This document shows, one piece after another, positions 1 through 64,000 of a stretch of DNA of 64,000 bases; position 1 is the stretch's first letter, and every line of letters begins with the position of its first letter. Where the stretch lies: the NCBI GenBank assembly GCA_965226585.1, contig OZ245366.1, forward strand, positions 576,001-640,000, in the 5' to 3' direction. The position numbers were made by a program, and so were the translations under genes. The DNA comes from Thermodesulfobacteriota bacterium. Lineage in GTDB: Bacteria > Desulfobacterota_D > UBA1144 > Nemesobacterales > Mycalebacteriaceae. The notes under the pieces are model-generated. The model searched no databases. It was not told where the DNA came from and was given only the letters and a program-made list of their open reading frames with translations.

Positions 1-2
1 TT

Positions 3-386
3 CACGCGGTTGTTGCCCAGAGGCTTGTCCGCCTGATATGCGGGTCTTGCAAAAAGCCCGCGAGCATAAGCCCTTCCGCCCTTGCCGCGGCAATACCTGA
101 AGAGACTGCCGCGCCGGAATCGCTTTTTGAGGGCGGCGGCTGCGCGGCGTGCTCAAACACCGGATACAAGGGGCGCGAAGCGGTTTTTGAAGTCGCGGTT
201 GTGGATTCGGAACTGAAGGAGATGATTGTTGCGGGCGCGTCTCCGGGCGAGATGAGAGGGTGGGCGGCACGCAAGGGAATGCGCACGATGAGGCAAAACG
301 CGATTCACAAACTCTCGCTCGGGATTACAACTCTTGAGGAGGTTGTAAAAAACACCCCGCCCGGAGACGGCGGCACGCGGGTGTAG
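3..386 (+). CDS. pilB: Type IV pilus / T2SS assembly ATPase (PilB/GspE), 3' partial
   Basis: Frame from nt 3 reads HAVVAQRLVRLICGSC...GGGCAACSNTGYKGREAVFE...GITTLEEV, the PilB/GspE C-terminus with tetracysteine Zn motif; precedes pilC. Confidence 0.88.
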   Translation, partial: HAVVAQRLVRLICGSCKKPASISPSALAAAIPEETAAPESLFEGGGCAACSNTGYKGREAVFEVAVVDSELKEMIVAGASPGEMRGWAARKGMRTMRQNAIHKLSLGITTLEEVVKNTPPGDGGTRV

Positions 387-400
387 GCAAGGGCGATGTT

Positions 401-1513
401 ATGAAAGATTCAAGCGGCGGACTGGCGGCTCGCATCCGGGCGATACTCAAAACGGAGATACACACGGGCGGAATACCCTCTGACGTCATATACTCGTTTA
501 CAAGAAAGTTCTCCGTTATGGTCGGAGCCGGAATAGACATATCCCGCGCCCTTGATGTTCTCGCCGCGCGCGAGGCGAATTCGCGTTTCAAAAAAACGGT
601 TGAAAGCGTTGCCCTTGCCGTGCGCAGAGGGGAAAGCCTTTCGTCTGCAATGGAGAAGCATCCCGGAGCGTTTTCCCGTCTCTACACCGGGCTTGTGAAG
701 GCGGCGGAAAGCGGCGGGAACATGGGATACATAATGAAAAACCTTTCGGACAGTCTTCTGAAAACCGAACTGCTGAGGAAAAAAGTCAAAGCCGCGATGG
801 TCTATCCCTTAACGGTGATAGTGTCTGCGGTTGTTATCATGATTCTCGCCCTGTCGTTTCTGGTTCCCGTGTTTGAAGGGATATTCAATGACATGGGCGC
901 ACCGCTTCCCGCTCTCACGGCGGCGGTTATCGGGATAGCGGCTTTTGTTAAATCCAACCTTGTTGCGGTGGCGGTATTTGTGTCCGCCGCAGTCATCGTT
1001 CCCGTGCTGCTTTACAGGCGTTCCGGCAGGTTCGCGCTGTTTGCAGACCGCATGGTTTTCTTTGTTCCGGTGTTTGGAAAGATGGCGCACATGTCAATCC
1101 TGTCGCGCTTTTGCGGAACGCTCGCGTCTCTTCTGCGCGGCGGCGTTCCGCTTGTCTCCGCCCTTGAGGTGGTTTCCGTTACGGCGGACAACCGCTTTTT
1201 TTCGCGCGAAGTCATATCGTCTGCGAGGGAGATGGTTAAAGGGCGCGGTGTGGTGGAGTCTTTCAGCGGCAGAGAGCGGCTTTTTCCCGCCATATTTTTG
1301 TCAATGGTTGAAGCCGGGGAGCAGTCGGGCAGTTTGCCCCGTATGCTTGAGACTCTTGCCGAGGGCTATATGCAGGAGGCGGATTTTCTCTCAGCCGCCG
1401 TTCAGTCATCGGTTGAGAGCGCGGCAATATTTATTGTCGGGGCGATTGTCTCGGTTATAGTGATTTCAATGTATCTGCCGATATTCAGCCTTGTGTCGCT
1501 CTTTTCAGGCTGA
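401..1513 (+). CDS. pilC: Type IV pilus / T2SS inner membrane platform protein (PilC/GspF)
   Basis: Two GspF repeats (GESLSSAM..HP..F, AAESGG, AGEQSGSL), YP-TM pattern, MYLPIFSL C-terminus. Confidence 0.9.
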   Translation: MKDSSGGLAARIRAILKTEIHTGGIPSDVIYSFTRKFSVMVGAGIDISRALDVLAAREANSRFKKTVESVALAVRRGESLSSAMEKHPGAFSRLYTGLVKAAESGGNMGYIMKNLSDSLLKTELLRKKVKAAMVYPLTVIVSAVVIMILALSFLVPVFEGIFNDMGAPLPALTAAVIGIAAFVKSNLVAVAVFVSAAVIVPVLLYRRSGRFALFADRMVFFVPVFGKMAHMSILSRFCGTLASLLRGGVPLVSALEVVSVTADNRFFSREVISSAREMVKGRGVVESFSGRERLFPAIFLSMVEAGEQSGSLPRMLETLAEGYMQEADFLSAAVQSSVESAAIFIVGAIVSVIVISMYLPIFSLVSLFSG

Positions 1514-1542
1514 CGAGGCGCGCTTTCCCGGCCGGTGAATGA

Positions 1543-3657
1543 ATGGAAGACTCTTCAAAAAAACTCAGAAAAGAACTTGGAGTGAAAGACATTTTCGCCC
1601 TTGCGGCGGGAACTTCGCTGAGCGCGGGTTTCTTTCTCCTTCCCGGAATTGCCGCCAGTGAATACGGGCTTGGCACGTCTGTGGTTATCGCCTACATGGT
1701 GGCGGTTTTTTCCCTTATTCCGGTCATCTTCAGCATCGCCGAACTCTCAACCGCCATGCCCAGAGCGGGCGGAGCTTACTACTTTATAGACCGCTCTCTG
1801 GGGCCGCTTTTCGGCACAATCGGGGGCATTGGCACATGGCTCGCCCTTGTTCTCAAATCCGCGTTCGCCCTGATAGGAATGGGCTACTACATCGCGCTTT
1901 TCTTCCCGCAATACAGCCAGTACATCATACCGTTTTCCGTTTTCGCGACAGTTGTTCTGGGTTTCATTAACGCGATAGGGGCGAAGTCAAGCGGCGAGTT
2001 TCAGAAGTCTCTGGTTGCCGTGCTTGTTTTGATACTCGTCGCCTTTGTAGGCGGCGGGATTCCCGAAATAAAAACGGAAAACATAACCTCGCTTCTTGAT
2101 TTTTCCGCAGAAGCCATGATCTCCACCTCCGCCATGGTGTATATCAGTTACGCGGGCATAACGAAGATTACGAGTTTGTCGGAAGAGGTGAAAGACCCCG
2201 AAAGAACCATACCGCTCGGAATGTTCTACGCCCTCGGAGTTTCCGTTCTTGTGTACGGGCTTGGAACTCTTGTTATGGTGGGCGTTATTCCCATTGGCAA
2301 CGTGCTTGGCAACCCCACGCTTGCGGCGGATGCGGCAATGGCGGTGTTCGGCAAAACCGGGCTTTACCTCATCTCTCTCGCGGCGATTGCGGCGTTTATA
2401 TCAGTTGCCAACGCCGGAACTCTCACCGCTTCGCGCTACCCTCTCGCCATGAGCCGGGACGATATTATGCCGCGGGTTTTCAGAAGGATTTCGCACAACG
2501 GCACTCCCGTCTACGGGCTTATACTCACGGTTGCGGCAATCTCGCTAATTCTCATATTTCTCAACCCGGCGAAGATAGTTAAACTGGCAAGCGCGTTTCA
2601 ACTTTTTGTGTTCGCGATTTTGTGCTTTTCCGTAATCGTTATGAGGGAGAGCAGGATTGATTCCTACGACCCCGGATACAAATCTCCGCTCTACCCGTGG
2701 ATGCAGATAGCGGGGATTGTCTCTTCGCTGTGGCTGTTTATAAGCGTCGGATATTCCGCGAAACTTTTCACAGTCGCGGTGGTTGTGATATGCGTGTTGT
2801 GGTATCGCATTCACATCCGCGACCGCTTGAAAAGGGGCGGCGCGATATTCCATCTGTTTGAAAATCTCGGCCGCTCGCGATACGAAGGGCTTGACACTGA
2901 ACTCAGGGAGATACTCAAAGAGAAGGGTCTCAGAAAAGACGACCCGTTTGACCGCCTGATGGCGGCAAGCGCGGTGATAGACCTTGGAGACCGCGAGGGG
3001 CTTGATTTTGAAATGGTGGCGCATCTTGTTTCGCAGGAACTTGCCACGCGCCTCAAACGTTTCAGCGCGGGCGACCTTGCCGAGCGGTTTATTCGCGGCA
3101 CGGGAGTTGGCATGACTCCGGTTACGGAGGAAGGCATCGCGCTTCCGCATCTGCGGCTTGGCGGCATAGAGCAGATGGAAATAGTTATGGTTCGCGCCCG
3201 CAAAGGCGTTGACATAGCCGCAGGCGCGGGGCAGTACCCGGAATCCGTCACGAAAAAGGCGCGCGCGCTTTTCTTTCTTGCAAGCCCCGAAGCCGAGCCG
3301 AACCTGCATTTGAGAATACTTGCCAGAATGGCGAGCATTGTTGAGGATGAAGGATTTTTCAAAGACTGGATGGAAGCGGCGGGAGAGGACGGGCTGAGGG
3401 AGATATTCACGCGCAGTGAGCAGATTCTTATTATTGAGATAGGCGAATGGGACAGTCCTTCACACGCTCTTACGGGCAAGCCGCTTAAAGATTCGGGGCT
3501 TCCCGCGGGCTGTCTTGTCGCGCTGATAAAAAGGCGGGGGCGGGCTGTTGTTCCGGGTCCGATGACGGTGCTTGAGCAGGGCGACATTGTAACCTTTGTT
3601 GGCGAGCCGCAGGCGGTTGAAGAACTTAAAAGGAAGTATCCGGCAAAGGCGGGATGA
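1543..3657 (+). CDS. APC-family amino acid/cation transporter fused to PTS EIIA-like and RCK_C (TrkA-C) domains
   Basis: About 12 TM APC domain (AELSTAMPRAGGAY, SEEVKDP); GIALPHLR and HLRILARMA EIIA motifs; C-terminal GKPLKD..LP..CLVALIKR..P...LEQGD RCK_C. Confidence 0.8.
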   Translation: MEDSSKKLRKELGVKDIFALAAGTSLSAGFFLLPGIAASEYGLGTSVVIAYMVAVFSLIPVIFSIAELSTAMPRAGGAYYFIDRSLGPLFGTIGGIGTWLALVLKSAFALIGMGYYIALFFPQYSQYIIPFSVFATVVLGFINAIGAKSSGEFQKSLVAVLVLILVAFVGGGIPEIKTENITSLLDFSAEAMISTSAMVYISYAGITKITSLSEEVKDPERTIPLGMFYALGVSVLVYGLGTLVMVGVIPIGNVLGNPTLAADAAMAVFGKTGLYLISLAAIAAFISVANAGTLTASRYPLAMSRDDIMPRVFRRISHNGTPVYGLILTVAAISLILIFLNPAKIVKLASAFQLFVFAILCFSVIVMRESRIDSYDPGYKSPLYPWMQIAGIVSSLWLFISVGYSAKLFTVAVVVICVLWYRIHIRDRLKRGGAIFHLFENLGRSRYEGLDTELREILKEKGLRKDDPFDRLMAASAVIDLGDREGLDFEMVAHLVSQELATRLKRFSAGDLAERFIRGTGVGMTPVTEEGIALPHLRLGGIEQMEIVMVRARKGVDIAAGAGQYPESVTKKARALFFLASPEAEPNLHLRILARMASIVEDEGFFKDWMEAAGEDGLREIFTRSEQILIIEIGEWDSPSHALTGKPLKDSGLPAGCLVALIKRRGRAVVPGPMTVLEQGDIVTFVGEPQAVEELKRKYPAKAG

Positions 3658-3664
3658 GGCGGTT

Positions 3665-4330
3665 TTGAAATACGAAGCGGTAATTTTTGACCTTGACGGA
3701 ACCCTTGTTGACTCAGTCGCAGACATAGCCGGCGCGGCGAACATGGCTTTGAGAGCGCATGGTTTTGAGGCGCGCAAGACAGATGAATACCGCTTTTTTA
3801 TAGGCGAGGGCGCGCGGGAGATGATAAAAAAAGCCCTTCCGCCGTCTGCCGGTGAAAGCGACATCGGCAAGTGTCTTGAGGGTTTTATGGCTTTCTACAG
3901 GGAGGGTTTTGACGTCCACACAAAACTGTATGACGGAATGCCCGAACTGCTTGGCGCGCTTTGCGGCAGGGGCGTAAAAATTGCCGTGCTTTCCAACAAG
4001 CCGCAGGAGATGACTTCAAAGATTGCCGACAGTCTTCTTGCCGGGTGGGATTTTTCTGAAATTGTGGGGCACAGCGAAAAAGTGCCGCGAAAGCCCGACC
4101 CTTCGGGCGCTCTGGAGTTGTGCAAAAGAATGGGGGTTTCCGCCGCCGCAAGCGTATTTGTGGGGGATTCCGCGATAGACATGAAAACCGCAACCGCTTC
4201 GGGAATGCTTCCCGTGGGCGTGCTGTGGGGATTTAGAAGCAGGGAAGAGTTGGTGCAGTCCGGCGCGGCTTACGTTATGGAGAGACCCGGAGAGTTGGAG
4301 GAGATAATAGGCGGGGGCGGAAAGGTTTGA
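3665..4330 (+). CDS. HAD family hydrolase (phosphoglycolate phosphatase-like)
   Basis: IFDLDGTLVDS, LSNK, RKPDP, VGDSAID motifs; TTG start at 3665 after GAGG. Confidence 0.85.
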   Translation: MKYEAVIFDLDGTLVDSVADIAGAANMALRAHGFEARKTDEYRFFIGEGAREMIKKALPPSAGESDIGKCLEGFMAFYREGFDVHTKLYDGMPELLGALCGRGVKIAVLSNKPQEMTSKIADSLLAGWDFSEIVGHSEKVPRKPDPSGALELCKRMGVSAAASVFVGDSAIDMKTATASGMLPVGVLWGFRSREELVQSGAAYVMERPGELEEIIGGGGKV

Positions 4331-5514
4331 GCGTGGGCGGCACAAAAAAGCGGCTTGGAATTCTGGGCGGCGGACAGTTGGGGCAGATGCTGTGCATCGC
4401 CGCAAAAGAGTCAAAAAACAAAGAACTGAGAGCGAGCGGTGTTGAGACGTTTGTTCTTGACCCGTCCGCAGACTGCCCGGCGGCGAATGTGTGTTCAAAC
4501 TTCACGCAAGGAGATTTCAGAAATGCCGAAGATGTTCTTGCCTTTGGCGAAAAGGTTGATGTTCTAACGATTGAGATAGAGCACGTGAACACGGACGCGC
4601 TCACGGAACTTGTGAAAGAAGGGGTGGATGTACATCCGTCTCCCGAAATAATTTCCTGCATACAGGACAAGGGGTCGCAGAAGCAGTTTTACAGAGACAA
4701 TCAGATTCCCATCAGGCCGCCGTTTGATGGGATAGCAACCGTTGTTGAGACGGCTGATGAAATACGGCAGTACGCAAAGAAGCACAACATTTTTTCGTTT
4801 GTGCAGAAACTGTGCAAAGGCGGCTATGACGGGCGCGGCGTGTTTGTTGTCCGCTCGCCGGATGACCTTGACCGTCTTCTTAAAGGCGCGTCTGTGGTTG
4901 AGCGTTTTGTTGAGATTGAGAAGGAGTTGTCCGTTATTGTGGCGCAAAACGCGAACGGGGAGACGGTTTGTTTTCCGCCGGTTGAGATGGCTTTCAACAG
5001 CGAGGCAAACCTTGTTGAGTTTGTTTCCTGCCCCGCGAGTGTCAGCAGTCAGGTTTCCGGTGAATGCGAAAAGATTGCCGCAGATATTGCCAAGGTGTGG
5101 AATCTTCGCGGCATTCTTGCCGTTGAGATGTTTCTCTCAAAAGACGGCGCGGTGATTGTGAACGAGTCCGCCCCTCGTCCTCACAACAGCGGGCATCACA
5201 CAATAGAGGCGTGTGTTACATCGCAATACGAGCAATGTTTGCTTGCCGTGCTGGGGCTTCCGCTTGGCGACACATCTTTGAAAATCCCGTCTGTGATGGT
5301 GAACATACTTGGAGAGCCGGGGCACAGCGGCGATGCGGTTTATAAGGGGCTTGAGGAGAGCATGAAAGTGGAGGGGGCGAATTTTCACATATACGGCAAG
5401 CGGCAGACAAAGCCGTTCAGGAAGATGGGGCACGTTACGGTTGTTGACGAAAATATGGAGAGCGCCTTTGAAAAAGCGCGGAGTATCAAACAAAATCTAA
5501 AGGTGGTGTCATGA
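4327..5514 (+). CDS. purK: N5-carboxyaminoimidazole ribonucleotide synthase
   Basis: GILGGGQLG, GGYDGRG, NESAPRPHNSGH, YGK...RKMGHVT; adjacent to purE. Confidence 0.95.
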   Translation: MSVGGTKKRLGILGGGQLGQMLCIAAKESKNKELRASGVETFVLDPSADCPAANVCSNFTQGDFRNAEDVLAFGEKVDVLTIEIEHVNTDALTELVKEGVDVHPSPEIISCIQDKGSQKQFYRDNQIPIRPPFDGIATVVETADEIRQYAKKHNIFSFVQKLCKGGYDGRGVFVVRSPDDLDRLLKGASVVERFVEIEKELSVIVAQNANGETVCFPPVEMAFNSEANLVEFVSCPASVSSQVSGECEKIAADIAKVWNLRGILAVEMFLSKDGAVIVNESAPRPHNSGHHTIEACVTSQYEQCLLAVLGLPLGDTSLKIPSVMVNILGEPGHSGDAVYKGLEESMKVEGANFHIYGKRQTKPFRKMGHVTVVDENMESAFEKARSIKQNLKVVS

Positions 5515-6032
5515 GCAAGCCGGTTGCAAGTGTTGTTATGGGTTCGGATTCAGACCTCAAGGTTATGAAAGAGGCGGCGGCGTTTCTTGAGGGCGTGGGT
5601 GTTGAGACTGAGGTTACAATTGTGAGCGCGCACAGGACTCCCGAGCGGCTTTTTGATTTTGCGAAGAATGCGCACGGGCGTGGTGTTGAGGTTGTAATTG
5701 CCGGCGCGGGCGGGGCGGCTCATTTGCCCGGAATGATTGCGTCAATTTCGCCGCTTCCGGTGATTGGAGTGCCGATAAACTCGTCAAATTCGATTGACGG
5801 TGTGGATTCCGTTTTGTCTATTCTTCAAATGCCCGCAGGTGTGCCGGTTGCCACGGTAGCGGTTGACGGCGGAAAAAACGCGGGAATTCTCGCCGCTGAA
5901 ATCCTCGCGGTGAAAGACGCAAAGTTGAGGGAAAAACTGATTGAGTTCAAAAAAACTCTCGCAGACGATGTTAGGAAGAAGTTTGAGAAACTTGAGAAAG
6001 AGGGTTATGTGGAGTATTTGAAAGGGAAATAA
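5511..6032 (+). CDS. purE: N5-CAIR mutase
   Basis: MGSDSD, SAHRTP, AGAGGAAHLPGM, QMPAGVPVATV. Confidence 0.97.
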   Translation: MSKPVASVVMGSDSDLKVMKEAAAFLEGVGVETEVTIVSAHRTPERLFDFAKNAHGRGVEVVIAGAGGAAHLPGMIASISPLPVIGVPINSSNSIDGVDSVLSILQMPAGVPVATVAVDGGKNAGILAAEILAVKDAKLREKLIEFKKTLADDVRKKFEKLEKEGYVEYLKGK

Positions 6033-6036
6033 CCAA

Positions 6037-7620
6037 ATGCCGAAAAAGAATATACTGCTGATAGAGCCGGGATATAGGAACAAATATCCACCCTTGGGGC
6101 TTATGAAAATTGCCCAGTATCACGGGCCCCAAGGGAAAAACGATAATGTTCATTTTGTTAAAGGAGAAGACCAGAGCGTATTAGAACAGGATTGGGACAG
6201 GGTCTACATTACAACACTCTTTTCTTTTGAATTTAGTCGGATCAAAAAAACCATTGAGTACGCGCTGAAAGTTGCCAAAGGTGAGAACAGAAAAATCTTT
6301 GTCGGTGGTATAGCAGTTTCTCTAATGCATGAACTCTTTGTTGAAGAGAGAAACTGGGAAGGTATACGCTTTATCACGGGACTGCTTTCCAAGTCGCCAG
6401 CGAAGTCTTTGCAACTTGGCAGAGGAGATTTTTACTCAAGAGATACAAAAAGCACTCCAATAGAAGATTTGGTTCCAGATTACAGCATCTTAGACCAAGT
6501 AGATTACGACTATCCCGTTAGAGATGCTTATTTTGCTTATGCTTCCCGTGGATGTGTTCGCACCTGTCGTTTCTGTGGTGTGCCTAAATTAGAGGGTGCA
6601 CAACGTGATATGCCTTCAATATCAGGTGTTGTAGATGGCATAGCAAAACAATACGGAGAGAAGAAAGATTTGGTTCTTATGGACAACAACTTTACCGCCT
6701 CACAAAACTTTCGTGAACTTGTTGCGGAAATACAAGATTTGGGTTTTTCAAGAGGGGCAAAAATCAAGAGAGGTAAATCCAACCTGAAAAGACGTGTGGA
6801 TTTCAACCAAGGGGTTGATTCTCGTATTCTGTGTAAGAATGAGATGTTTCTAAAAGAGATGTCTAAACTTTGTGTCAGTCCTCTACGTATTGCTTTCGAC
6901 CACTGGGGGCTACGCAAACAGTATGAAGAATCTATCCGTTTTGCACACAAGTTTGATATGAATCAACTTTCTAACTATATGCTCTACAATTTCCATGATA
7001 CGCCGGAAGACCTCTACAAAAGAATGGAGTTGAACATAGACCTTAACGAAGAGCTTGGTATTCGTATTTGGTCTTTTCCTATGCGTTATCAGCCTACAAA
7101 TCTACCGAAAAGATCTCATGTAGGCGAAAAATGGACTTGGTATCAGTTGCGTTCTTTTCAACTTATTTTGCAAGCAACACACGGGGTTGTAAGCGGCAAC
7201 CCGTCTTTTTTCAACTACGCTTTCGGTAGTTCCACCGAAGAATTTAGGGAAATTCTTCTTTATCCACATCGCTATATTTTTCATAGGAAATGGTTTAAAG
7301 AACAAGGTGGACAAGGTGAATTTGAAGATTTCAAAATCCAATTGTCTAAACTGTCAGAAGATGAAAAACAGGAGCTTATTGACTGGCTTTCAGTTCAGGA
7401 TAATCGCTATATGTCGCAAGAGGAAGTGTGTTCAAAGAGGAAAGAGTTGAGGAAACGGAAGTTGAAAAGCATCCTTCCGTTTTATAAAAAGGCGATTAAG
7501 TCTGAAACGGATGAGATTTACAGACTTCAGGAAGATATGAGACGACAAGTTGATTGCAGTCTTCAAGAAGATGAATTTGTTGAAGATGCTGGGCTTGGTT
7601 ATGACAAACATGGAGATTGA
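6037..7620 (+). CDS. Radical SAM protein with cobalamin-binding-like N-terminal domain
   Basis: SRGCVRTCRFC = CxxxCxxC; N-terminal ILLIEP...PPLGL and IFVGG typical of B12-binding-domain radical SAM proteins; LMDNNF, DFNQG core motifs. Confidence 0.85.
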   Translation: MPKKNILLIEPGYRNKYPPLGLMKIAQYHGPQGKNDNVHFVKGEDQSVLEQDWDRVYITTLFSFEFSRIKKTIEYALKVAKGENRKIFVGGIAVSLMHELFVEERNWEGIRFITGLLSKSPAKSLQLGRGDFYSRDTKSTPIEDLVPDYSILDQVDYDYPVRDAYFAYASRGCVRTCRFCGVPKLEGAQRDMPSISGVVDGIAKQYGEKKDLVLMDNNFTASQNFRELVAEIQDLGFSRGAKIKRGKSNLKRRVDFNQGVDSRILCKNEMFLKEMSKLCVSPLRIAFDHWGLRKQYEESIRFAHKFDMNQLSNYMLYNFHDTPEDLYKRMELNIDLNEELGIRIWSFPMRYQPTNLPKRSHVGEKWTWYQLRSFQLILQATHGVVSGNPSFFNYAFGSSTEEFREILLYPHRYIFHRKWFKEQGGQGEFEDFKIQLSKLSEDEKQELIDWLSVQDNRYMSQEEVCSKRKELRKRKLKSILPFYKKAIKSETDEIYRLQEDMRRQVDCSLQEDEFVEDAGLGYDKHGD

Positions 7621-7644
7621 CAATTCAATTTTAGGAGGTTGTAA

Positions 7645-8682
7645 ATGCCAGAAGAAGGTTACAAGTTACTTGATGTGGGGAAAATAGAATTTGATACGGA
7701 AAACCCCCGAATTAAGAAGTCTCTCGAGAAGTATAAAGGCGAGATTACTGCAGAACGTATTGCTTTTGCTCTGCGTTCCGCTACGAGTGGAGAATCAAAA
7801 AGCGATTCAAGTTTTAACAAGCTCAAAGATTCTATCGGAGCAAATGGTGGTATAACAATTCCCATTACTGTTGTGAAGCAAGGCAAAAAGTATATTTGTA
7901 TTGATGGGAATACCCGTCTCGCAATTTATAAAGACTTTCATAAAAGTGGGTCTAAAGGAGATTGGTCAAAGATCCCTGCTTTGCTGAAAGACAATCCTGA
8001 AAAAAGTGAAATAGAAAAAATACGTGTTTCTGCACACTTGGTTGGAGCCAGAGACTGGCCCGCATACGAAAAGGCAAGGTATCTTCATGACTTGTACTAT
8101 TCAGAACTAATGAGTTACAGCGAAATGGTAGCACTATGCGGAGGAAACAAGAAGGCAATAGAAAGTCAGATTCAAGCATATAAGGACATGAATGAGTTCT
8201 ACCGTGATATCGTTGACGATACGGCATTCCAGATTGATCGTTTTAGTGGGTTTCAGGAATTGCAAAAATCTGGAATTAAAGATGCAATTTTTAGTGCAGG
8301 ACTTGAATTGAAGGATTTTGGAGAGTGGATACGCGATGGGAAAATAGAGCGCTTGGAAGATGTCCGTGAGCTGAAGAAGGGGGTTCTTAGTGATGAGGAA
8401 GCCAGAAAAGTTTTCTTGAGTGGTGGTGTTAATTCTATAAAAGACGCCATCAAAGTTATGGAGAGAAATCAGGACTCAAAAAGAGACAAGCCTCTGGGCA
8501 GTTCTACTTTGGAAGAATCTACAACCTACCAGATAGCGGAGGTTCTTTCCCGCCGCATCAATGAAATGCCTTTTCATGAAATTCGCACGCTTCAAAACAG
8601 AGATGGTGGTTCTGAACAAGTCTTAATACTTGAGGAATTGATGGGGCGCCTGAAACAGTTACTAGATAATGTCCCAGAGTGA
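7645..8682 (+). CDS. ParB/Sulfiredoxin N-terminal domain protein with putative HTH (island paralog 1)
   Basis: ENPR, GGITIPI, IDGNTRLA (ParB/Srx GxxR motif); RBS AGGAGG at 7633-7638. Confidence 0.75.
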   Translation: MPEEGYKLLDVGKIEFDTENPRIKKSLEKYKGEITAERIAFALRSATSGESKSDSSFNKLKDSIGANGGITIPITVVKQGKKYICIDGNTRLAIYKDFHKSGSKGDWSKIPALLKDNPEKSEIEKIRVSAHLVGARDWPAYEKARYLHDLYYSELMSYSEMVALCGGNKKAIESQIQAYKDMNEFYRDIVDDTAFQIDRFSGFQELQKSGIKDAIFSAGLELKDFGEWIRDGKIERLEDVRELKKGVLSDEEARKVFLSGGVNSIKDAIKVMERNQDSKRDKPLGSSTLEESTTYQIAEVLSRRINEMPFHEIRTLQNRDGGSEQVLILEELMGRLKQLLDNVPE

Positions 8683-9112
8683 AAAACATAGAGAACTTAT
8701 TCTGACAGTATCTGCCTCACTTCAAAAGAGATATGTTGGAATTAAATTAGTTAATGATCTTCCCAAGTGTCCCGGTGAAGATATCCCTCCGCTAATCAGA
8801 GGTTTTAGACCTGATGTGTATGCATGTGATGAAGATACTGTGATTATTATAGCTGAAGCCAAAACGAATATAGACATAGACAATAGGCATACTCGAGATC
8901 AAGTGTCATCGTTTATAAGCCATTTAGAAAACGATAATAGACAAGGAACTTTCGTCCTTGCTGTAGCGGGTACGGGAGCCGACATTGCCAAAACTGTATT
9001 AAGATTTATTTGTAAAGAAATGAAGATAGCAAGTACGCAAATTCAGATTTTTGATACTTGTGACTACTGGAATTTTGACTTTGTTGGTGGGGTTAAATGG
9101 CATTTAATTTAA
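8669..9112 (+). CDS. Small putative PD-(D/E)xK restriction-endonuclease-fold protein
   Basis: SEKH..L helix, then FRPDVYA...IIAEAKT matching PD-xn-(D/E)xK; overlaps both neighbours. Confidence 0.6.
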   Translation: MSQSEKHRELILTVSASLQKRYVGIKLVNDLPKCPGEDIPPLIRGFRPDVYACDEDTVIIIAEAKTNIDIDNRHTRDQVSSFISHLENDNRQGTFVLAVAGTGADIAKTVLRFICKEMKIASTQIQIFDTCDYWNFDFVGGVKWHLI

Positions 9113-10590
9113 GGAGACCGCCTAGGCTTGCCCCTAAGTTGGAGACCTATCCCTATCAGCTAGATGCTGTTAGGGCAGTTCAATCACTTCCCTATGCGGC
9201 AATTTTTCATGAGCAGGGACTTGGAAAAACAAAAATTGCAATTGATTTGATCCTATCTTGGCTTGAAGGTGATGCGGTAGACACGGTATTTATTGTCACA
9301 AAGAAAATGTTGGTTCAAAATTGGGTCAACGAATTGAAAATTCACTCCTACATAACCCCATATGTACTATCGGAAAAAAAAGGGAAAAACAATCTTGCTC
9401 TCAATTCTCCAGTACTTGTATATGTGATGAATTATGAAGTTGTATCCGCCAATAAAGAACTGATTGACCTTTTCCTCAAGACTTGCCGCGTTGGAGTTGT
9501 GCTGGATGAAAGTCAGAAAATTAAGAACCCAAATGCACAATTAACTCAAGACTTTCTTTCTCTGTCTGACAGTTTTTCCCGTCGAGTAATTTTGACAGGA
9601 ACTCCAGTTGCTAATCGTCCCTATGATCTTTGGAGCCAAATCAAATTTCTTGATTCCGGAGATTCTCTCGGTGATTCATTTTCTGCATTCAAAAATTCAG
9701 TTGATATTCCGAATAGGCGTACAAGTCAGGAACAGTATGGGAAAACTCTTTTGTCCGTTATGGAGAAGATCAAAAGTTTCTCTGTTAGAGAAACCAAGAA
9801 AACTGCTGGACTGAGCTTACCATCCAAAACAATCGTTACCCATTTCGTTGATTTAGAATCTCGTCAAGCAGAGATATACTCATCTTACAAAGATGACCTT
9901 ACTTATGAATTTTCAAGAGAAGGCGAAATTGTTAAAGATGACGCAGATTATATTTTGAAACTTTTGTTGAGATTGGTTCAATGTGCCTCTAACCCAATTC
10001 TTGTTGATCAAAAGTACGACAAGTCACCCGGCAAATTTGTAGAATTAATAAGTCTATTGGAAGATATTGACATTCAAAGCACTAAAGTTATTTTGTGGAC
10101 TGGGTTTATAGAGAATGTAGAGTGGTTTAGCAACAAACTTAAAAGTTTGTCTCCAGCCAAAGTACACGGAAATCTTCCAATTGACAGGAGGAATAGAGAA
10201 ATAGAAAAGTTTAAATCCGATCATTCTTGTAGAATGCTTTTGGCTACTCCGGGAGCTGCCAAAGAGGGATTGACATTGACAGTAGCCAGTCACGCAGTAT
10301 TCTACGACCGAGGTTTTAGTCTTGATGATTATATTCAAGCTCAAGACCGTATTCATCGAATATCTCAGACCGAAGATTGCTTTGTCCACAATTTGATTGC
10401 AAAGCAAACGATTGATGAATGGGTGGATGTATTGCTCAATGCTAAACATCAAGCCGCACAGTTGACACAAGGTGACATTTCAATATCTGAATTTGAAGAA
10501 GAATTTTCTTTTGATATTTCAGATGTTTTAAGTCAAGTCCTTAACTTGAAACTCAACAAATCTGACGGTAATGGAGAAGGAAATGAATGA
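9097..10590 (+). CDS. SNF2-family (SF2) helicase/ATPase
   Basis: HEQGLGKT (I), VLDESQKIKN (II), LTGTPVAN (III), EGLTLT (V), QAQDRIHRISQ (VI). Confidence 0.92.
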   Translation: MAFNLRRPPRLAPKLETYPYQLDAVRAVQSLPYAAIFHEQGLGKTKIAIDLILSWLEGDAVDTVFIVTKKMLVQNWVNELKIHSYITPYVLSEKKGKNNLALNSPVLVYVMNYEVVSANKELIDLFLKTCRVGVVLDESQKIKNPNAQLTQDFLSLSDSFSRRVILTGTPVANRPYDLWSQIKFLDSGDSLGDSFSAFKNSVDIPNRRTSQEQYGKTLLSVMEKIKSFSVRETKKTAGLSLPSKTIVTHFVDLESRQAEIYSSYKDDLTYEFSREGEIVKDDADYILKLLLRLVQCASNPILVDQKYDKSPGKFVELISLLEDIDIQSTKVILWTGFIENVEWFSNKLKSLSPAKVHGNLPIDRRNREIEKFKSDHSCRMLLATPGAAKEGLTLTVASHAVFYDRGFSLDDYIQAQDRIHRISQTEDCFVHNLIAKQTIDEWVDVLLNAKHQAAQLTQGDISISEFEEEFSFDISDVLSQVLNLKLNKSDGNGEGNE

Positions 10591-11629
10591 TAGAAAAATA
10601 ACTATCAAAATACTCAATAGTGAGGTAACTGTCTCGGATGATTATATGTCCATTGAAGACCTTTTGTATTTGAAAGACAACCCAAGGGTATTCTCTTGTG
10701 TTCATGAAGTCGACAACTTTGAAACTCTGTCGCCTATTGAACAGCAATCAATCATCCAGCAAAACCTTCTGAATGAAACGAGTGTAAAAAACTTGAGGCC
10801 TGATATTATATCGCATGGCGGATTGATAGAGCCTATTCTAATTAGATTGGATACAAAAGAAGTTATAGAAGGAAACTCAAGATTGGCAGTTTTCCGCGAC
10901 CTACATGCCAATCCTCATATTGAAGGGGAATGGGATTTAATTCCCTGTCACATAGTTGCCACTCTCTCTGATGAGCAGCAGGATGCTTATCTGAGCCAAA
11001 TTCACGTTAAGGGGAAGACTCCGTGGACTCCATACGGAAAATCTAATTTTGCTTATGTGAGAAGCCAAGAGGGAGTGCCCGTTAACAAGATAGCACAAAG
11101 GTTTGGCGTGACTACAACTGAAATTAAGACAAGGATAAAAACCGTAGATTTAATGAAAAGAAATGGAGACAACAAAAATCATCATTTTAGCTACTACGAT
11201 GTGCTTGTAAGAAACAGAGCAATTTCTGAAGCAATAGACGAGAACTCTGGCAGTATGGAATTGCGTTCATTCTTGCTGGAAGAGATAAAAAATATGGACT
11301 CTGACGATGAAAACCAGAATCCGTTTACAGCACAAGATATGAGAGATAAATTACCTCCGATACTGAAAAAACCAAAGATTTTAAAGAAATATATCAATGG
11401 TAACCAGACACTTGAAGATGCGTATCAATTTTCCCGTATTAGTGATTCCCAACAAAAACTCAGGCGGGCCAACGATTCGATTAGCGATATTGGTAAGAAG
11501 GAGTTAGAGCGTTTGGACCGTAGTGGTCTTAGTGCAGTCAAAATAGAAGTGAGGGATTTGAGTAAGGCAATAGAGAGAATAAAAAAGATTGTTCAAGAGA
11601 TAGAACAAGAATTTCAATCTAAACAGTAG
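10583..11629 (+). CDS. ParB/Sulfiredoxin N-terminal domain protein with putative HTH (island paralog 2)
   Basis: DNPR, GGLIEPI, IEGNSRLA; HTH-like VNKIAQRFGVTTTEI; GGAG RBS before ATG 10583 (alternative ATG 10571). Confidence 0.75.
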   Translation: MNDRKITIKILNSEVTVSDDYMSIEDLLYLKDNPRVFSCVHEVDNFETLSPIEQQSIIQQNLLNETSVKNLRPDIISHGGLIEPILIRLDTKEVIEGNSRLAVFRDLHANPHIEGEWDLIPCHIVATLSDEQQDAYLSQIHVKGKTPWTPYGKSNFAYVRSQEGVPVNKIAQRFGVTTTEIKTRIKTVDLMKRNGDNKNHHFSYYDVLVRNRAISEAIDENSGSMELRSFLLEEIKNMDSDDENQNPFTAQDMRDKLPPILKKPKILKKYINGNQTLEDAYQFSRISDSQQKLRRANDSISDIGKKELERLDRSGLSAVKIEVRDLSKAIERIKKIVQEIEQEFQSKQ

Positions 11630-11685
11630 TGTTCTATTGACAATCAAGACTGATCGGTTTTGATCAATCTCAGAGGGGGAAGCCT

Positions 11686-11880
11686 TTGGGAAAAAAGCAA
11701 ATCAAATGCTTAAAATGCGGCGGGGAAGAGTTTATGACTCTGCCTGACAGTTATTCAATCTATAGAGCGGTAGGAGACAAACTCGGTTTTATTAGAACGG
11801 AACTTACCAATGATGACGATACTCTTTACTGTCGGGATTGTAGCGCGGAACTTGATACGGAAGGCGTTGAGTTTATATAA
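11686..11880 (+). CDS. Small Zn-ribbon protein (CxxC...CxxC)
   Basis: CLKC and CRDC pairs in 64 aa; purine-rich RBS AGAGGGGG before TTG; fills the gap exactly. Confidence 0.6.
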   Translation: MGKKQIKCLKCGGEEFMTLPDSYSIYRAVGDKLGFIRTELTNDDDTLYCRDCSAELDTEGVEFI

Positions 11881-11889
11881 AGAGTACCC

Positions 11890-12360
11890 TCACCCCGTCA
11901 ACCTCATATCAAACTCAAAAGCCAGCGGTTTTGCTTTCTTCACAACCCGCTCAAACCCTTTGTGCTGTGGGTTCAGGATGTAAATCCACTCTCTTGGCAC
12001 AACTGCGCTTGGAACCGCAAGGGCAAGAGATTTGCCGCTTTCAATCCATCTGTTTCCTGCGTCTTTTGTTTCTTGTAAGGGCTTGGGATCCCGCCAGTTT
12101 GCGGGAAGCTTTTTCATTTCAATGTAAATCACATCGCTTTCCTTTAGCCGTAACTCAAACAGGTGGAACGGGCTTTCTGTTGCCTCTCCCTCGGTATTGA
12201 CCAGAACCTCAAGAATTGCCAGCGATTCAGACCCCGCCGTGTAAACACATGCTTCCCCCTTGCTGTTCCATCTTCCGCCGCGCTGACTGGCTCCCTCTCC
12301 GCTAAAGGCGCGAGTCGCGTATTTGTTTGCCACAAGACGATAAACACTTACTGTTCTCAA
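11890..12360 (-). CDS. RES-domain toxin (NAD+ phosphorylase family)
   Basis: VYRL, GGRWN, YTA...LE, VPSA motifs; TTG start at 12360 overlaps antitoxin TGA. Confidence 0.9.
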   Translation of the reverse strand: MRTVSVYRLVANKYATRAFSGEGASQRGGRWNSKGEACVYTAGSESLAILEVLVNTEGEATESPFHLFELRLKESDVIYIEMKKLPANWRDPKPLQETKDAGNRWIESGKSLALAVPSAVVPREWIYILNPQHKGFERVVKKAKPLAFEFDMRLTG

Positions 12361-12779
12361 ACAATTACGCCCCATTCAATGCATTCAAGCAGACCTATGA
12401 CCTCATCGGCTTCCGCAGATGTTCCGAGCATATCAATGGGCTTGCGGTAATCTAGACCCCGGACGGGGCGGGTCATCCAGCGCATCGCCACCTCCCTGTC
12501 TCCGCCGTAAAACTCAGTTGTTACATCCAACACTTTGACAAACCTGTGCAAACGGTCGCTTTCACTCTTGTTGAACTTTTTCGCTCTGGCTCTGCGGCTG
12601 AGAGTTGCCGGAGATATAGACACTATCGCGGCAATCTCTTTCTTGCTTAAACCCGAAACTTCGGAAAGTTTGTTGTAGACCTTGTAGGGAAACCCCTCAT
12701 CCAGAGCCTCGTGAAGCTCCGCGCCCTGCCTCGGAACCCCCGTTTCATACCAGATGTCTTTTTTCTTTTTTGCCGCCAT
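12357..12779 (-). CDS. Xre/MbcA/ParS-type antitoxin
   Basis: HTH (ISPATLSRR), ESDRL.R, RWMTRP..GL...KPIDML, C-terminal IEWGVIV; upstream of RES toxin. Confidence 0.9.
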   Translation of the reverse strand: MAAKKKKDIWYETGVPRQGAELHEALDEGFPYKVYNKLSEVSGLSKKEIAAIVSISPATLSRRARAKKFNKSESDRLHRFVKVLDVTTEFYGGDREVAMRWMTRPVRGLDYRKPIDMLGTSAEADEVIGLLECIEWGVIV

Positions 12780-12789
12780 TTTACGCCAC

Positions 12790-12836
12790 TATCATTTGAT
12801 ATACTCTTACTATATCAAATGATACCCCCGGCGCAA
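12790..12836 (-). promoter_or_regulatory. TA promoter with overlapping 14-bp inverted-repeat operator
   Basis: TATCATTTGATATA-N7-TATATCAAATGATA (12790-12824); minus strand TTGCGC-16-TATAGT with extended TG, -10 box inside the repeat. Confidence 0.75.
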
Positions 12837-12844
12837 AACCACGC

Positions 12845-13753
12845 TCACAAAAGTTTTATCAAATCGTTTATCTCTTTCTCTTTCATCACAACATCCACAA
12901 TCAGCGCGGTCATTATCAGAAGCATGTAGATGATTGAAGCGGCAAATGCGGCTTCGTAGTCTTTTCCTTTTACGGCGCACCTGACCACCATGAAGTTGAA
13001 ATACACCCCCAGCGCAAACGCGGCGGCTGCGAAATAGACCGATGTGATGCCCATAAGAGACATTATCAATGTTAAAGGAATCAACGAAATTGAGTAGAGA
13101 ACTATCAGAATGTTTGTGTATTTCTCGCCAAAAGCGACCGGCAGGACGGTAATGCCCGCTTTTTCATACTCGTGGCTGTATTTCTGCGCAAGCGCCCAGA
13201 AATGCGGCGGCTGCCACAACATCATGAAGGCAAATAAAACAAACCCGTCCATGCCAATCTCAGGGCGCACCGCCGCGTAGCCGATTAAAACCGGAAGCGC
13301 GCCCGGAATGCCGCCCAGTATCGTGCCGAACGGAGAACGCCTTTTAAGAAAAATAGTGTACAAAACCGTGTAACTCACCGCCGCAAGCACAATCAACAAA
13401 GCATTGTAAAGATTTAGCCAGACCGCAGACACCGCCACAGAACCGGCAATCATAACGGACGCCACAACAACGGCGTTGCGCTCTCCAAGCCGCTCAAGCG
13501 CGCCCCGCCTCGCCGTGAGACGGTCCATCATCTTGTCGGCCTTTCTGTCCAGATAATTGTTCAGAATCGCGGAACCCGCCGCGCTCGCAAGAAGCGTCAG
13601 ACAGCCAAGCACAGCGACAGACAAACCCGGAACCGCCTTGCCCGCTATCACCATTCCGGCAAATCCCGTGAAAACAACGCTCAAAATGATTCCCGGCTTT
13701 GAGAGAATCACGGTTGAAACAATCACTTCACTGACGGCTTTTCCGCTGTTCAT
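12845..13753 (-). CDS. cyoE: Protoheme IX farnesyltransferase (heme o synthase)
   Basis: KPGI, NNYLDRKADKMMDR, YT.FLKR, WQPPHFWAL. Confidence 0.95.
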   Translation of the reverse strand: MNSGKAVSEVIVSTVILSKPGIILSVVFTGFAGMVIAGKAVPGLSVAVLGCLTLLASAAGSAILNNYLDRKADKMMDRLTARRGALERLGERNAVVVASVMIAGSVAVSAVWLNLYNALLIVLAAVSYTVLYTIFLKRRSPFGTILGGIPGALPVLIGYAAVRPEIGMDGFVLFAFMMLWQPPHFWALAQKYSHEYEKAGITVLPVAFGEKYTNILIVLYSISLIPLTLIMSLMGITSVYFAAAAFALGVYFNFMVVRCAVKGKDYEAAFAASIIYMLLIMTALIVDVVMKEKEINDLIKLL

Positions 13754-14604
13754 CGCACGGCAACCGGCTCTGAGCCTGAGTTAAACCACCTTAAAAGACT
13801 GTAAGAAAGAATGTGCAGAGCGACAAGCAGATGGAGCGCGGTCGCCGCAAACTGAAGCCCGGAATGAATCATCCCGACACCGATAATAATCTGAACCAGA
13901 ACCGAAGCGAGAATCACATAAGCCGCCTTCCTCTCCGCCCGCCCCGCGCTTGTGTGTGAGAAAACCGCCATTCCAACCGCGAACAGAACAATCACATATC
14001 CCAGAATTCTGTGCGAAAAATGATAGAGAACCGTGCCCGAAAGCTCATCGGGAACCCACACGCCGAGGCATTTCGGAAAATCCTCCCCGCACGCGAGACC
14101 CGCGTGGGAATGGCGCACAAACGCCCCCGCAACCGCCTGAATGAAAACAACGGACGCGAACATAAACCACATCCCGCCCGCGCCCGAAGTCCGCAAGCCC
14201 CCGCCCGCGCCGTCAAACCGGCTCATGTAAAGCGTCAAACAAAATATCAAAATTCCGTTGGCAAAATGAACGGTCGTCAAATCGGTCGGTATCTTCATCA
14301 GAACCACCGCGCCGCCCAGAATTATCTGCGCGACAAGCAGAGTTACCGTGAGAACGGGAACGGCTTTTGCCGGTCCCGCATAAACCTTTATCCGCCTCAC
14401 AGACAGCCAGATTACAAGCACAGACACAAAAGCGCCGATAACACGGTGGAGAAACTCAGCGTATATGTCCCACCGGAGAGGGGGAATAACCTTGCCGTGA
14501 CACAGGGGCCAGTCCGGGCACGCAAGACCCACCTTCAAGCCCGCGACCACATTTCCCCAGACCAGAAGAACCACCAGGGAGACAACAGCCAGTCTGGCAA
14601 GCAT
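13750..14604 (-). CDS. ctaA: Heme A synthase (COX15/CtaA)
   Basis: GLACPDWPLC, EFLHR, repeated GLAC..FPKC, conserved His in TM helices. Confidence 0.9.
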   Translation of the reverse strand: MLARLAVVSLVVLLVWGNVVAGLKVGLACPDWPLCHGKVIPPLRWDIYAEFLHRVIGAFVSVLVIWLSVRRIKVYAGPAKAVPVLTVTLLVAQIILGGAVVLMKIPTDLTTVHFANGILIFCLTLYMSRFDGAGGGLRTSGAGGMWFMFASVVFIQAVAGAFVRHSHAGLACGEDFPKCLGVWVPDELSGTVLYHFSHRILGYVIVLFAVGMAVFSHTSAGRAERKAAYVILASVLVQIIIGVGMIHSGLQFAATALHLLVALHILSYSLLRWFNSGSEPVAVR

Positions 14605-14921
14605 CAGTCCACCGCCGGAATGCGCGAAAAGGTTTCCATAATCGTGAAACCTACGAGCAGGAGAAGAAGCACAAGCGGATATATGGCGTATATCCAGGTC
14701 AGTTTGTCTTCAAACTTCAGGTGCATAAAGTAGAGCGCGACTATCGTTGCCTTTACGGATGCGATGAACATTGCCAGCGCGATGTTGAAATAGCCTCCGA
14801 AGTCTTTTTGCGCGCTCCAGACCGTGAGCACGGTCAACCCCATCAACGCCAGCCATACAAAAACATACTGTCTGGCTCCGTGAGAGTGTTCTTCGTGATT
14901 TGCATTGCTTTGAGACGACAT
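14604..14921 (-). CDS. ctaF: Cytochrome c oxidase subunit IV
   Basis: LMGLT.LTV, IASVKA..V..YFMHLK; GGAGG RBS before ATG 14921. Confidence 0.85.
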   Translation of the reverse strand: MSSQSNANHEEHSHGARQYVFVWLALMGLTVLTVWSAQKDFGGYFNIALAMFIASVKATIVALYFMHLKFEDKLTWIYAIYPLVLLLLLVGFTIMETFSRIPAVD

Positions 14922-14932
14922 TGTTCCTCCGG

Positions 14933-15535
14933 TCATCCTATCAGATACAGTAGCGGGAAAAGATATATCCATATCAAATCAACAAGGTGCCAGTAAAGCC
15001 CCACAAGCTCAACGGGCGTGTTGTATTCGGCTGAGAAAGCGTTTCTCTGCGTGAGAACAAATATGCCGCCCAGAAGCAGAATTCCCACAAAAACGTGAAT
15101 CATGTGAAGCCCGGTCATCATAAAATACAGGGCGAAAAACAGGTTTGTGGACGGGTAGATGTGGTGGCTGAACTTCGCGCCGTATTCAAAATACTTGTTC
15201 ACGCCGAACACAAAGGCGCAGAAAATTGTTATTCCGAGAAAGATAAGAACCTTCTTTTTGTCTCCCTGTTTTGCCGCCGCAACCGCAAGAGCCATCGTTA
15301 AACTGCTGAAAATAAGAACCACCGTGTTGAGGGCTCCGAGGGTTACGTTCAACTCCTCACTGCTTTCATGAAAAAGGACGGGAAACTTGGCGCGGAAAAG
15401 CGCGTACGCCGCGAAAAGACCGCCGAAAAGCAGTACCTCAGTTCCGAGAAACAGCCACATTCCAAGTTTGGAAGACTGATATTCGGTAGCCGGGTCAAGC
15501 TTGTGGCTTTCGTGCTGGTGAGACTCAGATGACAT
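14933..15535 (-). CDS. ctaE: Cytochrome c oxidase subunit III
   Basis: GMWLFLGTE, TGLH..HV, GLYWHLVDLIW. Confidence 0.93.
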   Translation of the reverse strand: MSSESHQHESHKLDPATEYQSSKLGMWLFLGTEVLLFGGLFAAYALFRAKFPVLFHESSEELNVTLGALNTVVLIFSSLTMALAVAAAKQGDKKKVLIFLGITIFCAFVFGVNKYFEYGAKFSHHIYPSTNLFFALYFMMTGLHMIHVFVGILLLGGIFVLTQRNAFSAEYNTPVELVGLYWHLVDLIWIYLFPLLYLIG

Positions 15536-17143
15536 CTATCGCTTATCTCCGTATCCGTAGGTCCAGTCCGTAAAAGTTGGCACTTTGTCAAAGTTCTCAT
15601 GCGGCGGCGGCGATTCCGTGTCCCATTCGGGAGACAGAGAGCCGTAGGGATTTCTTTCCGCCTTCTTTCCCCAGAATATGCCGGCGACAAGGTTTGCTAA
15701 CATCAAAAACATTCCCAGCCCCAATATCCAGGAGCCGTAGGTTGAAACCAGATGCGCCGTGGTGAACTCGTCCGGGTAGCTCGCGTATCTGCGGGGCATT
15801 CCCTGCGCGCCCATTATGTGCTGGATGAAAAACGTTACGTTGAAACCGACAAAGATAAGGAACCATGAGATTTTCGCGGTTACCTCGTTGAAGTCTCTGC
15901 CGAACATCTTGGGAAACCAGAAGTGAAGAGCGCCAAAAAACGCCATCACCGTTCCGCCGAACATAACGTAGTGCATGTGGGCGACAACAAAGTAGGTGTC
16001 GTGCAGGTGAACATCCGCCGCGAGAGCGCCGAGAAACACGCCCGTCAGCCCGCCGACTGTGAAGAGGAATATAAACGAAAGGGCGTAGAGCATTGGCGAA
16101 GCAAGCAGGATGGAGCCCTTGTAGAGCGTGGCTATCCAGTTGAAAACCTTTATCGCGGTCGGTATCGCCACAAGCATTGTTATGAATGAAAACACCTGAG
16201 CCGCGAGAACCGATATTCCGCTTACAAACATGTGGTGCATCCACACGAGGAAACTGATTATCGCTATCCCGAAACTGGAAAACGCTATCGCCTTGTAGCC
16301 GAATATCGGCTTCCTTGAAAACACCGGAATTATTTCCGATATGACTCCCATTCCCGGAATTATCATAATGTAGACCGCCGGGTGAGAGTAGAACCAGAAA
16401 AGGTTTTGCAGAAGTATCGGGTCGCCCCCTTTGGCGGGGTCGAAGAAACCTATGTCAAGCGCTCTCTCCGCTATCAGAAGCAGAAGCGTTATTCCCACAA
16501 CGGGGGTGGCAAGCAACTGAAGAACGGCGGTGGCGTATGAAGCCCAGATAAAAAGCGGCAAACGCCCCCAGTTCATTCCGGGAGCCCTCAGTTTGTGTAT
16601 CGTTACGATGAAGTTCAGCCCCGTGAGAATTGACGAAAAACCCAGAACGAAAATGCCCGAAGTTATCAGTATGACGTTTGTGCCCGATGTAACGCTGTAC
16701 GGGGCGTAGAAAGTCCATCCCGTGTCAACCGTGTTTCCAACAAGGGCGTAGAGAAGAACGGCGGCTCCGGCAAGGTATATCCAGAAACTCGCTATATTCA
16801 GTTTCGGAAACGCCACATCTCTCGCCCCTATCATGAGCGGAATGAGAAAGTTTCCGAAAGACGCCGCGAGACCCGGAACGATGAAGAAAAACACCATTAT
16901 AGAGCCGTGAAGCGTGAACAAAACATTGTAGGTGTGCGGCGAGAAAACATCGCTTTCCGGAGTGGCGAGTTCGTAGCGCATCATAAGGGCGGTTACTCCG
17001 GCGAAGATGAAGAAAAGCGTAAGCGCGCCCAGATACATCAGCCCGATGCGTTTGTGGTCGGTTGACGTCAGCCAGCTCCATATGCCCGTTCCCCCGTATT
17101 CAAAATACGGCACGGTTGCGGTGGTGTTGTTAGTGTCAGACAT
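15536..17143 (-). CDS. ctaD: Cytochrome c oxidase subunit I (A2-type)
   Basis: [40 protein letters not shown]. Confidence 0.97.
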
Positions 17144-17175
17144 TGTTTCTATTCCTTTTACTCCTGATTGTGCGT

Positions 17176-18120
17176 TTACTTGAGAGTCTTGACATACTCT
17201 ATTATATCTGAGACCTCACCCTCTGAGAGTATGCCCTTGAACGAAGGCATCACCGGCTGATAACCGGCAACCATTTTTGCCTGCGGCTCGTAGATTGATT
17301 CAATCAGATAGTTCTCGTCCGCGCGTACTTCGCCGCCCCCGACAAGCACTTCCTGCCTGCCGAAAAGACCTTTGAAGGTTGGGGCTATGCCGTCGCTTCC
17401 GTCTATGCTGTGACACGCATTGCAACCTCTGTTGGCGTAAAGTTTCTCGCCCCGTTTGTGAGACGGAAGCGATGAAAGCGCGCCCCCCGCCTCTTCCACG
17501 CCGGCTTTGCCTTCCCAGCGGGCAAACGCTTCGGGGCTCATAACGTTCACGCGCCCGAGCATCTGCGAGTGCCCCGCGCCGCAGTATTCCGAGCAGAATA
17601 TGATGAATGTTCCCACCTTTGTGGGCGTGAACCACAACTGGGAAAACCTTCCCGGAAGAATGTCCTGTTTAACCCTGAAAGCCGGTATGAACAAACTGTG
17701 CAGGACATCATCCGCCCTCATCAGAAGTTTCACCGGAAGATTTTGCTGAACGTAGAGTTCGTTCACGGTCTTTCTGCCGTCTCCGTATTCAAACTGCCAA
17801 AGCCATTGCTTGCCCACAACCTTAACCTCAACCGCTTCCTGCGGGGGCGTTCTGAGTTCGTTGAAAACAACAAGTCCGTGAATGAATATCGCTATCAGAA
17901 TGAAAGACGGAATGACCGTCCAGATTATCTCAAGCGTCTCGTTTCCGGTGATGCCGGGAGTTCGGTCGTTGTCTGTTTTTCTCCTGTATTTCACGGCGAA
18001 CACAACGAGCGCCGTTGAAATCAGTATGAAAAATATGAATGAAATAACGGTTACCGCAACAAGAACATTGTCCACTTTCGGGGCAATTTCAGAAGCGACT
18101 TCCGGGAGCCAACTGTTCAT
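17176..18120 (-). CDS. ctaC: Cytochrome c oxidase subunit II with C-terminal cytochrome c (caa3 type)
   Basis: [23 protein letters not shown]uA site, CNACH heme c motif. Confidence 0.95.
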
Positions 18121-18129
18121 TTTAAAGAG

Positions 18130-18945
18130 TTAATCAACCTCCGACCCTGTTTTCCGTCTCCACATTTTGTAAAGGAAAGTCGTAAGAACAATAAGTGTAA
18201 CCACTCCTGCAACTTTTACCATAGCGATAGCCCGCAGAGCGTATTTTTTGCCTACGGGGTCGAATTTATAACAGAAAAGAAGCACTTTGTTAATTACCGG
18301 CGTCTCGCCGATAAGCCCGTCCGCCGCCTCAATCAGCGCGAGTTTTACGTCTGCCGGTTTGTGCTGAATGCCGTAAAGATAGCGCGCGACCCTGCCGTCA
18401 GGCGTAAGGGCTATAAGGGCGGACTGGTGGTCGAAACTGTCGCCCTCTTTTCTGAATTTGAAACCCACGGTATCTGTCAATCTCTTTATATTTTCTTTGT
18501 CTGCGGTGAAAAACATCATATCTTCCGCGCCCTCTTTGCGGGTAAGCATATCTCTGTTTTCCGCCGCTTTTTCCGCGGCAAGTTTTGTTGTGTCTGTCTC
18601 GTCAAAACTCACGGTAAGAACCTTATAGTCATCGCCGATTTTAAACGACTTCAGGTCGTCCGCAAGAGAGTTCACGCTTTCGCTCAGGTATTGCATCGCG
18701 AAACGGCAGTTATGCGGGCAGGTGTAGAACACAAGGTTGAGAAGAACCGGTTTTTCTCCGTCAAACAAACTTCCCGTTTTCACTTTTTTCCCCGTCTCAT
18801 CTGTCAGAACTATGTCTGAGGGCACAACCGCGCCGAGTTTTTCCTCTATCCCTATGGTTTCAAGTTGGGCCGTATCGGTTATTGAATTTGCCTGCGCGCT
18901 GAAGAGCAGAGCAACAAAAAAAAGCGGTAAATACAGTGGTCTCAT
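18130..18945 (-). CDS. SCO1/SenC copper chaperone
   Basis: Signal peptide, YTCPHNC CxxxC, FDH, RYLYG; heads the oxidase operon. Confidence 0.88.
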   Translation of the reverse strand: MRPLYLPLFFVALLFSAQANSITDTAQLETIGIEEKLGAVVPSDIVLTDETGKKVKTGSLFDGEKPVLLNLVFYTCPHNCRFAMQYLSESVNSLADDLKSFKIGDDYKVLTVSFDETDTTKLAAEKAAENRDMLTRKEGAEDMMFFTADKENIKRLTDTVGFKFRKEGDSFDHQSALIALTPDGRVARYLYGIQHKPADVKLALIEAADGLIGETPVINKVLLFCYKFDPVGKKYALRAIAMVKVAGVVTLIVLTTFLYKMWRRKTGSEVD

Positions 18946-18970
18946 CGCAGTTCCGGCACAGACGGGCACA

Positions 18971-18998
18971 ATTCTATACAGGGGCGTCTGTCTGTCAA
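18971..18998 (-). promoter_or_regulatory. Sigma70 promoter of the sco-cta operon
   Basis: TTGACA-16-TAGAAT on minus strand. Confidence 0.6.
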
Positions 18999-19137
18999 GA
19001 AATCGCGCGGCTGTCTCCGCGCGCCCCGCAAAAACGGTGTTTCCGCCCAGCCCCTTACGAACTTCAGGTTTTCAAACGCTCTGATTCTCTTTGAGAGCGG
19101 AACCGGTTATGCCCGCGCCGATAATGAGAAAATCGCA

Positions 19138-20334
19138 TCAACCGCCGCGCCTTCCTTTCAGGCGTAGGGCGTTTAGCGTGATAAACCCTTCGGCGTCCGC
19201 CTGATTGTATAAGTCGTCTTTTTCAAAAGTGGCGAGTTGCGGGTTGTAGAGCGATTTTTTCGCTTTTCTCCCGACCACCGAAACCGCGCCTTTGTATAAC
19301 TTCATCCGCGCCGTGCCGGTTACGTTCTTCTGCGATTCTTCAACCGTTTTCATCAGCGCGTCCATCTCAGGCGAATACCAGAAACCGTAGTAGATAATCT
19401 CTGAAATCTTTGTCGCAAGAGAGTCTTTCAGGCGCGCAACCTCGCGGTCAACCGTCAGAGACTCAACCGCCCTGTGCGCCGGATGAAGAACCGTTCCGGC
19501 GGGCGTCTCATACACGCCGCGCGATTTCATTCCCACAAAACGGTTTTCAACTATGTCCACCCGTCCTATCCCGTGCCGCCCCGCGATTTTGTTCAGGCGG
19601 ACTATCAGTTTTGCGGGCGACATCCGTTTTCCGTCTATGGCAACGGGACAACCCTTTGCAAAATCTATCTCCACATATTGGGGCTTGTCCGGGGCTTTGC
19701 GGGCGTCCGCCGTCATCTCAAACATCGTCTCATCCGGCTCCGCCCACGGGTCTTCAAGAACGCCGCCCTCATAACTGGTGTGAAACAGGTTTCTGTCGCA
19801 ACTGTAAGGCTTTTTACGGGTTACGGGGATTTTAATTCCATGATTTTTCGCAAATCCCAGCAAGTCTTCACGCGACTCAAAATCCCACTCGCGCCATGGG
19901 GAAATTATCCGCATCTTCGGCGCGAAAGCGTGATACACAAGTTCAAAACGCACCTGATCGTTTCCCTTTCCGGTCGCGCCGTGGGAAACCGCAAACGCCT
20001 TTTCTTTGAGGGCAACTTCAACCTGTTTGCGGGCTATAAGAGGACGGGCGAGAGAGGTTCCGAGCAGGTACGAACCTTCATAGATAGCGCCGGACTTTAT
20101 GGCGGGAAAAACAAAATCCCGCGCGAATTCCTCTTTCAAATCGGCAACATAAGTTTTTGCCGCGCCCGTTTCAATCGCCTTTTTCTTCGCGGCTTCTATG
20201 TCTTCGTTCTGCCCCACATCCGCTATGAACGCGATGACTTCGGCGTCATATTCGGCGACAAGCCATTTCACTATGATTGAAGTGTCAAGCCCGCCGGAGT
20301 AGGCGAGAACAACTTTTTTTCGTGATTTTTTCAT
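19138..20334 (-). CDS. argG: Argininosuccinate synthase
   Basis: [33 protein letters not shown]. Confidence 0.97.
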
Positions 20335-20350
20335 CTCCGCTCCCGAGAGA

Positions 20351-20767
20351 TTAACCCTCCGCGCTCTGACCTCTGAGGTCTAAAAGGTAGAACTTCGCCC
20401 CGCTGTTTTCGTAAAACTTTTCAAGAGACAGCCCCACATATTCTATTCTTTGGAGTTCGCCGCCCTCACGCTGAATCTTTTTTACCTCATCCGAAACCTT
20501 CGCTTTGAGGGCTATCTGTTTGTCCGGAACCTGCTGGCAGATACAGCCGAGAACCATATCGGTTTCCTTAAAATCGTTGTCCACTATAAGCCCGACCGAG
20601 CAAGTGGCGTTGGCAAGTTCAAACACAACAATCGTAACCTCAGGGGTGGAGCCGGAAGGGTCTTCGGCAACAAACCTGTATCCGTAAATCTCAATCTCGC
20701 CGCCGGAACCGATTATTGAATCAAGGTTCCAGTAGTCTTCATTTTCAATCATGCAGATTACGCGCAT
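20351..20767 (-). CDS. Hypothetical protein
   Basis: Clean ORF filling the rluD-argG gap, RBS GGAGG/GAGGTG, host-like codons; no family recognised. Confidence 0.7.
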
Positions 20768-20829
20768 ATCACCTCTTCCTCCGCAAAGAGACTACACTAC
20801 CGGAAAGCCGCCGTTTTTATCAAGCGGTT

Positions 20830-21810
20830 TCATCCGCACCCTGAGAGAAAATCCAGCGCGTCCGCCATATCCATGGCAAGCGGGGCGCGGAAACTCACAT
20901 CCTTTCCCGAAGACGGATGACGGAAACCGATTGCGGAAGCGTGAAGCGCCTGCCTCTTCAAAATTTTTGACAGCCCCGAAGACGCGAGGCGGAGTTTTGC
21001 CGGTTTTCCACAGTAAAGCGCGTCTGCCGCAACGGGATGACCCGCTTCGGAAAAGTGAACTCTTATCTGATGAGTCCTGCCGGTTTTGGGCGATATTCTG
21101 ACGAAAGTCCAGTCGCTGAAACACTCAACCGTTTCCCAGTCCGTTACAGACTCCCGCGCTCTTGCCGGATTTTTTCCCGACATCTTTTTTCTGTTTGACG
21201 GGCTTCTTCCTATCGCGGAAGAGAAAACTCCCGAACCGCCTTTCATCTGCCCCCACACAAGGGCGTGATACTCCTTTTTCACCGAGCGTCCCGCGAACTG
21301 GGCGGCAAGGGCGGCATGGCAAATATCGTTTTTCGCGGCGATGACAACGCCCGATGTGTCTTTGTCAAGACGGTGGACAATGCCGGGTCTGAGGCTTCCG
21401 CCGACAGAGGAAAGCGCCGGGTATCTGTGAGCAAGAGCGTTTGCGACCGTTGAACTTTTCCGCCCCGCGCCGGGATGGATAACCATTCCCGCGGGCTTGT
21501 TTATCACTATCAGGTCGTCATCCTCAAATATCACGTCAAGCGGTATGTTTTCGGGAACAACGGAATCGCCGCGCGGCTGAGGGGCGCGAAACTGTATCTT
21601 TTCTCCGCCCCCGACAATCACAGACGGCTTGAATTTTCTGCCGTCCATAAGAATATCGCCTGATTTGATAAGCGCGGCGATGCGACTGCGGCTTTGCGGC
21701 AAAACGGATGAAAGGGCGAAATCAGCCCTTTTTCCGGCGCAACCGGCGGGCAGGGTTACGGCGCGGACGGTTTCGCCCGAATCCGAAGATGTTGCCGCTT
21801 TGCCCCGCAT
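20830..21810 (-). CDS. rluD: RluA-family pseudouridine synthase
   Basis: S4 domain, NKPAGMVIHP, GIVHRLDKDTSG, TGRTHQIRVH, QALHA. Confidence 0.93.
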   Translation of the reverse strand: MRGKAATSSDSGETVRAVTLPAGCAGKRADFALSSVLPQSRSRIAALIKSGDILMDGRKFKPSVIVGGGEKIQFRAPQPRGDSVVPENIPLDVIFEDDDLIVINKPAGMVIHPGAGRKSSTVANALAHRYPALSSVGGSLRPGIVHRLDKDTSGVVIAAKNDICHAALAAQFAGRSVKKEYHALVWGQMKGGSGVFSSAIGRSPSNRKKMSGKNPARARESVTDWETVECFSDWTFVRISPKTGRTHQIRVHFSEAGHPVAADALYCGKPAKLRLASSGLSKILKRQALHASAIGFRHPSSGKDVSFRAPLAMDMADALDFLSGCG

Positions 21811-21825
21811 AACGGAAAAGAGTAT

Positions 21826-22440
21826 CTAATTGCACGGCGAACTGTCTCTGTCCGCCGTGAATGAGCCCGGAACTCCCCGGCTGTTTTCGTAGTCAATTGT
21901 TTCGCACCTTACAACGCCGTCCTCGTAAACCGCGAAATCCCTTTTGCCCGTAACCCCCGCGCTTATCGGAGATGCCTGCCACCCGAAGCCCGCAACGTAA
22001 AGCCCGTCTGCCGTTCCCGTGCCGTCTTGAGAATCAAAATCAGCCCTTATGCAATATCCGGCTTTCGGTTTTTCGCATGACGCTGTTCCGGACGAACCGG
22101 CATCCGCTCCTTCAAAAGATTCGTCAACAAGGGCGTCAAGCGCGCCGCATGATTCTCCCGACCCCTTCGGGCAGCGGAGAGACGGAGCGGTGGAGAGGTC
22201 TCCCACTTTGTCCGTGTAGTTTTGAATGCCATCTTCATCCGCGTCTTCAACGGAGAATTGAAATTCCGCGGAGCTCAACACCTGAAGCAGTTTTTTCGCG
22301 CTGAGTTCATTCGCCGTTGACCTCGCTCCCAGAAAGTTCGGGACCGCGAACGCGGCAAGCACCCCGATGATTATCAGAACAACAAGAAGCTCCACAAGGG
22401 TGAAGCCCGCATTCCTTCCTTTTTGTTTTCCGCAATTCAT
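21826..22440 (-). CDS. Type IV pilin-like protein
   Basis: Class III signal peptide NAG|FTLVELLVVLIIIGVLAAFAVPNF; several Cys; DADEDG motif; start uncertain (22440-22458). Confidence 0.88.
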   Translation of the reverse strand: MNCGKQKGRNAGFTLVELLVVLIIIGVLAAFAVPNFLGARSTANELSAKKLLQVLSSAEFQFSVEDADEDGIQNYTDKVGDLSTAPSLRCPKGSGESCGALDALVDESFEGADAGSSGTASCEKPKAGYCIRADFDSQDGTGTADGLYVAGFGWQASPISAGVTGKRDFAVYEDGVVRCETIDYENSRGVPGSFTADRDSSPCN

Positions 22441-22504
22441 TCGCATTTTCACGCGCAAGATATTTGCCGGATATTTTACAGCATGGCGGAAATGTCGGCA
22501 ACGC

Positions 22505-23299
22505 TTACGCGGCGTCTCCCGAAACGATTTTCACAAGTTCGCCGTCTGCCGTTTCAATATACAGAAAGCCGCCGCCGTCAACCTTTCTCGCGATGCCTTC
22601 AATCTCTTTTCCGTTGTTTTTCACCCTGACCGTCCGGTTCAGCTTTCCCCACTCCGCCGCCCACCGGGCAACCGTCCAGTCCGCCCCTTTTGAGACAAAT
22701 CCGCTTTGCTGTCTGAAAAGGTTTTCTATCAGCGCCGATGCGAAACTCCCCCTGTCAACCTCGCGCCCCAGAACCGTGGAAACAGATGACACGGTGTCTG
22801 AAAAACCAGCCATAAGTTCGCGGGCGCGCTCCGGGGAAAGGTTGATGTTCACGCCTATTCCGATGACAACAAAGTCGCACATTTCGCCTCTGGGCTCTGC
22901 TTCAGAAAGGACGCCCGCGACTTTCTTTCCGTTTGAGAGAACATCGTTGGGCCATTTGATTTCCGGCTCAACACCGAAGGCGCGAAAGGTGTCGCACAGG
23001 GCGAGAGACGCCATAAAGGTTGAAGCCGGACAGCGGGAGAAACTGATTCGGGGACGGAAAAGCACGGACATGAAAAGATTTCCGCCTTCGGGAGAAACCC
23101 ACCGCCTTCCCAGCCGCCCGCGCCCCGAAGTCTGCCGGTCTGCAATAACGGTTGTTCCGTCCGCCGCTCCCGAGCGTCCCATCTCGCGCAAAACCGTGTT
23201 TGTTGAAGCCGTTTCATCAAGCAGAAGAAGTTCTCCTCCGCCCGGCAGCACCGCCGCTTCAATCGCTTCTTTTTCGCTTTGTGAAAAACCCATTGCCAT
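22505..23299 (-). CDS. birA: Biotin-protein ligase (no N-terminal HTH)
   Basis: STN, QTSGRGRLGRRW, IKWPND, KKVAGVL, GIGVN. Confidence 0.93.
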   Translation of the reverse strand: MAMGFSQSEKEAIEAAVLPGGGELLLLDETASTNTVLREMGRSGAADGTTVIADRQTSGRGRLGRRWVSPEGGNLFMSVLFRPRISFSRCPASTFMASLALCDTFRAFGVEPEIKWPNDVLSNGKKVAGVLSEAEPRGEMCDFVVIGIGVNINLSPERARELMAGFSDTVSSVSTVLGREVDRGSFASALIENLFRQQSGFVSKGADWTVARWAAEWGKLNRTVRVKNNGKEIEGIARKVDGGGFLYIETADGELVKIVSGDAA

Positions 23300-23362
23300 C
23301 ACCGGCGGCGGCTGAAGTATGCCGTGCAAACCCCCGTAAAAGCAATCTCGCGCGCGTTTCTG

Positions 23363-23390
23363 TTGACAAACAAACCCTTTGCTCTATACT
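23363..23390 (+). promoter_or_regulatory. Sigma70 promoter of tRNA gene
   Basis: TTGACA-16-TATACT, 30 nt upstream of the tRNA. Confidence 0.7.
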
Positions 23391-23420
23391 ACCCAGTTTG
23401 CGGCTCTAGGCTCCGTGACA

Positions 23421-23494
23421 GGGCCCATAGCTCAGTTGGTCAGAGCAGCGGACTCATAATCCGTTGGTCCCAGGTTCGAGTCCTGGTGGGCCCA
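23421..23494 (+). tRNA. tRNA with CAT anticodon, most likely tRNA-Ile2 (lysidine); CCA not encoded
   Basis: GGGCCCA/TGGGCCC acceptor stem, TAGCTCAG D-arm, GCGGA-CTCATAA-TCCGT anticodon arm, GGTTCGAGTCC T-arm; resembles ileX-type rather than initiator Met. Confidence 0.93.
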
Positions 23495-23511
23495 TACTTC
23501 ATGGAAATGTA

Positions 23512-24243
23512 ATGCGCGAAACTGAAGGTTCACAAAACGACATAAGACAGCAGATAGAAAGACTCAAACAGCTTCAGTCGGTTGATATTGAACTCAGAGA
23601 TATAGAGAGAGATCTCCAGAAATATCCGAAAGAAGTGTCCGTTTTCAAAGACGAAATCCAAGCCATTAGTGAGTCGCTTACCGAGAAAAAACTCCAGATA
23701 GAGAATCTGGACAAATCAAAATCGCTTTTTGAAAAAGACCTTGCCGAGAAAAAAGATTTTATAGATAAAACCGAGGCGCGCCTTCTGCGCATAAAAACCC
23801 ACAAAGAATACGAAGCGCTCCAGAAGGAGTTGACCGAAGCAAAAAGGGAATGCCTTGAGATTGAGGAGAACATTCTCGGTCTGATGGAAAAATCAGAGAC
23901 TTTCGCGTCCGAAACGGAGAATCTTGACAAGTCTCTCAAAGAGAAAAACGAGGAATACAAACCGAAGATAGAGGAGCTTGAAAAAACCATAAAAGACCTT
24001 GAGACCAAACACGCCCCGCGCCGCGAAGAGAAAGACTCAATCGCCGGAGGGTTGAGCTCCGAAGTTCTTCCCGTCTATTCAAAAATTTCAATGAAAACCC
24101 CGAACTTTCTCGCCCTTGCCCGCAACGAGATGTGCACAAACTGCAATATGAACATACCGCCGCAGATGTTCAACGAGGTTTTGACGCAAACCAAACTTAT
24201 CCAGTGCCCGAGTTGCAACAGAATTCTCTACTGTGAAGAATGA
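23512..24243 (+). CDS. Coiled-coil C4 zinc-ribbon protein (DUF164/CdsZ-like)
   Basis: LQSVD, long coiled coil, EYEALQKE, CTNC and CPSCNRIL. Confidence 0.88.
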   Translation: MRETEGSQNDIRQQIERLKQLQSVDIELRDIERDLQKYPKEVSVFKDEIQAISESLTEKKLQIENLDKSKSLFEKDLAEKKDFIDKTEARLLRIKTHKEYEALQKELTEAKRECLEIEENILGLMEKSETFASETENLDKSLKEKNEEYKPKIEELEKTIKDLETKHAPRREEKDSIAGGLSSEVLPVYSKISMKTPNFLALARNEMCTNCNMNIPPQMFNEVLTQTKLIQCPSCNRILYCEE

Positions 24244-24649
24244 ATCCCCAGACTCTGTCGCCCATATAGACGGTGCTTCAAAGGGAAACCCCGGCAAGTC
24301 CGCCATAGGTGTCGTTATAACAAACCCCGAAGGTGCGACTCTTACAAAAATCAAAAAGTTCATAGGCATTGCCACAAACAATCAGGCGGAATATCTCGCG
24401 CTTATCACCGCGATGGAAGCGGCGGCGAATATGGGCAGAAAACGCCTGCACGTGAATACGGATTCCCTTCTGCTTGCCAACCAGATGAACGGCGAATGGA
24501 GGGTGAAAAATCCCGCCATCGGGGTTCTGTTCAAAAAGGCGAAAGCGGCGGAAAAACGATTTGAAAAGTTCTCCATATCCCACGTGGGCAGAGAGAACAA
24601 CACCGTTGCGGACGGTCTTGCAAACGAAGCCATATTGAAATATTCTTGA
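24233..24649 (+). CDS. rnhA: Ribonuclease HI family protein
   Basis: DGASKGNPG, TNNQAEY, TDS, RENN..AD.LAN catalytic DEDD set. Confidence 0.9.
   Translation: MKNESPDSVAHIDGASKGNPGKSAIGVVITNPEGATLTKIKKFIGIATNNQAEYLALITAMEAAANMGRKRLHVNTDSLLLANQMNGEWRVKNPAIGVLFKKAKAAEKRFEKFSISHVGRENNTVADGLANEAILKYS
24618..24646 (+). promoter_or_regulatory. Sigma70 promoter of rnpB inside the rnhA 3' end
   Basis: TTGCAA-17-TATTCT, with 7 nt between the -10 box and the predicted 5' G of rnpB. Confidence 0.6.
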
Positions 24650-24653
24650 CCCC

Positions 24654-25022
24654 GCGAGTCGGTCGGGCAATCGCCCCGGCGGTTTTATCCGCCGAGGGAG
24701 GAAAGTCCGGGCTTCACAGGACAGAGCGCCGGCTAACGGCCGGGTGCCGCGAGGCAACGGAAAGTGCAGCAGAGAACAGACCGCCTGCTTCCTCCGGGAA
24801 GCCGGTAAGGGTGAAAAGGTGGTGTAAGAGACCACCGCGGGAGGCGGCAACGGCTCCCGGCATGGCAAACCCCGCTTGAAGCAAGACAAATAGGAAACGC
24901 GGCGGAGAAATTCGCCGGAGGCTGTCCGTCTCCAGTTTCGGGTTGTTGCTACAGACGTCCGGCAACGGACGCCGCAGATGAATGGTTGCTCCAGACAGAA
25001 CCCGGCTTACAGGCCGGCTCGC
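24654..25022 (+). ncRNA. rnpB: RNase P RNA (type A)
   Basis: GAGGAAAGTCCGGGC (24698), GAAAGTGCAGCAGA, GGTAAGGGTGAAAAGGTGGTGTAAGAG, ACAGAACCCGGCTTA (24995); P1 pairing GCGAGTCGGTC/GGCCGGCTCGC. Confidence 0.96.
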
Positions 25023-25037
25023 TTTTTCCGTTCCGGA

Positions 25038-25880
25038 TTAAAGGGGGTCGAGAGAAACTTTTTCTTTGATAAGACCCTTTTCAAACGCTTTGCCGTAAAG
25101 CAGTTCAACGGCTTTCCTGCCTTCTTTTCCCATATCGCGGGTGTACTCGTTGACGTACATCAGAACAAACCGTTCGGCTTTTTCGCGCTCTATTCCGCGC
25201 GAGAACCGCATCGCGTATTCAAGCGCTTCGTCTTTGTTTGAAAGCGCGTAGTCTATGCTTTCGCGATGAAGCCTGAGGGCTTCGGAAGCAATATCGGGCG
25301 GCACATCTCTTCTTATAACGTTCAGCCCCAGAGGGAGAGGAAGCGATGTTTCCGCCCCCCACAGTTTTCCTATGTCGAACACCAGCTCAAGCCCGTCGTC
25401 CCGGTAGGTAACCTGCCCCTCGTGTATGAGAAGGGCGCAATCCACCTCGCCTGACTTGACCGCGTTTGTAACGGCGTCAAACGGCATTTCAACCGGCGTG
25501 AAACCGTCTGAGTAGAGTCTCAGCAGAAGGTAGGCGGTTGTCAGTTTTCCGGGAACGGCGACCGTTTTTCCCTCAAGCGAAGCGGTGGGAGAAGAGGAAA
25601 CCACGACCGGCCCGCAGCCCATTCCCATGCTTGCCCCGCACGACATCACGCGGTAGCGGTCTTTCACATTCAGGTAGTTGCGCGCAGATATGGCGGTCAG
25701 TTCAAGTTCGCCTTCAAGCGCTCTTTTGTTGAGAGACTGTATGTCTTCCACAACGTGAGTGAACTCCACAATTTCCGAACTGACGGATCCTTCGCTCATC
25801 GCGTAAAACATAAAAGCGTCATCGGCGTCGGGGCTGTGTCCGAGCCGCATGGTTTTTTTTCTGTTTCCGTTTTCAGCCAT
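25038..25880 (-). CDS. mqnD: 1,4-dihydroxy-6-naphthoate synthase (futalosine pathway)
   Basis: GHSPDADDAFMFYA, DIQSLN, LLIHEGQ, PLPLG, MYVN. Confidence 0.88.
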   Translation of the reverse strand: MAENGNRKKTMRLGHSPDADDAFMFYAMSEGSVSSEIVEFTHVVEDIQSLNKRALEGELELTAISARNYLNVKDRYRVMSCGASMGMGCGPVVVSSSPTASLEGKTVAVPGKLTTAYLLLRLYSDGFTPVEMPFDAVTNAVKSGEVDCALLIHEGQVTYRDDGLELVFDIGKLWGAETSLPLPLGLNVIRRDVPPDIASEALRLHRESIDYALSNKDEALEYAMRFSRGIEREKAERFVLMYVNEYTRDMGKEGRKAVELLYGKAFEKGLIKEKVSLDPL

Positions 25881-25894
25881 TGCTTTTCCCTCTG

Positions 25895-26701
25895 TCAGTC
25901 CGCAAAGTTAAGGTTCGTTTCTCCGCCGTTTTTTTCTGCGGATATGAGGCGTCCGAATTCCATAAGCCCTTTTATTTCCGCCTCTCCAAGGTCGTAGCCT
26001 ATCCTGTTCTCAAGGTAGTCGCGACACAACTCTTCTCCGAGCCCCAGAGCCGCGCTTCTTTTCCTCGCTATCTCGCCGAGCATTTTCACGCCTTTTTCCT
26101 TCGCCCGTTTCAGAGCGGGCAGGGCTCCGCGCGGGTCAAAACCCTCGCGCGCCGTGAAAACCGCATACACAAACGGCAGTCCGGTTTGCCGTGTCCACAC
26201 CTCGCCGAGGTCGAAACAGAGCGGGAAGCCTTCGGGCGGAGATGAAAGCGCCTCAAGTCCCGCGTTTCCGATTGCCAGCCCGGCGTCCATGCCGGTAAAA
26301 AAATCCTTTCCGTATCCGCGTTTTTCATAAACGGGGTTTGCGCCGCTGAATATCTCAAGAGCCACTTTCAGCAGTTTCGCCGAACTGCTTGAGCCCGAAT
26401 CAACCGCCACAGACCGTATTTCGCCCATCGGTTTTTTTGAGCGCAATATCACGCTCTGCACCTTGCCGAATGACGATATGCACAGGTCTTTTAAAACCGA
26501 CAGTCCGGGACTTTCAAAAACATCCGCCGCAGGCATAAGAGAGATGTCAATTTCTTCCCGCTCCATAAGGGCGCGAAGAGAGGAGGGCGGATGAGCGGAC
26601 AGTTCAAACTTTTCAAAACCGGGCGAGGGCTCAAGGGCGGCCGTGAGCGGCTCCGTGTTGAGAAAGGGCGGAACCCCTATTCTGACGGCGTTTTGAGACA
26701 A
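25895..26701 (-). CDS. mqnA: Chorismate dehydratase (futalosine pathway)
   Basis: FLNTEPL, G.VQSV, DLGEVW...TGLPFVYAV; next to mqnD. Confidence 0.85.
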   Translation of the reverse strand: MSQNAVRIGVPPFLNTEPLTAALEPSPGFEKFELSAHPPSSLRALMEREEIDISLMPAADVFESPGLSVLKDLCISSFGKVQSVILRSKKPMGEIRSVAVDSGSSSSAKLLKVALEIFSGANPVYEKRGYGKDFFTGMDAGLAIGNAGLEALSSPPEGFPLCFDLGEVWTRQTGLPFVYAVFTAREGFDPRGALPALKRAKEKGVKMLGEIARKRSAALGLGEELCRDYLENRIGYDLGEAEIKGLMEFGRLISAEKNGGETNLNFAD

Positions 26702-26717
26702 CTGTTTCTTCCCCGCC

Positions 26718-27794
26718 TTACGACCCGGGAGTTCCTTCGCTCAGGGTGTCATGCCATTTGGACGGAACGAATATCCTTTTGAAAACGGTTGTCGCGTAAG
26801 AATCGGTCATTCCGGCAACAAAATCGCAGACCGCTCTCTCGTGGCTGTCGCCCCTGCGCGCGGGCTTCACCCCAAGCGCCTTCGCGTCTTTTTTGTTTTC
26901 GCACATGTAAACGTAGAGGGTTTTTATCATCTTGCCCGCCCTGTCGGACTCCTCTTTTGATTTGCCCGCAAGGTACACCTTGTTGAACAGGTATTCCCTT
27001 ATCTCAAGCATCGCGTCTTCAAATTTCGCGCTGATGGATATTCCGGCGCACCCTGAGGCGGTTGTTTGTTTCACTATGTCGCGCACCATTCTGTCGAGCC
27101 GTTCGGAGCCGTTTCCGCCGAGGATGTTGATACAGCGGCGGGGCAGGTCTTTTTCCGAAATAATTCCCGACCGCACCGCGTCATCTATGTCGTGATTGGC
27201 GTACGCGATGAGGTCTGAAACCCTCACGGCTTGCCCTTCAAGCGTCTGCGGCGCGTTTTTTCCGCCGTCTATGGGGCCCCGCCCTTTGGAGTGTTTTGCT
27301 ATTCCGTCCAGCACTTCGCGCGTCAGGTTCAGCCCCTTGCCGCCGTTTTCAAGACGCTCCACAACCCTCACACTGTGACGCACGTGCGAAAAGCCGCCCG
27401 GAAACACCTCATCCAGCCCGCGCTCTCCGGCGTGCCCGAAGGGCGTGTGCCCGAGGTCGTGCCCGAGGGCTATCGCTTCGGTAAGGTCTTCGTTGAGAAA
27501 AAGCGCGCGCGAGATAGTCCGCGCTATCTGCGAAACCTCAAGCACGTGGGTCAGGCGCGTTCTGTAGTGGTCGTTTGTGGGGGAGATGAACACCTGGGTT
27601 TTGTGCTTCATTCTGCGGAACGATTTACAGTGAACTATGCGGTCTCTGTCGCGCTGGAAGGGGTTTCTGACAGAGCATTCTTTTTCCGGCTTTGCCCTCC
27701 CTTTTGATTTCGAACTGAGAACGGCAAAGGGCGAAAGCGCGGCTTTCTCTCTTTCCTGAAACATCTCTCTGATTGTTTTCCGCTTCGGGGTCAA
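26718..27794 (-). CDS. dgt: dGTP triphosphohydrolase-like HD protein
   Basis: [41 protein letters not shown]. Confidence 0.93.
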
Positions 27795-28561
27795 ATTCTC
27801 ACCGCCACACCTTTTGAATCAAGATACCTTTTTGTGTCCATTATGCTCAAGTCGCCGTAGTGAAAAACCGAAGCGGCAAGAAGCGCGTCCGCACCGCCGC
27901 CTGTCGCGGCTTCAAGAAAATGCTCTTTCTTTCCCACCCCTCCGGACGCTATAACCGGAATTCCGGCTCCGTCTGAAACCGTCTTTGTCAGCGCGATGTC
28001 GTAGCCCTCGCGTGTGCCGTCTCTGTCCATGCTTGTAAGCAGAATCTCTCCCGCTCCCAGATGCTCCATCTTTCGCGCCCACTCTGCGGCGTCTATGCCC
28101 GTTGCGTTTCTTCCCCCGTGCGTATAGACCTCCCACGCGCCGCTCTGCCCGCTGTTTTCCACCGCGCGGGCGTCAATCGCGACCACAACGCACTGGCTTC
28201 CAAACCTCTCCGCGCACTCTTTCACGATGTCAGGGTTTTGGACGGCTGCTGTGTTGATGACAACCTTGTCCGCGCCGGCAAGCAGAAGGGTTCTCACATC
28301 CGAAGGGCTTGATATTCCGCCGCCCACAGACATGGGAACAAACACGCCCCCGGCAGTTTTCTCAACCACTTCCGCGATGGTTTTTCTGCCCTCGTGCGAA
28401 GCCGTTATATCCAGAAAAGCGATTTCGTCCGCCCCTTCCCTTGAATACCTCTCCGCGCACTGCACGGGGTCTCCCGCGTCTTTCAGCCCCACGAAGTTGA
28501 CGCCTTTCACCACCCTGCCGTCTTTTACGTCAAGGCACGGGATTATCCGTTTTGAAACCAA
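27791..28561 (-). CDS. hisF: Imidazole glycerol phosphate synthase cyclase subunit
   Basis: [31 protein letters not shown]. Confidence 0.97.
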
Positions 28562-28563
28562 TT

Positions 28564-29286
28564 TCAGGAAAACCTCCGTATCGCGTCTTCAAGGTTAACG
28601 TCTCCCGAATAGACCGCTCTGCCCACTATCACGCCCAGAAGTCCGGACTCTGTGTACGGCATAAGTTTCTCTATGTCTTCAGGGCGCGAAACCCCTCCGG
28701 ACGCCACAACGGGAACGCCGCACAGTTTCAGAAAACCCTCAAGGCGGGAAAGGTCAACGCCGCTCATTGTGCCGTCCCGGTCTATGTCTGTGCGGATAAT
28801 CATGCTTGCCCCGCAGTCTTCAAGCATGGAAACCGCCTGCGCGGCGGTTATTCCGGAATCCTCAGTCCATCCCTTCACCGCCACCATCTCGCCGCGTGTG
28901 TCCAGAGCAACGGCAACCTGCCCCGGAAACTTTGCGCACGCTTCGGTGAAAAAACTGTCTTTCTCAAGGGCGGCGGTGCCGATTATCACTGTTTTCACCC
29001 CGTAGGAGAGATATTTTTCAACCGCCTCAATCGAGCGTATTCCCCCTCCCACCTGAACGGGGCAGGAAACCGCCGCCGCGATGTTTTTTATCAGAGAGGT
29101 GTTAACGGGCTTGCCCTTGAACGCGCCGTCAAGATCCACAACGTGTATGAGGCTTGCCCCGCAGTTCTGCCACTTGAGCGCGACCGAGACGGGGTCGTCA
29201 GAGAAAACGGTTTCCGTTCCCTCCTCGCCTCTTACAAGCCGGACGCATTTGCCGTCTTTTATATCTATCGCGGGGATTATCGTCAT
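28564..29286 (-). CDS. hisA: ProFAR isomerase
   Basis: [37 protein letters not shown]. Confidence 0.96.
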
Positions 29287-29348
29287 TACGGCGGGTAAAT
29301 ATACACCAATCGCTTAACAATATGTCATCTGTGCCCGTATCCCGTTAT

Positions 29349-29377
29349 TTCCAACAAACCGCCCGAGCGGATATAGT
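29349..29377 (+). promoter_or_regulatory. Sigma70 promoter, probably leaderless transcript of EVE gene
   Basis: TTCCAA-17-TATAGT, then 7 nt, then ATG 29385; no SD. Confidence 0.5.
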
Positions 29378-29384
29378 TGAGCGG

Positions 29385-29801
29385 ATGAAGTATTGGCTCG
29401 TTAAGTCCGAACCGTTCAAATATTCATGGAATGATTTCACGCGGGACGGGCAAACCTACTGGGACGGAGTGCGCAACTATCAGGCGCGCGGCAACCTTGA
29501 GGCGATGAAAACCGGAGACCTTGCTCTTTTCTATCACAGCAATAAAGGGCTTGAGATTGTCGGCATTGCCAGAGTTGTGCGCGAGAGTTATCCCGACCCC
29601 ACAACGGACGACAAGCGATGGATTGCGGTTGACCTTGAGCCGCACTCGGTTCTTGAACATCCGGTATCTCTCAAGGATATTAAAGCCGACCCCCGTCTGC
29701 GGGATATGCAGATGGTAAAACAGAGCAGGCTCTCGGTAACCCCGGTCTCAAAAAAACATTTTGACCTGCTTATAAAAAAAGGGGAAAGCAAACCTCTGTA
29801 A
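29385..29801 (+). CDS. EVE domain protein
   Basis: YWLVKSEP, WDGVRNYQAR, FYHS, RLSVTPV. Confidence 0.92.
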   Translation: MKYWLVKSEPFKYSWNDFTRDGQTYWDGVRNYQARGNLEAMKTGDLALFYHSNKGLEIVGIARVVRESYPDPTTDDKRWIAVDLEPHSVLEHPVSLKDIKADPRLRDMQMVKQSRLSVTPVSKKHFDLLIKKGESKPL

Positions 29802-30766
29802 TGGCTCTTTCAACAAAACCCGAAAAACTGTTAAAGGAAATGCTTTCAGGCAGTCGCGGCGCTCTCGCCCGCCTTATCAGCCTTGCCGAAGGCGGAAAGA
29901 TAAACACCATTGAACTGCTTTCGGGAGCGAAGGCGGAAGAGCCGGCGGTGGTTGGCGTAACGGGTCCGCCCGGAGCCGGAAAAAGCACCCTCACGGACAA
30001 ACTGGTGCTGCATTTGCGCGGGGGCGGAAACAAGGTGGGCGTTATAGCGATAGACCCTTCAAGCCCTTTTACGGGCGGAGCCCTGCTTGGAGACCGCCTG
30101 CGCATGGACGGGCATTCCGATGATGACGGGGTTTTTATCAGAAGCCTCGGCTCCCGCGGCTCTCTGGGCGGGCTTTCGCGCGCAACGGGCGATATAATCA
30201 AACTGATGGGCGCGTTTGGAGCCGGGTGTGTGCTGGTTGAAACGGTCGGCGTGGGACAGAGCGAACTTGATATCGCGGGCGTGGCGGACACGGTGGCGGT
30301 GGTTCTGGTTCCCGAATCCGGGGATTCAATCCAGACAATGAAGGCGGGAATAATGGAGATAGGAGACGTGTTTGTAGTCAACAAATCAGACAGGGCGGGA
30401 GCCGAAGCGCTTGCGGCGGAGATACGCGGAACGGTGTCCATCCGGGCGGGCGGCAAAAACGGATGGGAGGCGCCGGTTGTTCTGACTCAAGCCACAGACG
30501 GCAGGGGAGTAGGTGAACTCGCCGGGGTGATTGAAAAACACGGCGTGTTTCTCAAAAAAAGCGGGATTCTTGATAACAAGAGGCGAAACAGGATAGACAA
30601 AGACCTTACGGACGAAATAAACTCCATTCTCGGTTCGCTTGCGGAAAATGCGGTTGCGCGCGGCGAGGGCGCGGAGGTCAAATCCGCCGTTCTCAACGGG
30701 TCGCTCGCGATACCCGAAGGGGCGAAACAGATAGCGGTTCTTGTCTCAAAAAGGGCGAACTCATGA
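29801..30766 (+). CDS. meaB: Methylmalonyl-CoA mutase-associated GTPase
   Basis: GVTGPPGAGKST, DPSSPFTGGALLGDRLRM, ETVGVGQSE, NKSD. Confidence 0.93.
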   Translation: MALSTKPEKLLKEMLSGSRGALARLISLAEGGKINTIELLSGAKAEEPAVVGVTGPPGAGKSTLTDKLVLHLRGGGNKVGVIAIDPSSPFTGGALLGDRLRMDGHSDDDGVFIRSLGSRGSLGGLSRATGDIIKLMGAFGAGCVLVETVGVGQSELDIAGVADTVAVVLVPESGDSIQTMKAGIMEIGDVFVVNKSDRAGAEALAAEIRGTVSIRAGGKNGWEAPVVLTQATDGRGVGELAGVIEKHGVFLKKSGILDNKRRNRIDKDLTDEINSILGSLAENAVARGEGAEVKSAVLNGSLAIPEGAKQIAVLVSKRANS

Positions 30767-32196
30767 AAAAGCAGATACTCATAAGCCGGACGCTCGGAGA
30801 GATGCGCATAGCGGTTATGGAAGACGGCTCTCTCGCCGAACTGCAGGTGGAGAGAAACTCAAGTTCCCGCATATCGGGAAACATATACAAGGCGAAAATT
30901 CTCAACACTCTTCCTTCCATAAGGGCGTCTTTTGTTGATCTTGGAATGGAGAAAGCCGGAATTGTTTCATGGAAAGACCTTCATACCGAAGACAGAAAAG
31001 CCGCGGGGAGAGACTCAAGCCCCGCAAGCGAAGGGCAGGAGATAATAGTTCAGGCGGTCAAAGAGCCGGTTCCGGGAAAGGGACCGAGAATGAAGGCGCG
31101 CCCCACGCTTGTCGGCAAATACGTGATTTTGTCAACCGATTCCGACAAAACCATGCTTTCAAAACGGATAGACGGAGGGGCTGAGAGGAACAAGGTTGGC
31201 AAGATGCTTGAAAAAATACGCCCGGAAAATATGGGGCTGATTGCGCGAACCGCCGCGATTGACAAAGACATCGGGCTGATTGAAAAAGAGGTTAACGCGC
31301 TTAAAAGCCAGTGGGACAACATCGTGCAATTGTCGCGCATAAGACCCTCGCCTTCGCTTTTGTATCAGGAGCCGCCGCCGTATTTGAGCGCGGTAAGGGA
31401 TTTTGCCTCTCCCAATGATGAGATAATCGCGGACGACTGGGAAGTGCTTGTTGAGATAAACAGCTACATTGACGCGAATTTTCCGGGCGAGCCCATATCC
31501 ATCGGTTATCACAATTCCGGCTCGCCGCTTTTCAGCGATTTCGGTGTGGAGGAGGAGATTGAGAAACTCTACAAGAGGAAGGTCAACCTGAAGTCCGGCG
31601 GCGATATGGTTATTGACGAAGCCGAGGGGCTGACGGTTATTGACGTGAACACGGGCGCGGGAACGGGCAGGGGTTCGGGCGCTCTGCTCAGAACAAACCT
31701 TGAAGCCGCCGCCGAATCCGCCCGCCAGATACGGCTCAGAAATCTGGTCGGGATAATCGTGATTGATTTCATAGACATGGGCACGGGAGAGATGAGAAGT
31801 ATTTGCAGGACGTTTGAGGATGAGATGAAAAAAGACAGAACAAGCCACACAATTTCAGACATCTCCGAGTTTTGCGTTCTTCACCTTACGCGCAAAAGGG
31901 CGAGGGAAAGCGTGGCGAAAACCCTGTCTGAAAGATGCGAAGTTTGCGACGGCGCGGGTCTGATTAAATCAAAGGAAACCGTCTGCTACGAAATCATAAG
32001 AGACATAGAAAAGCATCACCTCATCGCGCGGGGCGGAGAGATAAGGGTTTGCGCCCGCGGGGATATAATTGATAGAATAAAACTTATTGAGCCGGGGCTT
32101 CTTGAGAAGTTTGAGGGCAGAGGGGTGGGGATTCTGTTTGAAGAAACGGAAGACGCTCCCGGCGGCTTTACGGTGAAGGCTGAATGGAAGGTTTAG
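30763..32196 (+). CDS. rng: Rne/Rng family ribonuclease
   Basis: GNIYKA S1 domain, IDVNTG, RLRNL.GIIVIDFIDM, CEVC Zn-link. Confidence 0.9.
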   Translation: MKKQILISRTLGEMRIAVMEDGSLAELQVERNSSSRISGNIYKAKILNTLPSIRASFVDLGMEKAGIVSWKDLHTEDRKAAGRDSSPASEGQEIIVQAVKEPVPGKGPRMKARPTLVGKYVILSTDSDKTMLSKRIDGGAERNKVGKMLEKIRPENMGLIARTAAIDKDIGLIEKEVNALKSQWDNIVQLSRIRPSPSLLYQEPPPYLSAVRDFASPNDEIIADDWEVLVEINSYIDANFPGEPISIGYHNSGSPLFSDFGVEEEIEKLYKRKVNLKSGGDMVIDEAEGLTVIDVNTGAGTGRGSGALLRTNLEAAAESARQIRLRNLVGIIVIDFIDMGTGEMRSICRTFEDEMKKDRTSHTISDISEFCVLHLTRKRARESVAKTLSERCEVCDGAGLIKSKETVCYEIIRDIEKHHLIARGGEIRVCARGDIIDRIKLIEPGLLEKFEGRGVGILFEETEDAPGGFTVKAEWKV

Positions 32197-32612
32197 CGAT
32201 TAGAACACTGGACAAAGGTGCGCTGGTTGAGAAGGAGTTTGAGACCGATGTTTCAATGGCGGCGGACAGGTTTCACGAGAAGTCGCCCAAGGTTTTGTCA
32301 ACGGCTTCCCTGATAGGAATTATGCAGACGGCGTGCGCGGAGATGATGGCGCCTTTTCTCAACAAAGACGAGATGGTTGTGAGCGTGAAGATAGAGATGA
32401 GCCACTTCGGGGCGGTTCCCGCCGGAACGACCGTGAAGTTGAGAATCGTGGTGCTTGAGGTTGCCGAGAGAAGGGTGGTTTTCAGCGTGGATGCGTCTGA
32501 CGGAAAGCAGACGATAGCGTCCGGCAGGAACGATATGTTCGTCATAGACAAAAAGAGATTTGAGAGCGGCATAGAAAGATACAGAGCCGCGATGGAGGAA
32601 CGGGGACAATGA
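32184..32612 (+). CDS. Hotdog-fold thioesterase (FlK-like)
   Basis: VLSTASL..IMQ.AC, VSVKIEMSH..A.P.G..V, F.V.A.D..IASG. Confidence 0.75.
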   Translation: MEGLAIRTLDKGALVEKEFETDVSMAADRFHEKSPKVLSTASLIGIMQTACAEMMAPFLNKDEMVVSVKIEMSHFGAVPAGTTVKLRIVVLEVAERRVVFSVDASDGKQTIASGRNDMFVIDKKRFESGIERYRAAMEERGQ

Positions 32613-33034
32613 AAGGCGGAGAGAACGGAAGTATTTATCACATAGCGATAGCGGTGAAAGACCTTGAGAGTTCCGAGAAGCTTTACGAGACCGCGATGGG
32701 TCTCAAGGTTACACACAGGGAGGAGGTTGCCGAGCAGGGTGTGAAAGCGTCAATGCTTCAGCCGCAAAGCGGAGAGGGAACGGCGATAGAACTGCTTGAG
32801 CCCACCGGGGAGGATTCTCCCATACACAAGTTTCTTGAGAGCCGGGGCGAGGGAATACACCACATCTGTTTTTTTGTTGACGACATAGAGAAGTCGCTAA
32901 GAGAGTTGAAAAAGCGCGGCGTCCGGTTGATAGATGAAACCCCGAGAGTTGGGGCGTACAATTCAAAAGTGGCTTTCATTCACCCCAAGGCGATGAGCGG
33001 TGTTCTTGTGGAGCTTGCCGAGATGGCGGGTTAG
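32609..33034 (+). CDS. mce: Methylmalonyl-CoA epimerase
   Basis: HIAIAV, EQGV, IELLEP, GEGIHHICF, AFIHPK..GVLVEL; in operon with meaB. Confidence 0.92.
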   Translation: MKGGENGSIYHIAIAVKDLESSEKLYETAMGLKVTHREEVAEQGVKASMLQPQSGEGTAIELLEPTGEDSPIHKFLESRGEGIHHICFFVDDIEKSLRELKKRGVRLIDETPRVGAYNSKVAFIHPKAMSGVLVELAEMAG

Positions 33035-33047
33035 CCTGCCTGTGTGT

Positions 33048-33260
33048 TTAATCTTTTGGAGAGCGGAACTCGGAGCCGCCTGAGTCGTCTTTCCCGTTTT
33101 CTTCGCTTTTGCCGGAAGTTTCACCTCCCTCAAGCGAACTGCGGAAGTTTTTGATTCCCTTTCCAAGCGATGACCCGATTGATCCCAGCCTGCCGGGTCC
33201 GAAGACCAGCAGAGCGATAACAAGAACGATTACGAGTTCGGTTATTCCTATTGAGCCCAT
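33048..33260 (-). CDS. tatA: Twin-arginine translocase TatA/E
   Basis: IGITEL..LV..LLVFG..RL..IG.SLGKGI.NFR. Confidence 0.93.
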
Positions 33261-33266
33261 GGGGAT

Positions 33267-33295
33267 ATGTTACTGACAAGAGCGGGGTTTTTCAA
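33267..33295 (-). promoter_or_regulatory. Sigma70 promoter, probably leaderless tatA transcript
   Basis: TTGAAA-17-TAACAT, then 6 nt, then ATG; no SD. Confidence 0.5.
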
Positions 33296-33325
33296 TTAAA
33301 CCTAATCCTGCGTCCGGCGGGAGAG

Positions 33326-34261
33326 CTATTCCTGTTCCTCAAGAAACCTCTCTGCGTCAAGCGCGGCGGCGCAACCGCTTCCGGCGGCGGTGATTGCCTG
33401 TTTGTATCTTTTGTCCTGCACGTCTCCGGCGGCAAAAACACCCGGAATATTCATCTCACTCGTGCCGGGATTTGTAATCAAGTAACCGTCTCCGTCCATG
33501 TCCAGAACATCTTTGAAAATTGAAGTGTTGGGGTTGTGCCCTATGGCGACAAACATCCCCTCGCACGGATGTTCGGAAGTTTCGCCCGTGTTGATGTTTT
33601 TAAGCGCAACACCCTTCACCCCGTCTTTTTCAGAACCCCTGATATCCTCAACCACCGAGTCCCAGATGAAACCGACCTTCGGGTTGTCAAACGCGCGTTT
33701 CTGCATAATCTTTGAAGCCCTGAGAGCATCGCGCCTGTGAATGATGGTAACCTTTGACGCGAATTTGGTCAGAAAAGTCGCCTCCTCAACCGCGCTGTCG
33801 CCGCCGCCCACAACAACAATCTCCTTGTCCTTGAAAAAGAATCCGTCGCAAGTCGCGCAGGTGGAAACACCGCGACCAAGAAGTTTTTTCTCGGACTCAA
33901 GTCCCAGCAATCTCGCGGAAGCTCCGGAACAAACTATAAGAGTGTCCGCGCTTATCTCCTCTCCCGAAGAAGTTTTTATCTTGAACGGACGGGACGACAA
34001 ATCGGCGGACGATATCTCTTCGTTCACACACTCCGCGCCGAAACGCTTTGCCTGCTTCCTCATTGAGTCCATAAGGTCGGGACCCATAATCCCTTCGGGA
34101 AATCCCGGAAAGTTTTCAACATCGGTTGTGAGAGTAAGCTGCCCGCCCGCTTCAAAGCCCTCAAACACAAGCGGCTCAAGGTTTGCCCGCGCCGCATAGA
34201 GGGCGGCGGTTAAACCGGCGGGGCCCGAGCCCATTATCAAAACTTTGGTGTGTCTTTCCAT
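33326..34261 (-). CDS. trxB: Thioredoxin-disulfide reductase
   Basis: GSGPAG, GGQL, CATCDG, GGGDSA, FAAGDV. Confidence 0.97.
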   Translation of the reverse strand: MERHTKVLIMGSGPAGLTAALYAARANLEPLVFEGFEAGGQLTLTTDVENFPGFPEGIMGPDLMDSMRKQAKRFGAECVNEEISSADLSSRPFKIKTSSGEEISADTLIVCSGASARLLGLESEKKLLGRGVSTCATCDGFFFKDKEIVVVGGGDSAVEEATFLTKFASKVTIIHRRDALRASKIMQKRAFDNPKVGFIWDSVVEDIRGSEKDGVKGVALKNINTGETSEHPCEGMFVAIGHNPNTSIFKDVLDMDGDGYLITNPGTSEMNIPGVFAAGDVQDKRYKQAITAAGSGCAAALDAERFLEEQE

Positions 34262-34316
34262 GTCAGCGACTGTTTCGGGAACTCGTGTATTATATTTTCA
34301 TAAAAGGCGGACGCAA

Positions 34317-35273
34317 GTGAGTATACAACCTGATGAAAAAACCCTCGCTCAATATGAAAGCGCGCGCGGCGGTTGCGCGATTTTTGACATATCCGGCAGG
34401 GGAAGACTTACCCTTGCCGGCAAAGACCGCTTGAAGTTTCTTCAAGGGCTTATCACAAATGACGTTATGAAACCCTCAGCCGGGCAGGGGCTTTACGCTC
34501 TCATGCTGAACCGCAAAGGCAGAATACTGACCGATATGCGCCTTTTTCTCAGCGAGGATGAAACCGCGCTTGATCTTGAGCCGTCAGTTACGGATGTGAC
34601 CGCAGAGCGGATGAACGATTTCAAATTGTCTTATAAAGTTGACATAAAAAAAGACGAAGGGCGCGCCGTTTTTCACCTGTGCGGAGCGGAAGCCGCAGGG
34701 TGCGTTTCGCACATTACCGGCGCAGACGCCGGAGCAATGAACCCGTTTGACCACCGCGACTGCCCGGAAATTGACGCCCGCGCGGCGCGGACAGACAGGC
34801 TGGGAGTTACCGGATTTGACATTGACACACCGGGGGCAAACGCCGGGGAGGTGCGGAAACTGTTTGAGAAGGGCGGCGCGGCATTTGCGGGCGCGGATGT
34901 TTTTGAGGCGGTGAGAATAGAAGCCGTGATACCCGTATACGGAAAAGATATGGACGAATCCACAATCGCGCCCGAGGCGGGGCTTGAAAATGCCGTGTCT
35001 TTTGAAAAGGGCTGTTACGTGGGACAGGAGGTTGTGGCAAGAACGCACTGGCGCGGAAGGGTCAACAGACACCTCGCGGGGTTTGTGTTTGAGGGAGACC
35101 CGCCGCCCGGAGGAAGTGAAATTTTTTCAGACGGCTCTGCCGCAGGGCGCGTAACTTCGTCCGGATTTTCGCCCCGTCTCGGCGCTGTTGCCATGGGATA
35201 TATAAGGCGCGAATACGCGGCGGCGGGAACGGAGATACTCACAAGCGGCGGACAGCGCGGGAAGGTGGTCTGA
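34317..35273 (+). CDS. ygfZ: Folate-binding YgfZ/GcvT family protein
   Basis: FLQGLITND, KGCYVGQEVVAR signature; GTG start at 34317 inferred. Confidence 0.88.
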   Translation: MSIQPDEKTLAQYESARGGCAIFDISGRGRLTLAGKDRLKFLQGLITNDVMKPSAGQGLYALMLNRKGRILTDMRLFLSEDETALDLEPSVTDVTAERMNDFKLSYKVDIKKDEGRAVFHLCGAEAAGCVSHITGADAGAMNPFDHRDCPEIDARAARTDRLGVTGFDIDTPGANAGEVRKLFEKGGAAFAGADVFEAVRIEAVIPVYGKDMDESTIAPEAGLENAVSFEKGCYVGQEVVARTHWRGRVNRHLAGFVFEGDPPPGGSEIFSDGSAAGRVTSSGFSPRLGAVAMGYIRREYAAAGTEILTSGGQRGKVV

Positions 35274-35335
35274 TTCTTCCCGTCCGAAGCGGTTTTTAAT
35301 CAGTATTTACAATGTTGAAAGCGGTTTCTAACCTG

Positions 35336-35364
35336 TGGACAACGGGCGCGTTTTTTGTTAGAAT
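35336..35364 (+). promoter_or_regulatory. Sigma70 promoter of gyrB
   Basis: TGGACA-17-TAGAAT with extended TG. Confidence 0.55.
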
Positions 35365-35377
35365 TGAAAAGGTTTGA

Positions 35378-37882
<2,505 letters not shown>

Positions 37883-37898
37883 GCGGGCAAGTCAAATA

Positions 37899-38351
37899 TT
37901 ATTTTACAAAATGAGACCGTTCAAAATATAAACCCAACTCAAACGGTACTCCCGTTTCCGCAGCCGCAGATAGTTTGTAAAAATATTCTTTTCCTCTTTC
38001 TGTTATCAGTCCCTGCTCCACAGTATGGTCGGGATGAAGTGTTAAAATTGATTTTGCGCCAAGAATATAGTCCCCTTCCGGTAAATAGAAAACCAATGAC
38101 TGACCGCCACCATGAAATGTTGCAATCTTTATGCCGTTGACATATATCTCTATCTCATTTTCTTCGTGGAGTCCGCGGTCACGAACAATTACAACCTTTC
38201 CCGCATTCCCAGACGCGCTCCTGTACTTTTTAAACTCCGGTTCGTAATGTTCCGATGGAACTCTTGTAGATTGTGCAAATGTAATAGTTTTTGACAGGCA
38301 ACCCGTCAGACAGAAAGACAACAAAATTAAACTGACAATTATTTTTTTCAA
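37899..38351 (-). CDS. Lipoprotein (DUF2846-like)
   Basis: MKK-hydrophobic-LTGC lipobox; VVIVR...IYVNG..IA...LPEG.Y beta-sandwich pattern; AT-rich. Confidence 0.7.
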   Translation of the reverse strand: MKKIIVSLILLSFCLTGCLSKTITFAQSTRVPSEHYEPEFKKYRSASGNAGKVVIVRDRGLHEENEIEIYVNGIKIATFHGGGQSLVFYLPEGDYILGAKSILTLHPDHTVEQGLITERGKEYFYKLSAAAETGVPFELGLYFERSHFVK

Positions 38352-38418
38352 AACAAAACTGCTCCCGTTCCAATGAAATAATTAACCGTGAAAGTCTAAC
38401 AGATGTTTTTTACCAATA

Positions 38419-40125
38419 TCAATTTCTGATGATTTTGACTTTCTCAACCGCCTTTGCGGTTTCAACATTCTCCGTCTTATCCGTAAGGCGGTTTTTAATC
38501 TCCACCTTGCCCTCTTTCAGCCCTCTGGGTCCGACAATCACCTGAAACGGAATTCCAATCAACTCCGCATCCTTGAACTTCACACCCGCGCTCTCATCGC
38601 GGTCATCAATCACCGCGTCAATATTTGCCTCAATCAGACCGTTGTAAATCTTATCCGCCACCGAAACCGTTTCCTCATTTGTCATATTGATTGGAATAAC
38701 CGCGACCTCAAACGGCGCAATGGCGGGCGGGATAACCATTGATTTCCCGTCGTTGTTCTGCTCTATCGCGGCGGCTGCGGTTCTGCCTATGCCGATTCCG
38801 TAGCAACCCATGACAAACGGCTTTTCCTCTCCGTTCTTATCCGTGAATGTCGCCTCCATCGCCTCGCTGTATTTTGTTCCGAGCATGAACACATGCCCCA
38901 CTTCTATTCCCCTCACAGAAGACAGTTTTCCCTTGCCGCACTCAGGACAGCCGTCTCCGTCTTTCGCAACCTGAATGTCAAAAAAAGCGTCAGAGGAAAA
39001 ATCTCTTCCCTCGCAAACGCCGGTCAGGTGGAAATCCTTTTTGTTCGCGCCCACAACCGCGCCGCTCATCTTCTCAATGGAGTTGTCCGCAACAATTCTT
39101 ATCTTTTCCTTCATTCCCACGGGCCCGCTGAAACCCACCGCGCCGCCCGAAACACGCACAATCTCATCCTTGTCCGCAAGTTCCGCCGCCTCGGCTCCGA
39201 GAGCGGATTTAAGTTTCGTTAAACTGAGCTCCCTGTCTCCACGCACAAGGGCGGCAACCGTTTCCGTATCGGTCTTCACAATCATAGTTTTTATCAAATC
39301 CCCAAGTTCTGTTTTTACAAACTCCGCCACTTCGGCGGCGGTTTTCATCGCGGGCGTCTCAACCTCTTTTACCGCTTCATCCTTTCCTCCGCCTTCCGCG
39401 CTTCCGGTTTTTGCCACCCCCGCCAGTTCAAGATTTGCCGCGTATCCGCAACCGCAGGTCATCACAATATCCTCGCCGGTCGGCGCGAGAACCATAAACT
39501 CGTGAGACGCGCTTCCGCCGATGTTGCCCGTGTCCGCAAGAACGGAACGGAACTCAAGCCCGCAACGCTCAAAAATTCTTTCGTAAGCGTCAAACATCTT
39601 CCGGTACGATTCCTTTGCGTCTCCGGTCGAAGCGTCAAAACTGTAAGCGTCTTTCATAATGAACTCGCGCGCGCGCATAATGCCGAAACGCGGACGGATC
39701 TCATCACGGAATTTCGTCTGAATCTGATAAAAATTGACCGGCAGGTCTTTGTATGAGCGAATATCCCTCGCCGCCAAATCGGTGATGATTTCCTCGTGCG
39801 TGGGACCCATGCAGAAATCCCTGTCCGCCCTGTCTTTGAAGCGCAAAAGTTCCTTGCCGTAGTAATCCCACCTGCCGCTTTTTCTCCACAACTCCGCCGG
39901 AGCCACCGCCGGAAGAAGCAACTCTGTCGCCCCCGCGCGGTTCATCTCCTCGCGGACTATGCCCTCTATCTTTCTCAAAAAACGGAGCCCGAGCGGCAGA
40001 TAGTCGTATATCCCCGCCGCAACTCTGCGTATCATTCCCGCCCGCGCCATAAGACGGTGGCTCGCCACTTCCGCGTCAGAAGGGTCGTTTTTCAGGGTTG
40101 GTATGAAGTATCCGGAAAATCTCAA
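38419..40125 (-). CDS. proS: Proline-tRNA ligase (with editing insertion)
   Basis: GPTHEE, YQIQTKFRDEIRPRFG, GIEVGH.F.LG, MGCYGIG. Confidence 0.97.
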   Translation of the reverse strand: MRFSGYFIPTLKNDPSDAEVASHRLMARAGMIRRVAAGIYDYLPLGLRFLRKIEGIVREEMNRAGATELLLPAVAPAELWRKSGRWDYYGKELLRFKDRADRDFCMGPTHEEIITDLAARDIRSYKDLPVNFYQIQTKFRDEIRPRFGIMRAREFIMKDAYSFDASTGDAKESYRKMFDAYERIFERCGLEFRSVLADTGNIGGSASHEFMVLAPTGEDIVMTCGCGYAANLELAGVAKTGSAEGGGKDEAVKEVETPAMKTAAEVAEFVKTELGDLIKTMIVKTDTETVAALVRGDRELSLTKLKSALGAEAAELADKDEIVRVSGGAVGFSGPVGMKEKIRIVADNSIEKMSGAVVGANKKDFHLTGVCEGRDFSSDAFFDIQVAKDGDGCPECGKGKLSSVRGIEVGHVFMLGTKYSEAMEATFTDKNGEEKPFVMGCYGIGIGRTAAAAIEQNNDGKSMVIPPAIAPFEVAVIPINMTNEETVSVADKIYNGLIEANIDAVIDDRDESAGVKFKDAELIGIPFQVIVGPRGLKEGKVEIKNRLTDKTENVETAKAVEKVKIIRN

Positions 40126-41195
40126 CGTCCGACCGTCTCTGCCGAGTATGTGCCTATCTCTTTGACAAGTTCGTCAACAATCTGAGACTCTTTGAATGAG
40201 CGGACAAGTTTCCCGTCTCTGTAAAGCATTCCTTTGCCCCTTCCGCCGGCTATGCCTATGTCCGCGTCTCCCGCCTCGCCGGGCCCGTTGACCACACAGC
40301 CCAGAATGGCGACCTTTACCGGCTTTGAAAGTTTCATCGCTCCGGTGCGTTTTTCCACGTCGTCAACAAGTTTCATCAGGTCTATCTCAAGCCGCCCGCA
40401 ACCGGGGCACGAGATAATCTCAACGCCGCTTTTCCGCAATCCGATTGATTTCAGTATGTTGATGCCGACCGCAACCTCTTCAGCCGGGTCTTCGGTGAGC
40501 GAAACTCTGATGGTGTCGCCAATTCCCCGCGACAAAAGAGCGCCGATGCCGACCGAGGATTTTATCGTTCCCATCTTCCGTGTTCCCGCTTCCGTAACGC
40601 CGAGGTGGAGAGGATAGTCGGTTTCTTCCGCTATCAGTTCGTACGCCTCTATCATTCTCAAAACATCGGTTGATTTGACCGATATTTTTATGTCGCGGAA
40701 ATCAAGGTCTTCAAGGATTGCCGCGTGTCTCTGCGCACTTTCCGCAAGGGCGGCGGCGGTGGGAGAGCCGTGTTTTTTCAAAATATCTTTTTCAAGCGAG
40801 CCGGAGTTGACCCCTATTCTGATGGGGATTTCCCTGTCGCGGCAGGCGTCTACAACCGCCCTGATTTTTTCGCGCGACCCGATGTTTCCGGGATTGATTC
40901 TCATCGCGTCAACGCCCTGTTTTATCGCGGTAAGCGCGAGTTTGTGGTCAAAATGTATGTCTGAAACAAGCGGTATGTTTGTCCGCTTTTTGATTTCACC
41001 GAGAGCGTCAGCCGCGCTCTGGTCGGGAACTGCGAGGCGCGCTATGTCGCAACCCGCTTCTTCAAGTCTGCGTATTTCCGCGACAGTCGCCTCAACGTCC
41101 CGCGTGTCGGTTTTGGTCATTGACTGAACCGAAACCGGCGCGCCGCCGCCAACCTCAACATCTCCTATTCTGATTTTCCGGGAAATTCTGCGCAA
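40122..41195 (-). CDS. ispG: HMBPP synthase (GcpE)
   Basis: VQSMT, DIHF, RINPGNIG, RIGVNSGS, HLGVTEAG, SCPGCGR, GCVVNGPGE. Confidence 0.97.
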   Translation of the reverse strand: MRRISRKIRIGDVEVGGGAPVSVQSMTKTDTRDVEATVAEIRRLEEAGCDIARLAVPDQSAADALGEIKKRTNIPLVSDIHFDHKLALTAIKQGVDAMRINPGNIGSREKIRAVVDACRDREIPIRIGVNSGSLEKDILKKHGSPTAAALAESAQRHAAILEDLDFRDIKISVKSTDVLRMIEAYELIAEETDYPLHLGVTEAGTRKMGTIKSSVGIGALLSRGIGDTIRVSLTEDPAEEVAVGINILKSIGLRKSGVEIISCPGCGRLEIDLMKLVDDVEKRTGAMKLSKPVKVAILGCVVNGPGEAGDADIGIAGGRGKGMLYRDGKLVRSFKESQIVDELVKEIGTYSAETVGR

Positions 41196-41213
41196 ACCGC
41201 AAGAAAAGTTAGT

Positions 41214-41903
41214 TTATGAGGGGGGAGGTGTCAAGCCGCCGGGAGCGGGTTTGTAAAGGTCTTTTCTCAAGTATTTCGGCGAGAAGGAAAAAGCGGTTTC
41301 GGTTTTTCCCTCCTCCATCAGCCGCAATCCCAGAGCCGCGCAAACCGCCGCGCTTGAAGACGTTACGGCAAAACCCTCAATCCCCGCCCCGTCATCTCCG
41401 CGCCGCGAGCCGGAACCTTCCTGCAAAACGGCGGTGAGCCCGTCATCTTTCATCTCCGCCGCGCCGCGCGCCAGTTCACCGGCAGACACAACCTCATCTT
41501 CCGACATCCTTGACAGCACACCGTTTTCTTTTCTGAAAAATGCCCGGAAAAACATCCCGCTTCTCGCGTCTATTGCCGCGCAGATATTCCCCTGACGGCA
41601 GTCCGCGCTTGCCGCGAGCAGTTCAAGAGACGGCACGGGAGCGATGGGAATACCAAGCGCGTAGGCAAACGCTTTTGCCGCCGCCGCGCCAACTTTCAAA
41701 GAGGTGAAAAATCCCGGACCTGAGGAAACCGCGACAAGACCAATATCGCTTTTGCCGATTGAGGTTTCCTTTAACGCCTCATCCACCGACAGCGTGAGTT
41801 CTTCCGCATTTTTTGTGAGTGAACGGACGGCAAGTGTCTTTTCCCCGTCCGCAAGGGCAATTTGCCCCCGGTGGGTTGAAGACTCAATCGCCAAAACTTT
41901 CAT
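41214..41903 (-). CDS. tsaB: t6A biosynthesis protein TsaB
   Basis: VLAIESS, GPG.FTSLKVG, IDAR, PKYLR. Confidence 0.88.
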   Translation of the reverse strand: MKVLAIESSTHRGQIALADGEKTLAVRSLTKNAEELTLSVDEALKETSIGKSDIGLVAVSSGPGFFTSLKVGAAAAKAFAYALGIPIAPVPSLELLAASADCRQGNICAAIDARSGMFFRAFFRKENGVLSRMSEDEVVSAGELARGAAEMKDDGLTAVLQEGSGSRRGDDGAGIEGFAVTSSSAAVCAALGLRLMEEGKTETAFSFSPKYLRKDLYKPAPGGLTPPPS

Positions 41904-41905
41904 TT

Positions 41906-42931
41906 TCAGGAGTCTTTGACGCCGGCTTTTCCCAGAATGTCCTTTCTCAGCCGGCGGGCGAGCGGAAGGTTGTCTGCCAGAAACTCAACGGATTTCTGGC
42001 GTCCCTGCCCGATTTTTGTGTCTCCGTATGAGAAATGCGCGCCTTTCTGCTCAACCACTCCGTAGTGGGCTCCGATGTCCAGAAGTTCCCCGAATTTTGA
42101 GATTCCCTTGCCGTAGACTATTTCCACTTCGGCGGCTCTGAACGGCGGCGCGACCTTGTTTTTTACAACGCGCACCCTCGCCTTGATTCCCGTTATGTTT
42201 TCGTCCTTGTCTTTTACGGCCGCAATTCTTCTCACGTCCATGCGGACTGAAGAGTAGAAACGCAGGGCGGTTCCGCCGGTTGTGGTTTCGGGGTTCATGT
42301 AGGCGGGAACTCCGATTTTCTGCCTTGTCTGGTTGATGAAAACCACAATCGTGCCAGATTTGTGCACATTTCCCGTCAGTTTTCTCAGAGCCTGAGACAT
42401 CAGCCTTGCCTGAAGTCCCACGTGCTTGTCTCCCATCTCTCCGTCTATCTCCGCCTTGGGAACAAGGGCGGCAACGGAGTCAATAACTATGATGTCAACC
42501 GCTCCGCTCTTTACAAGTGTGTCAACTATTTCAAGCGCCTGCTCGCCGCTGTCGGGCTGGGAAACCAGAAGGTCGGTCAGCTTCACTCCCAGAGCTGCCG
42601 CGTATTTTGGGTCAAGGGCGTGCTCTGCGTCCACAAAAGCCGCCGTGCCTCCGTTTTTCTGGCATTCCGCAATCGCGCTTATGGCGATTGTTGTTTTGCC
42701 CGAAGACTCCGCGCCGTATATCTCAACAATTCTTCCCCTCGGAAGCCCGCCCACGCCCAGAGCGATGTTTACGCCGACCGAGCCGGTGGAAACCACCTGC
42801 ATATCCGGCAATTTTCCGTCCGCGCCGAGCGTCATAATCGCGCCGTCTCCGAACTGTTTTTCTATTATTGAGATTGCCTTGTCTATTGAAGTTTCAGTTT
42901 TTGAAGGTTTGGTTTTTTCTTTTGCAGACAT
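41906..42931 (-). CDS. recA: Recombinase A
   Basis: [52 protein letters not shown]. Confidence 0.98.
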
Positions 42932-42934
42932 TTT

Positions 42935-44182
42935 TTACTCCAAATTTTTTTCCGCGCCGCCCGGCAAAAGCGCCAGCCTCATCACCATCTCAAGAGCCGC
43001 CGCCACAGAACTTTCGCGTATGCGGGAGCGTTTTCCCCTGAACTCAAATTTTGAGACTTCGCCGCCGGAATTACCCGCGCTGGTGGCAATGTAAACGGTT
43101 CCCACCGGCTTTTCAAACGAGCCGCCTCCGGGTCCCGCTATTCCCGTTATCCCGACCCCTATGCTTGCGCCGAACCGTTTTCTCACCCCTTCCGCCATAG
43201 CCTCCGCCACGGCGGCGCTCACGGCTCCCTCTTTTTCAATCAGCGCGGCGGGAACGCCAACCGTGTCGGTCTTTGATTCGTTGGAATACGACACAACGCC
43301 GCCCGGAAACCATGCGGAACTTCCGGCGATACCGGTCAGTTTCCCGGCAAGCATTCCCCCCGTGCACGATTCCGCCGTGGCAACGGTGAGTTTTTTTTCG
43401 CTCAGCGCCCGCGCCACCGCTTCGGTGAGCGTTTCGCCGCCGGTTGAGAAAGCCGCGGAAGCAAAATGTTTTTTTATTTCTCCGGCGACCTTCTCAACCT
43501 CCGGCGCGTTGCGAGGGTGGGAAACTCTCACCTGAATTTCGTGCTCTCTCAACCGGTACGCGATGTCAACTTCGCCCGTGTCCATGCTCTCAACCCGCCT
43601 TGCTATCTCTGATTCCGGCACACCGAAAATACTGACCGCCTTTATTGAAAAGCCTCCCGCGCCGCCCCTGCGGATGATGTCCGGCAGGGCAAAATCTTTG
43701 AGCATCGCCCTGAACTCGGCAGGCACTCCGGGCAGAAAGTAGAAAACCGCCTTTTCCGGTTTGAACATGAACCCCGGAGCCACGCCCTCTGAATTTGGAA
43801 CCGGCTCCGCGCCCGAGGGAAATTCCGCCTGCTTTTTATGTGACGGCAGAACACGCCGGTCTATCTTCTTCAGCGCGTTCTCAACCATTTCAAGCGCGCG
43901 CGCGTCTGTTTCAAGCGGAACACCGAAACTTTCCGCCGCGCAAGACGCGGTGAGGTCGTCGGGCGTGGGACCGAGACCGCCGCAGACGACTGTGAAGTCC
44001 GCCTTTGCCGCGTCTCTCAGGGCGGCAACTATGTCTTTTCTGCTGTCGCCCACAGACGTTCTTTTGCGGGGCGGCGCGATTCCCGCAGACACCAGTTCAC
44101 GCGCCGCGAATGAAAAGTTTGTGTCTTCAGTCGCCCCTGAAAGAATCTCATCTCCAACCGTTACAAACTCAATTTCAGCCAA
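42935..44182 (-). CDS. cinA: CinA (molybdopterin-binding-like plus NMN deamidase)
   Basis: VGDEIL.G...DTN, GGLGPTPDD, PGVP.E, AESCTGG, GITGIAGPGGG; TTG start at 44182 inferred. Confidence 0.92.
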   Translation of the reverse strand: MAEIEFVTVGDEILSGATEDTNFSFAARELVSAGIAPPRKRTSVGDSRKDIVAALRDAAKADFTVVCGGLGPTPDDLTASCAAESFGVPLETDARALEMVENALKKIDRRVLPSHKKQAEFPSGAEPVPNSEGVAPGFMFKPEKAVFYFLPGVPAEFRAMLKDFALPDIIRRGGAGGFSIKAVSIFGVPESEIARRVESMDTGEVDIAYRLREHEIQVRVSHPRNAPEVEKVAGEIKKHFASAAFSTGGETLTEAVARALSEKKLTVATAESCTGGMLAGKLTGIAGSSAWFPGGVVSYSNESKTDTVGVPAALIEKEGAVSAAVAEAMAEGVRKRFGASIGVGITGIAGPGGGSFEKPVGTVYIATSAGNSGGEVSKFEFRGKRSRIRESSVAAALEMVMRLALLPGGAEKNLE

Positions 44183-44654
44183 GAAACGCCCCCGAAAAAA
44201 CACCAAAATATCCGGCGGCGGCAACGGCGGGGGCGGCGAGAAACCCCGCGTAAACGTCATCAAGCACTATCCCCCAGCCGCCCGGAAGTTTTTCAATCAG
44301 GCGCGAGGGATAGACTTTCACGATGTCAAAAACCCTGAACAGAACAAAACCCAGAACTATCTCTCCCGCTCCTCCCGAAGACAGAAGCATTGCGGCAAAA
44401 AATCCCGCCGCTTCGTCAATAACAATTTTTTGAGGGTCGCCGCCGCCGAACGCGGTTTGCGCCTTTGCGCACACAAATACTGACACAAGCGTGAACGCGG
44501 CGCAGAAAACGGCGAACTCTGCCGCGCCGAGGTTTTTGAGAAAAAACGCGTAGACAGCCACAGCCCCCGCCGTTCCCGCCGTTCCCGGAGCGACAGGAAA
44601 ATAGCCCAGACCGAAAAGCGAAGATACGATTTTTGCGGGTGTTCCCGGTTTCAG
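44175..44654 (-). CDS. pgpA: Phosphatidylglycerophosphatase A
   Basis: GLGY.P.APGTAG, DPQKIVIDE, FRVFDI.K, GG.GIVLDD; start uncertain (CTG 44654 or GTG 44756). Confidence 0.9.
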   Translation of the reverse strand: MKPGTPAKIVSSLFGLGYFPVAPGTAGTAGAVAVYAFFLKNLGAAEFAVFCAAFTLVSVFVCAKAQTAFGGGDPQKIVIDEAAGFFAAMLLSSGGAGEIVLGFVLFRVFDIVKVYPSRLIEKLPGGWGIVLDDVYAGFLAAPAVAAAGYFGVFSGAFLG

Positions 44655-45157
44655 TTTCGCGCTCCGGATTCCACTTCGAGAAGTGTTTTTTTCATCTCCG
44701 CCCCGCCTCCGCCGCTGTATCCTCCCGCCCCTTTCGCGCCGACAACCCTGTGGCACGGAATGAGTATCGGGAAAACGTTTGCCGCAAGCGCGCCCGCGAC
44801 CGCTCTGCGGTATTTTACTCCGCCCGCCGCCTCCGCGATTTCCGAATATGTTCTGGTTTGCCCGCGCGGTATTTTCGCCGTTTCTCTCCACACGCGCAGG
44901 CGGAACCGCGAAGCTTCGGGAAGCACCGCCCCGCGAAGAGGCGGATTGAGCCCGCTCTCTTTGAGGCACGCAGACACGTCTGAGAGCGCGGAGTCAAGCG
45001 CGCGCTTGGTTTCAGGGGGAATTCTCCCGGCGCGGGAAGCGGGTTTTTTCTCAAGCCCGACCGATATGCGGCGAAGCCCTTGCCTGTCTGCGTAGGCGGT
45101 TACGAAAATACCGCGCTCAAATTCAATCGTTTTGGAAAAAAGGAAGGTTTGTTCCAT
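44651..45157 (-). CDS. ogt: Methylated-DNA-protein-cysteine methyltransferase
   Basis: IP.GQTRTY.EIA, RAVAGA, IPCHRVV active site. Confidence 0.9.
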   Translation of the reverse strand: MEQTFLFSKTIEFERGIFVTAYADRQGLRRISVGLEKKPASRAGRIPPETKRALDSALSDVSACLKESGLNPPLRGAVLPEASRFRLRVWRETAKIPRGQTRTYSEIAEAAGGVKYRRAVAGALAANVFPILIPCHRVVGAKGAGGYSGGGGAEMKKTLLEVESGARN

Positions 45158-45204
45158 TTGAGAAAACCGCTCCATAATCTATAATTGCGCGGAAGGCATT
45201 GCAA
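45158..45204. promoter_or_regulatory. Overlapping divergent sigma70 promoters (parA on +, ogt operon on -)
   Basis: + TTGAGA-16-TATAAT (45158-45185); - TTGCAA-17-TAGATT (45204-45176). Confidence 0.5.
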
Positions 45205-45279
45205 GAACAGTTCCGTTTCCGAATTGAACATTTTACACCACATCCGGGGGCTACGCGCAGATTCACAGGGAACTTTCCC

Positions 45280-46071
45280 ATGGCAAAGATTATAGGGGTT
45301 GTGAATCAGAAGGGCGGCGTGGGAAAAACCACGACCGCGGTCAATCTTTCAGCAAGCCTCGCCTTGCTGAGACAGAAAACCCTGCTTGTGGATTTCGACC
45401 CTCAAGGCAATTCTTCAAGCGGCGTGGGTGTTGACAAAAACGACCCGGACATTGCCACGGTCTACGATGTGCTTACGGGCGAAAGCCCGCTTGAGCCGTC
45501 AATCAGAAAAGTTTATCCTGACTTTTTCAAAGACATGTTTGACGTTCTGCCGTCAAACTCGCAGCTTACCGGGGCGGAGGTTGAGTTTCTTTCAATTGAA
45601 GACAGGGAGAACGTTCTCAAAAACCGTTTTTCAGAGGTTCCGGACTCCTACGATTACGTCATCATAGACTGTCCGCCTTCGCTGAACATACTTTCCATAA
45701 ACGCCCTTGCGGCGGCGGACTCGGTGATAATTCCGGTTCAGTGTGAATACTACGCGCTTGAAGGGGTTGCCCACATCCGCAACACGCTTTCTCTCGTGCG
45801 GCGGCGCATCAATCCCGCTTTGAGCGTTGAAGGTTATCTTCTGACTATGTTTGACACGCGAAACAACATCTGCCACGCGGTTGCCCGCGAAACGCGCAAC
45901 CATTTCGGGGCGGAAACTTTTGAGACGGTAATATCGCGCACCGTCCGCCTTGCGGAGTGTCCGAGCCACGGCAAACCGCTTATTGTTTATGAAAGTAATT
46001 CCCAGGGGGCGCAAGATTATATGTCGCTTGCCGGGGAGATAATAAAGAAAAACGGAGGTGTTCAAACTTGA
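45280..46071 (+). CDS. parA: Chromosome partitioning ATPase Soj/ParA
   Basis: NQKGGVGKTTT, DFDPQGN, IDCPPSL, PVQCEYYALEG. Confidence 0.95.
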   Translation: MAKIIGVVNQKGGVGKTTTAVNLSASLALLRQKTLLVDFDPQGNSSSGVGVDKNDPDIATVYDVLTGESPLEPSIRKVYPDFFKDMFDVLPSNSQLTGAEVEFLSIEDRENVLKNRFSEVPDSYDYVIIDCPPSLNILSINALAAADSVIIPVQCEYYALEGVAHIRNTLSLVRRRINPALSVEGYLLTMFDTRNNICHAVARETRNHFGAETFETVISRTVRLAECPSHGKPLIVYESNSQGAQDYMSLAGEIIKKNGGVQT

Positions 46072-46958
46072 GAAAAAACACACTTGGCAGAGGGCTTGAA
46101 TCTCTCATTCCGGAAGGCGGCGCTGATGCCGGAAGTCAGAAGGGGCGGCTTTCCCTTCCCCTCGAACGGCTCAAACCCGGAGCGGGACAGCCCAGAAAAA
46201 GTTTTGATGACACCGCGCTCGGCGAACTCGCGGACTCAATAAAAGAGAAGGGGCTGATACAGCCGCTGATTGTTAGAAAGCACGGGGCGAAATACGAGAT
46301 AATCGCCGGAGAAAGGAGGTGGCGGGCGGCACAGAAAGCGGGTTTAAGAGAAGTTCCCGTTATCGTGAGGGAGATGGCGGACGGCGAGTCCGTTGAGATT
46401 GCGCTTATTGAGAACATTCAGCGCGAAGACCTCAACCCGTTTGAAGAGGCGGGCGCGTACGAAAGGCTTCTTGACGAGTTTGATTTGACCCACGATGAGG
46501 TCGCAAAACGTGTCGGCAAAAGCAGGGCGGCGATTACAAACCAGTTGCGGCTTTTGAAACTTTCCCCGCCCGCCCGGGAGGCGCTTCTGTCGGGGCGTAT
46601 ATCAATGGGTCACGCGAGGGCTGTTTTGGGTCTCAAGTCCGGAGCGGATGAGCAGGCGGCGGTTTCAAAGACAGTCTCGGGCGGCCTGTCTGTGCGGCAG
46701 ACAGAAACGCTTGTGAGAAAAATAAACTCAGGCGGCAGAAAAGGGGGCGGCGCGAAACAGGCGGACATATATTTGAAGCAGGCGGAGCGCGCCATACGCG
46801 AACGGCTTGGAGCCAGAGTGAAGATAGAGGGCGGAAGGGAGAAGGGCAGAATTGTTATCGCCTATTCGTCTGCAGATGAACTTGAGAGAATTTCTTTTGA
46901 GATGGCGAATGAGTCTCCCCTGCCTTCGGGCGGTTCGGGCGGGGGAACGGCGGAATGA
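46068..46958 (+). CDS. parB: Chromosome partitioning protein ParB/Spo0J
   Basis: LGRGL, QPR, IIAGERRWRAA, ENIQREDL, GKSR...N.LRLL. Confidence 0.95.
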   Translation: MRKNTLGRGLESLIPEGGADAGSQKGRLSLPLERLKPGAGQPRKSFDDTALGELADSIKEKGLIQPLIVRKHGAKYEIIAGERRWRAAQKAGLREVPVIVREMADGESVEIALIENIQREDLNPFEEAGAYERLLDEFDLTHDEVAKRVGKSRAAITNQLRLLKLSPPAREALLSGRISMGHARAVLGLKSGADEQAAVSKTVSGGLSVRQTETLVRKINSGGRKGGGAKQADIYLKQAERAIRERLGARVKIEGGREKGRIVIAYSSADELERISFEMANESPLPSGGSGGGTAE

Positions 46959-47227
46959 AAATGTTTGATGTGAAAATAGAGATTCGTCCGGCGGGAGGCG
47001 TGCTTGACCCTCAGGGCAAAACCGTTTTCTCCACATTGGAGAATCTGGGTTTTAAGGGCGTGAAATCCGTAACTGCGGGCAAACTGATAGAGTTGAGCGT
47101 AGAGTCCGGGGACAAACAATCGGCGGAAAAAGAGGCGCGGGAGATGTGCGAGCGGTTTCTCGCAAACCCCGTGATAGAGGTGTTTTCCGTTGAAGTTCAG
47201 CCGCGCGCGGAGAAGGGCGGTGGCTGA
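46955..47227 (+). CDS. purS: FGAM synthase subunit PurS
   Basis: VLDPQG, GK.IEL, LANPVIE. Confidence 0.95.
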   Translation: MKMFDVKIEIRPAGGVLDPQGKTVFSTLENLGFKGVKSVTAGKLIELSVESGDKQSAEKEAREMCERFLANPVIEVFSVEVQPRAEKGGG

Positions 47228-47924
47228 GTTCGGCGTGCTTGTTTTTCCGGGCTCAAACTGCGATGCGGATTGCGTCAGCGCGGTCAGGGCTCTTGGCTAC
47301 GGAGGCGTGAGCGTTTGGCATGAGGAGACGTCTCTTGACGGCATTGACTGCGTTGTTATTCCCGGCGGCTTTTCCTATGGAGACTATTTGAGAACGGGGG
47401 TGATGGCGTCTTTTTCTCCCGTGATGGAGAGCGTGAAGGAATTTGCCGGCGAGGGCAAGCCCGTTATCGGAATCTGCAACGGGTTTCAGATACTCACCGA
47501 ATGCGGGCTTGTGCCCGGCGCGTTTGTGCGGAACTCGTCTCTGCGTTTTGTGTGTAAATGGACACACGTGCGCGTTGAGAACACGCAGACGCCTTTTACG
47601 GCGGAGTTCAAAAAGGGCGATGTGTTGAGAATTCCGGTCGCAAACGGAGAGGGGGCTTTTTTTTGTTCTGAAGACGAGGCGGCGGAGATGGAGAGTGAAG
47701 GGCGGGTTGTTCTCCGCTACTGCACAGAAGACGGCGAGGTGACTGCCGGCGCAAATCCCAACGGCTCTGTGGCTAACATAGCGGGTGTTTGCTCGGGCGG
47801 CGGAAACCTGATTGGAATGATGCCGCACCCTGAAAGGTGTTGCGACAAAACCCTCGGCGGCACAGACGGCGCGGGGATTTTTGAGTCGGCAGCGCGGTGG
47901 GTTTCAAAAAAACGCGAAGGGTAG
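47220..47924 (+). CDS. purQ: FGAM synthase glutaminase subunit
   Basis: FPGSNCD, PGGFSYGDYLR, GICNGFQ, GMMPHPER; GTG start 47220. Confidence 0.96.
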   Translation: MAEFGVLVFPGSNCDADCVSAVRALGYGGVSVWHEETSLDGIDCVVIPGGFSYGDYLRTGVMASFSPVMESVKEFAGEGKPVIGICNGFQILTECGLVPGAFVRNSSLRFVCKWTHVRVENTQTPFTAEFKKGDVLRIPVANGEGAFFCSEDEAAEMESEGRVVLRYCTEDGEVTAGANPNGSVANIAGVCSGGGNLIGMMPHPERCCDKTLGGTDGAGIFESAARWVSKKREG

Positions 47925-47984
47925 CCTGCGTTTTATCTTTGATTTTTCTGTGGTAGTTTTCCACCGGACGGAAGTTTTTTTGTC

Positions 47985-48218
47985 ATGCCTGAAGAAAACG
48001 GAAATTTTATAGACATCACGGGCGAAGTCTGCCCCATGACTTCAATCAAAACCAAACTCAAACTCAAAGGTATGCAGACGGGCGATGTGCTTGAGGTTCG
48101 CGTGAGCCGGGGCGAGCCGGTTGAAAACCTGCCCCGCACAATCGAGCGCGAAGGACACAAGGTTATTGAAATCAAACAGGAAGGCGATTTCTACACCGTC
48201 AGGATAGAGCGCGTCTGA
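47985..48218 (+). CDS. tusA: Sulfurtransferase TusA family
   Basis: IDITGEVCPM, GDVLEV, GH.V. Confidence 0.88.
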   Translation: MPEENGNFIDITGEVCPMTSIKTKLKLKGMQTGDVLEVRVSRGEPVENLPRTIEREGHKVIEIKQEGDFYTVRIERV

Positions 48219-48219
48219 T

Positions 48220-49161
48220 ATGAGGCAAGCCGCCGACATCGAAGACTTGCGAACCGAAGCGGTATCACGCTCAATCGTTGATTTTATCGGAAACACTCCC
48301 CTTATCAGACTTTCAAAACTTGCGCGCGGAATTCCGCAAGATGTTGAGATATACGCCAAAGCGGAATGGCTGAACCCCGGCGGTTCGGTGAAAGACCGCG
48401 CGGCTTTCAGAATGGTTTCAGAAGCCGTGGCAAACGGCGACCTGAAAAAAGGGCGCGTGATAATGGACTCGTCTTCGGGCAACACCGCCATCGCGTATTC
48501 AATGATAGGCGCGGCGCTGGGGTTTCCCGTCACAATAGTTACCCCGGCAAACATCAACCTTGAAAGAAAGAAAACCATTGAGGCGTTCGGCGCGGAGATA
48601 ATTCACTCTGACCCCATAGAAGGCTCGGACGGCGCGATTATGCTTGCCCACAAAATCAAAAACGAATCGCCCGACAAATATTTTATGCCCGACCAATACA
48701 ACAACCCTCTCAACCCTCTCGCCCATTACGACACAACCGCCCCGGAAATATGGGAGCAAACGGGCGGGCGCGTTACGCATTTTATAGCGGGAGTGGGAAC
48801 AAGCGGCACGCTGATGGGAGTTTCGCGGCGGCTGAAAGAGTTCAACCCGGAAGTGAAAACTCTGGAGATTCAGCCGGCGGAAGTGCTTCACGGTCTTGAG
48901 GGGCTCAAACACATGGAGACCTCAATAGTGCCGGGGATTTACGACCGGGGCGTGTTTGACGGCAGTATCAGTATCTCCACCGAAGATTCATACAGGATGA
49001 TGGAGGAGATGGTTAAGGAAGAGGGAGTGTTTATCGGACATTCCGGCGGCGCGGCGGTTTGCGGGGCGATAGAGGTGGCGCGCTCAATCACGGCGGGCGT
49101 TATAGTAACGGTGCTTCCGGACAGCGGATTCAGATATTTGAGCGAGAAACTGTGGTGGTAG
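48220..49161 (+). CDS. cysM: PLP-dependent cysteine synthase (CysM-like)
   Basis: GNTPL, NPGGSVKDR, SSGNT, DQYNN, GVGTSGT, PDSG.RYLS. Confidence 0.9.
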   Translation: MRQAADIEDLRTEAVSRSIVDFIGNTPLIRLSKLARGIPQDVEIYAKAEWLNPGGSVKDRAAFRMVSEAVANGDLKKGRVIMDSSSGNTAIAYSMIGAALGFPVTIVTPANINLERKKTIEAFGAEIIHSDPIEGSDGAIMLAHKIKNESPDKYFMPDQYNNPLNPLAHYDTTAPEIWEQTGGRVTHFIAGVGTSGTLMGVSRRLKEFNPEVKTLEIQPAEVLHGLEGLKHMETSIVPGIYDRGVFDGSISISTEDSYRMMEEMVKEEGVFIGHSGGAAVCGAIEVARSITAGVIVTVLPDSGFRYLSEKLWW

Positions 49162-49565
49162 AGATTTCAAAAGAAGCGTTTGAGGGAATGAAGGCGCACG
49201 CCGAGCGCGGATATCCCGAAGAGGTTTGCGGAGTTATGGCGGGCGGGGAAGCGCGAGTTTCGGTTTTTACCGAATGCCGCAACCTCAACACCGAAAGAGC
49301 GCGCGACAGATACGAACTTGACCCCGTTTCTTTCAACGAAGCGGACAGCGCGGCGAGGGAGAAGGGAATGGATATAGTCGGCATATACCACTCCCACCCC
49401 GACCATCCGGCGCAACCTTCAGAGACAGACAGGCAAAGGGCGTGGCCCGGATGGGGATACCTGATAATGTCAATAGAAAAGGGCGCTTTCAAAACCGCCA
49501 CTCTGTGGTATCTGAACGAAAAAACGGGCTTTTTCGAGCAAAGAGATTTTGTTGTCGGCGGCTAG
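49155..49565 (+). CDS. JAB/JAMM (M67) metallopeptidase, Mec-like
   Basis: YPEEVCG and YHSHPDHPAQPSETD (E-HxH-S-D); GTG start about 49152-49155. Confidence 0.9.
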   Translation: MVEISKEAFEGMKAHAERGYPEEVCGVMAGGEARVSVFTECRNLNTERARDRYELDPVSFNEADSAAREKGMDIVGIYHSHPDHPAQPSETDRQRAWPGWGYLIMSIEKGAFKTATLWYLNEKTGFFEQRDFVVGG

Positions 49566-49675
49566 TTTCGTCCGCTCCGTCCGCGCAAAAAGCAAAGGAC
49601 TTTATTTTCCAATTTTCTTTTTGTTATAATGGCGCGAGCAGTCGGTTCTGCGGAAAACATTAGAGGGGTTTAGAG

Positions 49676-50710
49676 ATGAAAAGATTTTCAGTATTTGCGA
49701 TTATCGCTATTGTTGCGGGGGCGGTTTACACGCTGTTTCCCGGCGATTCCGTAACAACAACCGCGAATAAAGAGGCGTCCGCAGGCGAGCATTCCGGCGC
49801 GCTTGCCTACACTTACAAGATAAAAAACGGCGACTCGCTGATACTGATAGCGCGGAAATTCGGGCTGGATGTTGAAACGATTAAAGATGCCAACACCCTA
49901 AAAGACAGCGTCATATACAAGGGAGATCTTCTCGGCATTCCCGTTGACCCGAGTTCGGTCGCGTTTTTCTACACCGCCAAGCCGGGCGACACCATAACCT
50001 CAATCGCCCGCGCCCACGGCACAAGCGTTGAGCGCGTAATGAGGCTCAACCATATGGATGACGACTCTCTGATAGCGTCTCAAAAAATCCTCGTGAACCG
50101 CAACCCCGATTCGGACGCGAGATATGTTGTGTTTGAAATTGCGGATGGAGACACGCCGCAGGAAATTTCAAAAGCGTTCGGAGTCGGCATAAAAGAGATT
50201 GAGAAGATGAACGCCTCCCATCCGGGCTGGAAGGATCCGGGTTCGCACATCGTTGTTGACACTTTTGACTACAAATACTCTCCGCGCACACGCGACAGCA
50301 TTATAGACACGGCGAAACGCTATCTGGGCTCTCCCTACAAATACGGCGGAAACTCAACGAAAACCGGCATAGACTGCTCGGCTTACGTCAAAAAAGTGTT
50401 CGGCTTTTTCGGCGTTAACCTGCCCAGAACGGTCAGGCTTATGCACAAACACGCCGACGGGCTCTGGGTTGACAAAAACCGGCTTATGAAGGGCGACCTC
50501 GTTTTCTTTGAAACCGACAGACCCTTCCCCTCGCACATCGGCATCTACATGGGAGACGGCAAATTCATTCACGCCTCATCGGTGGGTGAAAAGGTTATAG
50601 TTTCGGAACTGTCCCGCCCCTACTACACGGAAACCTACATAGGAGCGAAGAGGATATACCTGCGCGACAGCGACACGGTTGCCTATCTGGATACCGAGAC
50701 GGAACACTGA
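49676..50710 (+). CDS. LysM-repeat NlpC/P60 peptidoglycan endopeptidase
   Basis: Signal/anchor, three LysM-like repeats (GDSL, GDTI, GDTP), PYKYGG, GIDCS, HIGIY, FIHASS. Confidence 0.92.
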   Translation: MKRFSVFAIIAIVAGAVYTLFPGDSVTTTANKEASAGEHSGALAYTYKIKNGDSLILIARKFGLDVETIKDANTLKDSVIYKGDLLGIPVDPSSVAFFYTAKPGDTITSIARAHGTSVERVMRLNHMDDDSLIASQKILVNRNPDSDARYVVFEIADGDTPQEISKAFGVGIKEIEKMNASHPGWKDPGSHIVVDTFDYKYSPRTRDSIIDTAKRYLGSPYKYGGNSTKTGIDCSAYVKKVFGFFGVNLPRTVRLMHKHADGLWVDKNRLMKGDLVFFETDRPFPSHIGIYMGDGKFIHASSVGEKVIVSELSRPYYTETYIGAKRIYLRDSDTVAYLDTETEH

Positions 50711-50718
50711 ACGGGAAA

Positions 50719-51633
50719 ATGGACGGCGGCAAGGAGATAGATAACGCGGTCAAAGGCTTCCGGCGGTATCTGCAGTATGAGAGAAACCTGTCATCCAACA
50801 CAGTCCGCGCCTACATGACGGACATACGTCAGTTCACCGGCTTTGTGATAAAAAAACGGCTCAACCTTTTCTCAATGGATTTGAGGGATATGAACAGATA
50901 CGTGGAGTCTCGTTTCGCGCTCAATTCCAAAACTTCAACTGAAAGAAAACTTGCCGCCGTCAGGTCTTTTTTCCGCTTTCTGAACACCGAAAACATGACG
51001 GACGGCAATCCCGCGAAAAGCGTGAAAGCGCCGAAAAAAAAGAAACCGCTTCCGTCCTTTCTTTCCGTGGATGAGATAGACGCCCTCATGAGAGTGCTTC
51101 AAGACAGGGAGGGAAGTTTTCACCTGAGAAATGTGGCGATGTTTGAACTCGCGTACTCTTGCGGCCTCAGGGTTGGCGAACTTGTTTCCGTTAAGCCCGA
51201 TGATCTGGACTTCGGTCAGTCAACCGTGAGGGTTATGGGAAAAGGCGGAAAGCAGAGGGTTGTTCCATTCGGCTCAAAAGCCGCGAGCGCCCTCAAAGAG
51301 TATTTGCCCGCGCGCGGGGAGATGAAACCGAAAACCGATATGCTGTTTGTAGGTTCAAAAAAGACCGGAATAACATCAAGAAGCGTCTCAAGAATTCTGA
51401 AACGCTACGCTCTGGCTGCCGGAATCAACAAGAATGTTTCGCCTCACACCCTCAGGCACAGTTTTGCCACACACCTGCTCGCGGCGGACGGCGAAGGCTC
51501 TGAAAAACGCGACAAACTGAGGGCGATACAACTTATGCTCGGGCACTCAAGCCTTTCATCAACTCAAAAATATACGCACATATCTGTTGAACAGTTGATG
51601 AGCATATATGACAATACTCATCCGAGGGCTTGA
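50719..51633 (+). CDS. xerC: Tyrosine recombinase XerC
   Basis: [36 protein letters not shown]; upstream of hslVU. Confidence 0.88.
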
Positions 51634-51634
51634 G

Positions 51635-52186
51635 ATGACAGACAGCGCGACCGCAACATTTCACGGAACAACCATTGTGTGCGTAAACAAAGACGGGCTT
51701 ACCGCCATGGGCGGCGACGGACAGGTTACGCTTGGCGATGTTTCCGTAAAGCACACGGCAAACAAGATACGGAAACTGCGTTCGGGCAAAGTGTGCGTGG
51801 GTTTTGCCGGCTCCACGGCGGACGCGATAACGCTTTTTGACAGATTTGAAACAAAACTTGAGGAGTTTGGCGGCAACCTTAAACGCGCCGCCGTTGAACT
51901 GGGAAAAGACTGGAGAACGGACAGAATTCTGCGCCGCCTTGAAGCTCTGCTTGCCGTTGCCGACAAGGAAAATATGTTTATAATATCGGGCGGCGGAGAC
52001 ATTCTTGAGCCTGATGACGGCATAATCGCCATAGGTTCGGGAGGGTCGTACGCAAGAGCCGCCGCGATTTCTCTCGTGAAGTTTTCAAATCTCAAAGCTG
52101 ATGAAGTGGTTCGCAATTCGCTTCTCACGGCGGCGGACATCTGCATATACACAAACGATAAAATACGCATTGAGACCGTTTCATAA
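51635..52186 (+). CDS. hslV: ATP-dependent protease subunit HslV
   Basis: [44 protein letters not shown]. Confidence 0.97.
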
Positions 52187-53565
52187 TGAAGGGAGACTCA
52201 TTTTTTACACCGCGCGAGATAGTTTCCGAACTTGACAAGTACATCATCGGGCAGGACAAAGCCAAAAGGTCGGTCGCGATTGCCCTCAGAAACAGGTGGC
52301 GGCGGCAGAAAGTCAGCTCGGAGATGAGGGACGAGATTGTTCCCAAGAATATACTGATGATGGGACCCACGGGTGTCGGGAAAACGGAGATAGCCCGCCG
52401 CCTCGCTAAACTTTCTCAGGCGCCTTTTATCAAGGTTGAGGCGTCAAAATTCACCGAAGTCGGGTACATGGGAAGAGACGTTGAGTCCATGATACGCGAC
52501 CTTACCGAGATAGCCGTAAAACTGGTCTCCGATGAAGAGAGCAAAACCGTTCTCACAAAAGCCGAAGACATGGCGGAGGAGCGGATGCTTGACATTCTTC
52601 TGCCTCCCCCGGCGCCTGAACCTGAACCGGCGGGCGGTGAGGAAAGCGGCGCAGACGGCTCCCGCGCTGCGCGCGCGGAGTCTGCGGAAAAGACGAAAGA
52701 AAAACTGAGAAAACTTCTGAGGCAGGGGAAGCTGGACGACAAAACAGTGGATATTGAAGTTTCCTCAAACGCAACGCCGTTTCAGATTCTGGGAATGCAG
52801 GGAGCAATGGACGAGATAGACCTCAACCTTCCCGAAATGCTCGGCAGTCTTATGGCGAAGGGCCCGAAGTCGAAAAAACTGAAAGTTCCCGCCGCGATGG
52901 AGATTCTCATCAGGGAGGAATCTCAAAAACTTGTGGACATGGACAAGGTTGTGAAACTTGCCGTTGAGAGGGTTGAGAACACGGGCATCATATTCATAGA
53001 CGAGATAGACAAAATTGCCGGCGGAAAATCCAACTCCGGCCCCGATGTGTCAAGAGAGGGGGTTCAGCGCGACCTTCTGCCGATAATAGAGGGCTCAACG
53101 GTCAACACAAAGCACGGAATGGTCAGAACAGACCACATAATGTTTATCGGCGCGGGCGCGTTCCACGTTTCAAAACCGTCAGACCTGATACCGGAAATAC
53201 AGGGGCGTTTCCCCGTGCGGGTTGAGCTTGAGGCTCTCGGCAAAGACGAGATGGTAAAAATACTCACCAAAACGAAAAACGCTCTGGCAAAACAGTATGT
53301 TGCCCTGCTGAAAACGGAAGACGTCAACCTTGTGTTCAAGCCCGACGCCATTGAAGAGATAGCCGCGACCGCAATGGAGGTGAACAGTTCAAACGAAAAT
53401 ATCGGCGCGCGGCGGCTTCACACAATCCTTGAGACAATTCTGGACGAAATATCTTTTCAGGCTCCCGACATGACAAAGCGCAAGGTTGAGATAGACGCGG
53501 AATACGTCAAAGGAAAAATATCGGGAATTGCCGCCAACAGGGATTTGAGCAAATACATACTCTGA
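52186..53565 (+). CDS. hslU: ATP-dependent protease ATPase HslU
   Basis: [45 protein letters not shown]. Confidence 0.97.
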
Positions 53566-53622
53566 TAAATCTCAAAGGCACAATGTTATGTATATTATCT
53601 GCGTTTCAGAGCGTGAAATCCG

Positions 53623-54495
53623 ATGACAAACAAGGCCGAAATCCTTGCCGAAGCCCTTCCCTACATAAAGCGGTTTTACGGCAAATACATTGTAGTTAAA
53701 TACAGCGGCAGTCTCGTGGGCGAATCTCTCACGGGATTTGCGCGTGACATCGCGCTTATGAAATTTGTCGGTATGCACCCCGTTGTGGTTCACGGCGGCG
53801 GCAAGCAGATAGCGGCTCAACTCAAAAGCGAGGGAATGCAGTCCCGTTTTATAGCGGGGCTCAGGGTTACGGACAAGGAGATGATAAAGGTTGTGGCAAA
53901 GGTGCTTGCCGGAAGGGTCAACAAAAGCGTGGTCGCGGCGATAAGGAAACAGGGCGCGAAATCGGTCGGAATTGCCGGAAGCGACACTTCTCTTCTCAAA
54001 GTCGCCAAGGCGGACATCAGGCAGATTGCCGAACTCAACGGCGTAAAAGTTCCCCCCGGAGCCGATATCGGAATGGTGGGAGACATCAAAAAAGTGAACT
54101 CAAAACTTCTGCGCCTCTACTCGCAAGACGGGTACGTACCCGTTGTCGCTCCCATCGGCAGAGACTCTAAAGGCGACACCTACAACATCAACGCCGACCA
54201 CGCGGCGGGCAAACTGGCTTCGGCTCTCAAAGCCGAAAAACTGATTATGCTTACAAACGTTACCGGAATCCTTGACGGCAAAAAGAAACTGCTTTCGTCC
54301 GTTACCTTCAAGCAGGCGGACAGGATGATAAAAAACGGAACCATTGAGGGCGGCATGCGCCCCAAAGCCAAATGTTGTGTGGAGGCCGTTACTGAAGGCG
54401 TTAAAAAGGCGCACATCATAGACGGGCGAACCGTTCACGCGCTTATACTTGAAATCTTTACAGACGCCGGAATCGGAACTGAGATACGAAAATGA
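53623..54495 (+). CDS. argB: Acetylglutamate kinase
   Basis: EALPYI, VVHGGG, GLRVTD, YNINAD, GGM.PK, EIFTD.GIGT. Confidence 0.96.
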   Translation: MTNKAEILAEALPYIKRFYGKYIVVKYSGSLVGESLTGFARDIALMKFVGMHPVVVHGGGKQIAAQLKSEGMQSRFIAGLRVTDKEMIKVVAKVLAGRVNKSVVAAIRKQGAKSVGIAGSDTSLLKVAKADIRQIAELNGVKVPPGADIGMVGDIKKVNSKLLRLYSQDGYVPVVAPIGRDSKGDTYNINADHAAGKLASALKAEKLIMLTNVTGILDGKKKLLSSVTFKQADRMIKNGTIEGGMRPKAKCCVEAVTEGVKKAHIIDGRTVHALILEIFTDAGIGTEIRK

Positions 54496-55688
54496 CGGAA
54501 GAAATAATCTCCCGCACCGATGGGGGCGCGATGAACACCTACCGGCGTTTTCAAATCGCGATTGAAAGGGGCGAAGGCTCGTGGCTGATTGACACCGCCG
54601 GCAAAAGGTATCTGGACTTCACATCCGGCATAGCGGTTGCCAACCTGGGGCACTGCCATCCGGCGCTCGTCAGCGCGGCAAAAAAACAGATGGAGACGCT
54701 TGTTCACACTTCCAATCTTTTCTACACGGAGCCGCAATCGCGGCTTGTGTCTCTTCTCACCCGCCACTCTTTCGCGGACAAAGTGTTTCTGTGCAACAGC
54801 GGAACCGAGGCGTCTGAGGGGGTTATAAAACTCCTCAGGAAATGGGCGCGAAACAGCGGACGCGAAAAAACCATAGTTTGCGCTTCCGGCTCTTTTCACG
54901 GGCGGACTCTGGGCGCGCTTGGAGCCACAAGCGGAGAGGCGTTCCGCGCCGGTTTCGAGCCTCTGCCGGAGGGTTTTGTGTTTGTTCCCTACGGAGACAC
55001 AGGCGCCGTTGACAGGGCGGTTGCGGAGCACCGCGCCTGCGCTTTTATGGTAGAGCCGGTACAGGGCGAAAGCGGAGTAATCATTCCGCCTGACGGCTAT
55101 CTCTCTTCCGTGCGGGAGATTTGTTCGCGCCACGGAGCCTTGCTCGCGCTTGATGAAATTCAGACCGGAATGGGCAGGACGGGAAAGATGTTCTGCTATG
55201 AGCATTCCGGCATAGAGCCGGATGTTGCCGCCATTGCGAAGGGGCTTGGCGGCGGAATACCTTGCGGCGCGGTGCTTGCGAGCGGAGAGGCGGCGGAGAG
55301 TCTTACTCCGGGGTCGCACGGAAGCACTTTCGGCGGCGGGGCGTTCGCGTCTGCCTGCGCGGCGGCGGTTATTGAGGAGATAGTTTCCTCCTCGCTTGCG
55401 GAAAACGCGCGTGAGCGCGGGCGGCGGCTTCTTGAAGGAATTTTCCCCGGCGATTTTCCGTCCGGCGCGGTCAAAGAGGCGCGGGTAATGGGGCTTATGG
55501 CGGGGCTTGAGTTCAACTCGCCCGATGCGGCGAAAGATGTTGTAAGCCTGTGCGCGGAAAAGGGACTGCTCACGATTCTGACCGCCGGAAACGTGATGCG
55601 GCTTCTTCCTCCGCTTATAGTTACGAATGAGGAGATAGACATTGCCGTCTCAACAATAAAAGAGGCGGCAAACGAGGTATGCGCATAA
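54492..55688 (+). CDS. argD: Acetylornithine aminotransferase
   Basis: YLDFTSGIAV, NSGTEA, FHGRT, EPVQGESG, DEIQTG.GRTG, HGSTFGG; between argB and argF. Confidence 0.92.
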   Translation: MTEEIISRTDGGAMNTYRRFQIAIERGEGSWLIDTAGKRYLDFTSGIAVANLGHCHPALVSAAKKQMETLVHTSNLFYTEPQSRLVSLLTRHSFADKVFLCNSGTEASEGVIKLLRKWARNSGREKTIVCASGSFHGRTLGALGATSGEAFRAGFEPLPEGFVFVPYGDTGAVDRAVAEHRACAFMVEPVQGESGVIIPPDGYLSSVREICSRHGALLALDEIQTGMGRTGKMFCYEHSGIEPDVAAIAKGLGGGIPCGAVLASGEAAESLTPGSHGSTFGGGAFASACAAAVIEEIVSSSLAENARERGRRLLEGIFPGDFPSGAVKEARVMGLMAGLEFNSPDAAKDVVSLCAEKGLLTILTAGNVMRLLPPLIVTNEEIDIAVSTIKEAANEVCA

Positions 55689-56617
55689 TGAGCAGGAATT
55701 TTTTAAGTGTTTTTGACGTTTCCGCGGGCGACATTGAAAAGATGATGGCGCGCGCGCTTGAGCACAGGGAGTACAGCGCGAAGGGGGCGGTGGGCAAGTC
55801 TCTTGAAGGCAAGGTTGTGGGGATAGTTTTTGAAAAGCCGTCCACGCGCACGAGGGTTTCATTTGAATCGGCGGCGGCGATGCTGGGCGCGCATCCGGTT
55901 TTTATAGATTCGGGAAGCACTCAGATAAACCGGGGCGAAACGCTTGAAGACACGGCGAAGGTTTTGTCTTCGTATGTTGACATAATAGTCATGAGAACCC
56001 ACGAGCAGGAGCGGATTGAGAGTTTTGCCGGGAGTTCATCAGTTCCCGTCATAAACGCGCTGAGCGAGATGGAGCATCCCACGCAGGCGCTCGCCGATAT
56101 GTTCACAATCGCGATGCAGGACATAGATTTGGCAAGTTTCAAACTCGCCTACATTGGTGACGGCAACAACGTGGCGAATTCGCTGATAGGAATGTCTTCC
56201 GTTCTGGGTTTTGACGTCGCGGTCGCGGCTCCTCCCGGCAGAGAGCCGGATGAGGGTGTGCTGAACAGAAGTGGAAAAAGCAACGGCAGGTCGGCGCACA
56301 TCACAATCACGAACGACCCTGCGGAAGCGGTTGAAGATGCCGATGTGATTTACACCGATGTGTGGGTCAGCATGGGGCAGGAAGGCGGCGGGGATGAGGT
56401 GAAAAAACTGTTCTCTCCGTATCAGGTCAACGCAGGGCTCCTTTCACGCGCTCCGGCAGACGCCGTTGTTATGCACTGCCTTCCCGCGCACAGGGGCGAG
56501 GAAATCACCGCCGAGGTGATGAACGACAAAAGGTTCATCGGCTTTGAGCAGGCGGAAAACAAACTCCATACCGCAAAATCGGTTCTGGAGTTCTTTCTTG
56601 ACTGGAAGGATGAGTAG
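55688..56617 (+). CDS. argF: Ornithine carbamoyltransferase
   Basis: FEKPSTRTR, HPTQ, GDGNN, TDVWVSMG, MHCLPAHRG. Confidence 0.96.
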   Translation: MSRNFLSVFDVSAGDIEKMMARALEHREYSAKGAVGKSLEGKVVGIVFEKPSTRTRVSFESAAAMLGAHPVFIDSGSTQINRGETLEDTAKVLSSYVDIIVMRTHEQERIESFAGSSSVPVINALSEMEHPTQALADMFTIAMQDIDLASFKLAYIGDGNNVANSLIGMSSVLGFDVAVAAPPGREPDEGVLNRSGKSNGRSAHITITNDPAEAVEDADVIYTDVWVSMGQEGGGDEVKKLFSPYQVNAGLLSRAPADAVVMHCLPAHRGEEITAEVMNDKRFIGFEQAENKLHTAKSVLEFFLDWKDE

Positions 56618-56628
56618 GGCGCGAGTTT

Positions 56629-57189
56629 CTACTTTTTCGAAATCCTTGGCGGCGTGATGCCCTTCTGTTTCTGGTATTTGCCTTTTTTGTCCGCGTATGA
56701 CTTCTCGCACACTTCGTCTCCGTCAAAGAACAGAACCTGCGCTATTCCCTCTCCGGCGTAGATTTTTGCCGGAAGCGGGGTTGTGTTTGATATCTCAAGC
56801 GTTACAAAACCTTCCCATTCAGGCTCAAACGGGGTTACGTTCACTATTATTCCGCATCTGGCGTATGTGGATTTCCCGACACAGACCGTCAGAATACTGC
56901 GCGGAATTCTGAAATACTCAACCGTTCTCGCAAGCGCGAAAGAATTCGGCGGAATCACACAGTCTCCCTTTACCGACACAAAAGATTTTTTATCAAACTT
57001 CTTCGGGTCAACAAGAGTGCTGTGTATGTTCGTGAACACCTGAAACTCGTTGCTCACCCTGATGTCGTAGCCGTAGGATGAAAGCCCGTAGGAAATTTTT
57101 CCCTTGCTTACCTGCGACTGCACAAACGGCTCTATCATCTTCTGCCCGCGAGCCATTCTCCTTATCCACTTGTCGGATTTTATTCCCAT
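56629..57189 (-). CDS. dcd: dCTP deaminase
   Basis: [31 protein letters not shown]. Confidence 0.96.
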
Positions 57190-57209
57190 TTGTTCCCCCC
57201 TTCCGGCGG

Positions 57210-58247
57210 CTATGAAAACTGCCGGAGAAATCTTAGATCGTTTTCAAAAAAGAGCCGGATGTCGTCAATGCCGAACTTCAACATCGCCATTCTCTCAACT
57301 CCCATTCCAAAGGCAAATCCGGAGTATTCATCCGGATTGTATCCAACATTTTTGAACACCGCCGGGTCAACCATTCCACAGCCCAGCACCTCAATCCATC
57401 CGGTTTTTTTGCAAACCCTGCACCCTTTTCCCCGGCATATCACGCACTCTATGTCCACCTCCGCACTCGGCTCTGTGAAGGGAAAGAAACTGGGCCTGAA
57501 CCGGACGTTTGTGTCCTCGTCAAAATACATGTTGATGAAGCTGATTATAACGGACTTCAGGTTGGCGAAACTTACCTCCTCGTCAACCATAAGCCCCTCA
57601 ATCTGATGGAACATCGGCGAGTGGGAGACATCGCTGTCGCAACGGTAAACCTTTCCCGGAACCACAACGCGCACCGGGGGCGACTGCTTTTCCATAACGC
57701 GGATTTGAACCGGAGAAGTGTGCGTTCTCAGCACCATCTCATCCGATATGTAAAACGTGTCCTGCATATCGCGCGCGGGATGGTCTTTGCCTATGTTGAG
57801 AGCCTCGAAATTGTAGTAGTCAAGCTCCACTTCGGGACCGTCCATGATTGAGAAACCCAGCCTTTCAAATATCCCCGAAATCTCGCCCATAACCAGAGTA
57901 ACCGGATGAAGAGAGCCGGGCTCAGCACCGCGTCCGGGAAGGGTAATGTCTATCTTTTCCCCCGCAAGAGATTTTTCCGCGACTCCGCGTTTTAATTCGG
58001 ATATTCTTTCTCTCGCAAGCCCGTCAATCTCGTTTTTCGCCTTGTTCAGAACCGTTCCCGCGAGTCGTTTTTCATCCATTGAGGAGATGTCTTTGAGCGA
58101 TTTTATCATCGCCGTTATGGAGCCGCTCTTGCCCGTGTAGCGCGACTTTATCTGATGCACTGCCGATTCATCATCAGCCGCCGCCATCTCTTCGCGCGCT
58201 TTGCCCGACTCTTTTGCGACCTGTTTTTCCATATCTCCCGCACTCAT
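57210..58247 (-). CDS. pheS: Phenylalanine-tRNA ligase alpha subunit
   Basis: [49 protein letters not shown] overlaps secF stop. Confidence 0.97.
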
Positions 58248-59146
58248 TTCGCGGCTCCGTCTTTTTTCATTCTCACAAGAAACCACGGCGCGACAAAGAT
58301 GGAAGAGTAGGTTCCGGCAACAACGCCGACCATCAGCGTGAACGCGAAATCGTGTATCACCGAGCCGCCCAGAATGAACAGGGGAACAAGAACTATGAAC
58401 ACGGTGATTGTGGTGAGAACCGTTCTTGAAAGTGTGCGCGTGATTCCGAGATTGACAGAAGAGGTGAACTCAACCGGCTTGTCCTCTCCGGCGACCGTCT
58501 CCCGTATGCGGTCGAATATGACGATAGTGTCGTTCACCGAATAACCGATAACCATCAGCAGGGCGGCGACTATTGAAAGCGTTATTTCCTTGTCCGCAAT
58601 TGCCAGAGCGCCCATTGTTATAAAAACATCGTGAAGAAGAGCCGCGACCGCGCCCGTGGCGTACCCTATCTCAAACCTGAATATGAGATACATCAATATC
58701 GCGGCGCACCCGATGAGAACGGCAAACACCGCTTTGCGCACAAACTCGCGCCCCACATTCGGACCGATGTAGTCAATCCGCAAAACCTCAGAGCCCCGGA
58801 ACGCGGGAACCTTTTCAACCGCCGAGGCGAAACTCTTTTTGAAATTGTTTATCTCATCAGGCGGAAGGATTTCCGTTGAGAACTTGACGAGAAACTCTCC
58901 CGAAGTCTCAAGACCGAACCTCTGAACCGACACGGGTTTGTACCCCGAACCTGAGAACATTTCCCTCACTTCCGGCTCCCGCGCGGTGGAAGAATCAACC
59001 TTGATTTGAACCTCCGTTCCGCCCGTGAACTCAACTCCCAGTTTGGGTCCCCCTTCAATCACAACCGCCGCGAAACATGCCGCGAGCATAAGCAGTGACA
59101 GAACGGAGGTTTTGCCGAACCACGATGTAAAATTTACAGCCTTCAT
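58244..59146 (-). CDS. secF: Protein translocase subunit SecF
   Basis: GVEFTGGT, IGP.VG, HDV, GYSVNDTIVIFDRIRE, GTYSSIF. Confidence 0.96.
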   Translation of the reverse strand: MKAVNFTSWFGKTSVLSLLMLAACFAAVVIEGGPKLGVEFTGGTEVQIKVDSSTAREPEVREMFSGSGYKPVSVQRFGLETSGEFLVKFSTEILPPDEINNFKKSFASAVEKVPAFRGSEVLRIDYIGPNVGREFVRKAVFAVLIGCAAILMYLIFRFEIGYATGAVAALLHDVFITMGALAIADKEITLSIVAALLMVIGYSVNDTIVIFDRIRETVAGEDKPVEFTSSVNLGITRTLSRTVLTTITVFIVLVPLFILGGSVIHDFAFTLMVGVVAGTYSSIFVAPWFLVRMKKDGAAK

Positions 59147-59168
59147 AACTTAAATTTCCTTGAGAGGC

Positions 59169-60767
59169 TCAAGCCGTTTTCGCCCCCTGTTTCCAAATTG
59201 CTCCCGCTATAAGCCGCGCCACAATCAGGTTGCTGAAAACCGTGCAGACAATGCCCGTGCAAAGCGTGGCGGCAAATCCCTTTATCGGCCCGTCGCCGAA
59301 CCAGAACAGGATAACCCCGGCAAGCAGGGTCGTAACGTTGGCGTCAAGAATGGTTCTGACAGACCTTTTGTATCCGGCTTCAATGGCGTGCAGATGCGAC
59401 TTGCCCGCGTGCACTTCCTCCCTGATTCTCTCAAAGATGATTATGTTTCCGTCAACCGCGATGCCGAGCGTGAGTATCATTCCCGCTATTCCCGGAAGCG
59501 TGAGCGTTACGCCGAAAGACGCGAGAAGCCCCATTATAAACAGCATATTCAGCCCCAGCGCCAGATTGGCGACAATCCCGTGTGTGCCGTAATAGAAAGC
59601 CATGAACAGAATCACGAGAATGCCCCCGACAAGCATGGACAGTTTTCCCTTCTGTATGGAATCTCTTCCGAGAGAGGGGCCTATAAGCCTTTCCTGCTCA
59701 ACGAAAACCGGAACCGGAAGCGCGCCGGAACGTAGAACAAGGGCGAGATCCTGCGCTTCGGCTTGAGTGAACTCGCCGGTTATCTGCCCTTCAAAGGTTA
59801 TGCGGCTTTGCACCACCGGAGCCGATTTTACAACGCCGTCAAGCACTATCGCCAGCCGGTTGCCGATGTTGGCGCCGGTAAGTTTTCCGAACGCTCCCGC
59901 CCCCTTCCTCGAAAAACTGAACGAAACGGCGGGGCTTCCGAAGTTGTCAAACACGAGCCGCGCGTCTGATATGTGCTCTCCCGTAACAGACGCCTTTAAG
60001 TCCGTTATGAAGAAATTTTCGTTTCCGCCCTCATACGACGGATGAGCCGCAAGCCCTTTTTCTTCAAGGTTTTCCTCAGACCCCGCTTCCGCGCTCACAA
60101 GCGCCTGTTCAAGGGAAAATCCCTCGCCGTGAACTATTTTGAACTCCAGAACCGCCGTCTTTTTGATGATGTCAACAATTCTGTCCCTGTCCTTTTCCGA
60201 GGCGCCCGGAACCTGTATTACTATTCTGTTGTCGCCCACTTTTGTTATTGACGGCTCCACAAGACCGAAGTCCAGCACGCGGTTTTCTATCACCTGCCTC
60301 ACTTGTTCAATGGAGTTGTCTTTTATGCGCGAGATGTTGTAAGAGTCGGGGAAAATTCGCAGGGAGAGTTTTCCTTCGTCCGCTTCAACCGAAAGATATT
60401 CAAATCTTTTTTCAGCCGCGCGCCGGGCTTTTGTGAAACTGTTTGAATCCGCGAAATTCACCGTGAGGGAGAAATCTTTTATCTCCGTCTCCTCAATGGC
60501 TTCGCCCGGGTTTTCAAGTTCTTCGCTTAAGTATTCCCGCGCCGATTCAAGCCGCCTGACGACGCCCCGGTCGGTTTCAACTCCGAGTTGTATAAAAACC
60601 CCGCCCCGCAGGTCGAGCCCCAGCCGTATACCCCTTGCGGGAAACGCCTTTGACCACCATCCGGGCAGTTTATCGCCGACAATATTGGGAGCGAGAAATA
60701 TTCCCGAAAGAACTATAAAGACCGCTACGCCGGTCAGCCAGAGTCTGGAAACTCCGCCCAACCTCAT
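59169..60767 (-). CDS. secD: Protein translocase subunit SecD
   Basis: LGLDLRGG, GLVEP, LRSGALP, IGPSLG, AVDGNIIIFERIREE, KGFA.TL. Confidence 0.96.
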   Translation of the reverse strand: MRLGGVSRLWLTGVAVFIVLSGIFLAPNIVGDKLPGWWSKAFPARGIRLGLDLRGGVFIQLGVETDRGVVRRLESAREYLSEELENPGEAIEETEIKDFSLTVNFADSNSFTKARRAAEKRFEYLSVEADEGKLSLRIFPDSYNISRIKDNSIEQVRQVIENRVLDFGLVEPSITKVGDNRIVIQVPGASEKDRDRIVDIIKKTAVLEFKIVHGEGFSLEQALVSAEAGSEENLEEKGLAAHPSYEGGNENFFITDLKASVTGEHISDARLVFDNFGSPAVSFSFSRKGAGAFGKLTGANIGNRLAIVLDGVVKSAPVVQSRITFEGQITGEFTQAEAQDLALVLRSGALPVPVFVEQERLIGPSLGRDSIQKGKLSMLVGGILVILFMAFYYGTHGIVANLALGLNMLFIMGLLASFGVTLTLPGIAGMILTLGIAVDGNIIIFERIREEVHAGKSHLHAIEAGYKRSVRTILDANVTTLLAGVILFWFGDGPIKGFAATLCTGIVCTVFSNLIVARLIAGAIWKQGAKTA

Positions 60768-61135
60768 TCACCGGCCTTTTCTTCAATCTTTGAAGCCACC
60801 GCTCCGGCAGACGCCTTGACCGTTACGCCTTTGGCAATCTCAAGCGACAGATGACCGTCTTCAGCTATGTCCGTTATCGTGGCGTACAAGCCGCCGTTTG
60901 TGAGAACGTTGTCGCCGCGCTTGAGGTCTTTCAGCATCTGATCGCGCTGGCGCGACCGTTTCTGCTGGGGGCGGATTATAAGGAAATAGAACAGCACGAA
61001 AAGAAGCACAAAAGGCAGAAGCCCGACAAGCGGCGACTGCGATTTTCCGGCTTCCTCCGCAAAAGCGGACCCCGCAGGCGTCAACGCGAAAAGCGTTGAG
61101 AAAGATGAGAGAACAGTAAATTTTAAATTTTTCAA
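60764..61135 (-). CDS. yajC: Preprotein translocase subunit YajC
   Basis: FYFLIIRPQQKR, LKRGD.V.T.GGL; TTG start at 61135 after GGAGG inferred. Confidence 0.93.
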   Translation of the reverse strand: MKNLKFTVLSSFSTLFALTPAGSAFAEEAGKSQSPLVGLLPFVLLFVLFYFLIIRPQQKRSRQRDQMLKDLKRGDNVLTNGGLYATITDIAEDGHLSLEIAKGVTVKASAGAVASKIEEKAGE

Positions 61136-61245
61136 AACAGGAAGCCCTCCAAATGAAAATGACTGCCGTCCGGCGGACGGCGGAAACTTTTGAGATTTTA
61201 TAACCATTCCATCTTTTTTCAACACCGCGCCCGCCGCAAGTTGCT

Positions 61246-62028
61246 CTACAGTCCCAGAACTTCCTTCATTCCGTACATTCCGGCGGGCTTGCCGCAGACC
61301 CATTTCGCCGCCCGTATCGCTCCCGCGGCGAATATGCCCCTGTCGCTTGCCCTGTGGGAAAGTTCAAGCCTTTCGCCGCCCGAGAGGAAAAAAACCGTGT
61401 GGTCTCCGGCGACCGCTCCGCCCCGCAAAGACTGTATTCCAATCTCTTTTTCCCCTCTCGCAAGCCCCGTTCCCTCGCGTGAGCAGACCGCCGCGCTTTC
61501 AAGCGACCGCCCCCCTGCCGCCGCCGCGGCGCGGGCAAGCGCGAGAGCCGTTCCGCTTGGCGCGTCCGCTTTTCCCGCGTGGTGAATCTCAAGCACCTCT
61601 ATGTCAAAACCGTCTCCGAGTTTGGCCGCCGCGTCTGAAACCAGCCGCTCAAGAACGTTGACTCCTATGCTCATGTTCGGCGCCATCACGCAAGCGAAAC
61701 CGCCTGAGAGTTCCTCAAGTTCCTCTCTTTGGGCGGGGGTGAATCCCGTTGTTCCGATAACCATTGCCCTGCCCGCCCCCGCGCAGTAACGGGCGTTTGC
61801 GAGTGTCGCCCGGGGGGATGTGAAATCCACCACCACGTTTGCTTGCGCGGAAGCGTCCGCAACGCTCTCTGAAACGCGCACGCCTTCAATTTCCGTGCCC
61901 GCGGCTTTGTGCCCCGCCATTTCAAACAGACCCGCGATTTCAACGCCGTCTGTCCGGACGGCTTCAGAGATTACCGCTCCGCCCATGCGACCGCCCGCTC
62001 CCGCCACTGATATTTTGACTGCCGCCAT
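61246..62028 (-). CDS. dapB: 4-hydroxy-tetrahydrodipicolinate reductase
   Basis: GAGGRMG, DFT, IGTTG, PNMSIGVN, EIHH..KADAPSGTA. Confidence 0.96.
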   Translation of the reverse strand: MAAVKISVAGAGGRMGGAVISEAVRTDGVEIAGLFEMAGHKAAGTEIEGVRVSESVADASAQANVVVDFTSPRATLANARYCAGAGRAMVIGTTGFTPAQREELEELSGGFACVMAPNMSIGVNVLERLVSDAAAKLGDGFDIEVLEIHHAGKADAPSGTALALARAAAAAGGRSLESAAVCSREGTGLARGEKEIGIQSLRGGAVAGDHTVFFLSGGERLELSHRASDRGIFAAGAIRAAKWVCGKPAGMYGMKEVLGL

Positions 62029-62126
62029 CGTTTTATTTTTACAAGGGGCGAAAGTAAAGTAAAATCACTCCGCCGAAGGTTTAGGTTAAACGCCGGACGC
62101 GGAATTTCAACAAAAGATATCAAACA

Positions 62127-63002
62127 ATGAAAAGTATGACGGGCTTCGGAAGAGGCGAAACAGAGATTGAAGGCGGCAGGCTGATTGTGGAGGCGCGGAG
62201 CGAAAACCACAGATTTTTTGACGCCCGCGTCCAACTGCCGGAATCCTCAGGATTTCTTGAGCCGGAGATACTCTCGCAGTTAAAACGCGCCGTTTTGCGC
62301 GGAAAGGTTAAGGTGGCGGTTTTCTACGATTCCGCTTCCTCCCCGGAGCCGGAGATAGATATGTGCGCGGCGCGGGCGGCTCTTTCAAACTTGAAAAAGC
62401 TCAAGAAAAATCTGAATCTCAAGGGCGAAATCACGGTTGATCATGTTCTCTCTTTCGGTGACTTCATAACAAAAACCCGCAAAGAAAACGCGCCCGGTTC
62501 GCGCTCTGCGGCGAAGATAAAAAAAGCGGCGGCGGACGCGCTTGCGAAACTCAACGAGAGCAGAACGCGCGAAGGTTCTCTTTTGCGAAAGGAGTTGAGA
62601 CTGCGCGCTTCAAACTGCAAGGGGATTGTGCGGAAAATCAAAAGCGAACGCGGCAGATACGAAAAAGAGGTGAAGGGCAAACTCACCCGCAGAGCGAAAT
62701 CCCTTATCGGCGACAAGAACGTGGATGAGGCGACACTGTATCAGGAGGTTGTGGCGATTTATGAGAAAAGCGACATAACCGAGGAGATTGTGAGGATGAA
62801 TTCGCACCTTTCCCGCTTTTCCGGTTTTGTCTCAAAGACGGGCGTATCGGTGGGCAAGGAGCTGGATTTTCTTATTCAGGAGATGAACCGCGAGTCGGGC
62901 ACGATATCGGCGAAGTCAAAATCCCCGGCGATTTCACACCTCGCGGTGGACTTGCGCTCTGAGATAGAAAAGATGCGCGAGCAGGTTCAGAATGTTGAGT
63001 AG
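62127..63002 (+). CDS. yicC: YicC/YloC family endoribonuclease
   Basis: MKSMTGFG, RSENHRF, RGKV, DITEE..R, GKELDF..QEMNRE, REQVQNVE. Confidence 0.94.
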   Translation: MKSMTGFGRGETEIEGGRLIVEARSENHRFFDARVQLPESSGFLEPEILSQLKRAVLRGKVKVAVFYDSASSPEPEIDMCAARAALSNLKKLKKNLNLKGEITVDHVLSFGDFITKTRKENAPGSRSAAKIKKAAADALAKLNESRTREGSLLRKELRLRASNCKGIVRKIKSERGRYEKEVKGKLTRRAKSLIGDKNVDEATLYQEVVAIYEKSDITEEIVRMNSHLSRFSGFVSKTGVSVGKELDFLIQEMNRESGTISAKSKSPAISHLAVDLRSEIEKMREQVQNVE

Positions 63003-63093
63003 GGGTTTTGAAACAAAAAACAGTTGTGTTAGCATTGACGGGACTTTTTCTCAAAAAAGCGGCATCATCTGAAAATTCAGGGAGACAGACGGT

Positions 63094-63966
63094 ATGAGCA
63101 TTCTTGTTGACAAAAACACCAAAGTTATAGTTCAGGGGATAACCGGAAGCGCGGGGCTTTTCCACGCGACCCAGTGCAGGGAATATGGAACCTCGGTTGC
63201 GGGCGGCGTTACTCCCGGCAAAGGCGGAACGGATGTTGAAGGGTTTCCGGTTTTTGACACGGTTTCAGACGCGGTCGCGCAGACACAGGCAAATACTTCG
63301 CTGATATTTGTGCCCGCTCCCTTCGCCCTTGACTCCATACTTGAAGCCGCCGAAGCGGGTGTGGAACTTATAGTCTGCATAACCGAAGGCATTCCCACCC
63401 GCGACATTATGGTGGCGAAAAACTTTCTCAAAGGCACAAAATCCCGCCTCGTGGGTCCCAACTGCCCCGGCGTTATGACGCCCGGCGAAGCCAAAGTTGG
63501 CATCATGCCGGGATACATACACACCCCCGGAAGGGTGGGCGTTATATCCCGCAGCGGAACGCTTACCTACGAAGCGGTCTGGCAGCTTTCCAATCTTGGA
63601 ATAGGGCAGTCCACTTGCGTGGGAATCGGTGGAGACCCCATAATCGGAACAACTTTTACGGACGCGCTTGAACTTTTTGAAAACGACCCCGGCACAGACG
63701 CCATGGTGCTTATCGGAGAGATAGGCGGAAGCGATGAGGAAGAGGCGGCGGATTACATAAAGAACAACGTTAAGAAACCCGTTGCGGCTTTTATTGCCGG
63801 AGCCACCGCGCCTCCGGGCAAGAGAATGGGACACGCGGGGGCGATTATTTCATCAAGTTCGGGCGGGGCGGAAGACAAGTTCCGCGCTCTTGAACTCGCG
63901 GGAGCCGCGATTTGCAGAAGCCCCGCTGAAATGGGGGAGACGCTGAAGCGGAAAATCGGCGGCTGA
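63094..63966 (+). CDS. sucD: Succinyl-CoA ligase alpha subunit
   Basis: [42 protein letters not shown]. Confidence 0.97.
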
Positions 63967-64000
63967 CCGTCCGGTTTTGTCCTTCGCGCGCGAAAAAATC

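Follow-up and report, generated by a model that had tools for sequence, protein, structure and literature searches.

A five-gene radical-SAM, ParB and SNF2 cassette is a reduced form of a widespread unnamed gene system and a candidate restriction-modification-like defence

We analysed a window of 64,000 nucleotides from a Thermodesulfobacteriota bacterium (contig OZ245366.1, positions 576,001 to 640,000) and found a cassette of five genes that is a reduced and rearranged form of a widespread, unnamed gene system. In the explanation that we prefer (probability about 0.55), the cassette would be a restriction-modification-like defence whose mark on host DNA is set by a radical-SAM enzyme instead of a methyltransferase. 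The support for this DNA-marking reading comes from gene context throughout. A reading made from the sequence alone had matched the genes to no named system, and our searches of the literature and of PADLOC, NCBIfam and Pfam agree, finding neither a published description nor a matching system.

Five intact genes in a variable chromosomal slot

The cassette and its surroundings comprise the following features:

5511..6032, + strand: purE, host gene, left border of the variable slot
6037..7620, + strand: radical-SAM gene (gene 1), 527 aa, predicted candidate DNA-marking enzyme
7645..8682, + strand: ParB/Srx-fold protein 1 (ParB1, gene 2), 345 aa, N-terminal nucleotide-binding-type domain, then a predicted helix-turn-helix region
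8669..9112, + strand: small PD-(D/E)xK nuclease-like protein (gene 3), 147 aa, predicted cutter
9097..10590, + strand: minimal SNF2-family ATPase/translocase (gene 4), 497 aa, without accessory domains
10571..11629, + strand: ParB/Srx-fold protein 2 (gene 5), 352 aa, start probably at 10583, old paralogue of ParB1
11686..11880, + strand: 64-aa ORF with two CxxC motifs, slot passenger outside the cassette
11890..12779, - strand: Xre-RES toxin-antitoxin pair (RES 11890-12375, Xre 12357-12779), slot resident
12845..13753, - strand: cyoE/ctaB-type gene, host gene, right border of the slot, named from its translation and its cytochrome-oxidase neighbours

The cassette consists of five intact genes and was horizontally acquired. 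The sequence-only reading had described five same-strand, low-GC genes with one gap and several overlaps, which the ORF calls bear out: 24 nt separate genes 1 and 2, and the later genes overlap by 14, 16 and 20 nt. The last overlap shrinks to 8 nt if gene 5 starts at its second ATG (10583), which has GGAG upstream and agrees with the N-terminus in the related locus L004. The radical-SAM gene begins 4 nt past the purE stop. The GC content of the cassette is 39.1%, against 51.6% for the genome, and is equally low in 0.6% of the 5.6-kb windows of the genome. All five frames and their motifs are intact, and all five genes are under purifying selection (pN 0.12-0.27 vs pS 0.63-0.77 against L004). 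We found no integrase, repeat or origin within the cassette. A public contig spans positions 5000-13500 unbroken and with zero differences; it is probably from the same source sample, so the match tests the assembly only.

The borders of the slot were set by comparison with five congeners. Their alignment to the window ends around position 6030 in all five; purE is 84-91% identical in four of them and reads as frameshifted in the fifth, and the cyoE/ctaB-type gene is 71-78% identical in all. The radical-SAM enzyme was found in none of the five. The interval between purE and cyoE instead contains N6/N4 methyltransferases in three congeners, with TaqI, PD-(D/E)xK, HNH or DUF6996/6997 partners, and REase_II-like genes (weak matches, E about 1e-4) in the other two. 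These other occupants are typical defence genes, although the slot is not exclusively one of restriction-modification: a ClpP-like protease and a toxin-antitoxin pair are also encoded there. The RES-Xre pair noticed earlier next to the cassette is indeed present on the - strand (Pfam RES, Xre-like-HTH and Xre_MbcA_ParS_C, over cut-off) and has host-like GC, but it is not a member of the cassette. It occurs in three of the five congeners, and a homologue of the 64-aa ORF, absent from L004, lies in the same slot of two; since these congeners lack the cassette, both belong to the slot.

The five proteins

The motifs reported earlier (CxxxCxxC, two GNxR, PD..EAK and those of SNF2) were all located in the five proteins. 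On the evidence of its CxxxCxxC cluster motif (C173/C177/C180, all three invariant in 151/151 aligned homologues), the product of gene 1 belongs to the radical-SAM superfamily. An acidic C-terminal tail motif is kept in 149 of the 151. The protein itself matches Pfam Radical_SAM under cut-off (E 0.013), and PF04055 is matched by 24 of 25 distant homologues, several of them above cut-off. The N-terminal domain resembles the Pfam B12-binding domain (PF02310, E 0.0014, 18.9 bits for a cut-off of 32.1; best E 2.8e-5 among distant homologues), and the host genome encodes cobQ and three B12-binding proteins over cut-off. The protein also matches phrog_9298 (E 2.7e-40). No DNA-binding domain was recognisable in it, a point against a DNA-marking role.

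The two ParB proteins are related at 99.9% in hhalign, with 22% identity. Residues N20-P-R22, G88-N-T-R91, H131 and W138 of ParB1, and N37-P-R39, E100-G-N102, R104, H145 and W152 of the second protein (GNxR motif G101-N-S-R104), are invariant in 28 homologues each. The GxxR phosphate-binding motif is thus present, with G, N and R invariant in both families, and the invariant H...W motif of both paralogues occupies the place that we take to be that of the canonical ParB hydrolysis motif. ParB1 matches PADLOC models in its N-terminal part only (PD-Lambda-5_A, E 8e-5, residues 11-94; PDC-M38A, E 6e-11). Its PDB matches, to SbnI, Noc and ParB, are weak, and its Atlas neighbours are ParB_N clusters. 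There is no ParA among the five genes.

The nuclease-like protein is assigned at the level of its predicted catalytic motif (P48-D49...E63-A-K65), having no Pfam, PHROG or meaningful PDB match. Among 31 homologues P48, D49, A64, K65 and Q78 are invariant, and H7, E63 and D69 are conserved in at least 90%. The SNF2 protein matches Pfam SNF2-rel_dom (E 7.6e-33) and Helicase_C (E 9.3e-15), with Walker A at 39, Walker B at 135 and motifs III, V and VI at 167, 387 and 414.

A widespread system with swappable modules

The expectation that these genes co-occur as a conserved unit was upheld by the neighbourhood survey; the unit is unnamed and mobile, with relatives on conjugative plasmids and prophages. 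The five genes are real, but they do not represent the system as it is usually found: a GHKL ATPase, closest to HtpG/Hsp90, follows the radical-SAM gene in 145 of 146 close loci. Nor is the five-gene order conserved across phyla; only the block ParB-PDx-SNF2-ParB is (51/63 SNF2-bearing loci). This block is the commonest of the swappable nuclease/motor modules. The radical-SAM gene mostly lies downstream of the effector module and is followed by the ATPase (common order ParB-PDx-SNF2-ParB-rSAM-GHKL), and a DGQHR/DndB-type protein, present in 46 of 78 loci, often precedes. In P0211 DGQHR is fused to the radical-SAM enzyme.

Among 59 fully flanked genome loci, 32 had ParB-SNF2, 27 PIN-GHKL and 15 long DGQHR modules; seven had none of these three known effector modules, which counts against a role as writer. 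The enzyme is also used with NurA-HerA-type and PIN modules that have no ParB fold. Several stand-alone viral homologues (L188, L198, L215) weigh against it too. In searches seeded with ParB1, a radical-SAM gene adjoined every intact module: 7/7 near-full-length matches on plasmids, the module in 8/8 viral loci, and 3/3 matches in 401 genomes of one class, of which only five encode the enzyme. G066 departs from this pattern, having an intact ParB1 without a radical-SAM gene, although there the remaining module is broken or missing. The effectors diverge far more than the enzyme in most loci (27-45% identity for ParB1, 56-63% for the radical-SAM protein).

A radical-SAM enzyme in the place of a methyltransferase

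The earlier remark that the cassette holds no DNA methyltransferase proved right, as no methyltransferase family of Pfam, PADLOC or NCBIfam was matched by the five proteins. The proposal that the radical-SAM enzyme takes its place gains four lines of gene-context support: the chromosomal slot described above and three swaps, which put the enzyme where a DNA methyltransferase normally stands. First, in the congener G004 a 767-aa DGQHR protein is followed by a D12 adenine methyltransferase (Dam). This protein is 30% identical over its length to one that adjoins a radical-SAM gene on plasmid pNL1, and its other matches adjoin such a gene in 2/3 genomes and 5/5 plasmids. Second, in the viral loci L197, L199 and L201, on three prophage contigs, a distant radical-SAM homologue (36-43% local identity) comes directly after a PD-Lambda-5_A homologue (E 4e-29, 8e-72 and 2e-30, respectively), whose normal partner, gene B, matches D12 methyltransferases; L197 ends right after the homologue. 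Third, elsewhere in the window's genome a paralogue of the ParB family (hhalign 97.7%) is the first gene of an operon that also encodes a C5 methyltransferase and a UvrD helicase. These swaps are small in number and not independent, the first coming from one genome and the enzymes of the PD-lambda-5A loci being related (55-64% identity).

In the proposed mechanism the radical-SAM enzyme, with its [4Fe-4S] cluster, SAM and probably cobalamin, would methylate an unactivated carbon in a DNA base or sugar, or change it in another way, leaving a mark that ordinary methyltransferases cannot make. The ParB-fold paralogues would bind NTP via GNxR, load on DNA as a pair and read the presence or absence of the mark, perhaps aiding the writer; the abstract of PMC13229309 gives a comparable case, a DNA-modifying enzyme that a ParB-fold protein activates. 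The SNF2 protein would translocate the complex, and the PD-(D/E)xK subunit would cut where the mark is missing. The Hsp90-like ATPase, with which the window's lineage has dispensed, could have an accessory role in loading or chaperoning the writer. Two points fit poorly. Radical-SAM chemistry is oxygen-sensitive and the cassette adjoins host cytochrome oxidase genes, which sits badly with genome-wide marking; and a writer nearly identical across many hosts leaves scant room for variable sequence specificity.

A broader proposal, to which we give somewhat less than an even chance, is that the family represents DNA writers of a new class, in which a cobalamin-using radical-SAM enzyme would mark host DNA at an unactivated carbon. 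Such a writer could stand in for Dam and C5 methyltransferases, and they for it, with at least six effector types (ParB-SNF2, PIN-GHKL, long DGQHR, NurA-HerA-like, PD-lambda-5A and possibly type IV CRISPR). The shorter phage-borne relatives would then be an anti-restriction counterpart, and the window would hold a natural, minimal, ATPase-free working version.

Alternatively, the enzyme may target the invader or a protein, by infection-induced tagging or damage of phage nucleic acid or by modifying a subunit, after which the block cuts the tagged DNA or kills the cell. Its nearest relatives of solved structure, MiaB and RimO (E 0.0015 or weaker), have tRNA and a protein as their substrates; RNase domains of the PIN and Swt1-HEPN-like kinds occur among the partner modules; type IV CRISPR effector genes precede distant homologues; and the accessible text of 10.1101/2025.09.30.679545 reports that Ophion defence requires its radical-SAM enzyme, with no methyltransferase role stated in that text. 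We consider this target unlikely, as it leaves unexplained both the methyltransferase position of the enzyme beside PD-lambda-5A and long DGQHR proteins and why intact effector blocks never turned up without it.

An improbable option, also raised in the sequence-only reading, is a viperin-like modified nucleotide that is sensed by the ParB/Srx pockets and activates SNF2 and nuclease. In most contexts the enzyme does have a ParB-fold companion, be it a ParB pair or a protein of the DGQHR or PD-lambda-5A type, and ParB-fold proteins bind CTP, ATP or GTP via GxxR (10.1101/2025.10.10.680097, in the part accessible). Our analysis gave this model no support: the enzyme matched none of the viperins in searches of NCBIfam, PADLOC and PDB, it accompanies plain nuclease modules without a ParB fold, and the same ParB-fold families also partner ordinary DNA methyltransferases, which produce no signal.

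The form without the ATPase

The system's GHKL ATPase is absent genome-wide from the window's genome and from one relative, and the DGQHR profile has no match anywhere in the window's genome. The window's gene order would be a circular permutation of the common order with the ATPase deleted. This deletion may involve the following feature of the enzyme:

6412..6453, + strand: loop between the B12-like and radical-SAM domains, 14 residues, less acidic than in ATPase-linked homologues

The loop has 16 residues and a mean charge of -5.6 in ATPase-linked homologues (142/142), and 14 residues in the window's clade (9/9 members) as well as in L279, a copy that has no ATPase. The shortened loop is a candidate for a lost docking site of the ATPase, although the ATPase-linked L275-L277 keep the loop length and yet lack the acidic motif.

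A trivial role is unlikely for an ATPase that 145 of 146 loci retain, and losing it may have altered or impaired the function. One could hence suppose that the five-gene form is crippled, or that it borrows one of the genome's two other GHKL ATPases, both in methyltransferase operons. Cassette remnants in other members of this bacterial order (G040, G059, G066), the long stem of the window's clade (0.76) and a second, complete copy in the genome of L279 would suit this idea. Yet we hold it to be highly improbable: synonymous sites are near saturation relative to L004 while the intact proteins are still 57-81% identical, the chromosomal locations of the two ATPase-free copies differ, and the PD-lambda-5A loci and the prophage locus L296 (window's order, with a radical-SAM gene of another subfamily attached through an ATGA overlap) also lack the ATPase.

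Least probable is a selfish addiction or mobile-element-exclusion module that chiefly maintains itself: writer-plus-nuclease pairs are addictive by nature, the relatives are mobile, and patchy presence and remnants indicate frequent gain and loss, but the slot's company of defence genes and the lack of integrase, repeat and origin speak against it, and it is compatible with our preferred reading of DNA marking for defence, not exclusive of it.

Comparison with known systems

PADLOC returned no full-system match, as anticipated: it has no model for the radical-SAM protein, and the other four give partial or generic matches. The SNF2 protein matches ZorD, DpdE, DrmD and BrxH generically, far below NCBIfam cut-offs. 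Zorya type I, DISARM and BREX were rejected, only the SNF2 core matching and ZorA-B, DrmA-B-C and PglX-Z being missing from the five proteins, as were classical type I-III systems, there being no SAM-dependent DNA methyltransferase among them.

Ophion and the prokaryotic viperins likewise place a radical-SAM enzyme in a defence setting. Ophion combines it with PHP and PRTase, according to the text available of 10.1101/2025.09.30.679545. The PHP phosphatase and PRTase are absent from the cassette and its recurring neighbours, and no sequence match links the two. Viperins are single enzymes producing ddhNTPs; we found no match up to E 0.1 in NCBIfam and PADLOC, libraries that presumably contain viperin models, and none in PDB. 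Class B (cobalamin-dependent) radical-SAM methyltransferases have a cobalamin-binding domain ahead of their CxxxCxxC barrel, a layout that the enzyme of the cassette may share, and several such families matched weakly, but all far below cut-off; the searched libraries hold no characterised DNA-acting member.

The MORC/MutL-like restriction-modification operons (PMC2292703, in part) resemble the full form in uniting a GHKL ATPase, a SWI2/SNF2 helicase and nucleases. Their writers are DNA methylases, and the main text of that source does not use 'radical' or 'ParB'; the ATPase of our system is closest to HtpG/Hsp90 and missing from the window. Dnd/Ssp phosphorothioation systems similarly combine one modification core with exchangeable nucleases and an optional DndB/DGQHR, DndB occurring in 52% of Dnd taxa, and DndC is unrelated to radical-SAM enzymes (PMC10853773, for the passages covered). 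The cassette matched no cysteine desulfurase, PP-loop DndC, ABC-type DndD, DndE or SspB/C/D.

The Dpd system (DpdA-K), which modifies DNA with 7-deazaguanine and restricts, has an unusual writer, a ParB-fold DpdB and an SNF2-type DpdE. In the complete form of our system the DGQHR protein resembles DpdB (E 1.5e-17), to which the generic DpdE match may be added. The cassette matched no DpdA, DpdB, DpdC or specific Dpd model, and the DpdB-like gene is missing from the window. The Dpd radical-SAM enzyme QueE makes a precursor base; QueE (NCBIfam) was not matched by our protein.

PD-lambda-5 (Vassallo et al. 2022, PMC9519451), termed in that source's available text a compact RM+Abi system with a methyltransferase, differs in its D12-type gene B, where the cassette has a radical-SAM enzyme. 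The cassette is not itself a PD-lambda-5: gene A is unmatched over its length and the gene B methyltransferase is lacking, while two ParB paralogues, neither of which has the long C-terminal region seen in A, are joined by a separate nuclease and an SNF2 motor. The two are alike in pairing a ParB-fold protein that has an NPR/GNxR-type N-terminal domain with a DNA-marking gene; the ParB1 family aligns with the A homologue of L199 (hhalign 85%), and distant radical-SAM homologues stand at the very position of gene B.

The five genes

The cassette consists of five genes, set between purE and cyoE beside two smaller features:

5511..6032, + strand, purE
6037-7620, + strand, B12-type radical-SAM protein (the enzyme)
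7645-8682, + strand, first ParB-family protein (ParB1)
8669-9112, + strand, PD-(D/E)xK protein
9097-10590, + strand, SNF2 protein
10571-11629, + strand, second ParB-family protein (ParB2)
11686-11880, 64-aa ORF with two CxxC motifs
11890..12779, RES-Xre pair
12845..13753, - strand, cyoE

The sequence contains the five ORFs, the gap of 24 nt and the three overlaps, as well as every motif named in the sequence-only reading. The GC content of the cassette is 39.1% versus 51.6% for the genome, and 0.6% of equal-sized genome windows are as low. One public contig spans positions 5000-13500 with zero differences; it probably comes from the source sample, and thus rules out a mis-join while adding no independent support.

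With Pfam, SNF2 scored over the cut-off, the B12-binding and Radical_SAM domains of the enzyme scored under it, and ParB1 and the PD-(D/E)xK protein had no match. None of the five proteins passed an NCBIfam cut-off, and PDB searches with the small nuclease gave chance matches only. As the sequence-only reading had anticipated, PADLOC returned no full-system match: it lacks models for the radical-SAM protein and for ParB2, and its other matches were partial (PDC-M38A and PD-Lambda-5_A for ParB1), weak (the PD-(D/E)xK protein) or generic (helicases for SNF2). A promoter and terminator proper to the cassette were discarded, as site counts were at chance level (17 vs 13.5 and 9 vs 7.4), and the 4-nt gap after purE suggests transcription from the purK-purE promoter. 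Searches for attachment sites or target duplications of the cassette found none beyond chance-like short repeats. Comparison with congeners excluded the RES-Xre pair and the small CxxC ORF as cassette parts. At 5.6 kb, this five-gene form is the smallest cloneable unit.

A modular system built around the enzyme

Relatives of the enzyme number in the thousands (6236 of the 8000 candidates scored; 2166 representatives at 50% clustering). We examined 80 genome loci and 80 metagenome loci, the best of 175 and of 460 matches respectively, together with three of 12 near-full-length plasmid matches and six close viral loci. Related loci and some duplicates are among them, and the profiles used for labelling came from the genome set, the first of these. 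Where 600 nt or more lay downstream, the enzyme was followed by a GHKL ATPase (Pfam HATPase_c_3, closest solved relative HtpG) in 77/78, 59/59 and 9/9 cases in the examined sets. A DGQHR protein of the DndB type preceded it in 46/78 and 37/58 examined loci, and in one locus (P0211) was fused to it. Recorded hosts in the genome set include Alphaproteobacteria, Gammaproteobacteria, Acidobacteriota and Gemmatimonadota. Novosphingobium aromaticivorans, through its plasmid pNL1, and Rhizobium leguminosarum WSM1325 are carriers available in culture.

Effector modules vary around this core. Of the 59 genome loci flanked by 8 kb to either side, 32 had the ParB-SNF2 module, 27 a PIN protein with a second GHKL protein, and 15 a long nuclease-DGQHR protein; combinations were common, and seven loci had no module of these three types. 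The order ParB1, PD-(D/E)xK, SNF2, ParB2 was kept in 51 of the 63 SNF2-bearing loci, on either side and either strand of the enzyme; eight others had a three-ParB variant (one cut short) and four were partial. The proposal of a five-gene system therefore holds for a conserved four-gene effector module and the core enzyme, but this is only one module of a larger, modular system.

Other arrangements were seen as well. Six loci (L169, L191, L195, L200, L204, L205) carry a further four-gene module in which the radical-SAM gene comes last, after genes for a 350-410-aa protein (with a NurA match in L200), a 550-580-aa HerA-like protein and a GHKL ATPase. A distant enzyme-ATPase pair lies amid helicase, MrfA zinc-binding, NERD-UvrD and Mrr nuclease genes (L186:3002-14730), an arrangement which we take to be DISARM-like.

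A form without the ATPase

The sole exception to the pairing of enzyme and ATPase was a relative at a different chromosomal site (L004), which has an enzyme 79% identical to that of the window, the same gene order and no ATPase. The missing ATPase is not an assembly artefact, since a single contig crosses the stretch. The family profile found no cognate ATPase in the genome of the window or in that of L004; in both, matches were N-terminal only (E ~1e-9 vs 1e-130 for true members). With that profile, no relocated copy was found elsewhere in the window's genome: its two weak GHKL matches, each about 80 residues at the N-terminus, belong to C5-methyltransferase operons (own-genome contig C1:157865-161074 and C1:1152659-1156308). 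From the translations, these operons encode MORC-like GHKL ATPases, and one has a Vsr-like gene. The DGQHR family profile found no such protein in this genome either, near the cassette or relocated.

In a quick tree, the enzyme of the window falls in a clade with 100% support and a long stem, nested within ATPase-linked homologues; a quick SNF2 tree groups those of the window and L004 with six ATPase-linked loci (99% support). Because both placements lie among ATPase-linked homologues, the loss of the ATPase is a derived state. Two more five-gene forms lack the ATPase. In one (L279) the enzyme comes last and the genome has a second, complete copy; the other, a prophage locus (L296), has the order of the window; its enzyme is shorter, belongs to a different subfamily (29% identity to the window's family at hhalign 94%, both phrog_9298) and overlaps ParB1 by ATGA. 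A further locus (L300) has the order SNF2, ParB2, radical SAM, GHKL, ParB1, showing that the genes can be circularly permuted and that ParB1 can come after the enzyme-ATPase pair; the junction in the window may well be such a form minus the ATPase.

The loop between the B12-like and radical-SAM domains of the enzyme (6412..6453, residues 126-139 in the window) has 16 residues and is acidic in 142/142 ATPase-linked homologues, and is two residues shorter in 9/9 proteins of the window's clade, of which two have known gene context. The L279 enzyme has the same shortening. Three loci (L275-L277) retain the ATPase and the loop length and have lost the acidic motif, which breaks any strict rule linking motif to ATPase; loop length alone tracks the loss. 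A role of this loop as an ATPase docking site is for this reason a lead only. The conserved acidic C-terminal tail of the enzyme (149/151 homologues) is retained without the ATPase.

The slot between purE and cyoE

None of the five congeners, whose genomes are 95-98% complete, yielded a match to the enzyme. Their alignments to the window end at the purE stop and pick up again at RES-Xre or cyoE, and the cargo of the interval (6033-12844 in the window; L175-L179) differs from genome to genome across all six members of the genus.

Cargo of the slot in the five congeners
G001: ClpP-like protease, weakly REase-like gene
G002: weakly REase-like gene
G003: HNH protein, methyltransferase, DUF6996/6997 protein
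G004: methyltransferase with TaqI-type nuclease; long DGQHR protein with D12 methyltransferase
G005: N6/N4 methyltransferase, PD-(D/E)xK protein

The slot is a site of defence-gene exchange, and several cargoes begin at the purE stop or overlap with it. It contains neither an integrase nor an attachment repeat, and we infer that cargo is exchanged through recombination in the conserved flanks. The 3' end of cyoE is duplicated in one congener interval (L176). Across 120 genomes of the host phylum, the window's included, ParB1 was found in seven and the enzyme in six; broken cassette remnants occur in G040, G059 and G066. At L280:10872-11711 the ParB1 N-terminus is fused in frame to a long DGQHR C-terminus, the scar of a deleted cassette.

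Just upstream of xre, a perfect 14-nt inverted repeat with a 7-nt spacer (12790-12824) overlaps promoter-like sites on both strands and is likely the Xre-RES operator. The 64-aa CxxC ORF stands at the slot edge in two congeners, and has a weak match beside another AT-rich gene (C1:415705-415959).

The enzyme in the position of a methyltransferase

Several observations of gene context put the enzyme where a methyltransferase would otherwise stand, beginning with the cargo of the slot described above. The DGQHR protein of G004 shares 30% identity over 733 residues with the one beside the enzyme on pNL1. It is coupled to a Dam-type gene, matched by the PD-Lambda-5 B model of PADLOC (E 1e-14), and its other matches adjoin the enzyme. 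Neighbour labelling, for which 91 proteins (13 from the slot) plus 17 were scanned, placed a PD-Lambda-5_A homologue before the enzyme in 3/25 distant viral or phage loci with listed neighbours. None of the three has an ATPase or an adjacent methyltransferase, L197 ending just after the gene.

These two-gene prophage cassettes (L197:7894-11617, L199:8364-11614, L201:8482-11620) are each preceded by an HTH repressor gene, and those of L199 and L201 lie upstream of a recombinase; they are the smallest candidate system of the enzyme family. Viral scans with the enzymes of L199 and L296 recovered themselves and one further locus only.

Searches seeded with ParB1, whose loci overlap the sets described earlier, found the enzyme within ~5 kb of every intact module: by 7/7 near-full-length plasmid matches (an eighth, partial match was left aside), by 8/8 viral loci and by 3/3 hits in 401 genomes (the seed genome is one of the three). 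The nuclease block was not seen apart from its partner, and that partner serves many blocks, as is typical of a toxic restriction activity and the modification that protects against it.

A further line of context is a third ParB-family member of the window's genome, which heads an AT-rich operon (L299:1511-7421, ~C1:1456500-1462400) with a 277-aa protein, a C5 methyltransferase and a UvrD helicase, adjoined by a seryl-tRNA synthetase-like gene; this is probably another unnamed restriction-modification variant. On two viral contigs (L190:7076-12609, L216:7122-12585) type IV CRISPR effector genes (Csf1/Cas8, Csf2/Cas7 and Csf3/Cas5 by PADLOC) are directly followed by a distant enzyme homologue (35% and 32% identity, respectively) and a second radical-SAM gene. 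We know of no type IV Cas system with a radical-SAM accessory. Phages also carry short relatives of the enzyme, of the phrog_9298 type (L167:2794-5140, L192:9995-13783, L203:8790-11191, L210:7300-11170), with DNA methyltransferase and replication genes next to them or close by, which hints at an anti-restriction role.

Proposed mechanism and alternatives

The cassette is known from its anatomy and gene context. With a probability of roughly 55%, the enzyme would mark host DNA by radical chemistry in a restriction-modification-like defence. It would probably perform a cobalamin-dependent methylation of an unactivated carbon in host DNA; the host encodes cobQ and B12-using proteins. The ParB pair would likely bind NTP and DNA, reading the mark or assisting the writer, SNF2 would translocate, and the PD-(D/E)xK subunit would cut. 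A phage DNA dioxygenase activated by a ParB-fold protein has been described (PMC13229309), and ParB folds bind CTP, ATP or GTP in a manner that sequence does not predict (10.1101/2025.10.10.680097). CmoX was dropped as a B12-dependent DNA cytosine methylase, being a phage carboxymethyltransferase in PMC12783734.

Against DNA marking we count that some enzyme homologues stand alone, that 7/59 loci have no known module, that swaps are few, and that the closest enzymes of known structure modify tRNA and protein. An infection-triggered enzyme acting on the invader or on a protein is the strongest alternative, though an unlikely one. It is rather improbable that the enzyme makes a nucleotide signal. 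We give still less credence to a crippled or dependent remnant; all five genes are under purifying selection relative to L004 (pN 0.12-0.27, pS 0.63-0.77). The window is a natural deletion experiment, showing which genes can be lost under continuing selection. An addiction module is the least probable reading.

Bacteria are known to mark self DNA by chemistry other than base methylation, with phosphorothioation and 7-deazaguanine. If DNA marking is correct, the radical-SAM enzyme would add another such chemistry, its mark would occur across many bacterial groups, plasmids and prophages where standard methylome calling may miss it, and anti-phage defence would be tied to the supply of vitamin B12.

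Comparison with known systems

The full-text literature, in which subscription journals are sparsely represented, yielded no description of the system, and the candidate tables of two preprints (10.1101/2025.09.30.679545, with >500 candidate systems, and 10.1101/2025.10.10.680097) could include the cassette. The validated anti-phage system PD-lambda-5 is termed a compact RM+Abi system and labelled 'methyltransferase' in PMC9519451. The cassette would resemble it in its working, as it would Dpd, Dnd (PMC10853773) and MORC-linked restriction-modification (PMC2292703), but lacks the writer that defines each of the four and belongs to none of them. By these comparisons and the searches made, the gene system matches none described; its logic, if the DNA-marking reading holds, is that of familiar restriction-modification. 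The cassette is genuine and intact and represents a mobile candidate defence system without a name, of which the window holds a rare minimal form in a restriction-modification slot.
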